From contig JBHLLU010000014.1 in NCBI GenBank assembly GCA_048938895.1, positions 1-45,289 on the forward strand: a stretch of DNA of 45,289 bases. Reading direction: 5' to 3'. Position 1 is the stretch's first letter. Every line of letters begins with the position of its first letter. This DNA is from Promethearchaeota archaeon. Lineage in GTDB: Archaea; Asgardarchaeota; Lokiarchaeia; Sigyniarchaeales; SOKP01. A program made the position numbers and the translations under genes. The notes beneath the pieces are model-generated. The model worked only from the letters and a program-made list of their open reading frames with translations, ran no database searches and had not been told where the DNA came from. Positions 1 through 45,289 of this stretch are shown in pieces.

Positions 1-70
1 ATTTTATTTCCCATTTTTCGATATTCCATTGTTATCACACATAATAATTTTCTAATTTTCTAGTCTTAAT

Positions 71-961
71 TCATGGTTTTTGGACTTTATCTGCGTTTTT
101 TCTAATTGCATTAACGATTTTAGGCCACGTTTCGGGGGGTAAACTATGCCCCATTCCATCAATAATAAGCAACTCTGCCCCAGGTATGGACTCAGCTGTA
201 TCTTTTCCCCCGGTAATCGGAGCGAGGGGATCATCTCCCCCATGGATAACTATAGTAGGAGCTTTGATTGAGGCCAATTTTGGTTTGCGGTTACCGTGAG
301 CCATTGAAGCCATCATCTGGCGTACTGTTCCCTGAGGGTAAAAAGATCGATCGAACACTCTTCCCATCATATCACGCCCAAAATTTTCATCATATGGAAA
401 TCCTTTCCCATAGGTAGTTTTAGCGATCTTCACTCTATAATTGATATAAGCTTCTCGTTCAGTAGGTGCGCGAGCAGTAAGCATGTTTGCTACTTCTGGT
501 TTAGGACGAGGAAGATCAGGATTTCCAGTTGATCCCATGATCGGCGCTAAGCTAAGTACCCGATCTGGATGTCTGTAGCCTATGGTTTGTGTTATTGCCG
601 CACCCATAGACGCACCGCATATATGTGCTTTTTCTATTCCTAAGGCGTCTAATAGTCCTATTGCATCATCTGCCATATCATCAGTAGTATAGTCATAGGT
701 GATCTTTTCTCCTCTTTGAACAGCTTTTCTTGCCTCTCTGAATTTCGGAATTCCCAAGTGGTCAAATTTCGTTGATAATCCAACATCTCTATTATCAAAT
801 CTGATAACATAAAAACCCTTATCGACAAGCATTTCACAAAATTCTTCAGGCCATTGAATCATTTGTGCACCCAAACCCATAATTAGAAGTATAGGTTCTG
901 AAGTACTATCTCCAAATGTATCGTATTCTATTTCTATATTATTTGCCTTTACTTTTGGCAT
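71..961 (-). CDS. Alpha/beta fold hydrolase (esterase/lipase-like)
   Basis: GASMG nucleophile elbow, IRFDNRDVGLS, HGGDDPL acid and GMGHSL His. ATG at 961 preferred over the track's GTG at 973, which lies in an AGTGAT SD-like element. Confidence 0.9.
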   Translation of the reverse strand: MPKVKANNIEIEYDTFGDSTSEPILLIMGLGAQMIQWPEEFCEMLVDKGFYVIRFDNRDVGLSTKFDHLGIPKFREARKAVQRGEKITYDYTTDDMADDAIGLLDALGIEKAHICGASMGAAITQTIGYRHPDRVLSLAPIMGSTGNPDLPRPKPEVANMLTARAPTEREAYINYRVKIAKTTYGKGFPYDENFGRDMMGRVFDRSFYPQGTVRQMMASMAHGNRKPKLASIKAPTIVIHGGDDPLAPITGGKDTAESIPGAELLIIDGMGHSLPPETWPKIVNAIRKNADKVQKP

Positions 962-1204
962 ATTTAAAATCACTTAAGTGTATATTTTTCTATCTAATAC
1001 TTCGTAATTAATAAATTTAGTAATTTTTTCCAATTAAAAACTATATAAATTTATTTGTACAGAGCACAGATTCGTCTGATTTCACTGAATTCATTTTCCT
1101 ACAAACTTTAAATAATAACTTCTTTATTATTATTTTAATGGGATTAAATCTAAAGTACTAAACTTTTTAATAGGAATCCTAGTTATAATTGAAGGGAATC
1201 TATT

Positions 1205-2833
1205 ATGAACGAGGATCAAAAATTCCAAGAAATTATCAGTAGAGGAATTAAGCAATATTTCAAGCTTAACCCAGAAATGGCTGTTCTTTTTGGAAAAGAT
1301 GAATATGAAGATGAAATAGAATCTGGAACGAAGGAACATATAAGGAATAGGCTTACTTGGTTTACTCAATGGCTTGATGAAGTCAAGCAATTAGATTATG
1401 AGCAATTGAATTTCGAAACCAAATTACGCTAAAAACAATGGATTATTATCATGCTATTAACCTTTTTATGTATGAAGCATATCCAATATGGAAAAAAGAT
1501 CCAAATGGATTCAATTATCTACAGACTCGAATCTTTGTAATATTTCAACGGAAAGGACCATCTACCGAAATAGCAAAAGTAATCATAACCCTCTTAAAAA
1601 AAATACCTGCATATCTAGAAGAGTTTCAATCTCGTTTTGATGAGACCCCTATTCCTAGAGTTTGGAGGGATTTAGCCTTAGAACAAATTCAGACAACACC
1701 TAATTTTTTCAAGACTCTACTTGATGCTTTCAAAAATGCTAAAAGTATATCTGAATCTCTGATAGATGAACTTAAAAACAGCTTTCAAGCAGCTGAATCA
1801 GTGGTTCTAAAGCATATTGAATGGGTAAAAACTTTGCCAGTGGATAATGACGATTTTGCATGGGCGTTAGGTCCAGAAAAGTTAGATGAATTGTTTACCT
1901 TACGAAAACTCCCTTGGGATAGAGAAACAATGTTTAAAAAAGGGAAAGAGGTATTTAATAAATTGTTTAAAAGAATGAAAAAATTAGCGAAGGAAATCGA
2001 TCCAACAAAATCGCTAACTGAAGTGATTGAAGATGTTCTTAAAAAAGATAAAATCCCCACATTCCAAGAAGTGCTTGAGTTCGCACGCAGTGAGTCTGAA
2101 CGAGCGAAGAGATTTATACTATCCCATAATCTCGCAAGCTTTCCTCAGGAGAAATTAGTGATTGTTGAAACACCACCTCATTTTGTTAGCATAATCCCAA
2201 GTGCGGCTTACTATGACGCTCCCTATTTTCATAAAGAGCAACCTGGAATTTATATGATAACTCCTCCCCAAACTGAAGAAGATTCTATAGGAAATTCCTA
2301 CATTTTGATATCAAATGCTATGGTGCATGAAGCTTATCCAGGACACCATTTAGATATTGCTAGTAATAATAAATATGCTCCTCTCGCACGGTTATTAGGT
2401 TTTGCATTAGAAACTGTGGAAGGTTGGGCTCATTATTGTGAAGAAATGATGCTTCAACAAGGATTTTATAAAGAACCCAAGAATGCTGAAAGATATATTA
2501 TAGGAAATCAATTATATCGAGCAATGAGAGTTATTTTAGACATCCAACTTCACTGTAAGCAACGCACAATTGAAGATGCTGTAAAGATGTTTATGAATAT
2601 TTTAGCAATGGATGAAACTTCTGCTAAAGCAGTTGCGATATACATCCAATCCAGGTTATAATGTCTCATATCTAATAGGGAAATTATTGATTCAAGACTT
2701 ACGAAAAGAAGTGAAAGAAAAAATGGGTGAGAAATTTAGCTTGAAATTCTTTCATGATACGATTCTTAGAAGTGGGGATTTACCTTATTACCTGTTGAAA
2801 GAATATTTTGATGAAAGATTAAAAAAGAATTAA
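1205..2833 (+). pseudogene. DUF885 family protein (HExxPGHH metallopeptidase-like), split by two frameshifts
   Basis: Track ORFs 1205-1432, 1438-2661 and 2612-2833 join into one protein with HEAYPGHH, EGWAHYCE, RYTSNPGY..SYLIG and FHDTIL motifs. Frame changes at ~1421-1423 and ~2632. Could be assembly error. Confidence 0.8.
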
Positions 2834-2953
2834 TGAATGAGCAATAGGGAAAATAATGTTCCAGTCTATTGTTTGAAACTCTTTTTTTAAAAAAATTAAA
2901 AAATAGAGAGGAATTAATGACAATAATTCAAATTTAATTAAAAAGTGATTTAC

Positions 2954-3979
2954 ATGGTTGTAAAATTTCAAGATTTATTACATATCGAAATTTCGGTCCC
3001 TGATGCTGAGAAGGCATATCAAGTACTTCATAATGTCTTTGGGGCTGAGAAAGTACAAGAAGAATTCGCGGGTTTTTTAGATGGGGAATACAACAAGGTA
3101 ATTCATGTTGGTCTTGGTGATGTGGTTTTACAATTCATTGAACCTTTAGTTGAGGGGAGTTCATGGTATCAGCAGCTAAAAATAAAAGGTCCTGGAGTTC
3201 ATAATCTGACATTCGGTGTAGAAAATGCTGATGAGGCAGCAAATGAAATGGAAAAATTAGGTGAAATTAAGCCTCTCTTCACGTTCGATTTAGAATGGAA
3301 GAATATGATTCCACCTGAAGTGTTAAAAACAGAAGTGGGAAAAGTTTATATGATGGATGCGATGGATAAGCTAGGCTTTCATTTAGAATTCGGAGATAAT
3401 CCATTTAAAGAAGAAGCTCGAAATGTACTTCCACAGACTCGATATGCTACGGGACATGATGAATTAATAGGGAATGCCTCTCCCATGCTGCATATAGAGC
3501 TTGTTACACAGGATCTAACGAAGACTTATGAACTCTTACATAACGTTTTTGGTTCAGAAAAAATAGAGATTGAGTTTGCCGATTTGTTAGACACTCCATT
3601 CATGCACATAATTCATGTAAATTTAAGTAATGTAGTATTGCAGTATTGTCAACCTATGATGAAAGTCGACGGACCAATGGGTAGCTGGTATAGACTTTTA
3701 GAGAAAAATGGAACCTATGTTCATAACATTACTTTTGTGGTTAATGATATTGATGACATTGTAAGTAAATTTAAGAAAGAGGGTATTGACCCGTTATTTA
3801 ATTTTCAAGTCGCTTGGGAAAAATTAGATGAGAAATTAAAAGCTAAAAGAAAACCAGTATACATGATGAATAGTCTTGATGTGTTAGGGTTCCATATGGA
3901 ATTTGGAGAAATCCCTTCAGAGGAAGACCGAGATAAGCTTTCAAAATTTCTATTTATTGATTTAAAACAAGATAACTAA
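2954..3979 (+). CDS. Tandem two-domain VOC (glyoxalase / methylmalonyl-CoA epimerase-like) protein
   Basis: Two internally homologous halves, each with HIE..., VVLQ, (G/Y)VHN(L/I)TF and GFH(L/M)EFG (H/Q/H/E metal set). ATG at 2954 lies downstream of an AGTGAT SD. Confidence 0.8.
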   Translation: MVVKFQDLLHIEISVPDAEKAYQVLHNVFGAEKVQEEFAGFLDGEYNKVIHVGLGDVVLQFIEPLVEGSSWYQQLKIKGPGVHNLTFGVENADEAANEMEKLGEIKPLFTFDLEWKNMIPPEVLKTEVGKVYMMDAMDKLGFHLEFGDNPFKEEARNVLPQTRYATGHDELIGNASPMLHIELVTQDLTKTYELLHNVFGSEKIEIEFADLLDTPFMHIIHVNLSNVVLQYCQPMMKVDGPMGSWYRLLEKNGTYVHNITFVVNDIDDIVSKFKKEGIDPLFNFQVAWEKLDEKLKAKRKPVYMMNSLDVLGFHMEFGEIPSEEDRDKLSKFLFIDLKQDN

Positions 3980-3999
3980 AAAAAAGAGAAAAAATTAAA

Positions 4000-4401
4000 A
4001 TGATGTTCAAGATATTTAATGAAGAATGGCTAGAATCCTTAGACACGCTTGAAGAGATAATGTGGTTCTTAATATTTTATCTCATCTTGCTATTAGTTAT
4101 GGCTATTTTTTTGAAGTTAGCATTAGGATTTTTTAGTAAGGCGACCCACACCGATTTTGGACAAGTTTTCCTTACATCTTTTCTTATAACTATAGCATTT
4201 GCAATAATCTTTTTACTCTTTGGAGGATGGCTTGCTTGGGTCATAGCATTGATTGTAACTTGGATTCTGATAGCTATTAGACATAACATTGGATTTTTAG
4301 CCGCGATTGTTGTTACTGTAATAGCTTTTGTCTTATTTGTGATTGTAGCATTAATCATTGGAGTACTTTTTGACGTTACAATAATCGTATTCCCTTTTTA
4401 A
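4000..4401 (+). CDS. Small integral membrane protein (~4 TM), unknown function
   Basis: 133-aa ORF with four long hydrophobic segments, operonic with neighbours, followed by a T-run. Confidence 0.75.
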   Translation: MMFKIFNEEWLESLDTLEEIMWFLIFYLILLLVMAIFLKLALGFFSKATHTDFGQVFLTSFLITIAFAIIFLLFGGWLAWVIALIVTWILIAIRHNIGFLAAIVVTVIAFVLFVIVALIIGVLFDVTIIVFPF

Positions 4402-4421
4402 ATTATCTTTTTTTTTATTAT

Positions 4422-5954
4422 TTGAGGTGTTTTATCATTTCAGAAAAGCCAAATATTATAATTTTTAACCCAGATCAATGGAGAGGTGACGTTTTAGGCC
4501 ATGTGGGAAATCCTGCTGCAGTAACACCCAATCTTGATAAAATGGTCGAGAACGATGCGGTTTCTTTTAGTAATGCTTTTTGTCAGAATACTGTCTGTAC
4601 TCCTTCCAGGTGTAGTTTTATGACAGGATGGTATCCTCATGTTAGAGGGCATCGAACTATGTTTCATATGCTACATTTAGATAAAGGTGAGCCTAATTTA
4701 ATGAGATTACTCAAAGAAAATGGATATTTTGTGTGGTGGAGTTCGAGGAATGATCTTATTTCAGCTAAAGATGATCTAAAAGAACACTGTGATATATCTT
4801 TTTGGCCTTCAAAAGAAGATTTGAAACGGTGGGGATATACGTGGAATCCAAATCTATATGTAAATAATGAATGGCGTGGAGATCCTGAAGGTGATAACTA
4901 CTATAGTTTTTTTGCGGGAAAGTTAGATAAAAAAGGAAGTGATATATATTTTGATTTTGATTGGGCAATGATATTAGGAGCAATAGATTTTATTAGATCT
5001 TATAGCGGGGAGAAACCCATTTGCATGAATATTGCATTGGGCTATCCGCATCCTCCATATTGTGTTGAAGAACCTTGGTTCAGCATTACTAAACGTAAAA
5101 ATCTTCCCCCACGTAAAAAAGCACCTAAAGATTGGACAAGTAAACCTTTGCTCTTAAAAGGAATATATGAAAGCCAAAATCTTCAAGACTGGACAGAAGA
5201 TAGATGGGACGAACTACGTACTACCTATTATGGAATGTGTTCTCGTCTTGATTATCAATTTGGATTAATTGTTGAAGAACTTAAAAAGAAAGGTTATTAT
5301 GATGACAGTGCAATATTTTTCTTCTCAGATCATGGTGATTTTACGGGAGATTATGGTATTGTTGAGAAAGCACAGAACACGTTTGAAGATTGCCTGACCA
5401 GAGTGCCCTTAATAATTAAACCCCCAGGTAATATTAAGATTAAACCTAGAGTATGTGATGCACTTGTAGAATTAGTTGATTTTTCTGAAACTGTATTTGC
5501 TTTAACTGGTATAAATCCCAATTATACTCGTTTTGGTAAAAGTTTGATACCATTACTTCAAGGTGAAACTGAAAATCACAGAGATGCTGTGTTCTGTGAA
5601 GGCGGAAGATTATATGGTGAAAAACATGCTATGGAAATAGAATCTAAATCAGCATTAATTCAGGATGGTCTTTACTGGCCTCGGGTAAGTCTTCAAGTAA
5701 CGGATGATAAACCATACCATGGTAAAGCTGTAATGTGTAGGACAAAAGACTTCAAATATATTAAGCGTCTTTATGAAGACGATGAGTTATATGATTTAAA
5801 TAAAGATCCTGAAGAATTATTTAATGTTATTAATGATTCGGATTATGATGAAATCCTTATCAACATGAAAGAAAAAATGCTTACATGGTATTTAGAAACG
5901 TGTGACGTAGTCCCTTTTGAAACTGACTGGAGATTCAGATGGACTAAAGGTTAA
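4422..5954 (+). CDS. Cys-type sulfatase (sulfatase-like hydrolase)
   Basis: KPNII...DQWR, CTPSRCSFMTG formylglycine signature, PHPP, SDHG, ELYDL..DP.E. True start may be ATT at 4437 (see findings). Confidence 0.92.
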   Translation: MRCFIISEKPNIIIFNPDQWRGDVLGHVGNPAAVTPNLDKMVENDAVSFSNAFCQNTVCTPSRCSFMTGWYPHVRGHRTMFHMLHLDKGEPNLMRLLKENGYFVWWSSRNDLISAKDDLKEHCDISFWPSKEDLKRWGYTWNPNLYVNNEWRGDPEGDNYYSFFAGKLDKKGSDIYFDFDWAMILGAIDFIRSYSGEKPICMNIALGYPHPPYCVEEPWFSITKRKNLPPRKKAPKDWTSKPLLLKGIYESQNLQDWTEDRWDELRTTYYGMCSRLDYQFGLIVEELKKKGYYDDSAIFFFSDHGDFTGDYGIVEKAQNTFEDCLTRVPLIIKPPGNIKIKPRVCDALVELVDFSETVFALTGINPNYTRFGKSLIPLLQGETENHRDAVFCEGGRLYGEKHAMEIESKSALIQDGLYWPRVSLQVTDDKPYHGKAVMCRTKDFKYIKRLYEDDELYDLNKDPEELFNVINDSDYDEILINMKEKMLTWYLETCDVVPFETDWRFRWTKG

Positions 5955-5998
5955 AAAAAAAGATTGCTCAATTATAACAAAAAGGAAAAAAAGAGATA

Positions 5999-6895
5999 TT
6001 ATAAAGGATTATCTTTTATAAATTCAATAATAAGATTTGCTAATTCGGGACCTTTATCTTCCTGTACAAAATGTCCTGCATCTTTAATCGTTGTATGCTT
6101 TTGTCCTTGAGCACCCGGAATATCTTTTTGCCAAGATCTATCAATTCCACGAGTAATAGGATCACTATCAGAAAAAGCTGTAAGAAAAGGTTTTTCCCAC
6201 TTTCTAAATTGTTCAGATGCTTTCTTATTAGCTTCATGTTCCGGATCATCGGCACTAATTGGCACCAATGAAGGCATTATACGTGCTCCTGCTTTAAATG
6301 TATCATCAGGGAAAGGAGCTTCATAAGCTTTTCGTATCTCTTTTGTTAATTTTGTAGTAGTTGCACTTTGAACTAAACGTCCCACATCAAATACAGGAGA
6401 TTCTCTAGAAAATTTCCTCCAGTTCAAAAATGCTTCTGTCATTTCTTGTTCACCAGTAGGTAATCCTCCATTTGATAACACTATTCGACTGAATCTCTCT
6501 TGATTTTCGATAGCAACTCTTAAACCTATAAGAGATCCCCAATCTTGACAAAATAGCGTTATTCTCTTAAGGTTAAGCTTTATGACTAACTCAGTCATCC
6601 AATTCACATGTTTTGCATATGTATGATCTTCCTGTTCTGTTGGCTTATCAGAACGACCGAATCCCACTAAATCTGGTGCAACAACTCGAAATCCTGCTTC
6701 TACTAAAATAGGGATCATATGTCTATATAAATAACTCCATGAAGGTTCACCATGCATCAAGAGAATAACTTCAGCCTCTTTTGGACCTTCATCTACATAA
6801 TGTATCCTTATTTTTTCAACCTCTAAGTAATGTGGCTCATAGGGAAAATCAGGAAGATTTTCAAATCTCTCATCTGGTGTACGCAATAATTTCAT
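5999..6895 (-). CDS. Haloalkane dehalogenase (HLD-I / DhmA-like)
   Basis: LRTPDERF, HGEPSWSYLYR, CQDWG (nucleophile Asp plus halide-binding Trp), SDSDPI, GHFVQEDKG. Confidence 0.92.
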   Translation of the reverse strand: MKLLRTPDERFENLPDFPYEPHYLEVEKIRIHYVDEGPKEAEVILLMHGEPSWSYLYRHMIPILVEAGFRVVAPDLVGFGRSDKPTEQEDHTYAKHVNWMTELVIKLNLKRITLFCQDWGSLIGLRVAIENQERFSRIVLSNGGLPTGEQEMTEAFLNWRKFSRESPVFDVGRLVQSATTTKLTKEIRKAYEAPFPDDTFKAGARIMPSLVPISADDPEHEANKKASEQFRKWEKPFLTAFSDSDPITRGIDRSWQKDIPGAQGQKHTTIKDAGHFVQEDKGPELANLIIEFIKDNPL

Positions 6896-6970
6896 ACTAA
6901 ATACCAAATCATTATGTCTTATAAAAGTTTCATTTTTTACAAACTCAGTTATTATATAAAGGGTATTATT

Positions 6971-7846
6971 TTAATTTAATCCCAAACCTGCTATAGTCCA
7001 TTCAATTAGAACTTTCATTACTTGAGCATTCCAAAATTTAGAATTCGGCATAAATTTCTGGATATACTTTGATGTAATTACATCAATCGATGCATCTTCA
7101 TTGTACCACTGAATTATTGATTCTTTTACATCGAAATATAAAGATTCCATTTGTTTAACAATTTGTTCAAAGTCATTATCAGTCCAAACTCCAAAATGTC
7201 CCAAAGATATTGAGTTAAGTTCATTTTTAATATTTCTTAGCTTTTCAAAAGATTTTAAAAGTTCTTTCTCGTTAAATTCAGGTGGCATGGGGGGAATAAA
7301 AAAAGCATCTTGGTCTAATTTATCAATTATTGCATCACCAACAAAAATATTTTTTACATTTCTATTAATAATTCCAATAGAATCCATTGTATGACCAAAT
7401 AAATTAATAACTTCTAATTCTAGACCGTTTACATCAATTATATCTCCCTCCTTTAAAGGAGTGACATTTTCTATTGGCTGCATATCAAATTCATAAAACT
7501 CATTTAGTTTACTAGGATCTTTTAAGTTTTCTACTGCATTTTCTGAAGCTAAAATTTCAATCTCAGAATCTTTTATTGATTGCTGCAATTTGGATATACC
7601 CTGAGCATGGTCCCAATGAGAATGGGTTATAACAATTCTATGGATAGGGTAAAGCCCAAATTCTTTTAATTTATTTAAAATTTTACGGATTTTTAGAGTT
7701 TCCCCCACGTCAACCATCAAGCGCATACCATTATTCTCAACAATATAAATACTGAGAAATTTTGGCAACCCAAGAACCATCCCATCGACTAAATATGAAT
7801 TTTTGTTAAATTTTCCTTCAAAGTTTATATGTGTTATAAATATCAC
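6971..7846 (-). CDS. MBL-fold metallo-hydrolase
   Basis: THSHWDHAQG (HxHxDH), GHT, FVGDA, LGHFG motifs. Start possibly ATA at 7837. Confidence 0.9.
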   Translation of the reverse strand: MIFITHINFEGKFNKNSYLVDGMVLGLPKFLSIYIVENNGMRLMVDVGETLKIRKILNKLKEFGLYPIHRIVITHSHWDHAQGISKLQQSIKDSEIEILASENAVENLKDPSKLNEFYEFDMQPIENVTPLKEGDIIDVNGLELEVINLFGHTMDSIGIINRNVKNIFVGDAIIDKLDQDAFFIPPMPPEFNEKELLKSFEKLRNIKNELNSISLGHFGVWTDNDFEQIVKQMESLYFDVKESIIQWYNEDASIDVITSKYIQKFMPNSKFWNAQVMKVLIEWTIAGLGLN

Positions 7847-7852
7847 CTTTTC

Positions 7853-8344
7853 TTAATAGTTAAATTCATAATTCCCTACTTTTATTTCTTGAGTAAATTT
7901 TTCATCTGGTCTTTTTTTTCTTATTTCAATTAAATTTAACACATCATAACCTCTTTTTTTCAAAAATTGAATACTCATATCATTATTTGGATGAACCCAA
8001 TTGTATACCGTCTCACTTCCTAGCTTTGTTACTAATTTTTCAGCTTCTTCATATAGCTTTGAGCCAATCCCTTTTCTCCGCATCTTGGGAGTTACATAAA
8101 GAGATTCAGACCATACAATATTGTCTTCTACTCTACATACATGATATCCAATGATTCTATTATTCTCGTCTTCCGCAATATATATTGGGTATTTTTTTTT
8201 TATGTAAAATTCTAACTCTTTTTTTGCGCTATTTAAGTCAGGTTTTTTTTCAATTCCTTTTAATTTTGACAACCTCACACGAAATTTTCCAATGAGAATT
8301 ATCATATCGTTTTTATCTAAATTCTCGTATAGTCTGATTTTCAT
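7853..8344 (-). CDS. GNAT family N-acetyltransferase
   Basis: LYVTPKMRRKGIGSKL acetyl-CoA motif A; N..SIQFLKKRGY. Confidence 0.9.
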   Translation of the reverse strand: MKIRLYENLDKNDMIILIGKFRVRLSKLKGIEKKPDLNSAKKELEFYIKKKYPIYIAEDENNRIIGYHVCRVEDNIVWSESLYVTPKMRRKGIGSKLYEEAEKLVTKLGSETVYNWVHPNNDMSIQFLKKRGYDVLNLIEIRKKRPDEKFTQEIKVGNYEFNY

Positions 8345-8453
8345 AATAAAATCTAGTAGTAGTTCGTAAAACTTAATTTTTAAGATTATGTCAAAGCTTT
8401 TGATTCTTAGCCCTTGAATATAAATATTATATATGCATAAAATATATCAATTA

Positions 8454-8461
8454 TTTATAAT
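8454..8461 (+). promoter_or_regulatory. Putative TATA box for a leaderless transcript of the 8486 microprotein
   Basis: TTTATAAT ending ~25 nt upstream of ATG 8486; region is AT-rich so specificity is limited. Confidence 0.4.
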
Positions 8462-8485
8462 ATTTAATTCGAAAATTATAACAAT

Positions 8486-8653
8486 ATGATGGATTCAGAG
8501 ATAAAAGGACTTAGGAAAAGGAAAGTAAAAAAAATATTAATTTGGGTTGCTATAATAGCAGCAGCAGCAGCATTAGTGGCAACGTTAACCATTGTTAGTA
8601 TAGCGAGTGGTGACGGTGGTGGAACTTGAGGATGTTTAACTAACTTATTTTAA
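8486..8653 (+). CDS. Single-pass membrane microprotein, candidate selenoprotein (in-frame TGA at 8627-8629)
   Basis: Manual translation MMDSEIKGLRKRKVKKILIWVAIIAAAAALVATLTIVSIASGDGGGT-(TGA)-GCLTNLF-TAA: basic N-terminus, ~24-aa TM, Gly-rich tail; SECIS-like element downstream. If TGA is a stop the ORF is 8486-8629 (47 aa). Confidence 0.65.
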
Positions 8654-8659
8654 TATCTA

Positions 8660-8734
8660 AATAACCGATATAGATGATTCTTACAAAAAAATTATAGTTG
8701 TAAGCGGATTAACCTAGCAAAGGTTTCGGTTGTT
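8660..8734 (+). promoter_or_regulatory. Eukaryote-like SECIS-type RNA structure in the 3' UTR
   Basis: Outer helix AATAACCGA(8660-8668)/TCGGTTGTT(8726-8734); core ATGAT(8674-8678) with GGAT(8706-8709); helix CTTACAA(8680-8686)/TTGTAAG(8698-8704); AAAAA apical loop; extra hairpin AACCT/AGGTT(8711-8725). Confidence 0.6.
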
Positions 8735-8781
8735 ATTAAATAAAATTTATGCTCTAATTAAAAAAATTAAGGATTTGAATC

Positions 8782-8934
8782 ATGGTAAATGCAATTCTAA
8801 CTGTAAATGACAAGCAAGTCCCTTTAAAGGATTTTATGCAGGAAATGCTTGCAAACATAATTCTAGGATATTTAGAATCCACAAAAGCAGTTCCTAAACC
8901 CATAGAGACAATAAATATTGATATTAAATTATAA
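8782..8934 (+). CDS. 50-aa protein resembling the C-terminal domain of archaeal MobB-type proteins
   Basis: Manual translation MVNAILTVNDKQVPLKDFMQEMLANIILGYLESTKAVPKPIETINIDIKL; L.VN.K.VPL..F....L..II.G.L pattern; AAGGA SD-like upstream, T-run downstream. Below the track's size cut-off. Confidence 0.7.
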   Translation: MVNAILTVNDKQVPLKDFMQEMLANIILGYLESTKAVPKPIETINIDIKL

Positions 8935-9012
8935 TATTTTTTTTATCTTATTTTAACAATTAATTCACAATCCAAAATTCCTTTAGAAAAACACTATATT
9001 ATTTAATCAAGT

Positions 9013-9897
9013 ATGAAATTAGAACCTGAATGTATTGGATGTATTTTTAACCAAGTACTAAAAGCTTTTGAATTACTTGATCCTGAAATTTCTCATGATA
9101 TTATCATTGCTGCTCAAAAAAAATTAATGGAATTCCTTGTTAAATTTGATGTAAAATCTGATGCTTCTCCAATATTAGGAAAAATTGCATATGGAATTGT
9201 TTCAGAAATCTTAGATGATCCGGATCCATATTTAGCTTTAAAACAGGAAAGTAATAAACTTAGTTTGGAGCTATTTGGAGATGTTAAGAATATAGTAGAT
9301 AATGCGGTTGATCCTCTATTCGAGGCAATTGTAGTTGCTGCGCTTGGTAATACTATTGACTTTGCCAGTCAACACAAAATAGATTTAATTTCAGATATAG
9401 AAAATTTTAATCCTGAGGATTTGGTTATCAATGATTATACTAAATTCAAGAACTCATTAGAAAATGCTAAGCATTTATTAATAATTGGAGATAATGCGGG
9501 GGAGATAGTGTTTGATAAACTTCTAATTCAGGTTATTAAACAATTTTATCCAGATCTAGAAATAGTCTACTCAGTAAGATCTGCACCCATCATAAACGAC
9601 GCTACAATTGAAGATGCTAGAGTTATTAGGCTGACTGAATTAGTTCGCGTGATTGAATCAAGTCCTACTCCAGGGATAGACTTAAGTTCTTCTACAGAAG
9701 AGTTTAAAGATCTATTTTTTAGGAATGATGGTGTAATTTTATCTAAAGGACAAGGAAATTTTGAGAGTCTCTATGGGATTGAGATTCCCAATAAGGATGT
9801 TTACTATTTACTTAAGGCAAAATGTAATTTAATGGAAAGGATTTTTGACGTAAAGATGGGAGATTTGATTTTCAAGAAAAAGACATTAGATTTTTAA
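9013..9897 (+). CDS. Damage-control phosphatase, ARMT1/DUF89 family
   Basis: ECIGC N-terminus, DPY...K, GNTID, DNAGEIVFD, PIINDAT, SKGQGNFE, LLKAKC. Confidence 0.92.
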   Translation: MKLEPECIGCIFNQVLKAFELLDPEISHDIIIAAQKKLMEFLVKFDVKSDASPILGKIAYGIVSEILDDPDPYLALKQESNKLSLELFGDVKNIVDNAVDPLFEAIVVAALGNTIDFASQHKIDLISDIENFNPEDLVINDYTKFKNSLENAKHLLIIGDNAGEIVFDKLLIQVIKQFYPDLEIVYSVRSAPIINDATIEDARVIRLTELVRVIESSPTPGIDLSSSTEEFKDLFFRNDGVILSKGQGNFESLYGIEIPNKDVYYLLKAKCNLMERIFDVKMGDLIFKKKTLDF

Positions 9898-9899
9898 AT

Positions 9900-10403
9900 C
9901 TATGCTTGATCCTCTCTTAATTTTTTAATTGCATCAGTAAAGAATCCAAAATCTCCAATTTCCGTTTCTTCTTCATTTTTTAATTTTAGATAATATTCTT
10001 CAATTTGTTTAGATAAAATATTTTTAAACGACTCAAATTGGCTAATTTCAGCAGCATCATTTTTAATTTCTGTTCTGTAAAGAGTATAAAACATATCCAG
10101 TGATTTCTCCGCTTCCTCTCTTATATCATGCCTAACGAATTCCTTATCAAGAATAGCTACAAATATTAGGTTATATTTATAAACAATAATCATATCAACA
10201 TCAAGACCCTTGATGTTAATCTCTTCTATTTCTCCCAGATTATTCCCAAATAAACCTAATGCCCCAACAAAAGAAGATAATAGAACAGGATCAATTTTTG
10301 AATCTAAAATAAGATCTAATAAATATTCTCCAGACTCTTTACATATAACAATTCCCTTCACTAGGTTATAGTTATCAACAGAAATTTTTATCCCTGTTAT
10401 CAA
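9900..10403 (-). CDS. Longin/roadblock-like domain protein (Asgard type)
   Basis: GIVI..ESG..L / IDPVLLSSFVGAL..FG..LGEIEEI / LIFVAILD profilin-like-fold pattern typical of Lokiarchaeal longin-like proteins. Confidence 0.6.
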   Translation of the reverse strand: MITGIKISVDNYNLVKGIVICKESGEYLLDLILDSKIDPVLLSSFVGALGLFGNNLGEIEEINIKGLDVDMIIVYKYNLIFVAILDKEFVRHDIREEAEKSLDMFYTLYRTEIKNDAAEISQFESFKNILSKQIEEYYLKLKNEEETEIGDFGFFTDAIKKLREDQA

Positions 10404-10521
10404 AACTTTTACTACCTATTTTTATAATGTAAAATAAAACCTTTTAAATGTTCCTTTAAAATTAGATGTGTTATCTGTGAAATAGATCAAAAATGAAAAT
10501 ATAAAAAAAAAGCAGGACTAA

Positions 10522-11379
10522 TTATTTTTCTAATATTTCTCTTATTTTAGATACAATGTCTTTAAATGATTTTGTAGCTTTATTATCAGGATACTTCAAT
10601 ATAAATGGTAATCCAAGATCTCCTTGAATAGCTACTTCTACTTCAAAGGGTATTTTCCCCAATAATGGAAGGCTAAAATCAGTTGCGGCTTTTTCCGCTC
10701 CACCTGGAGGATATAAATCTATATATTCCCCACAATGTGGGCAGTTAAAGCCTGAATGGTTTTCGATAATACCTAGAATGTTTCTTTTCATAACCATTGC
10801 CATTTTCATTGTTTTACGCGCATCCATTAATGCTACTTGTTGTGGTGTTGTAACTATTACCACATTTTCATCTGGAATTAATTGTAATATATCAAGGGTC
10901 TCATCTGAAGTACCTGGGGGTAAGTCGCATATTAAATAATCAAGTTCTCCCCATACAGCGTCACCTAAGAATTGCCTTACAGCACTCATTTTCATAGGAC
11001 CTCTCCATATCACTGGATCGTCTGGTGTTAGAGTTAAAAACGCCATACTCATTACCTTCATGTTTAAAGGTCCGTTTATAGGATAGAACTTTTTAGCATC
11101 AGCATCTACCCTTGGTTTAAGTTCGGGGTCTACACCCAGCATTTTAAGAACATTAGGTCCAGTTATATCAACATCAAGAATTCCTACTCTCAATCCAATA
11201 CTGGATAAACTCATAGCAAGGTTAACTGCTACGGTGGTTTTTCCCACACCTCCCTTACCAGAAATAATTACTATTTTATGTTTTATTTTCTCCATATTGG
11301 TTTTTATGCTTTTCTCTCGCTCATCCATCATCATTTCTTTTAAATCTATATCTGGGATTTCTTCTTCAGCCATAGACAA
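10522..11379 (-). CDS. mrp: Mrp/NBP35 (ApbC) iron-sulfur cluster carrier ATPase
   Basis: SGKGGVGKTT deviant Walker A, DVDITGP, VIWRGP, DLPPGTSD, VTTPQ, CPHC. Confidence 0.95.
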   Translation of the reverse strand: MSMAEEEIPDIDLKEMMMDEREKSIKTNMEKIKHKIVIISGKGGVGKTTVAVNLAMSLSSIGLRVGILDVDITGPNVLKMLGVDPELKPRVDADAKKFYPINGPLNMKVMSMAFLTLTPDDPVIWRGPMKMSAVRQFLGDAVWGELDYLICDLPPGTSDETLDILQLIPDENVVIVTTPQQVALMDARKTMKMAMVMKRNILGIIENHSGFNCPHCGEYIDLYPPGGAEKAATDFSLPLLGKIPFEVEVAIQGDLGLPFILKYPDNKATKSFKDIVSKIREILEK

Positions 11380-11573
11380 TCATCATTTACTTTTTATGCA
11401 TTGAAACAAATGATTTGTTATATTTTTTTGGTTAATTAATTATGAATTCTATCTTTAATTCTCTTATAATTTAATTTTTATAATCTAAACAAATTTTAAT
11501 TTCAATAAATTATGCATAACTGAAAGAAGTAATAAAAAATTTAAGGTGTTATTGAATTCCAGTAAGCAACTTT

Positions 11574-12041
11574 ATGGAACTTTACAAATTCCTGCCTAAG
11601 ACAAATTGTAAAAAATGTGGGAAACCCACGTGTATGGCTTTTGCGCTGGATCTACTCCAAGGGAAAGTCAAGATTGATGATTGCACTCCACTTCTAGAAC
11701 CGAAATATAAAAAGAATTATGAAACATTAAAGGAAATGATAGGTTCTGAGGAGGGTAAGGAAAAGGAATTAAGAATTGATGTCGATGAGGAATTATGCGA
11801 TGGTTGTGGAATTTGTGTAACAGTATGTCCTGTAAATGCAAGATATTGCTCTCCTTCATTAAGTGGTAAAGCACCAGATTATCCCCCCGAAAAACATCAA
11901 TTATTTCAAGTAAAAAATGGCAAATGTGAATTATTAAATCTAGAGCATTGCCGTAGGATTGCAGCGGAAGGTAGAGAGCGAGAATGTCGTGTTTGTGAAT
12001 CTTACTGTCCGAGGGAAGCAGTTAAGATAGATTATGTTTAA
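11574..12041 (+). CDS. fwdH: FwdH-like ferredoxin (N-terminal putative Fe-S domain plus 2x[4Fe-4S])
   Basis: LPKTNCKKCGKPTCMAFA...C, CDGCGICVTVCP, CRVCESYCP; first gene of the fwd operon. Confidence 0.75.
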   Translation: MELYKFLPKTNCKKCGKPTCMAFALDLLQGKVKIDDCTPLLEPKYKKNYETLKEMIGSEEGKEKELRIDVDEELCDGCGICVTVCPVNARYCSPSLSGKAPDYPPEKHQLFQVKNGKCELLNLEHCRRIAAEGRERECRVCESYCPREAVKIDYV

Positions 12042-12073
12042 TTTTCAGACTATATTTTTAAGATGTTAAAATC

Positions 12074-13378
12074 ATGGCAAGTAAGCGGGTGGAATGTACA
12101 GGTTGTTCACTCTTATGTGATGATGTAATTATTAAGACTGATGGTTTATATATTGATGAGATTATCGGCGCATGTTTAAAGGGTAAAGAAAAGTTTGATC
12201 AAGTTACAAGTAAAAATCGTATTTTATCTCCTTTACTACGAAGAAATGGGGAATTAGAAAAAATTTCACACAATGAAGCTGTAGAAGAAGCAGTTACCAT
12301 TATTAAAAGTTCTTCTAATCCTTTACTATATGGGTTTTCTACTGTCAGTTGTCAAGCTCAGTTAAAGGGGATCGAACTCGCTAGACTAACTAATGGATTT
12401 ATCGATTCTAATTCAATTATATGCCAAGGAAAAGTCCTTAATGCCGCAAAAAAAACAGGTATAACATTAACAACAATTTCAGAAGTGATTAATAAAGCTG
12501 ATTTATTAATATTTTGGGGTGCAAATGTAGCTGAATCAATACCCCGGTTATTAAACAAAACCTTATTTTCCCGTGGAAAGTTTCGAATGACGGGGAGAGA
12601 AATTAAAACCGTAATTATAATTGATCCTGTGAAGACCGCATCATTTGGAGTTATGGGAGTACGCGATGTTGCACTTAGAATCAAATCTGGGGAGGATATT
12701 AATTTAATTAGAGCTTTAAAGGAAGAATGTTGTACCCCAAATACATTTCCAACAGATGGCGTCGCTGGTCTTGATAGCGATGATCTACGAAGACTCTTAA
12801 TACAATTAACAAATGCAGAAAATGGAGTTATTTTCATAGGTCAGGGAATTGTCGGTTCTAATACGGAGTCTAATATTATTCAAGAACTACTTGATTTGGT
12901 GCAAATGATCAATATAAAACAACAAAAAGGCCGTATGGCAGTTATAATGTTAGGGGGACACTACAACATGGCAGGCTTCGACCAAGTAGCATTATCTGTT
13001 TCTGGAAGAAATCATAGTCTACAATTTTCTAATCATAAATTAGTAGATTCATCAGATACAATAATTACAAAAATTAACAATGATGATTTTGATTGTTCTA
13101 TTATTGTCGGTACAGATCCTATCTCCCACTTACCTTGGAGATTAAGTAAAAAGTTAGCTTCAAAACCCTTAATCTTGATTGACAATAAAAAATCTGCTAC
13201 ATCAAGTATAGCTGATTTAATTATTCCTTCAGCAATTACTGGAATTGAAACAGGAGGATTAGCTTATCGTTTAGATCTCATACCAATAGAATTAAAACAA
13301 TATTTAAAACCTCCAAGTAACATAGTCTCTGATGAAGAAATTTTATCTCAACTAATAAATGGTATAGAAGAAGGTTAA
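12074..13378 (+). CDS. fwdB: Formylmethanofuran dehydrogenase subunit B-like (divergent)
   Basis: CTGCSLLCDD...C Fe-S motif, ADLLIFWGAN, GHYN, GIETGGLAYRLD. Confidence 0.88.
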   Translation: MASKRVECTGCSLLCDDVIIKTDGLYIDEIIGACLKGKEKFDQVTSKNRILSPLLRRNGELEKISHNEAVEEAVTIIKSSSNPLLYGFSTVSCQAQLKGIELARLTNGFIDSNSIICQGKVLNAAKKTGITLTTISEVINKADLLIFWGANVAESIPRLLNKTLFSRGKFRMTGREIKTVIIIDPVKTASFGVMGVRDVALRIKSGEDINLIRALKEECCTPNTFPTDGVAGLDSDDLRRLLIQLTNAENGVIFIGQGIVGSNTESNIIQELLDLVQMINIKQQKGRMAVIMLGGHYNMAGFDQVALSVSGRNHSLQFSNHKLVDSSDTIITKINNDDFDCSIIVGTDPISHLPWRLSKKLASKPLILIDNKKSATSSIADLIIPSAITGIETGGLAYRLDLIPIELKQYLKPPSNIVSDEEILSQLINGIEEG

Positions 13379-13382
13379 AAAA

Positions 13383-13751
13383 ATGGAAATGTTATTAAAC
13401 ACAGTAAGGAAAGTTGATTATGATCAACTAAAAGAATATGCTCTGGGAGATGAGAATTCCTTAAAAGAAAATCTTGCAATCTGCATGATAAATCCTAATG
13501 ATTTCAAAAAACTCGGGTTAACTCCAAGTTTAAATCTCAAATTATCGAATATGAATGGAGAAGTGATAATAAAAGTCAAACAGGATGAAAATGTACCAAC
13601 AGGAACCACAGTGATGCCTGTATCAATCTGGGCTAGTCAATTAACTGGGGTCTATGATGAATCACTCGTATTCAAAAACCTTGAAGTAAATGTTGAACCA
13701 ACTCGAGAAAGGATTTTAAATATATCAGAAATATTAGAATCAATAAAATAA
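13383..13751 (+). CDS. fwdD: Formylmethanofuran dehydrogenase subunit D-like
   Basis: LLNTVR..D...INPND..KLG...GEVI...VP.G...MP.SIWA molybdopterin-dinucleotide-binding domain; lies between fwdB and fwdA. Confidence 0.85.
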   Translation: MEMLLNTVRKVDYDQLKEYALGDENSLKENLAICMINPNDFKKLGLTPSLNLKLSNMNGEVIIKVKQDENVPTGTTVMPVSIWASQLTGVYDESLVFKNLEVNVEPTRERILNISEILESIK

Positions 13752-13770
13752 TAATTAATTCTTTCAAACA

Positions 13771-15453
13771 ATGAAAATGAATAGGCTTATTATAAAAAAT
13801 GGACTTGTATACGACCCAATCAATAACATTGAAGCTGAAAAAAAAGATATCTTAGTTGAATCTGGTAAGATTGTAGAAAAATTTGGAAGTAATAAGGATA
13901 TAAAAGAAATAGATGCTACAGGAAAAACAGTTATTCCCGCAGCTATTGATATCCATACCCATGTTGCTTCTCAACAGGCTAATTGGGTACGTTTGTTAGG
14001 TTCTAATAATAAAACGTTCAATGAGACTTGGCAGGGGTTTACATTAAAAAACATCGCTAGAGATTATATCTCAATGGGTTACACTTTTATACTTGAAGCA
14101 AACGTATTCCCCTCTTTAGCAAAACAAACCATATTCAACTTTCAGCAAATCCCAGTATTGGATAAGGCTATGTTGTTAAATATTAGTAACTTTTGGCCTT
14201 TGGAACTCGAATTTCAAAGAGAAAAAACTCATGATATGGCTGTATTTCTTTCTGATCTTTTATCCAAAACGTATGGATTTGGATTTAAAATTTATAATCC
14301 TTTTGAATGTGAGATGTGGGATTTCAAAGAAATAAGAGATGATTTATCAAGTCAAGGGAGATTATATAACTTTTCTGCTCTTGATGTGTATACAAGTATC
14401 GTTAAATCTGTTGAATCCCTAGGGTTGCCACATTCTAGTCATGCTCACATTGAAGGATATGAAAATTCAATGGGAAATCAAAATTTATTCACAGTTTTAG
14501 ATAATATTAATTCATTGGGAATTGAAGCGAACCAAAAGACAAATTTAAATATTAAACGAGAACAAATTTTTCATATTGCGCATGCAAATAGTTATATAAC
14601 TGATGGAAATACTAAACAGTTAGTAGACTTTCTCAACCAACATAAGAAATTCACATTAGATCTTTCTTTTGTTGGTTTTGATGAGATAAATCCCCTAATT
14701 ACATCAGATAGAAGAAAGATAAGTTCAATGCTAACAATAGATGCTATTGATAATCCTAATCAATTAATTAGTTCTGCTGTAGAGTTTGAAGGGGATATGT
14801 TTGCTTCAATGAGAAGATTTGATAAATCTAATTATCAAGATTGTATATTATGGGCCAATGCCATAGATTTAACTTTAAATATCAAAAACAAACTACAAGT
14901 CAGTCTATCTTTAAACTTTCCAAACTATGCTAAAATTACAGATATACCCGAAATCCTTACGTGGTTGGTTAGTAAAAAATCAAGACAAAATTTTATGGAA
15001 GGAATGAATCAAAAATTTCTAAAAGATTGCAAATTATTAACCAATGATGAAGTTTTGGGTTTTGCAGAAATAATTAAAATTACCCGTGTTAGCCCAGCAC
15101 TATCCTTAGGATTAGGGAGTATAAAAGGAAATCTTGGCTCTGGTGCAGACGGAGATCTGAATATTTTAGATATAAATCTTGAAGAAACGGATATTAGTAA
15201 AGAAGTTGAGAATTTTAATAGAGCATTTACTAATATTGATTATTTAATAAAATCTGGGCAAATTATCAAGAAACAGAATGATATAAATTTAAATTTTGAT
15301 GGGTCAATTCTTTGGTCTAGTGGAACTACGAAGTTGGAAGATAGAGATTTGATTATGGCAAAAAAGAAAGAATTTTACCAAAAATATTCCTCTTTATTCT
15401 ACAAATCCTATAAAACAACAGTAAAAGATAAACTTTTAAGAAAAATAAGTTAA
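13771..15453 (+). CDS. fwdA: Formylmethanofuran dehydrogenase subunit A-like amidohydrolase (divergent)
   Basis: IIKNG.VYDP, DIHTH, Y..MGYT, GFKIYNP, LGLPHSSHAH, EFEG, ITR.SPA..LG, GADGD. Confidence 0.88.
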   Translation: MKMNRLIIKNGLVYDPINNIEAEKKDILVESGKIVEKFGSNKDIKEIDATGKTVIPAAIDIHTHVASQQANWVRLLGSNNKTFNETWQGFTLKNIARDYISMGYTFILEANVFPSLAKQTIFNFQQIPVLDKAMLLNISNFWPLELEFQREKTHDMAVFLSDLLSKTYGFGFKIYNPFECEMWDFKEIRDDLSSQGRLYNFSALDVYTSIVKSVESLGLPHSSHAHIEGYENSMGNQNLFTVLDNINSLGIEANQKTNLNIKREQIFHIAHANSYITDGNTKQLVDFLNQHKKFTLDLSFVGFDEINPLITSDRRKISSMLTIDAIDNPNQLISSAVEFEGDMFASMRRFDKSNYQDCILWANAIDLTLNIKNKLQVSLSLNFPNYAKITDIPEILTWLVSKKSRQNFMEGMNQKFLKDCKLLTNDEVLGFAEIIKITRVSPALSLGLGSIKGNLGSGADGDLNILDINLEETDISKEVENFNRAFTNIDYLIKSGQIIKKQNDINLNFDGSILWSSGTTKLEDRDLIMAKKKEFYQKYSSLFYKSYKTTVKDKLLRKIS

Positions 15454-15502
15454 CTCCAAAAATTAAAAAAAAAAGAATATTAATTATATAATTATTACAG
15501 AT

Positions 15503-18500
15503 CTACGGTATGATGAAATCCATCCAAGTAACTTCATTTTTCCAAGTCTCTATAACTTGCCAATCAGTAAGATCAAAAACTCGAATCTGATGTATTCCAA
15601 CGGGTAATTCTAAAAAGTAATAAAATCCTTCTGAGTCTGTTAGTGCAGTAAGTATTGTTCCATCCTCTAATAACAATTCTACTGTGGCATAAGCAATAGG
15701 ATTATCAAATTCATCTTTCACAAAACCTGCAATCGCAGTTTCTTTCTTTTCAAAGGCTTTAAATTCAGTTGAAGAACTATATGTGCCAGCTAAACTATCA
15801 CTATTTGCTTGAACCTCCGTGAAAAAAGTATAGTGTTCCATCCAGAATTCATCTAAAGCGTCATAAAAAGTACCTTTCAATCCATAATCTACATGAACAA
15901 CTATACGGACCATGCTACCTGGAGCAATATTTGAAATGGTTATTACATTTCCTTCGATTATACATAAGTTTGTTATCTCAAAACCATCCAAGAATATATG
16001 GAAAGGGTTCGCTCCCTTAGTGACAAAATCTGTAGGTAGGCTAACATCAATGTAGAGCATATCTATAAGTATTGGCCATACATTAGTGAATTCGATGTTA
16101 TAAAAAATTTCACCAGGATTAGTTGCAACTAGCATATAACCGTCCACACCATCTTGTTTGCATTTCCTAAAAATTACATCAAAATATTCTATTGCTTCTG
16201 ACTGTCCTCGAGAAATGTATGAACTCACATCAAGGCTGATTAATTGAACATTTAAAATATTTATAGGTTCAATATTTCCAACATTATCAACGCTATAAAA
16301 TTCAATTATGTAAGGCCCATCAAGTCCTTCGAGAGAAAATGGTCCTGTATAGGTAATCCATGTATCTCCATTAATGGAATAAAATATTTCTGCAACCCCC
16401 GAAACATCATCAGTAGCACTGAGTGAAAAAACGGTTTCTGAAACCACATATATTGTTTCTCCATCAGAGTAAAATATATCACAATTAATTTCTGTTGTTG
16501 GTGGTGTTAAATCTATGATAACAGTATAGAATTCTTCATTAGTCTCAGAGTCGTTTTCACCAGCTCTATCATCATCTCCATCTGTAACGGACACATATAC
16601 TGTGTAAATTCCAGAAGGCAAAATCAAATCATGCCAACCTGGACCAGTAATAAGCATACCATTAATCTCAATTGATATCGAAGCAATTCCACTCTCATCA
16701 GTAGCATCAATCATAAATCTATACAATATTTCTGTTCCACTCCACTCCATTGTACTTATTAGATCAAACTCTGGAGGAGAAGTATCATCATCTCCAATAA
16801 TGATTGATTCTAAATCGTCACCTAATATCTTATCACCAGCTCTGTCATTATCATTATCTTTTGCAAAAACTTGGATAGAATGACTTCCTAAGGAATTTAA
16901 TATATTATATGTTTTTGAAAAGGACCCTTCAGAGAACTTATGAATAGTTTCAAATAGTACACCATCAATATAGATAGTAACTTCATATAAGCCGCTTGGA
17001 TCATATACATTTACCATCCACTTTCCAGGATTTCCATCAGTCATATCTCCTTCGATATATTGAATATCAATAATGGGAGGATCTATATCGTCATCTTCTA
17101 TAGTATAAACTTCTGGTGATTCAAAACATTCTCGATCCCCGCTCCATCCGTCATTATCATTATTTAAAACATAGACCTTGATATCATAGACACCAGGATC
17201 AAAAATTTGAGGGTAAACTAGAATATGATAAAATCCATCTAATTCATCGTAATAACCCATAAATTCCTTAGTTACCAATATTCCAAATGGACCTTCAATT
17301 AATATAGTTGCCCAAACCGTATGAATACCAGACTCTATATCAGAAGCATCTAAAATTATTTCAAAATATCCATCACAGTCCAACATAAACCAATTATTAT
17401 GAAAATTAACAATTGGTGGAGATTCATCATCATCGACAACATTAAAAGTCAGAATATCGTGAAAATCGTCTCTATCACCATTCCAATTATCATAATCGTT
17501 ATTAAAGACCCAAATCTCTACATTGTAGCTCTTTGGAGTTCTAGGATTATCTATGTATATATGATAAAATCCGTCGGTTTCAAGGACACCATAATATCTA
17601 GTGGGTCCACCTTTGCCACTCCCAAAATCAGCATAAACTCCAGGACTATAAATGCCAGAATCTAGATCAGTTGCATCTATTATAATTTCAAAATAATCTT
17701 CAGAATCGTAAATCTCCCAATCATTGATGAAATTGACATTTGGTGGGGTAATATCATCGTCAATCACATTGAAGGATATTGCATTTACGTATTGCAAAGT
17801 GTCTCCATTCCAACCGTCATTGTCACCATCTCGAACAAAGATATCAAACCAATACAGCCCTGGTGTTTTCGGATTTGGTATTCTTATTCGATATTCACCT
17901 CCAGGACCATCATAATAAGGTAAATAATCGATCCCGCCAAATTGAACAACTATACTGCTGATTCCTGAAGCATCAGTAGCTTGAAGTATTATTTCAAGAT
18001 TTGCCTCAGAGTCATAAATCTCCCAATCATTAAAGAACACCACCTCTGGGGCAAATGTATCATCATCTAAAACCCAAAAACTAACTTGTTCGGTAGTAGC
18101 ATCAGGATCTCCAGTCCATCCATCATCATCATTATTCCATACCATTAAATCTACAGTCTTATATCCCGGTGTATATCCAAAATTATTATTTATGGTATAT
18201 TTATACCAGTAAGCATAAAGATCCTGACCAAACAGACCCCCAAATTCAATTAACACATCACCAATATATATACCATTAGAAACCTCTTGCCCATCAAAAG
18301 CAATTCTATTTCCAAGGTCACTCTCTATATCATAGCCTAATACCTCAATATCAAAAGAAACATCACCATCATAAATATAGGATGGGGAGTTAATTGGGTC
18401 AATTGTAGTAACTACATTCTCCACTGGAAGAATTGGCCCTGTTGTATCATCATCATATAATGTAACAGAATAAATTTTAGTTACCCACTTAAAAATGCAT

Positions 18501-19348
18501 TGATAATTAATCCCTGTTGTCATTGTATCATACCTGTATAGCATTTGGATGACAAAGTAAATTTCTCTTGGAGGAGAATACAATGTCCCATCAAAGGGAT
18601 CGTTCATTCCAAAAGTATACCAGTCAATTGGAAGGATTTGCTGTCCTTCTTTTGTACCACGGACATAATGAGAACCTAAGAATCCCTCATAAGGATTAAG
18701 ATCAGAAATAAATGGCAAATTATCGTAAGGATACCGATCCCAAGTTAGATATCCGGGCCAACTGCCAGGATAGGGTCCTTTGATGTATGATTCATCATGA
18801 AATTTATTTCCTCCATATATGTTGGTGTCTCCTCTATAATAATCGAGATAGCAATAGATACGGAAGCAATGTTCCATTGCTAAGGGAATGACAGTAATAC
18901 TAAATGTTGCTTCAAATCGATCATCATCGTTTCTATTGAATGTTGGAGTACCTATAAGGGGTGAGGAATGTAAAGTATCAAATAATTGATCCCTTTCTTC
19001 ATCAGAATAGGTCCCATTTGACCAACCAGCATATATCCAAGCTTGTTCATTAAGATAATAAAGCGATTCACTACTAAAACTATCTAAATCTTCTATAGTG
19101 GCATTATTTAATTCCAGAAGAAATATTCTCCATTCTTCAAAAGTATAAGGCATTGTTCCACTTTCAGAACCTGTATCTTCGGAAATTGATGAAGGATTTT
19201 CGGAAGTTATTGATAATTCTTGGTTATCATCGGTATTAAGAAGTTCAATATTTACAGAGGATTCTCCCATTCCTGTAAAAAATACGAATAAAAACAAGAC
19301 TATAAAAACACTACTTGTTATCAAAATGTATTTTTTTAAATTTTTCAT
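15503..19348 (-). CDS. Large exported/surface protein with Asp-rich Ig-like repeats, an OmpL47-like module and a C-terminal carboxypeptidase-regulatory-like domain
   Basis: N-terminal signal/anchor KKYILITSSVFIVLFLFVFFTG; repeated DDDxxPP units; SATDDVSGV..IFYSING...YTGPFSL...FYSVDNVGNIE; IAGFVKDEFDNPI..ATV...TDSEGFYYF. Confidence 0.85.
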   Translation of the reverse strand: MKNLKKYILITSSVFIVLFLFVFFTGMGESSVNIELLNTDDNQELSITSENPSSISEDTGSESGTMPYTFEEWRIFLLELNNATIEDLDSFSSESLYYLNEQAWIYAGWSNGTYSDEERDQLFDTLHSSPLIGTPTFNRNDDDRFEATFSITVIPLAMEHCFRIYCYLDYYRGDTNIYGGNKFHDESYIKGPYPGSWPGYLTWDRYPYDNLPFISDLNPYEGFLGSHYVRGTKEGQQILPIDWYTFGMNDPFDGTLYSPPREIYFVIQMLYRYDTMTTGINYQCIFKWVTKIYSVTLYDDDTTGPILPVENVVTTIDPINSPSYIYDGDVSFDIEVLGYDIESDLGNRIAFDGQEVSNGIYIGDVLIEFGGLFGQDLYAYWYKYTINNNFGYTPGYKTVDLMVWNNDDDGWTGDPDATTEQVSFWVLDDDTFAPEVVFFNDWEIYDSEANLEIILQATDASGISSIVVQFGGIDYLPYYDGPGGEYRIRIPNPKTPGLYWFDIFVRDGDNDGWNGDTLQYVNAISFNVIDDDITPPNVNFINDWEIYDSEDYFEIIIDATDLDSGIYSPGVYADFGSGKGGPTRYYGVLETDGFYHIYIDNPRTPKSYNVEIWVFNNDYDNWNGDRDDFHDILTFNVVDDDESPPIVNFHNNWFMLDCDGYFEIILDASDIESGIHTVWATILIEGPFGILVTKEFMGYYDELDGFYHILVYPQIFDPGVYDIKVYVLNNDNDGWSGDRECFESPEVYTIEDDDIDPPIIDIQYIEGDMTDGNPGKWMVNVYDPSGLYEVTIYIDGVLFETIHKFSEGSFSKTYNILNSLGSHSIQVFAKDNDNDRAGDKILGDDLESIIIGDDDTSPPEFDLISTMEWSGTEILYRFMIDATDESGIASISIEINGMLITGPGWHDLILPSGIYTVYVSVTDGDDDRAGENDSETNEEFYTVIIDLTPPTTEINCDIFYSDGETIYVVSETVFSLSATDDVSGVAEIFYSINGDTWITYTGPFSLEGLDGPYIIEFYSVDNVGNIEPINILNVQLISLDVSSYISRGQSEAIEYFDVIFRKCKQDGVDGYMLVATNPGEIFYNIEFTNVWPILIDMLYIDVSLPTDFVTKGANPFHIFLDGFEITNLCIIEGNVITISNIAPGSMVRIVVHVDYGLKGTFYDALDEFWMEHYTFFTEVQANSDSLAGTYSSSTEFKAFEKKETAIAGFVKDEFDNPIAYATVELLLEDGTILTALTDSEGFYYFLELPVGIHQIRVFDLTDWQVIETWKNEVTWMDFIIP
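16500..18460 (-). repeat. Six degenerate ~95-130-aa tandem repeats within the surface protein
   Basis: Units begin DDDTTGP, DDDTFAP, DDDITPP, DDDESPP, DDDIDPP, DDDTSPP and each carries a late (N/D)(N/G)DxDxWxGD or D(N/G)DxDRAG loop. Confidence 0.8.
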
Positions 19349-19533
19349 GAATTCCACGTTCAAAATTATTGTTATATTTTCTTTATGTCATAATGTATTT
19401 AAATTCATTAGGACTGATTTTATACAAAATTTGTTTATATAATATCTTAAAAATAACATATTAAATCAGCTGAAAATTATATAAAATCAATTTTCGAAAA
19501 TTATTTAAAAACTTATTATCGGGTAAATTTTAT

Positions 19534-20730
19534 ATGGTTAAATTACCTTTAGAAGGAGTTTTAGTTATTGATTTTTCAACAATTATTGCTGCTCCCTTGA
19601 TTGGAACACTTTTAGCAGATTTTGGGGCTGAAGTAATCAAAGTTGAATTACCAAAAATCGGTGATACTACCAGAGGAGGTGGTAGATTCCCGGGACTAAG
19701 GAGTCTTTTTTGGTTAACCATGAATAGAAATAAAAAATCTATTACATTAGATCTTCATAAGAAAAAAGGGCAAGATCTAGCGAGAAAGCTTTGTTCTAAA
19801 GCAGATATAGTTCTCTTCAATTTTCGACCGGGAGTATTAGAAAAATGGAATCTAGGTCCTGAAGTATTGCAGAAGATTAATCCCGATTTAATTATAGGGC
19901 TTGTTTCAGGTTATGGTCAAACTGGACCATATAAGCATAAGGGAGGATACGATAGGACTGTAAGTGCTTTTTCAGGTTTGACATATACATCTGGGTACCC
20001 AGAACACCCACCTGTACGTTCTGGTTTCCCCTTAATTGATTATTTAACCGGATATCTCGGAGCATTTGCAGTAATGGCGGCATTATATAATAGAGATGTG
20101 AATAAGAGTGGAGGAGAAGTGATTGATTTATCTCTCACTGAAGCTGCGTTTAAAACATCAGGAGGTGCTTTATCAATATATTCAAAAACGGGAGAAATTT
20201 ATGAAAGATCAGGAAATCGAATTCCATTTGTAGTCCCTGCAGAAAATTTTGAAACTAAAGATGGTAGAAATGTGGCAATTAATGCTAATTCTGTAAAGCA
20301 GTGGGAGATATTAGCAGGAGCGATGGGAAGATCTGATTTATTAAAATATAAAAAGTTTAATTCTGCTTTAAATAGATTTCAAAATCAAGATGAGTTATAT
20401 GAGATAATAGGAGAATGGGTAAAAAATTATAGTGCTAGGGAGATCATGGAAATATTAGAAGAAGTTGGTGTCCCCTGTGAAAAAGTCAATAACATTGCAG
20501 ATTTAGCAGAGCATCCCCATATGCTTCAAAGAGAAGCGATAATTGAGTATGATGATTATGAATTTGGTAAAATCTTAGTACCAGGAATCGTCCCTAAACT
20601 TAAGAATTTCCCAGGACAAATAAGATTCTTAGGTACCAAATTAGGAGAATATAATCAAGAAATTTACAAAGAAATTTTAGGGCTGACTTCAGAAGAAATA
20701 AAGGATTTGGAAGAAAAAGGTGTATTATAA
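19534..20730 (+). CDS. Family III CoA-transferase (CaiB/BaiF)
   Basis: PLEGV.VIDFS..IAAP...LADFGAEVIKVE, NRNKKSITLDL, NFRPG, SGYGQTGPY, catalytic D in LIDYLTG. Confidence 0.95.
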   Translation: MVKLPLEGVLVIDFSTIIAAPLIGTLLADFGAEVIKVELPKIGDTTRGGGRFPGLRSLFWLTMNRNKKSITLDLHKKKGQDLARKLCSKADIVLFNFRPGVLEKWNLGPEVLQKINPDLIIGLVSGYGQTGPYKHKGGYDRTVSAFSGLTYTSGYPEHPPVRSGFPLIDYLTGYLGAFAVMAALYNRDVNKSGGEVIDLSLTEAAFKTSGGALSIYSKTGEIYERSGNRIPFVVPAENFETKDGRNVAINANSVKQWEILAGAMGRSDLLKYKKFNSALNRFQNQDELYEIIGEWVKNYSAREIMEILEEVGVPCEKVNNIADLAEHPHMLQREAIIEYDDYEFGKILVPGIVPKLKNFPGQIRFLGTKLGEYNQEIYKEILGLTSEEIKDLEEKGVL

Positions 20731-20768
20731 TTTGGATTTATTAATTTTTCAAATCTATTATTAATGAA

Positions 20769-21938
20769 TTAAAGATCCAAGGGATATTTTCGATATTTTT
20801 CTATAGCAGCTCTGAACGCTAAGATGTTTTCCCAAGGTACGTTTAAAATATTATGACTTGGACCTGCAAAATACCCTCCTCCATAGGCAGCAGCTTTTAT
20901 ACATCTTTTTACTTCTTCTTCTACTTCTTTCGTAGTTCCGAAACTTAGTATTCTTGTAGAGTCCATTCCTCCCATAAAGCTTAAACGATCTCCTAATGTT
21001 TCTTTTAAGTATGTTAAATCGACACCAGCAGTCGGTTCTAAGGCTTGGATGCAATCTAAACCTGCATCAGTCATATCTGGAAGAAGTTTATCGATATATC
21101 CACAAGAGTGCTGAATTATAAACATACCATGTTTGTGACATTCTTGATATATTTTTTTATAATAGGGGAGCATAAAGGTATGGAAATTCTTAAGAGAAAA
21201 CATCGAACGTCCCTTATAACCTAAATCATCATAATAAAAAACTGTATCTACACCTGCTTCGGCGTAACGTTTCACATACTCTAAATTTACTTTAGTGTAT
21301 TCATTCATAACTTCATGAATGAAGTCTGGATTTTTTCGCATATGATAAGTAACTCTACTTACTGTCATACCCTCAAATAGAGCCTCATTCATTGCAATCA
21401 TTAATCTAGCTATTGGGTAAAAATAGGGTGAAAGGCAATTAACAAATTCCTCCCAAACTTTTGGTGAGTAGTTAACATCATCATTAATACATTCAGAAGG
21501 TTTTCCATATTCATCCCAATAGGAGTGTAAAATTTCAGGAGTTTTGAAATAACCATCTATATACCATGCATATGTTAAACCTGTTTTGATTTGTTCTACT
21601 CGCTTAAAGATTCTACCTGATATTGGAAGCAAATAGCTTCCAGGATATTCTGGTGGTCCCTCGGCAACAATAGTTTTCATTCTATGTCTCCAGGGATCCA
21701 TTGAGTAGCAATCAACATTCCAAAATCTTGGTTCTGTTATATCTCCTACCCATCTATAATCCTCTTTAGAATAAGTATTTTCAATGTATGTCTTATTAAC
21801 TTTATATTCCTCTGATTCTAAAAAATGTTGATAAGAAGTTCCAGTCGTTTCAAATCCAAGATAATGGATTGGGATCATATCAGGTTCGTCATTGCGTTCT
21901 AAAGTCCGAATCACTCGCTCTCGTTTAGATAAACCCAT
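20769..21938 (-). CDS. Uroporphyrinogen decarboxylase / MtaA-like methyltransferase family protein
   Basis: DDLGYK, QHSCG Zn motif, GGMD, AGPSHNI, VPWENI. Confidence 0.88.
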   Translation of the reverse strand: MGLSKRERVIRTLERNDEPDMIPIHYLGFETTGTSYQHFLESEEYKVNKTYIENTYSKEDYRWVGDITEPRFWNVDCYSMDPWRHRMKTIVAEGPPEYPGSYLLPISGRIFKRVEQIKTGLTYAWYIDGYFKTPEILHSYWDEYGKPSECINDDVNYSPKVWEEFVNCLSPYFYPIARLMIAMNEALFEGMTVSRVTYHMRKNPDFIHEVMNEYTKVNLEYVKRYAEAGVDTVFYYDDLGYKGRSMFSLKNFHTFMLPYYKKIYQECHKHGMFIIQHSCGYIDKLLPDMTDAGLDCIQALEPTAGVDLTYLKETLGDRLSFMGGMDSTRILSFGTTKEVEEEVKRCIKAAAYGGGYFAGPSHNILNVPWENILAFRAAIEKYRKYPLDL

Positions 21939-22059
21939 AATAAAAAAAATAATATGATTGTTTAAAAAAATATTTAATGAAATTTAATTTGTAAATATTA
22001 TTAATAGTAAATTGGAAATAGGGATAATTTTTAAATTGTAATTAACGCAGGCTATTATT

Positions 22060-22695
22060 ATGGATTTTGAAGAGTTAACGGAACTTATCATAGAATTAGA
22101 AGTAGATGATATTGCCGATGCAGTAAAAGTGGCATTAGAAGAAGATAAGAAGGATCCATTTGATATTTTAACAGCCTTAACTAAAGGTATGGATGAAGTT
22201 AGCCGTCGTTATGAAGAATTTGAATACTTTCTAGGAGAATTAGTGTTAGCTGGTGATACTATGAAAGCAGGACTTGAAGTCTTAAAACCGGTTCTTAGAA
22301 TTTCTGATAGTGCCGAAGAGAAAATCAAAGTCGTAATCGCAACTGTAAAAGGAGATCAACACGATCTTGGGAAAAACCTTCTAGGAATATTGCTATTAAG
22401 TGCTAATTTTGAGGTTTACGATTTAGGGAGAGATGTTAATGCTGAAGAAATAGTAGAAAAAGTGAGAAAAACTGGAGCGTCTGTTGTTGCATTAAGTTCT
22501 TTATTATCTATGACAGTTGACCAAATTGAAGTTGTTCATAAAGCCCTAAAAAAGGCAGGATTACGAGATAGAGTAAAGTTGATAGTGGGTGGAGCTCCAT
22601 TAAATTTGGAATTAGCAAAGAAATTTGGCGCAGATGGTTATGCTGATGATGCAATATATGGTGTAGAACTCATTCGAAAATTAATAGAAGCTTAA
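22060..22695 (+). CDS. Corrinoid (B12-binding) methyl-carrier protein
   Basis: Cap domain GM..V...YE..EYFL.EL; GDQHDLGKN (DxHxxG), LSSLL, VGGAP, GADGY. Confidence 0.93.
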   Translation: MDFEELTELIIELEVDDIADAVKVALEEDKKDPFDILTALTKGMDEVSRRYEEFEYFLGELVLAGDTMKAGLEVLKPVLRISDSAEEKIKVVIATVKGDQHDLGKNLLGILLLSANFEVYDLGRDVNAEEIVEKVRKTGASVVALSSLLSMTVDQIEVVHKALKKAGLRDRVKLIVGGAPLNLELAKKFGADGYADDAIYGVELIRKLIEA

Positions 22696-22755
22696 AAAAA
22701 TGCTCAACTTTTATTCCTATTGTATTAAATTAAAAGAAAGAGAATTTCAAAGTTT

Positions 22756-24180
22756 TTAGTAGTTTAATCCCTTAAAATAATTCACAGTGGTAAACATGTT
22801 CTTACCACCAGTTCTTAGATAATTCATCGCTTTTTCAATACCTTCAATAGTTAAATCGAACATTGGGATAATACTTGAAATAATTTTACGTGTCCATGGA
22901 CTCCATTCAGCTCTAATTAACTCGGGATTGAGCCAAATGATACCATCTTTGAAATGATTAGCTAGTTCCTTAATATAAAAAATACCAGGCATTTCATTCC
23001 TATGATAATAGTATATTGAACCATATTTCTCTGTTAATTCCCAACTAGCCATAGCAGCATCCCCTACCACCACAACTTTATATTTATTATCATATTTCCG
23101 AAGAAACTCATCAAATTCAATTGCTTCTTCTGGATTCCTTCTAGCATTGAAGTATAAAGTCTCATAAATACAATTATGAAAGTAATAGTACTTAAAATCT
23201 TTCCAATGGGACATGTTATTTGCAGCTGAGAAAAGTAAGTTGACGAGATGGGCGTAGGGTGTCATGCTTCCCCCCACGTCCATGAGGAGTAGTATTTTTA
23301 CGTCATTTTTCCTCCGTTTATCGAACACAATTTCTATTTCTCCTCCATTTTTTGCAGTTTTATTAATAGTATCATCTATGTTTAATTCATCTTGTTTTCC
23401 AATTTCTTCGAGTTTTTTGAGTCGCTTCAAGGCTATCTTAATTTGGCGTGTGTCGAGAACAATATCTTTCCGATAATCTTTAAATATTCTCTTCTCTGCA
23501 ATTTGTACCGCTGTTCGCATACCTGCACCACCACCAATTCTCATGCCCATAGTATTTTGTCCCGAATGCCCAAATGGTGAGGTCCCTTGCGTACCAATAA
23601 AATGATCTCCAAAATTATGTTCCTCATCCTGTTCTTGCATTAATTCTTCAAGACGCTTTTGTAATTCTTCAAGGTTTGTAAACTGGTCTGCCATTCCTTG
23701 TAATGCAGCAGCTTCAGCAAGAGCGTTGAGATTATTTTGAAGCCATGATAAAATTTCACTTTTGATATCATCAGGAGCTTCAGCAAGTAATGATCCTTCA
23801 AGCTTATCAGCATATTTATCGAGTAATTCCTCAAGTAATTTTTTGATATCCACATCTAGAAGATATTGTTGATATTCTTTTATGAGAGCTTCTAAACCTT
23901 CAATGAGTTCGGGAAGTGATATGGGTTTTTGAAGCCATTCCCATATTTCTTGCTTGAATTCCTCGGGGAATTGAATCATTGCATTTTTAAAGAAATTTGC
24001 AAATGAAATATCAAATATATCGAAATGATGTTCATTTTTACAGAGAATAGAGCGTGAAGTGTAGTAGAATTCAACCATATTATGAATTAATCCTTTATTG
24101 AGAGCCTCAAGTAAGGTCATATATTCTGTAATACTTACAGCTAGGCGTTCCTTTAGGTAATAGAAAAATTCTACAAACAT
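22756..24180 (-). CDS. VWA domain-containing CoxE-like protein
   Basis: GTQGTSPFGHSG, MDVGGSM MIDAS, YFHNC.YE, VGDAAMA..EL, WLNP. Confidence 0.88.
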   Translation of the reverse strand: MFVEFFYYLKERLAVSITEYMTLLEALNKGLIHNMVEFYYTSRSILCKNEHHFDIFDISFANFFKNAMIQFPEEFKQEIWEWLQKPISLPELIEGLEALIKEYQQYLLDVDIKKLLEELLDKYADKLEGSLLAEAPDDIKSEILSWLQNNLNALAEAAALQGMADQFTNLEELQKRLEELMQEQDEEHNFGDHFIGTQGTSPFGHSGQNTMGMRIGGGAGMRTAVQIAEKRIFKDYRKDIVLDTRQIKIALKRLKKLEEIGKQDELNIDDTINKTAKNGGEIEIVFDKRRKNDVKILLLMDVGGSMTPYAHLVNLLFSAANNMSHWKDFKYYYFHNCIYETLYFNARRNPEEAIEFDEFLRKYDNKYKVVVVGDAAMASWELTEKYGSIYYYHRNEMPGIFYIKELANHFKDGIIWLNPELIRAEWSPWTRKIISSIIPMFDLTIEGIEKAMNYLRTGGKNMFTTVNYFKGLNY

Positions 24181-24293
24181 TTGAAATATTCTTCAAATTA
24201 GTATATCTTGCTAGTATATAATAATTGTAGTAATATAGATTTTTGCCAATAATTTGAAAAGAAGTTTTCAAATATAATAGAGGAAACAAATCT

Positions 24294-24379
24294 AAAAATA
24301 GTTCCTGCCAAACACCTCAGGATTTTTTATGGTAAGATTTCGCCACGATCCTCCCTTAGGCATGACTTGGTCTCAAACT
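24294..24379 (-). ncRNA. Candidate small structured RNA (alternatively a 23-aa sORF at 24292-24363)
   Basis: GC-richer island folding on the minus strand into a long bulged hairpin with G-U pairs; TTTATATT at 24395-24402 upstream and a U5 tract at 24294-24298 downstream. Confidence 0.3.
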
Positions 24380-24498
24380 CATAAATAGTTTGCTAATATA
24401 AACTCTAAGTAGAGTCTTAGACTAGTATTAGATTGGGAACATATTATAATCTAATGATTAAATTTGGAGTTTAAATCATTTCATATCAATATTTTAAC

Positions 24499-25002
24499 AT
24501 GTTTTATACAATCGCCGATGATCTCATTTTTTATCAAATTATAAAGTTTACAAAAAAATTCTCTAATTTAGAACTTAAATTATATCAATATTTTCATTTA
24601 AAGACCAAGGGAATTTATCCCGAATTAGTAATACTGATAGGAAAATTTATTTTTTACTTCGTTAAGAATGAGTATTATTTCAAAGCCAAAACCTTCTTAG
24701 ATTTTATGAGGAGAGAAGTTAAAGGGAGAAAAATCTTAATTATAAGAATTGAAAATGTTCTTATCAATTTAATTTATAGCCTTTTTCCTGATTTATATAT
24801 CCACGATATTGCATTAGAATATGATATAGCCTCAGGGCAGAGAAAAATAACAATTTACTTGCTGACATTTAAAGAAAGAGGAATAGCGATTGGAAGGGGA
24901 GCAGAATACATTCGAAGTATCAATGAATTGTTTAAAAAATATATTATATTTGAAAATAAAGATGCACCAATTGAAATTGGATGTAAACATCTATTTAGTT
25001 AA
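24499..25002 (+). CDS. Archaeal NusA-like KH-domain protein (divergent paralog)
   Basis: RKILIIR...LI.SLFP...KITIYL....RGIAIGRGAEYIRSINEL matches the second KH (GxxG) repeat of archaeal NusA. Confidence 0.65.
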   Translation: MFYTIADDLIFYQIIKFTKKFSNLELKLYQYFHLKTKGIYPELVILIGKFIFYFVKNEYYFKAKTFLDFMRREVKGRKILIIRIENVLINLIYSLFPDLYIHDIALEYDIASGQRKITIYLLTFKERGIAIGRGAEYIRSINELFKKYIIFENKDAPIEIGCKHLFS

Positions 25003-25059
25003 CAACTTATAAGTTTATACCTAAGTTTGAAAGTTATATTGCATTGAAGAAATTATACT

Positions 25060-27024
25060 TTATTTTACGATTAGAGGAATATATTTAATTTCTTTCTTAT
25101 TAAGTTTAAATTGATAAATGATTTTATACCTTAGTGCAAATTCTGCTGGTATCTTTTTAATATTATTTGGATGTACCTTACTAATTAATGAAACTCCAGA
25201 ATTGGTAATAGTATTGATAACAATGATTTCAACTTCACTTTTTTCTTCAGATATTTCTAATTTAAGACTATTTACACCGTTTTCAAGCACCACTATGGAT
25301 TCTGGTGAAAACTCATTAGTTATAGCTAACATAATTGTTTTAATATCTTCTGATATATTCTGAATAGTGTAAAGAATGTTTATATTTGAATTAATTTCTT
25401 TTATTTCCTTTTTTATTAATATTCCCGCTTCGGAATACCAGAATAGAATTGAATTCTCCTTTGGTAATATTAAAGAGTTAAACAATGTATGTTTTAGGAT
25501 TTTTTTTTGGAAGTATTTTCTTCCATTTTGATTAATTTCTACTTTATAATCCATCATGCTTCCTATTGATTCATTATTAACATAACAATTGTCCATTAAG
25601 AAATTTCCATGAGTATTAGTTATCTCTTCAATACCAGGGTAGTTCACATGAATTTTTAGATGTGGAAGCGCGTTAAATAATACATTTCTATCTTGTGAAG
25701 AAAAGAATAAATTTGGAGAAAATATAGAATCTTTATCTTTGTTAACTAAAAAGGTACATCTCCCTCCAAATGGACTAAATTGGCAGATCCATTTTGATAA
25801 AAACCATTCAATTACAGGAGAAGATCCTCTGAATTTCCAAATTGGTTTGAAAGTTTTCGCTTTTTCTGTGGATAGCCAATCAAAAATTGTATCTATTGTA
25901 GTTCTATCATCCCATAGTTGCATGCCTGGAACATTCATAAGATATCGTGAAGTAAAATCGCCAAAAGAACCAGGAGCACATCCAAATTCAAATTGTTGTG
26001 ATAAATTATATTTTAATAATTCAATGGTAAGATTTCTCTTCTTATTTTTCTGTGATTGAGATTTAAATCTATTTTCATTACTTCTATAGTATTCCTGATA
26101 ATATTTTATTTCAGGAGATTGTTCAGTATACTCAAACCAATCTTTATATCCATCAATATTTACACTCTCTACCATCCAAGAAGCTTGTCCATTGGGTATT
26201 TTATCTATTTCAAACGATTTTTCATGTCTAATAATATCAGAAAAAAGCTTAACCTCAATCCAACTATTATCAGTAAGTTCCTTAAAAAACAATTTCAAGT
26301 TTTCATGAGATTTTTTATAATCCATATTTCGTGCTATCTGCCAAAAACCAATTACTTCAGCATCTTCAGCATAACATAGTACTTGTTTATCTGAATCAGA
26401 TTCTGTAATTCGATTAAGAAAATTAATAAATTCTGTAGTTTGTCCCGATTGTATTACTCGATTAATTTTTTCTTTAATAATTTGATTATCAGGAAGATAA
26501 AAGAAATCTGTATTTTTACTTTTTATTTTGCGTTTCCATACATGTTCAACTGGTAAGTTATTAGATCTTAACGCACCTTTAAGAATATCATTTTCAACAA
26601 GAGTATAATTATAACCGTATTCTAATAACATACTAATCATTTCTTCATAAAAAACTCGTTCTGCATTCCAGTAACCATTTAATTTTTTCAATTTTGGGAA
26701 TAGATTGTGGATTATAATATGATTCCATTTAATTTGTTTTCTATTTATCCATTCTGAACAAGTATATAGGATATTTTGAGCATATGATGATCCCAGGAGT
26801 TCAAACTGGTTATTATTTAAACCTTCCCGAAAATGTTCAATAGTTTCTGGGTTTTTCCATGCCATTTGCTGCAATAATGTAGCAGACAAATGCCAGTTTA
26901 CTGGTATGTCAGGAAATTCGCCCATTATGATCGGCAAATGCTTGTAGCAACTATGATATGCTACGGGATAATGCATTGAAAAAGGAAAGTTCCCATGAAA
27001 TAAGAGACCGAGTATAACAGACAT
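25060..27024 (-). CDS. Glycoside hydrolase family 57-like protein (alpha-glucan active)
   Basis: HLSATLL, FELLGSSYAQNIL, GYWNAERV (nucleophile Glu), YAEDAEVIG (acid/base Asp); divergent from the mal operon. Confidence 0.75.
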   Translation of the reverse strand: MSVILGLLFHGNFPFSMHYPVAYHSCYKHLPIIMGEFPDIPVNWHLSATLLQQMAWKNPETIEHFREGLNNNQFELLGSSYAQNILYTCSEWINRKQIKWNHIIIHNLFPKLKKLNGYWNAERVFYEEMISMLLEYGYNYTLVENDILKGALRSNNLPVEHVWKRKIKSKNTDFFYLPDNQIIKEKINRVIQSGQTTEFINFLNRITESDSDKQVLCYAEDAEVIGFWQIARNMDYKKSHENLKLFFKELTDNSWIEVKLFSDIIRHEKSFEIDKIPNGQASWMVESVNIDGYKDWFEYTEQSPEIKYYQEYYRSNENRFKSQSQKNKKRNLTIELLKYNLSQQFEFGCAPGSFGDFTSRYLMNVPGMQLWDDRTTIDTIFDWLSTEKAKTFKPIWKFRGSSPVIEWFLSKWICQFSPFGGRCTFLVNKDKDSIFSPNLFFSSQDRNVLFNALPHLKIHVNYPGIEEITNTHGNFLMDNCYVNNESIGSMMDYKVEINQNGRKYFQKKILKHTLFNSLILPKENSILFWYSEAGILIKKEIKEINSNINILYTIQNISEDIKTIMLAITNEFSPESIVVLENGVNSLKLEISEEKSEVEIIVINTITNSGVSLISKVHPNNIKKIPAEFALRYKIIYQFKLNKKEIKYIPLIVK

Positions 27025-27310
27025 AAATACACTCCAGATACTTTACTTATTTCAATTATTATATAAAAGTTCTTATTAAAATTTATTATTGGCTGATTTA
27101 ATCCAAACAGTGGTTTTTTTTTCAAAATTTTCAAATAAAACTGATAACTGATATGTTTCTATCATTTTTTGGCTCTATAATCTTTTCTTATAAGAAATAA
27201 AGTAAATTATTAAATACCATGTTACAGCTTTGTTCACTTAACTAAATCTCTTAAAAAATTCGTTAAAAAAATGAAATTATTAAAAAATTTATTAAAAAAA
27301 GGCGAACAGT

Positions 27311-28750
27311 ATGAGATATGAAAAAAATTCAATAATACTTGTGATGATGTTATCTCTTTGTCTGAGTATTGCCTTTTTTGGGAATATAGTAGCCAATAAT
27401 CCAAAATCTATTCAAGTAACTCCAAAAGCTTCTCAAGAAACTATCACATTTTGGTATACTGAAAATGATGCTGAAAAACCGGGATTATTAGATAAAATCG
27501 CTCTCTTTGAGGCTGCAAATCCTACAATTACAGTAGTTGCCACGCAACATGGATTTTTTGGAGTTGGTGATGAATTTGCGACTGCTTTTATAGCTGGAAC
27601 AGAACCAGATGTGTTGAGAACACCCCGAGACGACGTAATTCGCTTTGCGTATGATGGCCTAATTGATCCATTAACAGATGAATTCACCTCAAGTGATCTA
27701 AATGATTTCGTTCCAGCATCTCTTGCATTGATGACGTATGCTGGTGAAATCTGGGGATTTCCACAAGCTATTGATTGTCCTATGTTTCTCTTCAATAAAG
27801 CATTATTTAATACAGCGGGAATCGATCCAGATCTTATTTCATTTAATGTTTCATGGACTTGGTCTGAATTTAATACCAATATTGCACTTTTAAATGCTAC
27901 ACCAGGAGTCTACGCATTATCAATACAAGGTATGTTTTATGGGGCTCAACCATACTATTATGGACATGGAGCACAATTTATGGAAAGGTATATCTATGAT
28001 ACAAGACATATCGCAGTTGATAGCGCAATATCGCGTTCTGCTTTAGAATTTATTAAAAATCTTACTGATTCAACATTAACTCCTCCGTGGGTAGAACAAG
28101 GATGGGGCAATTACATACCTGATTTTGGCAATGGTAAAGTCGCGATGGTCGCTACAGGACCATGGGAAATAACAAATCTTCTTACAAATTATCCTCAATT
28201 CAATGGAACTGTCTATGGAAATAGTAATCTTGGATTTATGTTATTACCACATGACAGTGACGGCAACCAAGGAGCTCTCGTAGGTGGAAATTATTATACT
28301 ATTTCTTCACAGACAGATGAATATGATGCTGCAATTAAACTTGTTAAGTTCTTATCTTCCGATGGTATGATGGCGAAATCAGGGATTGAAAATTACCACA
28401 TTCCAGCAAGGATAAGTGCAATGACTAATGCTAGTTTTATGGCAGCACCTTCTTATCAATACGTAGAACCTTACTTTAACCAATGCTTATCAGCACATAT
28501 ATTAACCCCTTCACCATTCTATGGTCAAATGGAAAACGTTCTTGGAGGATATCTGGATCAATATTTAGCTGGTCAAATTAATTTAAACCAACTGCTAACA
28601 AGTACTATTGCTGAATGGAATGATATTCTACCGGGTTGGGGAAGAACAGAGCAGGTAACTGTCCCTGGATACGGTCTTCCACTAGTATTAGGTATACTCT
28701 TAACAGGTATTATAGGAATTGGCATATATTCGATGAGAAGGAAACGATAA
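27311..28750 (+). CDS. malE: Maltose/maltodextrin ABC transporter substrate-binding protein with C-terminal PGY-TM-basic sorting signal
   Basis: ITFWYTE, PDV, WGFPQAID, FGNGKVAMVATGPW, GGNYY; C-terminal VPGYGLPLVLGILLTGIIGIGIYSMRRKR. Confidence 0.88.
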   Translation: MRYEKNSIILVMMLSLCLSIAFFGNIVANNPKSIQVTPKASQETITFWYTENDAEKPGLLDKIALFEAANPTITVVATQHGFFGVGDEFATAFIAGTEPDVLRTPRDDVIRFAYDGLIDPLTDEFTSSDLNDFVPASLALMTYAGEIWGFPQAIDCPMFLFNKALFNTAGIDPDLISFNVSWTWSEFNTNIALLNATPGVYALSIQGMFYGAQPYYYGHGAQFMERYIYDTRHIAVDSAISRSALEFIKNLTDSTLTPPWVEQGWGNYIPDFGNGKVAMVATGPWEITNLLTNYPQFNGTVYGNSNLGFMLLPHDSDGNQGALVGGNYYTISSQTDEYDAAIKLVKFLSSDGMMAKSGIENYHIPARISAMTNASFMAAPSYQYVEPYFNQCLSAHILTPSPFYGQMENVLGGYLDQYLAGQINLNQLLTSTIAEWNDILPGWGRTEQVTVPGYGLPLVLGILLTGIIGIGIYSMRRKR

Positions 28751-28820
28751 TATTTAATGATATAAATCTTTTTTTTTTATTTATTATGAAGTATTAACAA
28801 CAAATAACAATTACTTAGAA

Positions 28821-30392
28821 GTGGATAATTTGGAAGTTGTAGAAGATTTAGATCTTAAATCTGAAACAAAAAAAAGATGGAAGTTAAAAAGTCGAGTAAA
28901 AAGCGAAAAAAAGTCAATTAAAGAGAGTATTTCAGAAATCTTATTTTTATTACCAGCTTATTTAGCTCTAATTTTATTTGTATTTCTTCCTATAGGTTTT
29001 GCCTTATTGATCAGTTTTTACCGAAATCCTACCCCCTTGGATTTAAGAAATGCATTTTTTTATTATACAAATCCGGATAATTTATCATATGTTTCGCTTT
29101 TAAGTTTCTTCTTTTTAGATGAGCCCTTTAATAAAGGCATTTTTCTAATAGCAGGATTAACAATACTTCTAACTACAATTTTTACGATTTGGTATAGTCG
29201 ATTAGCATACAAAAGGCTAAAAATTCTAAAACGATTTAAGAGTAAACTTATAAGAATCAGTATAGCAGTTATATTTGGATTAATTGTAGCACCACTTACT
29301 TTATTTGTCTTTGAATGGGTAATAAAGGGATTTACATTCTTGGGAACATTGGGACTTCCATTAGATGAGTATAGAGAGGTATTAACAGCGCCAGATATCG
29401 ATTTCTTGAGAATACTTTTTAATACATTTTTTTGGACATTGTTTTGTACGTTTCTGCATATAATTTTAGGGATCGGGCTAGCGGTTCTTCTAAATCGCAA
29501 ATTTAAAGGTAGAGGGCTTTTTAGGTCTCTTTTTATCTTACCATGGGCTATACCTTCATTTGTATCTACATTAATGTGGAGATCTTATGTATTTGATAGT
29601 GATATAGGGGTATTTGGTTCTCTTACTACCCAGTTCGGTGACAGTGCTGCTTTTACTTTTGGTAATTTATTTAGTATAATCATGGCAGTTATATCTGGTA
29701 TCCTTATTGTTGTCTACTCTTATAAACTGTTAAATAAACGAATTAAAATAAAGCCTAAGTTTAAACCGGGCATCCTGGTTATTACTGGAATTTTGGGTAT
29801 TCTTTTAGTTATTTTTTTGAATGATATTTTTCAAAGTACTCTAGGCAGAATTCAAGCTGGAGCTTTAGGTTATAAAATTATTGATATACCAAAGATTCAA
29901 TCCACTTTTTGGATTACAGATGATATCTATATATTTGGTTATCAATTTAAAATGATAACCTTTTCGGCTATTTTAATTAATGTTTGGTTAGGAGTTCCGT
30001 TCATGATGCTTTCATTTCTTGCAACAATGCAATCAATACCAAATGAATTGTATGAAGCTGCAGAAATTGATGGATTGTCAGGTTGGAGTCAATTTAGAAA
30101 GGTAACACTCCCTCTTCTTAAACCAACACTATTAACCGTCTCATTATTGGGTATTATATGGACTTTTAATTTATTTAATGTAGTATATTTATTGTCTCAA
30201 AACCAAACTGGTATAGGGGATCCTGTCTACTATGACATTTTTGTTACTTTTATCTATACTCGATTTAATCCAGATAGACAATATTCTCAAGCAAGTGCTC
30301 TAAGTTTCACAGTTTTCATAATTTTAATATCATTTAGTTTAGTTTATCGTAGATTAATAAGAACAGAAGAACTGTGGGAGAGTGAGACATAA
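28821..30392 (+). CDS. malF: Sugar ABC transporter permease (MalF-like)
   Basis: LPWAIP, NVWLGVPFMM, ELYEAAEIDG EAA motif, WTFNLFN. Confidence 0.9.
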   Translation: MDNLEVVEDLDLKSETKKRWKLKSRVKSEKKSIKESISEILFLLPAYLALILFVFLPIGFALLISFYRNPTPLDLRNAFFYYTNPDNLSYVSLLSFFFLDEPFNKGIFLIAGLTILLTTIFTIWYSRLAYKRLKILKRFKSKLIRISIAVIFGLIVAPLTLFVFEWVIKGFTFLGTLGLPLDEYREVLTAPDIDFLRILFNTFFWTLFCTFLHIILGIGLAVLLNRKFKGRGLFRSLFILPWAIPSFVSTLMWRSYVFDSDIGVFGSLTTQFGDSAAFTFGNLFSIIMAVISGILIVVYSYKLLNKRIKIKPKFKPGILVITGILGILLVIFLNDIFQSTLGRIQAGALGYKIIDIPKIQSTFWITDDIYIFGYQFKMITFSAILINVWLGVPFMMLSFLATMQSIPNELYEAAEIDGLSGWSQFRKVTLPLLKPTLLTVSLLGIIWTFNLFNVVYLLSQNQTGIGDPVYYDIFVTFIYTRFNPDRQYSQASALSFTVFIILISFSLVYRRLIRTEELWESET

Positions 30393-30395
30393 ATT

Positions 30396-31979
30396 ATGGA
30401 GACTAACATAGCAACGGAAATTAATTTAGATTTAAAGCAAAATGGTAACACGACGCGGGGTTTTAAAAATCAAAAAATAAAGAATTGGGACTATATATTA
30501 TTGTTTTTGTTATTATTTAGTTTTATATTAATTATAGTTGGTTTTTGGGAAACTGAAACAATATTGTGGAATAGAATCAAATATACTACAGGAGCTGGTT
30601 CCCAATGGTCGAGTGCTAATCCAATTTATTTAAATACTCCTCTATCGCACCTTACTTTAAAGTTAATTAGAAATATGCTTTTTTATGCTATAGGAAATAT
30701 TACTCTTTTAATAATTACTGGAATAGCTATATATCGATACATTGTACGGAAACATTGGTTTAAAACAACTAGAATTCTGCTAATAATGTTAGGTATTTTT
30801 AGTGTAATAGCTGCTTTAACAGGATTTTGGCAAAGATATAGTCTAATAATTCTTGAAGCTCTACCTTCCTTTGATACAGGAGAAACATCTGGGTTTGAAT
30901 GGATTAGAGGAGAGATTAGAGTTCAATCTGCTATCATTGAATTATACAGTATTGTATTTTTGTGTTCTTCAATTTTTATATTAGGGGTCTCAATTTTTAT
31001 AATTTTTAAAAATAGACATCACTTTCGTAAAAATAATGAAGAGCTTAATATTATATTAAATAAAGATAAGAATGTTTCAGTAATTGAGAATAAAAAGTTT
31101 GCTTCTAAATCAAATTTTAAGAATTTTATTAAAACAATACCAATATACCTAATACTCCTTCTATATCTAATTTTCACCTTATTTCCAGTATTTCTAACAG
31201 TGATGGCTTCATTATCAACTCCATTTGAAATAACTCGTGGAAGAACACCCAGTGATCCAATTAGTTCAATGATAATGAATTACTCTTCAGTTATGTTTAC
31301 AGTAGGAGTAGATGAACCGGCATTTAGAAATGCTCTCTTTAATAGTCTCTTTTTAGGATTTGGAACAAGCTTTATTGGCTTAGTGCTTTCAGTAGCTTCA
31401 GCATATGCTTTGGCTCGCTTTAGATTCAGAGGAAAATCATTAATGACATTTATAATATTATCAACTCAAATGTTTCCAGCGATTATATTATTGATTCCTC
31501 AATATGTGATTATGAGTGAATTGGGTTTTTTAAGAAGACCTGTAGTTTTATTTGGACTATTGTTGGTTATGGCAACTGGATCAACAGCATATGTCACTTG
31601 GATGATGAAGGGTTATTTTGAGACAATTCCAGTTGATATTGAAGAAGCTGCTTATATTGATGGTTATGGTAAGTTCTCTACATTTGTAAAAATTGCCCTT
31701 CCACTGGCAAAATCTGGAATGGTTGCAGTAATGGTGTTTACTTTCCTTTCTGCATGGCAAGAATTCGTTTTAGCACGAACATTTATCGGAGAAACTGATC
31801 CTCGTGCTACTCTACCACTACTTTTTTATAATTATCAAAATTTAAATGCTCCTGATAATCCTACATTTTATGAGTTATTATCCCCTTACTCTCTTTTAGT
31901 AGCAACACCAGTTGTTATGTTTTATTTGGTAATGCAAAAACAACTCGTTTCAGGGGCAATAGCTGGAGGAGTAAAATAA
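30396..31979 (+). CDS. malG: Sugar ABC transporter permease (MalG-like) with long N-terminal membrane extension
   Basis: AYALARFRFRG, QMFP, KGYFETIPVDIEEAAYIDG, WQEF, C-terminal GGVK. Confidence 0.9.
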   Translation: METNIATEINLDLKQNGNTTRGFKNQKIKNWDYILLFLLLFSFILIIVGFWETETILWNRIKYTTGAGSQWSSANPIYLNTPLSHLTLKLIRNMLFYAIGNITLLIITGIAIYRYIVRKHWFKTTRILLIMLGIFSVIAALTGFWQRYSLIILEALPSFDTGETSGFEWIRGEIRVQSAIIELYSIVFLCSSIFILGVSIFIIFKNRHHFRKNNEELNIILNKDKNVSVIENKKFASKSNFKNFIKTIPIYLILLLYLIFTLFPVFLTVMASLSTPFEITRGRTPSDPISSMIMNYSSVMFTVGVDEPAFRNALFNSLFLGFGTSFIGLVLSVASAYALARFRFRGKSLMTFIILSTQMFPAIILLIPQYVIMSELGFLRRPVVLFGLLLVMATGSTAYVTWMMKGYFETIPVDIEEAAYIDGYGKFSTFVKIALPLAKSGMVAVMVFTFLSAWQEFVLARTFIGETDPRATLPLLFYNYQNLNAPDNPTFYELLSPYSLLVATPVVMFYLVMQKQLVSGAIAGGVK

Positions 31980-31993
31980 GGAGGTTAAAAAAA

Positions 31994-33610
31994 ATGGCCA
32001 AAGTAAAATATGAAAATGTTACTAAAAAGTTTGGAAATTTTACAGCAGTAAATAATTTTAATCTAGAAATCGAAGATCACGAATTTCTTTGCTTAGTAGG
32101 ACCATCTGGTTGCGGGAAATCTACGACATTACGAATGCTTGCAGGATTGGATCAGATAACTGAAGGTACAATAACAATAGGAGATCGAATTGTCAATGAG
32201 GTTGACCCAAAAGAAAGAGGGATCGCAATGGTATTTCAGAGTTATGCCTTGTATCCACATTATAATGTCTATGATAATTTAGCTTTTGGTTTAAGAGCAC
32301 AATCAACGAAGTCTGCAAAATCAGGGAGATGGCTGTTATTGTTAATGCTTTTAACGATTTACCTTATTATTATCCCCGAAATACTTTATGCAGTTAGTTT
32401 GATTCTCAATATGATCGTTTTTGGTTTTGGAAATACAATTTTAATTGCTGGATTAGTAAGTTATTTAGCGACGATAGTATTATATTCTGATATTCGAAAA
32501 GCCATAAAACAGAAACTGATTTCTTTCATCAGTAATTCTGAACATAAAACACTTTCTTTGATAATATCTTTTTTATTAATAGGACTTATAGCATCTCAAT
32601 TATTGATAATATTTGGCGGTTTAACACTAGCTATAATGCTTACTTCATCATCTCTTCCTCTTGAGTTCTCTATTTTAATTGCGATTATAGCTTATATTAT
32701 CTTTGGTTTAATTCCATATTTATTTATGTTGGTATATTACATTTTCTTCAAGTGGAACCCTGTATTGTTAATACAAGAATATGTTGAGAGAGAAAATGAA
32801 ATCGAAGAGAAAATTGATAATACAGCTAAATTATTGGAACTTGAAGAACAATTGTATAAAAAACCAAAACAATTGAGTGGGGGTCAACGTCAACGGGTAG
32901 CTCTTGGTCGGGCAATAATTCGTAATCCTGTGGTTTTTCTTTTAGATGAACCTCTCAGCAATTTAGATGCAAAACTGAGAGTCCAGATGAGGGCTGAATT
33001 GCAGAGATTATCGAAAAGATTAGGAGTTACGTCGATATATGTAACTCATGATCAAATCGAAGCGATGACATTAGGACATAGGATTGCTGTAATGAATGAA
33101 GGATTATTACAACAAGTTGGGACTCCTGATGAAGTATATTTAAGGCCAATAAACAGATTTGTCGCTGGTTTTATAGGATCTCCCTCGATGAATTTTGTGA
33201 GTGGTAATATTGAAGAAAAAGGTGATATTTTATATTTTATTAGTGATGTTTTAGAATATAAAATTCCTGAAAGATATAAAATATTAAAACAACATCTCAA
33301 TCAAGAAGTAATATTAGGAATCAGACCAGAACATATAAGAGTGAATACTGTTAGTAACGACGAGAATCGATATAAGGTAACTATTGGAGTGTCTGAACCT
33401 GTTGGATCTGATACTTTTATATATATTGATTTTCCTAAACCTATAATTGAGAAGTATGTATATATTGGCTTTCCCAAAGAATTTACAATGATAGTTAAAC
33501 TTGAAGGTATAAGTACTCTTAAAGTAGATGAGGAAGTCGAAGTTACTTTTAGTACTGAGCAAATTCATTTTTTTGAGAAAAAATCAGAAAAGAGAATCGA
33601 GCCTAAATAA
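31994..33610 (+). CDS. malK: Sugar ABC transporter ATPase (MalK-like) with internal hydrophobic insertion
   Basis: GPSGCGKST Walker A, FQSYALYPH Q-loop, LSGGQRQR, LLDEPLSNLD, VTHDQ, FIGSP, GIRPEH TOBE domain. Confidence 0.93.
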   Translation: MAKVKYENVTKKFGNFTAVNNFNLEIEDHEFLCLVGPSGCGKSTTLRMLAGLDQITEGTITIGDRIVNEVDPKERGIAMVFQSYALYPHYNVYDNLAFGLRAQSTKSAKSGRWLLLLMLLTIYLIIIPEILYAVSLILNMIVFGFGNTILIAGLVSYLATIVLYSDIRKAIKQKLISFISNSEHKTLSLIISFLLIGLIASQLLIIFGGLTLAIMLTSSSLPLEFSILIAIIAYIIFGLIPYLFMLVYYIFFKWNPVLLIQEYVERENEIEEKIDNTAKLLELEEQLYKKPKQLSGGQRQRVALGRAIIRNPVVFLLDEPLSNLDAKLRVQMRAELQRLSKRLGVTSIYVTHDQIEAMTLGHRIAVMNEGLLQQVGTPDEVYLRPINRFVAGFIGSPSMNFVSGNIEEKGDILYFISDVLEYKIPERYKILKQHLNQEVILGIRPEHIRVNTVSNDENRYKVTIGVSEPVGSDTFIYIDFPKPIIEKYVYIGFPKEFTMIVKLEGISTLKVDEEVEVTFSTEQIHFFEKKSEKRIEPK

Positions 33611-33704
33611 ATTATTTTTATTTTTTTTCTTTTAATATTGAATCATTAAGAAAATAATCAACCTAATCAATTAATGACCATAAATAAGGATTGGTGAAAA
33701 AACA

Positions 33705-35249
33705 ATGAATAATCCTAGGAGAAAAAAAAGTTTATTTAAAAATTCACAATACATTAGTAGATTTGGGGGAATATTGCTGCACCCAACGAGCTTACCCGGA
33801 GAGTATGGAATTGGAGATCTGGGGCCAGAAGTTTATAAATTTATAGATTTTCTTGAAGAATATGAACAAAACCTTTGGCAGGTCTTATCACTTGGACCCA
33901 CTGGTTATGGAAACTCCCCGTATCAATGTTTTTCAGCTTTTGCTGGAAATCATTTAATCATAAGTCCTGAGAAATTAAATGAAATTCGATTACTAACTAA
34001 AAAAGATTGCAAACCCCAAGAGCCCTTTTCAGATTCAAATGTAGATTTTAGCAAAGTTATTCCTTATAAAGAAGAATTACTCAAAATTGCTTTCGAGAAA
34101 TTCCTAAAAAATCGACCCCTCAAATTAGAGAAGGAATTTAATGAGTTTAAATATAAACATTCGTTTTGGTTAAAAGATTACAGTCTATTTATGTCAATTA
34201 AACATGCTCACGATTTTAAACCTTGGAATAAATGGGACGAAGAACTACGTTATCGAAATATTTCGACCCTAAATCGATGGCAAAAAGAATATGAAAAAGA
34301 GATTGAGTTTCATTCTTTTATACAGTATCTTTTCTTCAAACAATGGAATGAAATAAAAAAATATGGAAATCTTAAAAATATCAAAATAATTGGAGATATC
34401 CCTATTTTTGTAGCCTATGATTCTGTTGATGTTTGGGTAAATCCCGAAAATTATATTCTAAATGATAAAAGAGAATTAAAATTTATTTCAGGAGTCCCAC
34501 CAGATTATTTTTCTGCTACGGGCCAGAGATGGGGAAATCCTTTATATAATTGGAGTTTAATGAAAAATCAAGGTTATCACTGGTGGATTCAACGGATAAA
34601 ACACAATCTTGAACAGGTTGATATATTACGAATAGATCATTTTCGTGGTTTTGAATCATATTGGCAAATCCCAGCATACGAAAAAACAGCTGTCAATGGT
34701 GAATGGATAAAAGGACCTGGATTAGATTTCTTCATTGCATTGAAGGATTCTTTAGGTTCTCTTCCAATTATTGCTGAGGATCTAGGACTAATCACTCGCG
34801 AAGTGGAAGAGTTGCTTTATCAGACAAGTTTCCCTGGTATGCGAGTTTTACAGTTTGCTTTTGATGAATCAGATTCAAATTCTGTTAGCTATAAATATCT
34901 TCCTCACAATTTTTATCCAAATACAATTGTTTACACAGGAACTCACGATAACCAAACTACAAGAGCTTGGTTTGAGAATTTACCTGAAAAATTTAAACGA
35001 AAAGTACTTGATTATACAAATTCAAACGGTAAGGATATTATTGGAGATTTAATTCGTCTAGCTTGGAGTTCTGTTGCCAATATGGCAATTATTCCATTAC
35101 AAGATCTTTTAAGATTAGGAGATGAAGCTAGAATGAATCTTCCGGGATCAGAAAGGAATAATTGGGAATGGCGCTTCAGTTGGAATCAAGTTACGAGTGA
35201 TTATGGAAAAGAGATAAGAAATTTAAGTCGATTATATGGCAGAAATTAA
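33705..35249 (+). CDS. malQ: 4-alpha-glucanotransferase (amylomaltase, GH77)
   Basis: GILLHPTSLPG, SPY..FSAFAGN, GVPPDYFSATGQRWGNP, RIDHFRGF, IAEDLG, YTGTHDN. Confidence 0.96.
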   Translation: MNNPRRKKSLFKNSQYISRFGGILLHPTSLPGEYGIGDLGPEVYKFIDFLEEYEQNLWQVLSLGPTGYGNSPYQCFSAFAGNHLIISPEKLNEIRLLTKKDCKPQEPFSDSNVDFSKVIPYKEELLKIAFEKFLKNRPLKLEKEFNEFKYKHSFWLKDYSLFMSIKHAHDFKPWNKWDEELRYRNISTLNRWQKEYEKEIEFHSFIQYLFFKQWNEIKKYGNLKNIKIIGDIPIFVAYDSVDVWVNPENYILNDKRELKFISGVPPDYFSATGQRWGNPLYNWSLMKNQGYHWWIQRIKHNLEQVDILRIDHFRGFESYWQIPAYEKTAVNGEWIKGPGLDFFIALKDSLGSLPIIAEDLGLITREVEELLYQTSFPGMRVLQFAFDESDSNSVSYKYLPHNFYPNTIVYTGTHDNQTTRAWFENLPEKFKRKVLDYTNSNGKDIIGDLIRLAWSSVANMAIIPLQDLLRLGDEARMNLPGSERNNWEWRFSWNQVTSDYGKEIRNLSRLYGRN

Positions 35250-35252
35250 AAA

Positions 35253-35272
35253 GATCATATGATATTATGATC
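35253..35272. terminator. Inverted repeat between convergent malQ and tfb
   Basis: GATCATA-N6-TATGATC just after the malQ stop; function inferred only from position. Confidence 0.3.
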
Positions 35273-35324
35273 CAGACTGTGTTTTTAAAATTTGAAGGAA
35301 CTTATAGCATAAATTCTGGAATTA

Positions 35325-36239
35325 TTATATTTCAATTAGATTTTTAATATCTCTTATCCTACTTCTTATTGTAACTTCAGTTATTCGTGCAATATCTGCA
35401 ATTTCAAGTTGAGTTTTTTTATATATAGTATTTTTAGCAACTAGATAAAGTAGTGCTGCAGCTAACCCCTTTGGATCCTTACCTGCTAATATTTCACTAT
35501 TTTTTAACAAAAAGTTAACATTGTCTAATGCTTCGAATTTTAGCTTTTCTGGTAATCCTAACTTATTTCCAAACAAAAATATTAATTTTTCCACTGAAAT
35601 TGGATGATAATCTAAACTTAAAATTGGAAGAATCTCCCTTATAATCAGACCTAGACATCGAAATAAAGTATGTTTAGATATCATTGATGCTTCAGACACA
35701 TCTTCAAGTAAGCGTGGGAATTCATGAATTCGTATGGCAGCATATATAGAAGCCGCAATAAAACCTTCAATAGTCCTGCCCATTGTCAATTTCTTTTTGG
35801 CAACTTCGCTATATATTCTCCATGCGGTTTCACTAATATAATTAGGTATGTTGAGTTTTGAAGCATAGAGATGGAGTTTTGGTTTTGCTTCCCATAAATT
35901 TCTTTCTAATGAATCTATAAGAGATCGTTGTACTTTTGAGAGTCTTGAAAACATCATAGATTTTTTAGCATTTATTATTTTACCTTTAGAATCAATTCTG
36001 TTACTTGGTAGAATTGTCCTTGGCCCAAATTCACGCCATGATGGTTCTGTATGCCTTCGTTTCTTAATTTCTTCAACAGTATAAGCTCTTTGTTCAGTCT
36101 CTATGAAAACTTGTCCTAATATTGTTCCACAATTCGTACATACTCTAGCACCATGTTTTTCTTTTACAGATGGCTCCTCACAACACGAACTTTCTAGATT
36201 TTTTTTTTTAGTCTCAGACCAATCTTCACAGTTATATAT
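35325..36239 (-). CDS. tfb: Transcription initiation factor IIB (TFB) paralog
   Basis: Cyclin repeats (TMGRTIEGFIAASIYAAIR, GKDPKGLAAALLY, TQLEIA...TEVTIRSR). Frame stays open upstream of the track's ATG (35957) through SCCEEP...VCTNCG Zn ribbon and EQRAYT B-reader. Start uncertain (ATA 36239, or GTG 36229 with a frameshift). Confidence 0.88.
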   Translation of the reverse strand: MYNCEDWSETKKKNLESSCCEEPSVKEKHGARVCTNCGTILGQVFIETEQRAYTVEEIKKRRHTEPSWREFGPRTILPSNRIDSKGKIINAKKSMMFSRLSKVQRSLIDSLERNLWEAKPKLHLYASKLNIPNYISETAWRIYSEVAKKKLTMGRTIEGFIAASIYAAIRIHEFPRLLEDVSEASMISKHTLFRCLGLIIREILPILSLDYHPISVEKLIFLFGNKLGLPEKLKFEALDNVNFLLKNSEILAGKDPKGLAAALLYLVAKNTIYKKTQLEIADIARITEVTIRSRIRDIKNLIEI

Positions 36240-36434
36240 TTTCTTATATCCCCTTTTTTATTCTTGAATAATTTTAGAAAAATTGATCTAATTTCTTTTC
36301 CCGTTATTTACACATAAGTACAAGTAAAAAAACTTTATTCTTATATTGAATAAGCAAAATGTCAAGAAAACTATTAGATCGAAGGGAATAAATCAAATAT
36401 TCTTTCTTAATTCAATTTAATTGAAATTATATCT

Positions 36435-38579
36435 TTATAAAGTGGAAATAAATAAAAATCCCCAGTTTATTATTCCACCTATAATTAAAGCAACCGATAT
36501 TTCAAGCAAAGAGATTTGAAGGGCATACTTCCAATTTGTTTGTTTAGCAATTAAGATAATTGTCGCAAAACAGGGAATATATAACATAGTAACTAAACTG
36601 AAAGTAATCATCTGAATAGGCGTTAATAAATCTACAAGGGTTTTACCCGTATTTTCCGCAAAAAGAGCAAGAAGAACTAGAGTGAGTTCCTTACGAAGAA
36701 TGCCATAGATTAAGAATACTCCTGTAGCAAGAGGTAACCCTAACCAAAAACCTGAAATTGGCGACAGTATGAAATTTACTGGTTTTAATGCATTAAAAAT
36801 TAAGAGAATCTCAAGTAAAATCCCCAAAAAAATGATAATTGGGAGTGCTTTAGATATAAACTCTTTAGATCGAAGCCAAGTTTGTTTAAAGATTACGTTG
36901 TAATTAGGTACGCGATATTCATGCATTTCCATAATTAACTCAGTACAAGCTCCAGGCATAGTTTTATTAAGAATTCTACCGATTACTATTATTACTATAA
37001 AGTTAATAAAAAACAGAAAAAAAACCCAGGAAAATCCTAGGTATCTCCCTACTAAGCCCATAGCCACTGTCATTGTTGCCGCACAAGGTACTAGAGAAGT
37101 TAATACAATAGATATCTTTTTTTCCCGTTCAGTTTCCATAATTCTACAACCAGCGCATGCAGGGACATTGCATCCAAAACCTAATATCATGGGGATGATT
37201 GTTTTGCCATGAACACCAACAGTATGCATTATTCTATCCATTAGGAATGCGGCTCGAGGGAGATATCCAGAATCTTGCAAAACTTCAATAATTAAGAAGA
37301 ATGGAACAACATAAACTAAAACGCCACCTATAGCACCAATTATTCCTCCTACACCCCCATTCCATAATATTTTCACTAAAATAGAATTTTTTCCATAGAG
37401 ATTGTATATACTCTCACTCCATACCCCATATCCATTATCTAATAATCCTCCAAAGAAATTACCAACTGAGAAGGTAAAGAGATAAATTCCTAAAAGCACT
37501 AAAATTAAAATTAGATACCCCCAAATTGAATGAGTGGTGACATGATCTATTTTCTCAGCAATGGATATCTTTTTTGATCTTTTCTCCGTTTTTCGAACTA
37601 AGGCAGAGTCTACAATTTTATTAATGTTATTATAGATTTCTGATGAAATGATCGTGTTAATATCTTCTCCGTGCAACTCTTCAAGCTCCCTTCTTTTTTC
37701 ATTTGAAGAATGGATAATTTTTGAATCAGGTTCGCTGTTATTAAACATCTTCTGGATCTCCTCATCATTTTCTAAGAGTTTAATTGATAGAAATCTTGAG
37801 GGATAAGCTGTTATTTGTGATGTTGTTTCAATCATCTTTGCTAGGGTATCAATTTTGTTTTCAACCTCCTTTCCAAAGGAAAGAATGGGTGAAAGATCAG
37901 GAAATTCAAATTCCTTTTTTAAGGGACTCCAAGTTTTAACCTTCTGATGGATATGTTGTTTTCTGTTATAGCGATGTGAATGATGTCTAGATTCTCCAGT
38001 AGTTTTTTTATTATAATGAGCGTGAGGATGACGATAAAAAACCATTTCTATTGCTTCTTCAAGAAGCTGGTGTACACCAGTTCCATGCACAGCAATCACG
38101 GGCAAGACTGGTAATTTGAAGATTTCCTCTAATTTTTTAAAATCAATATCCATATTTCTCTTGTGTAAAACATCCATCTGATTGATTGCGAGAATCATAG
38201 GGATTTTTAATTCTAAGAGTTGAAACGTAAAAAATAGATTTCGTTCTAAATTGGTGGCATCTATCACATTGATTATTAAATCAACATCCTCAGATACGAC
38301 AAATTCTCTACTTACAATTTCTTCTATTGAAAATGTAGATAAGGAATAGATTCCTGGTAAATCAACTATATTGAAGTGATATCCAAGAAATTCGAGCTGG
38401 CCCTCCATCTTCTCGACAGTTTTACCTGGCCAGTTTCCAATTGTTTGTGAAAGCCCAGTTAATTGGTTAAAAATAACCGATTTACCTACATTTGGATTAC
38501 CAGCTAAAGCGATATTGATTGTATCTTTGTTATCAAGACCTTCTTTGGAATTCTTTAATTTGGGTAAATGACAACTCAT
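36435..38579 (-). CDS. feoB: Ferrous iron transporter B
   Basis: GNPNVGKS, GNWPGKTVE, DLPGIYSL, NQMD, DSGYLPRAAF, GFGCNVPA, LYIPC; His-rich insert after the G domain. Confidence 0.96.
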   Translation of the reverse strand: MSCHLPKLKNSKEGLDNKDTINIALAGNPNVGKSVIFNQLTGLSQTIGNWPGKTVEKMEGQLEFLGYHFNIVDLPGIYSLSTFSIEEIVSREFVVSEDVDLIINVIDATNLERNLFFTFQLLELKIPMILAINQMDVLHKRNMDIDFKKLEEIFKLPVLPVIAVHGTGVHQLLEEAIEMVFYRHPHAHYNKKTTGESRHHSHRYNRKQHIHQKVKTWSPLKKEFEFPDLSPILSFGKEVENKIDTLAKMIETTSQITAYPSRFLSIKLLENDEEIQKMFNNSEPDSKIIHSSNEKRRELEELHGEDINTIISSEIYNNINKIVDSALVRKTEKRSKKISIAEKIDHVTTHSIWGYLILILVLLGIYLFTFSVGNFFGGLLDNGYGVWSESIYNLYGKNSILVKILWNGGVGGIIGAIGGVLVYVVPFFLIIEVLQDSGYLPRAAFLMDRIMHTVGVHGKTIIPMILGFGCNVPACAGCRIMETEREKKISIVLTSLVPCAATMTVAMGLVGRYLGFSWVFFLFFINFIVIIVIGRILNKTMPGACTELIMEMHEYRVPNYNVIFKQTWLRSKEFISKALPIIIFLGILLEILLIFNALKPVNFILSPISGFWLGLPLATGVFLIYGILRKELTLVLLALFAENTGKTLVDLLTPIQMITFSLVTMLYIPCFATIILIAKQTNWKYALQISLLEISVALIIGGIINWGFLFISTL

Positions 38580-38613
38580 AATTTAAATAAAATGTTATAA
38601 ACGCATTTAAGGA

Positions 38614-38913
38614 TTAAAATTCACATTTATCTTCACATTGAACTATAATCTTTTGTGCTAATCCTCTTCCAATTACAAGTGAAGAACCTTTTACAATTAT
38701 TTCAAGTGGCCCCTTTAATGGGGCAGATTTCTTCTTTAGTATTTTCGCTCCAGGAACAATTCCTAAGTTCGCAAGACGCATTTTCGCTTTGTAACCTGCA
38801 TTTACACTTACAACAATTACTGATTCCCCTTTATCGCATTCTGTTAAACACTTAAGCAGAGATGCAGTTGGTTTTTTTTTCTCAAAATCGTTTTTAACGG
38901 CAGGTTTTATTAT
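38614..38913 (-). CDS. feoA: Ferrous iron transport protein A (missed by ORF track)
   Basis: Manual translation ...LTECDKGESVIVVSVNAGYKAKMRLANLGIVPGAKILKKKSAPLKGPLEIIVKGSSLVIGRGLAQKIIVQCEDKCEF*. No in-frame ATG/GTG/TTG upstream of the domain; ATA at 38916/38913/38910 follows GAGTGA. Confidence 0.9.
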   Translation of the reverse strand: MIKPAVKNDFEKKKPTASLLKCLTECDKGESVIVVSVNAGYKAKMRLANLGIVPGAKILKKKSAPLKGPLEIIVKGSSLVIGRGLAQKIIVQCEDKCEF

Positions 38914-38953
38914 TATATTTCACTCATTAGGGATCTTTTTTCTTAATTAAAAA

Positions 38954-38967
38954 TTAGGCATACCTAA
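38954..38967. promoter_or_regulatory. DtxR/MntR-family metal-repressor operator upstream of feoAB
   Basis: TTAGG-CATA-CCTAA palindrome abutting a minus-strand BRE/TATA (AAAAAG-TTTATATT, ~38967-38980). Confidence 0.75.
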
Positions 38968-39414
38968 ATATAAACTTTTTATTTTTAAAAGATAAGATAT
39001 TTTTAATAATCAATCTAATATCTAAACCCCGCTTTAAAAGTTATGATATATTTTGCAAAACTTTTATGCAAACTAGGTAAAATATAGTCAGTTTGATCGT
39101 TTTAGTATTTTTAGATATATTCTGCAGATTATAAAGAGTATTAATATCTGAGAATTTTATGAAAATCAAGCAATGGATAGAACATGATTTTAAGCAATGA
39201 TTGGATCAGTTAGGAATAATTGGGAATCAACTTTAGTAGTAATTATAGAAAATATATAGGAATTTAAGTCGATTATGATGAAATCTAGCAAATTCATATA
39301 TCTGTAAAAAAAGAAAAAAATAATAAACTTATGAAAAGAATGGATCTCAGTTTACTACTCCCCAGATAATTTAATTATTCTTTTTATTAATTTAATAAAA
39401 TATGAAATTAGAAT

Positions 39415-39780
39415 TTAGAACCATTGAGTTGCGTCTACCTCTAAAACTAAATCATTCAACGTAGCAGCTCCAACAATCTTTACACCCGGAATTAAGTCCA
39501 CTTTGTCCCAACCTAACATTCTTTTTGACGCTTCACATACTAAAATTTCAATTCCCATATCCAAAGTTTTATCTATCATTTCTTTTACAGTGGGAAAATT
39601 ACCTAATTTTATTCTATCTGGTTCCCCCGGTTTTAATATTCTCAGTCCTGTTCCTAAATAATAAATAATTGGTTTAACATCCATAGCTTTTGCAGTTTGA
39701 GCTAATACCAATGGCGAGTATTGCCGTTCAGGATCGTCACTAGTCTGAACATAAAGGATTGTCTTTTCTTTATCGTTTAT
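39415..39780 (-). CDS. DsrE/DsrF-like family protein
   Basis: Frame open upstream of the track's TTG: (I)NDKEKTILYVQTSDDPERQYSPLVLAQTAKAMD...YYLGTGLRILK...GIEILVCEAS...IPGVKIVGAAT. GAGGTG SD 7 nt before ATA 39780. Confidence 0.82.
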   Translation of the reverse strand: MNDKEKTILYVQTSDDPERQYSPLVLAQTAKAMDVKPIIYYLGTGLRILKPGEPDRIKLGNFPTVKEMIDKTLDMGIEILVCEASKRMLGWDKVDLIPGVKIVGAATLNDLVLEVDATQWF

Positions 39781-39824
39781 AATTAACCACCTCTTAATTT
39801 TTTAATATATATTTTAAATTAGAC

Positions 39825-39848
39825 AAATTTGCTAACAAAAATTTGCTA
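39825..39848. promoter_or_regulatory. Direct-repeat operator candidate upstream of dsrE
   Basis: AAATTTGCTA at 39825-39834 and 39839-39848, abutting a minus-strand TATTTATA (39847-39854). Confidence 0.4.
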
Positions 39849-40115
39849 TAAATATTCTCCATCAAGTGTAATTAAATCTCACCTTCATATTTTAAAACTA
39901 ATATTCAATTTTCTCAATGGAACTTTAATTAATTTTTAAGTTTAATTTTTGAATTATCAATATCCTTAGTAGAATGAGGCAAAATCATATTAAGGTATTA
40001 ATTTAAGAGACATGTTTGATATTGATCATAATTATGTTCTATATAGGGGGACTATACTACTACAAATAATCTAAAAAAATTAGAATTAAAACCTTTAAAA
40101 AGAAATAAATTAAAA

Positions 40116-40352
40116 TTGATTTTAGTTGCTTTAATTGCAAGTCTTATTAATAAATATCACCCTAATTTTGTAACTGAAGAGAAGGGTAGTAGGTGGGAGG
40201 AAGTGTTATCACAAGATGATCCTATAGCTACTCTATTGCAAAATTATGAGATACCCTATCATATTATAGATATTTATGAAAATGCAGAAGGTTATCTTTA
40301 TGCAAATAATGAGAATAATTATTCTAAATTTTTATTTTCTTTTATTTTTTAA
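40116..40352 (+). pseudogene. Probable remnant of a hypothetical protein gene
   Basis: 78-aa ORF with a protein-like core (FVTEEKG.R..E....DDPIA..LQ.YEIPYHIIDI.ENA.GYL) but no good start; its tail runs into the T-rich hdrA 3' end. Confidence 0.3.
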
Positions 40353-43300
40353 ATAAGTGATTTTGTTCGACCAATATGTTCAATTTCTAATTTTTCTAGC
40401 CCTTTCGGAACTATTAATTCGCTCAATTTTTTAATTCTATTGGTAAAATTTGTTATCAATTCAGCAAATTGTTTTCCTTCACTTGCCGAAATCGCGTGAA
40501 TCATAATTCTTTCTTCCTTTATTCCTATTTTTTCTAACAATTTTTTCAAATGTTCCATTCGAAGATAAGCATTTTCGTTTCCACTTATATAATGGCAATC
40601 TCCTAGATGACAACCAGCTATAAATACACCATCAGCACCGTTTAAAAAAGCCTGTACTATAAATCTCTTAGACATCCCACCAGAACACATCACTCGAATA
40701 ATTCTTATGTTTGGAGGGTATTGATATCTACTTACACCTGCTAAATCTGCTCCAGCATAACTACACCAATTGCATAAAAATGCGACAATTCGTGGTTCTC
40801 CGTTTTTATCAGGAGAATAAGTGGCTTCTGTAATCATTGGTTCAATCTGAGGGGTTCCAAAATGATGCATCACTATAGCAGAAGCAGGACATTCTGCCAT
40901 ACAGGTTCCGCAGCCTTTACAAATGGCTTCAATTATATGTGCTTTTACATAATTAGTTGTATATAATCCCATTTCTTTAGTGGTTTCTATTAACTCTATT
41001 GCATTGTAAGGACAGATTGCTGCACACCTACCACATCCAATACATTTATCTTTTTTAACTTTAGATATAATCCCTTCTGTTTCTAAAATTTCTTTGGATA
41101 GAATGGTCACTGCTCTAGATGCGGCTGAATTTGCTTGGGATATGCTTTCTCTGATATTTGCAGCTCCACGAGCAGTTCCGCATAAGAAAATACCATTAGT
41201 AGCAAAATCAGAAGGTCTTAATTTAACATGAGCTTCTAAAAAGAATTTATCCTCATTTAGTGGTACTTTTAATATTTGAGCCAAAAAGGCATTATCTTCA
41301 GGAGCAGTGATACCTGCGCTTAAAACCGTTAACTCCGACTGAATCTTAAGATTTCCAATATCACTTCGATATAATAGATTTACTAGTTTATCATCTTTTA
41401 TATCGATTTTGGGTGGATTCTCTTTGTCAAATCTGATAAAAAGAATTCCTTTTTCTCTCGCTAAATTATAATATTTTTCTTTAAATCCATAGGTTCTAAT
41501 GTCTCTATATAAAACAGTAATATTAAGGCTTGGGTTAATTCTTTTTGCTTTTAAAGCATTTTTAATAGCTTCAGTACAACAGATTCTACTACAGTAGGGA
41601 TGCGTATCATTCCTAGAACCAACACATTGAATCATTACTAATGATTTTAATTTTTTTATTTTCTCTTCATTTGTAAAGAGAATTTTTTCGAATTTCGACT
41701 GAGTAATAATTCGAGCATCTCTACCGAACAAAAATTCGTTGTCTTGTGGGATATATTCTTTTGCTCCTGTAGCTAAAATAATTATTCCATGCGAAATCTT
41801 TTCTAATTTTTTCTCACTGCAAAAAATAATATCAGAGGTGAAGTTTCCTATATATCCTCTAATTGAGTTAACTTTAGCTTCAAGAAAGATTTTTATCAAA
41901 TTATGATTAGTAACTTTATCTATTAATTCTCGAAGAAATTTCTGTACATCGTTATTCTCTAAAGTCTGATAGATATTTCTTGCAAAACCTCCTAAAACTT
42001 CGCTCTTCTCAACTAAAAATACTTCATACCCTTGATTTGCAAGGTTTAATGCTGCAATCATTCCTGTGATACCTCCACCTATAATGAGCCCTTTATGAGT
42101 TATCTCTATTTCTTGCTCCTGCAAGGGTTTTAAATTTCTAGCTTTTGAAACAGACATTCTTACTAAATCTTTTGCTTTTTGGGTTGCTTGTTCTGGTTCA
42201 TGCATATGAACCCACGAACATTGATCTCGAATATTTGCCAAATCAAATAAATACTTATTTAACCCTGCCTCTCGGATCGTAGCCTGAAACAATGGTTCAT
42301 GAGTTCTCGGTGTACAGGAAGCCACAATTACTCGATTTAAATTATATTTCTTAATTTTCTCTTTAATATTAGTCTGAGTATCAGCAGAACAAGTATATAA
42401 ATTCCTTTCTGCATATATTACATTAGGTAATGTACTTGCATATTCAACAACTTCAGGAACATCTACCACACCTCCGATATTAATTCCACAATGACATATA
42501 AACACACCTATGCGGGGAGGTTTTCCACTTACATCTAACTCTTCTGGATATTCTTTTTTAGTAATTAATGTATTCCTCACGTCAGATAGAAAAACATTAA
42601 CAGCACCAGCAGCGGCACTTGCATCAACCACAGTTTCTGGAATATCTTTAGGTTCTGAAAACATACCACAAACAAAAATTCCTTCTCTTGATGTTTTCAT
42701 TGGGGAAAAGGGCATTGTCTTACAAAAGCCATATTCATTTAAATCAATATTTAACTTTTCAGCTAATATTTTACCTTTAGAAGGGGGTTTTGCACCAACA
42801 GCAAGAACAATTAGATTAAAAATTTCCTCAGTTATTTGCCCATTTTCTGTTTCATAATAAATATTAAGATCTTTTGTATCTGGGTCTTCTTGAATTCTAC
42901 TTATTCTTCTACGAATGTATCTAATCCCGTATTCATCTTGTGCACGTTCAATGTATTTATCAAAATCCTTCCCACAAGCTCTAATATCCATTGGGAAAAT
43001 AGTAGGTTCAACAATATCCATATGCTCCTTAGCAATTACAGCCTCCTTAGCAGTATACATACAACAAACAGAGGAACAGTACTCGATTCCAATGCTTTTA
43101 TCTCTAGATCCAACACATTGGAGGAATCCTATTTTTATAGGGATAGTCCCATCAGAAGGACGTACAATTTTTCCTGAAAAAGGTCCACTAGCACTTAAAA
43201 TCCGTTCAAATTGAGTACTGGTAACAACATTCTTAAATTTTCCATAACCATATTGTTTCAGCGGAGTAGGATCATATTCCTCAAAACCACATGCCAATAT

Positions 43301-43864
43301 TATAGCCCCCACATCTATATTGATAATTTTTTCTTTTAGAGTATAATCAATAGCTTTTGCCTTACATACACCTCTACAAATTCCACATCCAATACATTTA
43401 TCCTTATCAATTGAAAAGATTAAGGGCACAGCTTGAGGAAATTTTACAGATATTGCTGATCTCTTTGATAATCCTTCATTGAATAAGTCAACTGCTTCTA
43501 CGGGACATGATTTGGCACATAATCCACATCCAGTGCATTTATTTTGATCCAAATATAATGATTTCTGTTTAATTTCAACTGTAAAATTACCAGGCATTCC
43601 TTTAATTTTTTCAATATTTGAATTTATCAGGATATTGATATTCTCATGCCGTCCTGCTGCAACCAATTTTGGGGCAAGAATGCAAATGGCACAGTCATTT
43701 GTAGGAAATGTTTTATCTAGTTGAGACATAACTCCACCAATACTAGTTGTGGATTCTACTATGTATATTTTATACCCAGAATCAGCAAGATCCATTGCGG
43801 CTTGGATGCCTCCAATTCCTCCTCCAACAACTAAAACAGCACCTACTTTTTCCATTTTTTTCAA
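40349..43864 (-). CDS. hdrA: Heterodisulfide reductase subunit A-like polyferredoxin flavoprotein fused to C-terminal MvhD
   Basis: Two FAD Rossmann motifs (VGGGIGG, IGGGITG), LDKTFPTNDCAICI, QCVGSR...YCSSVCC, ASCTPRTHE, NIRDQCSWVH, ferredoxin motifs; C-terminal AFLCNWCSYAGAD...RVMCSG...AGCHLGDCHY (MvhD). Confidence 0.95.
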   Translation of the reverse strand: MKKMEKVGAVLVVGGGIGGIQAAMDLADSGYKIYIVESTTSIGGVMSQLDKTFPTNDCAICILAPKLVAAGRHENINILINSNIEKIKGMPGNFTVEIKQKSLYLDQNKCTGCGLCAKSCPVEAVDLFNEGLSKRSAISVKFPQAVPLIFSIDKDKCIGCGICRGVCKAKAIDYTLKEKIINIDVGAIILACGFEEYDPTPLKQYGYGKFKNVVTSTQFERILSASGPFSGKIVRPSDGTIPIKIGFLQCVGSRDKSIGIEYCSSVCCMYTAKEAVIAKEHMDIVEPTIFPMDIRACGKDFDKYIERAQDEYGIRYIRRRISRIQEDPDTKDLNIYYETENGQITEEIFNLIVLAVGAKPPSKGKILAEKLNIDLNEYGFCKTMPFSPMKTSREGIFVCGMFSEPKDIPETVVDASAAAGAVNVFLSDVRNTLITKKEYPEELDVSGKPPRIGVFICHCGINIGGVVDVPEVVEYASTLPNVIYAERNLYTCSADTQTNIKEKIKKYNLNRVIVASCTPRTHEPLFQATIREAGLNKYLFDLANIRDQCSWVHMHEPEQATQKAKDLVRMSVSKARNLKPLQEQEIEITHKGLIIGGGITGMIAALNLANQGYEVFLVEKSEVLGGFARNIYQTLENNDVQKFLRELIDKVTNHNLIKIFLEAKVNSIRGYIGNFTSDIIFCSEKKLEKISHGIIILATGAKEYIPQDNEFLFGRDARIITQSKFEKILFTNEEKIKKLKSLVMIQCVGSRNDTHPYCSRICCTEAIKNALKAKRINPSLNITVLYRDIRTYGFKEKYYNLAREKGILFIRFDKENPPKIDIKDDKLVNLLYRSDIGNLKIQSELTVLSAGITAPEDNAFLAQILKVPLNEDKFFLEAHVKLRPSDFATNGIFLCGTARGAANIRESISQANSAASRAVTILSKEILETEGIISKVKKDKCIGCGRCAAICPYNAIELIETTKEMGLYTTNYVKAHIIEAICKGCGTCMAECPASAIVMHHFGTPQIEPMITEATYSPDKNGEPRIVAFLCNWCSYAGADLAGVSRYQYPPNIRIIRVMCSGGMSKRFIVQAFLNGADGVFIAGCHLGDCHYISGNENAYLRMEHLKKLLEKIGIKEERIMIHAISASEGKQFAELITNFTNRIKKLSELIVPKGLEKLEIEHIGRTKSLI

Positions 43865-43892
43865 AATACGTAAACCAACTGCTTAAAATAAT

Positions 43893-45122
43893 TTAATAGA
43901 GAAATAAGAATTTGCCTATAAAACTTGCAAGATCTATTACTTCTATTCCATTTTTCGATTCTTTTGCATTCTTATTTATATAAGGTTCATTAAAATAACA
44001 ATTGAAATGTGTTAAACATTTTGGACAAGGAACAATTAAATATTCCGCTCCAGTTTCAATTGCTTCTTTAATACGGTTCTGCCTTAATAAACGAGAATAT
44101 TCGTTACAGTTCAAAAACCCTACGACACCACAGCAATTAGCATCATCCTTGATATTTTCCATTTCGATCAATTCAACACCAGGAATTTTTCTAATCATTT
44201 GTCGTGGAGGATCATACAATTTGCCACCTAAACGCCCTAAACGGCAAGAATCATGATAAGTAACTTTTATGTTTTTTATTCTTGGAAATCGTACACTTTC
44301 GAGGATTTTTTCCTGTAAGAAATATTCAGAAAAATGTATCACTTCGAAATCAAAATCTTTTATTACTCTTGGGTAATCATATTTCCAAGTTCTATACCCT
44401 TCAGCACACCCAACTATAATTTTTTTAACTCCAGCATCTCTATAAAGCTGAACATTATATTTAGCCAATTTTTTAAAAGTTTCAATATCCCCTCTTGCCC
44501 AAAGTGCGTCATGACCGCAACATTTATCATTTAAAACAACAGGAATTATGTCAGCATCGTTTAATAAGCTTAAAATAGTTTTTGCAGTGTCAGTATATTC
44601 TATTCCAAATTTATAAAGCATTTCTTCCATTAGAGGTAAGCATCCTATAAAGTAGGCTATTTCCCCTGATTCACTTATTTTAATTTGAGCATCTTTTAGA
44701 AAACTTAGTTTATTTGGATGAATGGATATATCTGCTTGTAGTTTTGGAATTAACTCAAACATACCATCGTGAGTTTCGCATTGAGTCATTTTGGTATGTT
44801 CGATAAAATCATGAAAAGATGCCTTCCGTAATTCTAAAATTAAATCAGGAATTCTTACACCATTGTTCTCTTGAGTCATTGGGCAATAAATTGTACATTG
44901 ACCACAAGTAAGGCAATTCCAAATATTATACTTTTTTAAAACATTATCTAATGGTGAGAAAATTAGATCTGATACAAAATTTTGGGGAAAGAAGATACCC
45001 AAATGAGATAAGGGGCACACATTAACACAGCGATTGCAGTTGTAGCAATAATTAGCCATGCTGCTTACAATTTCGATTATATCTCCTGAAGTAGACTTAT
45101 TTGAGATATCTATAGACTTCAT
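43893..45122 (-). CDS. HdrD-like Fe-S oxidoreductase (2x[4Fe-4S] plus two CCG domains)
   Basis: CYNCNRCVNVCP, CLTCGQCTIYCP, YFIGC, KCCGH, CAEG, TYHDSCRLGR, CCG, CPKC. Confidence 0.88.
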   Translation of the reverse strand: MKSIDISNKSTSGDIIEIVSSMANYCYNCNRCVNVCPLSHLGIFFPQNFVSDLIFSPLDNVLKKYNIWNCLTCGQCTIYCPMTQENNGVRIPDLILELRKASFHDFIEHTKMTQCETHDGMFELIPKLQADISIHPNKLSFLKDAQIKISESGEIAYFIGCLPLMEEMLYKFGIEYTDTAKTILSLLNDADIIPVVLNDKCCGHDALWARGDIETFKKLAKYNVQLYRDAGVKKIIVGCAEGYRTWKYDYPRVIKDFDFEVIHFSEYFLQEKILESVRFPRIKNIKVTYHDSCRLGRLGGKLYDPPRQMIRKIPGVELIEMENIKDDANCCGVVGFLNCNEYSRLLRQNRIKEAIETGAEYLIVPCPKCLTHFNCYFNEPYINKNAKESKNGIEVIDLASFIGKFLFLY

Positions 45123-45142
45123 AATCTCAATTGAAATATCAG

Positions 45143-45289
45143 TTATTTATTGTCATAAAAAACAAAGAACCCACAATTTGAACATAGGTACCCACTAATG
45201 GTGGATTTACGTCTATATATATAATCACCAAATTCCAAAGTTGAACCACAGTTAGAACATCTCTCCCCATTTTTAGTATCCTTAATTTT
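45143..45289 (-). CDS. Partial zinc-ribbon protein (5' end outside window)
   Basis: Manual translation KIKDTKNGERCSNCGSTLEFGDYIYRRKSTISGYLCSNCGFFVFYDNK*, two CxxC pairs, stop 20 nt before the HdrD-like start. Confidence 0.65.
   Translation of the reverse strand, partial: KIKDTKNGERCSNCGSTLEFGDYIYRRKSTISGYLCSNCGFFVFYDNK

Follow-up and report, generated by a model that had tools for sequence, protein, structure and literature searches.

Locus and encoded protein

The window analysed here is a stretch of 45,289 nt from a Promethearchaeota archaeon (contig JBHLLU010000014.1), and all positions given below refer to it. On the plus strand it carries an ATG-started ORF at 8486-8653, made up of 47 codons, a TGA at 8627-8629, seven further codons and a TAA at 8651-8653. 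The program-made ORF list enters this gene at 8486 (+) as an ORF of 47 aa. Translation through the TGA confirmed the layout that an earlier note had read from the letters alone, namely a basic N-terminus, a hydrophobic helix, a Gly-rich tail, the TGA, GCLTNLF and a TAA. The following features were assigned:

8454..8461, plus strand: putative TATA-like box TTTATAAT, read from the sequence, about 29 nt upstream of the ATG
8486..8653, plus strand: probable selenoprotein gene of 55 codons, Sec as codon 48, stop TAA at 8651-8653; orthologues share the conserved TGA
8486..8533, plus strand: basic N-terminal segment, residues 1-16, predicted to be cytoplasmic by the positive-inside rule
8534..8602, plus strand: single hydrophobic transmembrane-type helix, residues ~17-39, by Kyte-Doolittle
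8603..8626, plus strand: flexible Gly-rich linker ASGDGGGT; a Gly-rich stretch precedes the Sec in most orthologues
8627..8629, plus strand: in-frame TGA, read as selenocysteine (residue 48), conserved in orthologues
8630..8650, plus strand: post-Sec tail GCLTNLF by ORF translation, holding the Cys of U-G-C

The Kyte-Doolittle plot shows one hydrophobic segment with 19-residue means of up to 2.56, and such a segment was seen in every aligned orthologue. Seven K/R precede it in the window protein and none follow. Each of the 30 orthologues from the genus has 3 to 7 K/R ahead of its most hydrophobic 19-residue segment; the 15 residues that follow are free of K/R in 25 of them and contain a single one in the other five. 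For all 30 an N-in/C-out topology with the Sec outside the cell is predicted, and the microprotein would presumably be inserted into the membrane. The basic-plus-TM architecture is kept across six genera, and the consensus of linker and motif across the orthologue alignment is GGGG-U-x-C. The closest relative of the window gene (G064) has the tail GCLINML in place of GCLTNLF. The region around TTTATAAT is very AT-rich; the upstream regions of the orthologues are AT-rich as well, without obvious alignability. The box may serve as promoter for an mRNA with a short leader or none.

Searches with the window protein against Pfam and NCBIfam returned sub-threshold membrane-helix noise only, with no family and no enzyme domain, and Pfam searches with 18 members (E <= 10) likewise gave membrane-helix noise among the 25 of 34 families listed. 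A word-based protein search with the 47-residue form, a short and low-complexity query, yielded no candidate. The 13 sequencing runs with matches were all metagenomic DNA contigs, with no RNA dataset among them.

The same architecture could be taken for a cleaved signal peptide, in which case Sec would still be inserted and the product would be a short secreted or surface-released selenopeptide, of about 15 residues in the window gene. The basic n-region, the hydrophobic region and the small residues A-S-G before the Gly-rich part agree with this, whereas the hydrophobic stretch, about 23 residues in the window gene and of similar length in the orthologues, has the length of a membrane span and exceeds the core of a typical signal peptide. 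A secreted selenopeptide has a precedent in the bacterial 'selenobacteriocin' family with its SGUG motif (PMC13188914), yet for the present family we consider it improbable.

Distribution of the family and conservation of the TGA

By profile search, 91 of the 134 other genomes of one GTDB family were found to contain the gene, and all three genomes of a second family (f5) carry it with the TGA. As the earlier note had anticipated, the TGA is strongly conserved. Within the genus every one of the 45 rows at E <= 5.5e-10, drawn from 44 of the 54 genus genomes, has it, and an order-wide search gave it in 80 of 91 rows. It stands in all 18 loci first extracted (rows without loci were left out of this first orthologue set), in 30 of 30 genus loci and in 18 of 20 loci from five other genera. 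L030 and L032 were dropped, as they lie inside frames of 600 aa and 300 aa without stops and have E-values of 0.16 and 0.26. Of the 30 genus orthologues, 27 terminate with TAA and three with TAG; exchange of the TGA itself for TAA or TAG, for which the earlier note had proposed to look, was not found. In alignment A4 (26 sequences, six genera) the Sec column is the only one reported as invariant, with a downstream Cys occupying it in row G018. In genus g22 the genomes G112 and G114 each have a locus for a comparable TM plus poly-Gly protein that lacks both Sec and Cys, and each also has a TGA-bearing copy elsewhere.

The further expectation that the TGA would align with Cys codons in homologues was not borne out. 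No Cys-for-Sec homologue was found among 46 of the 47 matches (E <= 1e-3) from 1.84 billion representative proteins, with P0046, a protein of 1038 aa, left out, and six-frame searches of the genus, the order and the second family gave no Cys form either. Nearly all selenoproteins have Cys homologues according to a 2026 review (PMC13188914). In 40 of the 46 public proteins the gene call ends at or before the TGA position, and the remaining six read W and go on. Since the public calls either stop at the TGA or read W through it, the ORF structure is the same across independent assemblies. The W-containing database entries were rejected as evidence of codon reassignment and are regarded as gene-caller artefacts.

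A SECIS element behind the stop

Downstream of the TAA we identified an RNA element with these parts:

8660..8740, plus strand: SECIS of the lokiSECIS (type I) kind in a three-way junction, assigned by models R1 and R2, covariation and geometry
8663-8668 with 8726-8731, plus strand: helix I of this SECIS
8674-8677, plus strand: AUGA core of this SECIS
8678-8686 with 8698-8706, plus strand: helix II, a 9-position stem with 8/9 paired
8687-8697, plus strand: apical loop of 11 nt, AAAAA at its start and AG at its end
8707-8708, plus strand: GA after helix II
8711-8715 with 8721-8725, plus strand: helix III, a hairpin

Positions 8654-8745 fold at minimum free energy into a three-way junction, which is only modestly more stable than the folds of shuffled sequences (z -2.0; 6 of 200 shuffles as good). 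A published lokiSECIS opens with AUGA, continues with a 9-bp stem capped by an 11-nt loop (A-rich at its start, G at its end) and closes with GA or AA (PMC4989117), and the geometry of 8674-8708 fits this definition exactly. The spacing is 9 nt from the TAA to helix I and 44 nt from the TGA to the AUGA core, within a few bases of the 7 and 45 nt given earlier for a SECIS-like structure at this place. A strict geometry pattern matched 12 times on both strands of the 4.65-Mb genome, compared with three matches in a reversed-sequence control.

Two models were used. R2 was built from four SECIS of known selenoprotein genes of this genome (three HdrA-VhuD pairs and one Prx-like); on the window it matched the SECIS site with 45.4 bits (E 1.2e-6) and nothing else, the next score being 15.6 bits. 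R1, built solely from 18 orthologues of the window gene, gave 81.3 bits at the site and nine matches in the whole genome at E <= 1.2e-6, followed by a drop to E 0.09. These nine comprise the window site, all five type-I SECIS (HdrA, HdrA-VhuD, Prx-like) and three others, which stand behind other TGA-containing ORFs. The known elements of this genome match the window SECIS even in the outer helix and the side hairpin. The 3' regions of SelD were rejected as a template because they have a longer type-II-like form, and the HdrA-VhuD and Prx-like elements are therefore the proper comparison.

All 18 orthologues share this geometry. Both sides change in 16 of 20 base pairs, pairing holds in 90.6% of cells as against 38-52% with the partners slid, and none of 500 shuffles matched the observed covariation values. 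A search of the site with Rfam gave nothing at gathering thresholds and four chance-level matches nearby, none a SECIS. As standard SECIS models have been reported to miss Loki elements (PMC4989117), this outcome was expected and is uninformative.

Selenocysteine machinery of the genome

The machinery that the earlier note had asked for was found in the genome. tRNA-Sec scored 61 bits and was called SeC with anticodon tca by ARAGORN; the SepSecS gene (499.7 bits) adjoins it, and EFSec/SelB (243.3 bits against a cut-off of 242.25) lies on the same contig. A PSTK-like gene matched over its full length with 151 bits, under the curated cut-off of 290.5, and two Sec-containing SelD genes each have an in-frame TGA. 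Apart from the PSTK-like gene, these matches exceed their cut-offs. In the ARAGORN run over the whole genome tRNA-Sec is the only tRNA with a UCA anticodon, a weak negative at 18-24 tRNAs detected; one spurious 'Pyl' call with a 1.8-kb intron was also obtained. TGA ends 12% of the frames of >= 300 codons and is the rarest stop, and on this count genome-wide TGA reassignment was rejected. The source genome is a MAG with an estimated contamination of 7.5%. This caveat is countered by the contig of the window gene itself, which also carries a Sec-HdrA with a lokiSECIS (C102:52810).

Coding signal after the TGA

In 12 of the 18 first orthologues the frame stays open for 26-33 codons past the TGA and so reaches the base of the SECIS; over the same tails the other two frames contain about three stops on average. 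Counted by tail group, long tails occur in 9 of 13 (binomial P 2e-5). Pairs from the same tail group, taken together, give a pN/pS of 0.46 for the codons past the TGA and 0.51 for those preceding it; pairs of unequal length were skipped, by which all tail pairs of group A were removed. Differences after the TGA fall on the three codon positions as 120/88/165, and with one pair per group as 33/23/51 (chi-square P 0.0035). Since the tail of the window gene has only seven codons, this test rests on its relatives. The conservation past the TGA that the earlier note had called for thus takes the form of coding-like tails. None of the observations that the note had named as refuting was made.

The U-x-C motif, a further claim of that note, held in part. 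It is common, with U-G-C and U-P-C as the most frequent forms, but not universal: four of the first 18 orthologues end in U-G-stop, U-P-G-stop or U-S-G-stop, one reads U-P-G-A, and the sole constant is the Sec itself. G084 ends in C-T-U-G-stop. As the partner Cys is missing in five of the 18, a strict U-x-C redox-pair mechanism is weakened.

These data bear on whether the UGA could be an ordinary stop, so that the gene would encode a 47-residue membrane microprotein and the RNA would be a kink-turn or terminator-type element with another role, e.g. in mRNA stability or in binding an L7Ae-type protein. Gene callers do halt at the TGA in 40 of 46 public sequences and the public-protein search found no Cys homologue, but all 45 strong genus rows have TGA here, a codon that accounts for only 12% of stops. 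The tail is just one or two codons long in four of the first 18 orthologues, whereas tails are open elsewhere in the family, with a pN/pS of 0.46 and a third-position bias. The z-score of the RNA fold is only -2.0, yet the element groups with the HdrA-VhuD and Prx-like SECIS of this genome. An ordinary stop is in our view highly improbable. Comparative evidence demonstrates the gene, conservation of its UGA, a SECIS, the Sec machinery and translation past the UGA, and 8486-8653 is very probably a real gene for a 55-residue membrane selenoprotein whose UGA is decoded as Sec.

Neighbouring gene and further candidates

One further gene close to the locus is conserved and is given as context, not as part of the system:

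8782..8934, plus strand: neighbour gene of 50 aa, conserved downstream

Of the 30 genus loci, 27 have it downstream in the same orientation, with 62-96% identity; it was not found at 20 loci from other genera, within flanks of about 350 nt. It matches no Pfam family, and its NCBIfam match, to the C-terminus of a MobB/FeS fusion, is weak and sub-threshold; an Atlas search with it returned only clusters of 'hypothetical protein' with scores under 0.9. A functional link between the selenoprotein and this gene was rejected, the pairing holding within the genus only. That the ORF is mainly a selenium-sensing leader, its UGA decoding tuning the downstream gene and its peptide being without function, would account for the pairing in the 27 genus loci but is extremely unlikely, as the selenoprotein gene and SECIS persist at the 20 loci where the partner was not found, purifying selection acts on the peptide upstream of the UGA (pN/pS 0.51) and the architecture of this peptide is maintained over six genera.

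A SECIS scan of the same genome pointed to at least two further candidate families. The genome encodes a paralogous C-x-x-U microprotein, a candidate selenoprotein family, and a candidate family with a protein of about 160 residues and two adjacent Sec codons.

Comparison with known selenoproteins

The published Asgard selenoproteomes comprise seven families and were built by homology to known ones (PMC11227280; PMC13188914). The present family is absent from the published lists (PMC11227280, PMC13188914, PMC4989117; supplementary tables aside), in line with its description in the earlier note as a new candidate. It shares the decoding system and the RNA signal with the lokiSECIS genes HdrA-VhuD, VhuU and Prx-like (PMC4989117, PMC11227280). 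The protein is unrelated to the seven families (PMC11227280): these are soluble redox enzymes, whereas the window gene encodes a 55-residue membrane microprotein with a near-C-terminal Sec, for which Cys-form homologues were not found.

In architecture the family resembles eukaryotic membrane selenoproteins. SELENOK and SELENOS are small proteins in which a single membrane span near the N-terminus is followed by a Gly-rich, probably disordered stretch and a near-terminal Sec. The small size, the single span, the Gly-rich segment and the near-C-terminal Sec recur in the window family, which also has a eukaryote-like SECIS, and in several orthologues the Sec stands one to few residues from the C-terminus (U-G-stop, U-P-G-stop, U-C-stop). 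In contrast to SELENOK and SELENOS, whose Sec lies on cytosolic tails, the window Sec is predicted to be outside the cell, and many members have a further tail of up to 33 residues. The Pfam families of SelK and SelS gave no match to the window protein (E <= 1) and are not among the 25 of 34 families listed for the 18 members (E <= 10). The likeness is thus one of architecture only, with opposite predicted topology, just as the earlier note had put it.

Animal thioredoxin reductase has a C-terminal Gly-Cys-Sec-Gly tail, and redox-active C-x-C motifs include CPC and CGC. In the window family, as in the former, a flexible Sec/Cys pair with Gly on its flanks is found at the C-terminus or close to it, the C-T-U-G-stop of G084 coming nearest. 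Unlike thioredoxin reductase it has no flavoenzyme or other folded domain, its motif is mostly U-x-C rather than C-U, with the Cys absent in some members, and the window protein reads T-U-G-C where the enzyme, a pyridine-nucleotide disulfide oxidoreductase, has Gly-Cys-Sec-Gly-stop.

The FeoB-associated Cys-rich membrane proteins (PF12669) combine one membrane span with a tail rich in Gly and Cys; one of the 18 members matches this family, at a noise-level E of 0.11. Among bacterial selenoproteins, near-terminal Sec or U-x-C is known from KCU-star, UXX-star and the U-x-C metal transporter SO_0444 (PMC13188914). With all of these the window family has in common a Sec or Cys close to the C-terminus. 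The bacterial families use an in-frame bacterial SECIS, whereas here the SECIS is behind the stop, and the NCBIfam selenoprotein models gave no match to the window protein.

Proposed decoding and function

We propose that the UGA at 8627-8629 would be decoded as Sec by machinery of the archaeal/eukaryote type (tRNA-Sec, PSTK, SepSecS, SelD and EFSec), directed by the canonical Lokiarchaeota-type SECIS that starts 9 nt past the TAA. The product would be a single-pass membrane microprotein with a basic, predicted cytoplasmic N-terminus, one transmembrane helix, a Gly-rich tether and a near-C-terminal Sec. Together with the rest of U-G-C and five mostly hydrophobic residues, this Sec is predicted to lie on the outward-facing side of the membrane.

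As biochemical function we infer a surface-exposed U-x-C redox or metal site. As to the chemistry, we would guess at a selenol or a selenenylsulfide on a tether, with U-x-C behaving like a redox-active C-x-C. Thiol/disulfide-type exchange at the cell surface may tentatively be suggested, and binding of soft metals there is somewhat less likely still. The members without the Cys would act as a lone selenol or as an intermolecular diselenide.

Significance for Asgard selenoproteins

The locus probably represents a selenoprotein family outside the published Asgard lists, one that almost certainly reads UGA as Sec. A search that starts from the SECIS thus finds more than selenoproteomes built by homology, and gene callers systematically shorten such genes or mistranslate the UGA as Trp. 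It is very unlikely that this family and its acidic-linker paralogue are the archaeal counterpart or ancestor of SELENOK/SELENOS-type membrane selenoproteins. If this reading were true, Gly-rich membrane microproteins with a C-terminal Sec would predate eukaryogenesis, in the lineage that also supplied the eukaryote-like SECIS, and the published view that Asgard archaea lack selenoprotein families of the eukaryotic type would be contradicted.

Two families of Lokiarchaeia would hold a membrane-anchored microprotein family whose single invariant residue is Sec, and archaea would hold a Sec family without Cys homologues. This opens to test whether the likeness to SELENOK/SELENOS is convergence or ancestry, how small the gap between a UGA and a eukaryote-like SECIS can be (here 44 nt), and whether Sec is used at the archaeal cell surface.

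A predicted single-span microprotein with a conserved in-frame TGA

Three features of the window are considered here:

8486-8653, plus strand: candidate selenoprotein ORF with ATG at 8486, 47 codons, TGA at 8627-8629, then seven codons (GCLTNLF) and a TAA stop at 8651-8653
8660-8740, plus strand: putative SECIS element
8782-8934, plus strand: ORF of a 50-aa neighbour protein without Cys and without a hydrophobic segment

Reading of the ORF together with its hydropathy agrees with the earlier note, which had described a basic N-terminus, one helix, a Gly-rich part, TGA, GCLTNLF and TAA. Seven Lys/Arg lie within peptide residues 1-16 and none beyond the single hydrophobic stretch (about residues 17-39; 19-residue Kyte-Doolittle means up to 2.56), and a Gly-rich stretch is found immediately 5' of the TGA.

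With the read-through peptide as query, a six-frame search of 41 genomes (the source genome G000 plus 40 relatives) gave matches in 17 of the genus's 24 other genomes, and all 18 extracted loci show a single in-frame TGA after a hydrophobic helix and a Gly-rich stretch. With a profile of these 18 proteins, 44 of 54 genus genomes gave matches at E ≤ 5.5e-10, 45 rows altogether; order-wide the profile matched 81 of 134 other genomes of the GTDB family f1 and none of 19 genomes from three other families. The conserved TGA to which the earlier note had looked for support is present in 45 of the 45 strong genus rows and in 80 of the 91 order-wide rows. Six of the 11 rows without TGA are helix-only matches inside long unrelated frames, one belongs to a paralogous acidic-run family (the C51 type, see below), two (G112, G114) are paralogue-like genes without Sec or Cys, one (G096) has its TGA beyond the aligned part and one (G060:C154) is without explanation. 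Among 20 loci retrieved from five further genera, 18 show the Gly-rich-U motif. With a broader profile over 400 genomes of the phylum the f1 count rose up to 91 of 134 and all three genomes of family f5 were added, whose members end in GGGG-U-(G/V)-C followed by eight hydrophobic residues and have a variant AUGA...GA hairpin; the few matches outside the class lie in long frames without TGA. TGA is the rarest stop in the source genome (12% of stops on frames of at least 300 codons; TAA 72%), and the final stops in 30 genus orthologues are TAA in 27 cases and TAG in three.

Translation beyond the TGA

Sec is the sole residue common to all members, and its column is the only one reported invariant in a six-genus alignment, where the row of G018 is misplaced. 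Among the 18 first orthologues Sec is followed by G-C in seven, by A-C, V-C, L-C, T-S-C, P-S-A-C and P-S-T-C in one each, and by P-G-A without a Cys after the Sec in G019, while the remaining four run straight into the stop (U-G-stop twice, U-P-G-stop, U-S-G-stop). Other genera also show U-C-stop, U-G-stop and C-T-U-G-stop. The UxC motif of the earlier note therefore holds for the source genome and many orthologues and is not universal, as forms such as U-G-stop and U-P-G-A demonstrate. The G046 orthologue (locus L047) carries a second TGA two codons past the first (U-P-C-U), which could be read as another Sec or end the frame early.

Comparison of the tails indicates that translation runs on beyond the TGA. 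Of the 18 first orthologues, 12 have an open tail frame of 26-33 codons, which ends shortly ahead of SECIS helix I; the off-frames of the same tails average about three stops, with single off-frames also open in three cases. Long tails occur in 9 of 13 tail groups (binomial P 2e-5, the chance of 26 open codons being 0.15 at the genome's stop-triplet frequency). Besides these long tails, the conservation past the TGA that the earlier note had looked for is seen in the relatives as a pN/pS of 0.46 after vs 0.51 before the TGA (pooled pairs within tail groups) and as a third-position bias, with codon-position differences of 120/88/165 after and 211/135/256 before; one pair per group gives tail counts of 33/23/51 (chi-square P 0.0035). 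The genus g22 has a recognisable shared tail peptide pattern, with the stop 1-3 nt before the AUGA core or provided by the core's own UGA. The source genome and its nearest relative, G064, have a 7-residue tail and the SECIS only 47 nt from the TGA.

The SECIS element

As defined by Mariotti et al. (PMC4989117), the lokiSECIS opens with AUGA, followed by a 9-bp stem that carries an 11-nt apical loop and, after the stem, GA; the loop begins with five bases that are mostly A and closes with an ultraconserved G, before which an A usually stands. Window positions 8674-8708 match this pattern exactly, with 8 of 9 stem positions paired. The strict pattern has 12 matches in the genome vs three in a reversed-sequence control, and four of them sit behind known selenoprotein genes (three HdrA-VhuD pairs, one Prx-like gene). 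A covariance model from these four known elements, the 9-bp stem being the sole structure given, found a single site in the 45-kb window, at 8660-8737 (45.4 bits, E 1.2e-6; next match 15.6 bits). Reciprocally, a model built only from the 18 orthologues' elements gave nine matches at E ≤ 1.2e-6 in the whole genome, namely the site of the candidate gene, the five type-I SECIS that belong to HdrA-VhuD, HdrA and Prx-like genes, and three others; beyond these no score was better than E 0.09.

In all 18 orthologues the 9/11/9 geometry is kept, 47-119 nt after the TGA. Paired cells amount to 90.6% in their alignment vs 38-52% with slid partners, 16 of 20 base pairs have changed on both sides, and none of 500 shuffles attained the observed covariation values. 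The thermodynamic fold of the RNA alone is unremarkable (z -2.0), and an Rfam search at the site gave no match; standard SECIS models likewise miss Loki elements, according to PMC4989117. The SECIS-like structure that the earlier note placed after the TAA is thus, judging by geometry and reciprocal model matches, a SECIS of the source genome's own kind.

Sec machinery

The contig (C102) sits in a 4.65-Mb assembly of 31% G+C, in which all the machinery named in the earlier note was located: a tRNA-Sec (61 bits; ARAGORN, SeC with anticodon tca), the adjoining SepSecS (499.7 bits), EFSec/SelB on the same contig (243.3 bits, cut-off 242.25), a full-length PSTK-like gene (151 bits, below the curated cut-off) and two SelD genes with in-frame TGA. 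From this gene content the organism can be expected to synthesise selenoproteins. The SelD genes form a tandem pair (C140:31987-34470, loci L005 and L006), each with in-frame TGA and its own longer type-II-like SECIS, with the AUGA...GA core inside the closing helix and a side hairpin, which agrees with the published remark on a different SECIS form for SelD. Some 7.5 kb past the edge of the window, an HdrA gene that contains in-frame TGAs, with no VhuD before the SECIS, directly abuts its own lokiSECIS (C102:52810-52891); the contig therefore belongs to a Sec-using organism.

The neighbouring ORF and other candidate selenoproteins

In the genus, 27 of 30 loci have the 50-aa neighbour immediately after the selenoprotein gene, and none of 20 loci of other genera does, so that the link is confined to the genus. 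Its identity of 62-96% is far above the selenoprotein's conservation. No Pfam family was found, NCBIfam returned a faint resemblance, below threshold, to MobB/FeS fusion proteins at their C-terminus, and all neighbours of the protein in the Atlas are labelled 'hypothetical'.

Three further ORFs with in-frame TGA were noted in the source genome. A protein of about 162 residues (C99:40422-40978, loci L039 and L108) carries two TGA codons side by side, within the invariant context ...VVHAD-U-U-AD..., and has a lokiSECIS some 130 nt further on. All 32 matches, in 29 of 31 genus genomes including the source genome, carry two TGA, the lokiSECIS is present in six of six examined loci, and neither Pfam nor NCBIfam gave a family match; its sequence suggests a further undescribed selenoprotein, one with two Sec in tandem. 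A second single-span microprotein (C51:52051-52390, loci L037 and L101) has a basic N-terminus, an acidic run, C-x(1-2)-U and a lokiSECIS about 112 nt past the TGA; of 30 other genus genomes, seven have TGA-bearing orthologues. Its N-terminus and helix are matched by the main family's profiles (E 4.5e-7 in G062, 3.5e-5 in the source genome), and it is probably a distant paralogue. Finally, a 65-codon minus-strand ORF (C144:55427-55708, locus L038) contains an in-frame TGA and two hydrophobic segments, and its end lies 6 nt upstream of a strong match of the orthologue-derived SECIS model (63 bits); no orthologues were found in 30 genus genomes.

Database and literature standing

Pfam and NCBIfam, the latter including prokaryotic selenoprotein family models, gave only sub-threshold helix noise for the main family. 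The profile had 47 matches among 1.84 billion representative proteins. Of 46 of these, 40 stop at the TGA position or short of it, and six (P0001-P0004, P0038, P0042) have the Sec codon as Trp and the tail read on, their contigs apparently having been called by some pipelines with a TGA=Trp code. The alignment of Cys codons with the TGA that the earlier note would have taken as support did not appear, none of these 46 having Cys at the Sec position. The family thus lacks the Cys homologues that usually validate new selenoproteins, and this counts most against it.

The Asgard selenoproteome of PMC11227280 was, by its accessible text, built solely by homology to known families; there it lists SelD, FrhA/VhuU, HdrA, FrhD/VhuD, Prx-like, AhpF-N-like and DsbA-like proteins and states that no eukaryote-specific selenoprotein family was found in Asgard. 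In the accessible parts, a 2026 review (PMC13188914) repeats this list and PMC9723677 names Hdr, Prx and Mvh only. The comparison with published lists suggested by the earlier note thus leaves the family absent from those portions of PMC11227280 and PMC13188914, and full-text searches on Asgard, archaeal and transmembrane selenoproteins and lokiSECIS, supplementary tables aside, found no description of such a protein.

Proposed working and significance

The comparative evidence points to a short mRNA that bears the ORF and the SECIS and whose UGA is decoded by EFSec with Sec-tRNA-Sec. From the UGA to the SECIS foot there are 33 nt, a gap which, going by ribosome footprints, should keep the SECIS outside the ribosome with the UGA in the A site. 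The basic N-terminus would be cytoplasmic, the helix would span the membrane and the Gly tether would hold the Sec at the outer face. In all 30 genus orthologues three to seven K/R precede the helix, and the 15 residues after it contain none in 25 and one in five. Mostly hydrophobic residues past the U-x-C would keep the motif at the membrane surface. As a guess at the chemistry, a U-x-C selenenylsulfide may form, comparable to redox-active C-x-C motifs and to thioredoxin reductase with its mobile tail; a soft-metal site is an alternative guess. In members without Cys, a partner thiol or a second copy would be required.

In architecture the protein is like SELENOK/S (small, one span, Gly-rich segment, near-terminal Sec, eukaryote-like SECIS), whereas its predicted orientation is opposite. 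This is as far as the earlier note had taken the likeness, and the K/R counts, which place the tail outside by prediction, go along with it. Convergence is our default reading; ancestry is a less likely alternative, for which proteins of so small a size leave room, and membership in SELENOK/S is not supported, no profile match having been found in Pfam. On sequence evidence, these proteins very probably form a real selenoprotein family of Lokiarchaeia that had not been described before; its decoding mechanism is a known one, set in an unusual protein context.

Follow-up and report, generated by a model that had tools for sequence, protein, structure and literature searches.

A MalK-type ABC importer ATPase from an Asgard archaeon with predicted membrane hairpins inside its nucleotide-binding domain

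The ATPase of a type I ABC importer is, in textbooks, a peripheral and soluble subunit that is held to its permeases by coupling helices alone. A malK-type gene in a window of 45,289 nucleotides (the whole stretch of DNA that was analysed, from a Promethearchaeota archaeon) raises the question of whether such an ATPase can itself be a membrane protein, as a first-pass annotation had proposed. The answer favoured here is that the product is probably a functional ATPase of the MalK type, serving a maltodextrin/alpha-glucan CUT1 importer, and that hairpins predicted, from sequence and a structure model, to be embedded in the membrane take the place of the external loop between its first two helical-subdomain helices. 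The features concerned are collected in Table 1.

Table 1. Positions in the window of the malK-type gene, its segments and its neighbours
Feature	Position	Strand	Basis
GH57-family glycoside hydrolase, divergent, upstream of malE	25060..27024	-	Syntenic in related loci
Solute-binding protein SBP_bac_1/SBP_bac_8, 479 aa; hydrophobic segments at N terminus and C terminus (449-476)	27311..28750	+	
malF-type permease, 523 aa; ~9 hydrophobic peaks, BPD_transp_1 only at 346-507	28821..30392	+	
malG-type permease, 527 aa; canonical core 246-527, intact EAA coupling motif	30396..31979	+	
malK-type ABC ATPase gene, 538 aa; all catalytic motifs and C-terminal OB_MalK/TOBE_2 regulatory domain	31994..33610	+	ORF translation, Pfam, NCBIfam, 60-row alignment
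N-terminal NBD part, residues 1-101: Walker A, Q-loop, first helical-subdomain helix; ends in NLAFGLR	31994..32296	+	Pfam ABC_tran 19-105; alignment to 7x0q_A 1-104
Hairpin 1 (predicted), residues 102-180, family-wide insert	32297..32533	+	Alignments, charge distribution, AF2, dN/dS
Hairpin 1, first hydrophobic helix, ~113-138	32330-32407	+	Hydropathy
Hairpin 1, second hydrophobic helix, 147-165	32432-32488	+	Hydropathy
Hairpin 2 (predicted), residues 181-265, clade-specific addition	32534..32788	+	Hydropathy, charge pattern, AF2, Smith-Waterman against P0001
Hairpin 2, hydrophobic helices ~185-217 and ~223-253, joined by loop SSSLP	32546-32644, 32660-32752	+	Hydropathy
Remaining NBD (helical-subdomain helix 2, LSGGQ, Walker B, H-loop) and regulatory domain, residues 266-538	32789..33610	+	Alignment to 7x0q_A 108-368; Pfam
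GH77 4-alpha-glucanotransferase (amylomaltase), downstream	33705..35249	+	E 4.7e-177

Judged by its domains and motifs, the product is a complete MalK/UgpC-type ABC ATPase. Its Pfam match to ABC_tran (102.5 bits, cut-off 25) is split in two, the first stretch aligning residues 19-105 with positions 1-80 of the 137-position profile; OB_MalK is matched at residues 395-448 (50.2 bits, cut-off 27) and TOBE_2 with 24.4 bits (cut-off 21). Among NCBIfam models, the protein exceeds the cut-off of the UgpC subfamily NF008653 (445.5 versus 432 bits) but falls below that of the MalK equivalog NF008233 (366.8 versus 568). Walker A, Q82, LSGGQ (residues 294-298), D318/E319 and H352 are invariant across a 60-row family alignment, which, together with the TOBE_2 and OB_MalK matches, bears out the earlier statement that the catalytic motifs and the TOBE domain are intact. 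The protein thus shares with the CUT1-type (MalK/UgpC/MsmX) ATPases the NBD motifs, the OB/TOBE domain, the UgpC score and the operon setting, in which a family-1 solute-binding protein accompanies two EAA-type BPD_transp_1 permeases. It departs from that class, whose members are soluble, peripheral and have an uninterrupted helical subdomain, in that a 163-residue hydrophobic insert divides this subdomain.

The insert comprises about 163 residues (102-265) in place of a three-residue loop. Aligned with the solved CUT1 ATPase 7x0q_A, query residues 1-103 match chain residues 1-104 and residues 267-535 match 108-368; query residue 268 pairs with residue 108 of E. coli MalK (1q12/2r6g). These alignments place about 163 residues where canonical proteins have about three, and so confirm the insertion that the first-pass annotation had located at 32300-32791 (residues 103-266), at a point where MalK normally has a few residues. 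It begins just after the motif NLAFGLR (residues 95-101) and is followed by EIEEKI (269-274).

The insert is real and is translated in frame. Contigs from three other studies span the two junctions as well as the point where one hairpin meets the other; none was reported to contain an indel, which settles the earlier concern over a chimeric assembly. X2 record 3 is gapless over 32270-32950, while X6 record 18 spans 32244-32394, X3 record 7 spans 32270-32702, and X4 record 14 spans 32536-32851. The reading frame is open through the insert in a host genome of ~30% GC, and 57 of the best 120 homologues have a homologous insert at that position; chance can therefore be ruled out. Equally, the absence of any intein/Hint family among the nine Pfam families that match at E<=0.01 agrees with the first-pass statement that no intein motifs are present, and an intein or other removable intervening sequence was rejected, since the insert consists of hydrophobic helices conserved at the protein level. 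An artefact of any kind—chimera, pseudogene, intein, or an intervening sequence lost before the protein matures—would have to recur without indels in the contigs of other studies and at one site in 57 + 3 homologues from many assemblies, and to be subject to selection at the amino-acid level; its probability is negligible.

A homologue search, of the kind that the first-pass annotation had advised for Asgard proteomes, divides the insert in two. Among the best 120 homologues, the spacing from Walker A to LSGGQ is the canonical 98 residues in 57, 179-193 in another 57, and 238-240 in three, with no such motif pair in three fragments; in the query it is 258. The 57 homologues with the same-site insert carry hairpin 1, and those with named sources are all Asgard metagenome-assembled genomes (MAGs). 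The query shares with them what defines the family, an ~82-aa insert of two helices enclosed by FGLR and E-x-EIEEKV, helix 1 carrying a conserved Tyr and helix 2 being followed by a conserved Arg, and MalK has two or four hydrophobic peaks at all 13 related loci. Hence, the ~160 residues at first taken as one unit are better described as an ~82-aa family-wide hairpin plus a recent second hairpin of a shallow clade.

A search of 1.84 billion representatives with a profile of the insert returned only five matches at E<=0.001; the three at E<=1e-10 all lie at the same protein position (102/103 to 188-190) and comprise two full-length family members and one 199-aa fragment. A homologue search for longer proteins with the insert alignment, in which chance hydrophobic words crowded the candidates, gave nine matches, all already among the known members. 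The locus search with the family alignment used universal MalK motifs and retained 80 loci, all with canonical MalK and mostly bacterial. Five MalK-like proteins of 442-445 aa (L128-L132, family f13) were set aside because they show no hydrophobic peaks. The one homologue labelled as bacterial, P0025 ('[Eubacterium] cellulosolvens'), shares its 90% cluster with two Promethearchaeota MAG proteins; a bacterial origin was therefore rejected, and the label probably reflects a stray contig. Open reading frames of 154-161 aa with three or four hydrophobic peaks lie 3' of canonical malK in six loci, but as free-standing equivalents of the hairpin they were dismissed, all insert-profile scores being negative. 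No description of such a MalK insert was found in a full-text literature search, and it is covered by no PDB chain, Pfam model or NCBIfam model. The earlier suggestion of an undescribed architecture therefore stands as regards published counterparts, but not as a peculiarity of this gene, for the architecture is common to an Asgard MalK family; what is new is the four-helix form of MalK and its operon context.

Hairpin 1 is, on alignment and substitution evidence, homologous across the Asgard MalK family and under purifying selection. It runs from a basic N-terminal flank through a helix, a short uncharged loop and a second helix to R168 and a basic amphipathic helix (166-180), within which lies the motif RKAIKQK (168-174). 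Y123 and R168 are each retained in 55 of 60 alignment rows, and the Arg after helix 2 is invariant in a 14-row insert alignment. Over the 60 rows, the mean K+R count falls from 2.90 in the N-terminal flank to 0.18 in the loop and rises again to 3.03 in the C-terminal flank, a distribution that fits the positive-inside rule. In the closest pair of loci, L115/L116, dN/dS is 0.117 for the hairpin versus 0.04-0.055 for the NBD; four other pairs give 0.17-0.45 for the hairpin.

Hairpin 2, about 80 aa in the query, occurs among the best 120 homologues only in the query, P0001 and P0006, and by sequence comparison it is a recent addition common to the query and these two close relatives. The query and P0001 hairpins align with a Smith-Waterman score of 67 (shuffles 35.3 +/- 6.4; 0/500 reach 67) and those of P0001 and P0006 with 138 (0/500 shuffles). 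In a quick tree with SH-aLRT support only, built without P0043 and P0046, the three genes fall in one shallow, partly unresolved clade beside two-helix forms. An origin by internal duplication of hairpin 1 was rejected (score 47 in the query; shuffles 37.9 +/- 6.4, 49/500 reaching 47). The second hairpin probably just enlarges the membrane anchor. It might instead have been recently acquired and be tolerated as an essentially neutral element without a role, hairpin 1 alone being the functional anchor: this is a possibility of some weight, though the lesser one, and its restriction to three genes of a shallow clade would suit it. Between the query and L123, where dS is saturated, dN reaches 0.70 in hairpin 2, while hairpin 1 has 0.365 and the NBD 0.06-0.12; hairpin 2 is also modelled with lower confidence than hairpin 1, and the sporadic extra hydrophobic hairpins in the MalG of L119, L120 and L123 suggest that such elements are easily tolerated in the MalFGK system. 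Neutrality is, however, harder to reconcile with a segment that three diverged genes have preserved as an open, collinear and hydrophobic stretch, as the shuffling tests indicate, and that keeps the number of helices even, thereby preserving the topology of the NBD.

Whether these segments enter the membrane was assessed from hydropathy, charge and a structure model. The four hydrophobic stretches noted at first pass reappear as four Kyte-Doolittle blocks (19-residue window) at about 113-138, 147-165, 185-217 and 223-253, with peak means of 2.0-2.7, the same as for the MalF and MalG helices of the same operon. An AF2 monomer model from the 60-row alignment (mean pLDDT 84.9) has hairpin 1 helices at 106-141, 145-163 and 165-180 (pLDDT 85-94 by 10-residue block), hairpin 2 helices at 182-217 and 223-253 (pLDDT 74-85) and a further helix at 256-280. 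Two predictions of the insert (residues 96-275) in complex with MalG, run without controls, each gave an ipSAE of 0.00, a value that counts neither for nor against contact. The helices could in principle lie outside the bilayer, as a cytosolic hydrophobic bundle or in monotopic, in-plane association with the membrane surface, and the very short loops between them (median length 8 residues for hairpin 1, 5 for hairpin 2) and the 36-residue length of the first modelled helix would be compatible with this. It is nonetheless quite improbable, given that the hydrophobic segments have median lengths suited to membrane spans (25 and 19 residues), that K+R are nearly missing within them (means 0.53 and 0.05) and abundant in both flanks, and that their hydropathy matches that of the operon's own permease helices. 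Most likely, then, MalK is, as hydropathy, charge bias and the AF2 monomer suggest, an integral membrane subunit, whose helices would stand beside MalF/MalG. The membrane-anchored MalK of the first-pass annotation is favoured on the same grounds—hydropathy, K+R-rich flanks around an uncharged loop and confidently modelled helices—and by conservation, purifying selection and an insertion point that faces the membrane.

The operon (GH57 / malE-malF-malG-malK-GH77) places this ATPase with its permeases and suggests a substrate, for the GH57 and GH77 neighbours point to maltodextrin or alpha-glucan. The order malE-malF-malG-malK is kept in 13/13 related loci, where the contig permits, and GH77 is syntenic in six of the 13 (L115-L119 and L123, all of genus g1). 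The MalG core, with its invariant EAA motif, is preceded by an N-terminal extension of ~245 aa that carries four hydrophobic helices; W58-N59-R60, W71, P76, W145 and W169 of this extension are invariant in 13/13 hairpin-MalK operons, and the WNR motif occurs in 0/6 canonical-MalK operons of the same phylum. Because large permeases accompany canonical MalK too in this phylum, the enlarged MalF and MalG are in themselves no evidence for hairpin binding.

The rest of the genome bears on a further idea, that the hairpin tethers an ATPase used by several CUT1 permease pairs. In some bacteria, one MsmX/MsmK-type ATPase does serve several importers. The host genome (98.7% complete), by contrast, has a single OB_MalK ATPase and a single CUT1 permease pair, both in this operon, and the relatives G186, G211 and G225 have a separate canonical MalK besides the hairpin form; sharing is thus disfavoured and very improbable. 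Of the other importer ATPases in the genome, the amino-acid, molybdate-type and PotA-like ones are ordinary soluble forms (those PotA-like on contig C28 show no hydrophobic peaks), while the Opp/Dpp ATPases carry N-terminal hydrophobic extensions with no similarity to the MalK hairpin profile.

By sequence mapping, the insertion site corresponds to residues 99-112 of E. coli MalK, a segment described as external, flexible, sensitive to nucleotide and in direct contact with the coupling helices (PMC3150292); EAA helices dock on the helical subdomain (PMC6906923). In the mechanism proposed here, both flanks of the insert would be cytoplasmic and each hairpin would span the membrane or dip deep into it, so that each MalK of MalFGK2 would be an integral membrane subunit contributing four helices in this archaeon and two in most relatives. 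Arising from the segment that contacts the coupling helices, the insert helices would stand beside MalF or MalG; this segment shifts with the nucleotide state, and the hairpins would follow the movement of the helical subdomain. Their most likely effect would be to fix the ATPase permanently to its own permease pair, and they may also provide an added link that couples ATP binding mechanically to the transmembrane domains.

Alternatively, the hairpin could be more than a passive anchor and act in sensing or docking: it would read the state of the membrane, or bind the four-helix WNR module of MalG or the anchored binding protein, and in this way control the ATPase via a nucleotide-sensitive segment. 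Insertion into the stretch that responds most strongly to the nucleotide state (PMC3150292) would suit such a role, as would the presence of the MalG WNR extension in every hairpin-MalK operon and in none of the canonical ones. This co-occurrence may, however, be simple orthology of one operon family, since its members are not independent. The conserved residues of the MalG extension, moreover, are placed in loops for which an outward orientation is predicted, on the other side from the hairpin's cytoplasmic flanks. A sensor is thus unlikely, and the anchor that moves with the helical subdomain is the reading retained.

If membrane helices do run, as predicted for a whole conserved family, through the nucleotide-sensing loop that contacts the coupling helices, the textbook importer layout would be less general. 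Hairpin MalKs would offer a natural experiment on how helical-subdomain motion is transferred to the membrane domains, with two-helix and four-helix forms (core identity 69-86%) as ready comparison constructs, and they prompt one to ask by what route a hairpin inside a cytosolic enzyme reaches the membrane and inserts. Asgard archaea are the closest archaeal relatives of eukaryotes. As the trait is found in this group and as other importer ATPases of the same genome also bear membrane segments, it may reflect lineage-specific assembly of membrane proteins. More tentatively, and with the balance against it, Asgard archaea may repeatedly and independently have given the normally soluble motors of their type I ABC importers an integral membrane form—by an internal hairpin in MalK, doubled here, and by N-terminal multi-helix extensions in Opp/Dpp. 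On this view the MalK hairpin would be a second coupling element, embedded in the membrane and following the helical subdomain through the ATP cycle. Such repeated conversion, if true, would imply a lineage-wide constraint on importer assembly or membrane retention.

Among known systems, the canonical CUT1 ATPases (MalK, MsmX, UgpC, SugC; PDB 7x0q, 2d62, 1g29, 1v43, 6yir, 8ja7, 1q12/2r6g) are alike in NBD motifs, OB/TOBE domain and operon partners, with E-values down to 2e-109 and target-normalised Foldseek TM-scores of 0.77-0.88. They differ in having about three residues, in all solved and curated forms, where the query has 163; the query-normalised TM-score is just 0.53-0.60 because the insert has no counterpart in solved CUT1 ATPases. 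End-to-end TMD-NBD half-transporters, such as exporters of the Sav1866/MsbA type, carry a complete six-helix TMD with coupling helices on one end of the NBD. The query would resemble them in joining transmembrane helices and an NBD in one polypeptide; its helices, however, number four (two in relatives), are internal to the NBD and match no permease fold or Pfam permease family, and MalF and MalG are separate. The Opp/Dpp ATPases of the same genome are likewise importer NBDs with membrane-type helices, but they belong to the PepT family and bear their helices at the N terminus. Closest are the two-helix Asgard MalKs (P0002-P0042 and others, 445-480 aa), which share the insertion site, hairpin 1 including its landmark residues Y, R and I, the malEFGK operon and the MalG extension. 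These lack the second hairpin; in the query, P0001 and P0006 the amphipathic helix is followed by a further ~60-80 aa, bringing the predicted total to four helices per MalK.

Judged by sequence, the MalK of the window is a CUT1 ATPase on every criterion save an implicit one, that such ATPases are soluble and have a contiguous helical subdomain. Pfam splits its ABC_tran domain in two, with residues 19–105 matching profile positions 1–80 of 137 and the remainder lying further on. In alignments to the sequences of solved structures, residues 1–103 correspond to residues 1–104 of the Clostridium thermocellum ATPase 7x0q_A and residues 267–535 to 108–368, and residue 268 pairs with residue 108 of E. 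coli MalK (1q12, 2r6g), the insert replacing E. coli residues ~105–107. The first-pass annotation had described an in-frame segment of ~160 residues where MalK normally has a few; these alignments bear this out, giving ~163 residues against ~3 in canonical proteins. Its landmark motifs lie where it had placed them, and the roughly four long hydrophobic stretches it reported correspond to four blocks with peak means of 2.0–2.7, the same range as the neighbouring MalF and MalG helices.

Positions of genes, protein segments, metagenome contigs and loci (residues where marked, otherwise nucleotides of the window or of the named locus)
Feature	Position	Details
malE	27311–28750	SBP_bac_1; hydrophobic segments at N and C termini
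MalE C-terminal hydrophobic segment	residues 449–476	
malF		523 aa
malG		527 aa
MalG N-terminal extension	30396–31130; residues 1–245	four hydrophobic helices, conserved
MalG core	residues 246–527	positions 12–295 of 296, NCBIfam MalG profile
malK	31994–33610 (+)	538 aa, no interruption
NLAFGLR	residues 95–101	
Hairpin 1	residues 102–180	
RKAIKQK	residues 168–174	
Hairpin 2	residues 181–265	second hydrophobic helix pair, SSSLP between
EIEEKI	residues 269–274	
LSGGQ	residues 294–298	
OB_MalK, then TOBE_2	residues 395–448 (OB_MalK)	Pfam
Hydrophobic blocks of the insert	residues ~113–138, 147–165, 185–217, 223–253	Kyte–Doolittle, 19-residue scan
AlphaFold2 helices	residues 106–141, 145–163, 165–180, 182–217, 223–253, 256–280	
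GH77 amylomaltase		follows malK
GH57 enzyme		upstream, divergent
X2 contig	32270–32950	2,142 nt; five substitutions, zero gaps
X3 record 7	32270–32702	
X6 record 18	32244–32394	crosses left junction
X4 record 14	32536–32851	crosses right junction
MalG of L119	9375–11150 (−)	extra hydrophobic stretches within core
MalG of L120	9455–11155 (−)	extra stretches in pre-core linker
MalG of L123	7924–9669 (−)	extra stretches in pre-core linker
Opp/Dpp ATPase, L141	1375–3168 (−)	ABC_tran + oligo_HPY
Opp/Dpp ATPase, L148	1360–3108 (−)	ABC_tran + oligo_HPY
Opp/Dpp ATPase, L146	1354–3111 (−)	ABC_tran + oligo_HPY
Opp/Dpp ATPase, L144	1399–3171 (−)	ABC_tran + oligo_HPY
Opp/Dpp ATPase pair, L140 (contig C51)	571–1827 (+); 1849–3105 (+)	418 aa each

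The insert is not an artefact. A chimeric assembly, which the first-pass annotation had proposed to check by coverage of both junctions, was addressed with Logan contigs (rather than raw reads) of four metagenome runs from three studies, compared over 32150–32950; runs X2 and X3 share their study with the probable source sample. Contigs cross both junctions, and no insertion or deletion relative to the window is reported in this interval for X2, X3, X4, or X6. The first-pass annotation had seen no intein motifs, and no intein or Hint family is among the nine Pfam families with E≤0.01. A second type of contig in X2, X3, and X4 shares 32270–32304 with the window, differs for ~104 letters, and matches again over 32421–32491. 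Its loose-end letters inside the insert correspond to the sequence of the homologue P0006 after helix 2, and thus a related four-helix organism with a P0006-like MalK probably co-occurs in those metagenomes.

Alignment to homologues divides the insert into two parts. Hairpin 1 starts with a basic N-flank, followed by two hydrophobic helices (median 25 and 19 residues) with a short loop (median 8) between them; a conserved [ST]-[DE]-x-R turn then leads into a basic amphipathic helix (IRKAIKQKLIS), after which hairpin 2 is placed. The loop is nearly devoid of lysine and arginine: across 60 aligned proteins, these residues average 2.90 for the N-flank, 0.53 and 0.05 for the first and second helix, 0.18 for the loop, and 3.03 for the C-flank. 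This distribution is the positive-inside pattern, as would be expected with both flanks cytoplasmic. Of the 60 rows, 55 retain Y123 and 55 retain R168; in a 14-row alignment of the insert, the arginine does not vary. An AlphaFold2 model built from the 60-row alignment has a mean pLDDT of 84.9, with ten-residue blocks at 85–94 in hairpin 1 and 74–85 in hairpin 2. A duplication relationship between the two hairpins is not demonstrable (Smith–Waterman (SW) score 47 versus 37.9 ± 6.4 for shuffles, reached by 49 of 500).

The spacing between Walker A and LSGGQ was measured in the 120 top-ranking homologues found with the full-length query. It is 98 residues in 57 canonical proteins of ~365 residues and 179–193 in 57 proteins of the hairpin type (436–482 residues when complete); three fragments are unmeasurable. 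Three further proteins have spacings of 238–240, P0001 and P0006 owing to a second hairpin and P0044 to a K/E-rich stretch; the query alone, with four helices, reaches 258. P0044, a 534-residue metagenome protein, is a hairpin MalK carrying ~45 low-complexity residues directly upstream of helix 1. Among these 120, those hairpin-bearing proteins that have a source name are labelled as Asgard metagenome-assembled genomes (Promethearchaeota, Thorarchaeota, Hodarchaeales, Harpocratesius) with two exceptions: P0076, labelled 'Methanobacteriota archaeon', has a hairpin segment matching locus L127 of G056, a genome in the window's GTDB phylum, and P0025, labelled '[Eubacterium] cellulosolvens', has two Promethearchaeota proteins in its 90% cluster.

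The first-pass annotation had suggested a search of Asgard proteomes for the same insert. A search of 400 genomes of the phylum with the two-helix protein P0003 finds full-length hairpin-type matches in 15, the source genome (G000) included. The distribution is patchy, comprising G000 and six of the 53 other genomes scored in genus g1, together with two genomes in family f3, one in f16, two in f14, and three in f15. Many other genomes have canonical MalK alone; G186, G211, and G225 have both kinds. An insert-only profile run against 1.84 billion cluster representatives matched five proteins at E≤0.001. The three at E≤1e-10 (two full-length proteins already among the 120 and one 199-residue fragment) all align over the same part of the protein, residues 102/103 to 188–190; hence, no hairpin was detected in that search as a free-standing protein or within another family.

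A quick tree, computed on the core with the insert removed and with a thin outgroup of four canonical proteins, places every hairpin form on one side of a branch with SH-aLRT support of 99. The query groups with P0001 (SH-aLRT 92); P0006 and two two-helix proteins, P0003 and P0004, join them in an unresolved cluster. By alignment score, the second hairpins are homologous: no shuffle of 500 equals query versus P0001 (SW 67) or P0001 versus P0006 (SW 138), with query versus P0006 weaker (SW 46, equalled by 27 of 500). One recent gain of hairpin 2 is the simplest reading.

Codon comparisons show that hairpin 1 is constrained, albeit less than the catalytic core. L115/L116, the closest pair, has dN/dS ratios of 0.117 in hairpin 1 and 0.038–0.055 in parts of the nucleotide-binding domain (NBD); the corresponding values in four other pairs are 0.17–0.45 and 0.04–0.10. 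In two pairs that include the query, dS of hairpin 1 is saturated and yields no ratio. For hairpin 2, the sole informative pair (query versus L123) gives dN 0.70 with dS saturated.

The gene order malE-malF-malG-malK-GH77, with GH57 nearby, points to alpha-glucan/maltodextrin uptake. In all 13 related hairpin-MalK operons examined (L115–L120 and L123 among them), the order malE-malF-malG-malK is kept as far as contigs reach; complete proteins measure 491–635 residues (MalF) and 494–591 residues (MalG), and each MalK has two or four hydrophobic peaks. MalE homologues in these loci also show two peaks. This operon accounts for the only OB_MalK ATPase and the only CUT1 permease pair of the source genome (98.7% complete, 7.5% contamination). 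In MalG the EAA coupling motif is invariant, and the N-terminal extension, which matches no Pfam family, carries residues invariant in 13/13 hairpin-MalK operons (W58-N59-R60, Y63, G68, W71, P76, W145, S149, and W169). The extra MalG stretches in L119, L120, and L123 indicate that hydrophobic hairpins are sporadically gained in the permease also.

The motif containing W58-N59-R60 is found in none of six canonical-MalK operons of the phylum (L133–L138). These are nonetheless enlarged, with fused MalF-MalG of 671–726 residues or giant MalF/MalG of 640–781 residues, and large permeases alone are therefore no explanation for the hairpin. The single fused permease occurs in L133–L136 (genomes G267, G147, G182, and G184), where malK is directly followed by one or two frames of 154–161 residues with 3–4 hydrophobic peaks and no sequence relation to the MalK hairpin. 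In L137 and L138 (G061, G058), a 379-residue canonical MalK adjoins MalF of 640–676 and MalG of 768–781 residues, with 11–15 hydrophobic peaks. MalK-like proteins of another family (L128–L132; G038, G036, G014, G023, and G032) are longer than canonical at 442–445 residues and have no hydrophobic peaks; one G014 match includes TAA.

The insert is real and conserved, and its position is established; its membrane insertion, packing partner, and functional effect we infer. In canonical transporters, the EAA coupling helices of both permeases, MalF and MalG, dock onto the helical subdomain of MalK (PMC6906923). A molecular-dynamics study of MalFGK2E (PMC3150292) describes residues 99–112 of MalK as an external, flexible segment that directly contacts the coupling helices and is one of those responding most strongly to the bound nucleotide. 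As the insert falls within this segment, the hairpins would emerge where each MalK faces the membrane, next to the coupling helix of the partner permease, and would cross into the bilayer while both flanks stay inside. Membrane integration of MalK is probable; as an integral subunit, it would add eight helices per complex here and four in most relatives. The hairpins would move with the helical subdomain, and would therefore both hold the ATPase fast to its permeases and provide a further mechanical link.

No internal hairpin was found in the Opp/Dpp ATPases of the source genome. Five, on contigs C65, C125, and C142, have N-terminal hydrophobic extensions if the predicted starts hold. Four of these proteins (L141, L148, L146, and L144; 582–597 residues) carry ~270 residues that contain 6–7 hydrophobic peaks and match no Pfam family; the fifth (L142, C125) has ~250 residues with four peaks in a 1,068-residue open frame cut by the locus end. 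The L140 pair contains an extra charged, non-hydrophobic stretch, the Walker A-to-signature spacing being 167–172 residues versus 105–127 in other Opp/Dpp ATPases.

No PDB chain matches the insert, which is covered by neither a Pfam nor an NCBIfam model. Searches of the main text of open-access articles returned no description of it, nor do passages of an Asgard transporter survey (PMC7997004) contain one. The best Foldseek matches are canonical MalK, MsmX, and SugC, with TM-scores of 0.77–0.88 normalised to the target and 0.53–0.60 to the query. The insert thus defines a variant of the MalK ATPase that is real, conserved, and, it appears, undescribed, present here in an enlarged four-helix form; this form, the operon-level picture, and the survey of Opp/Dpp ATPases in the source genome are new.
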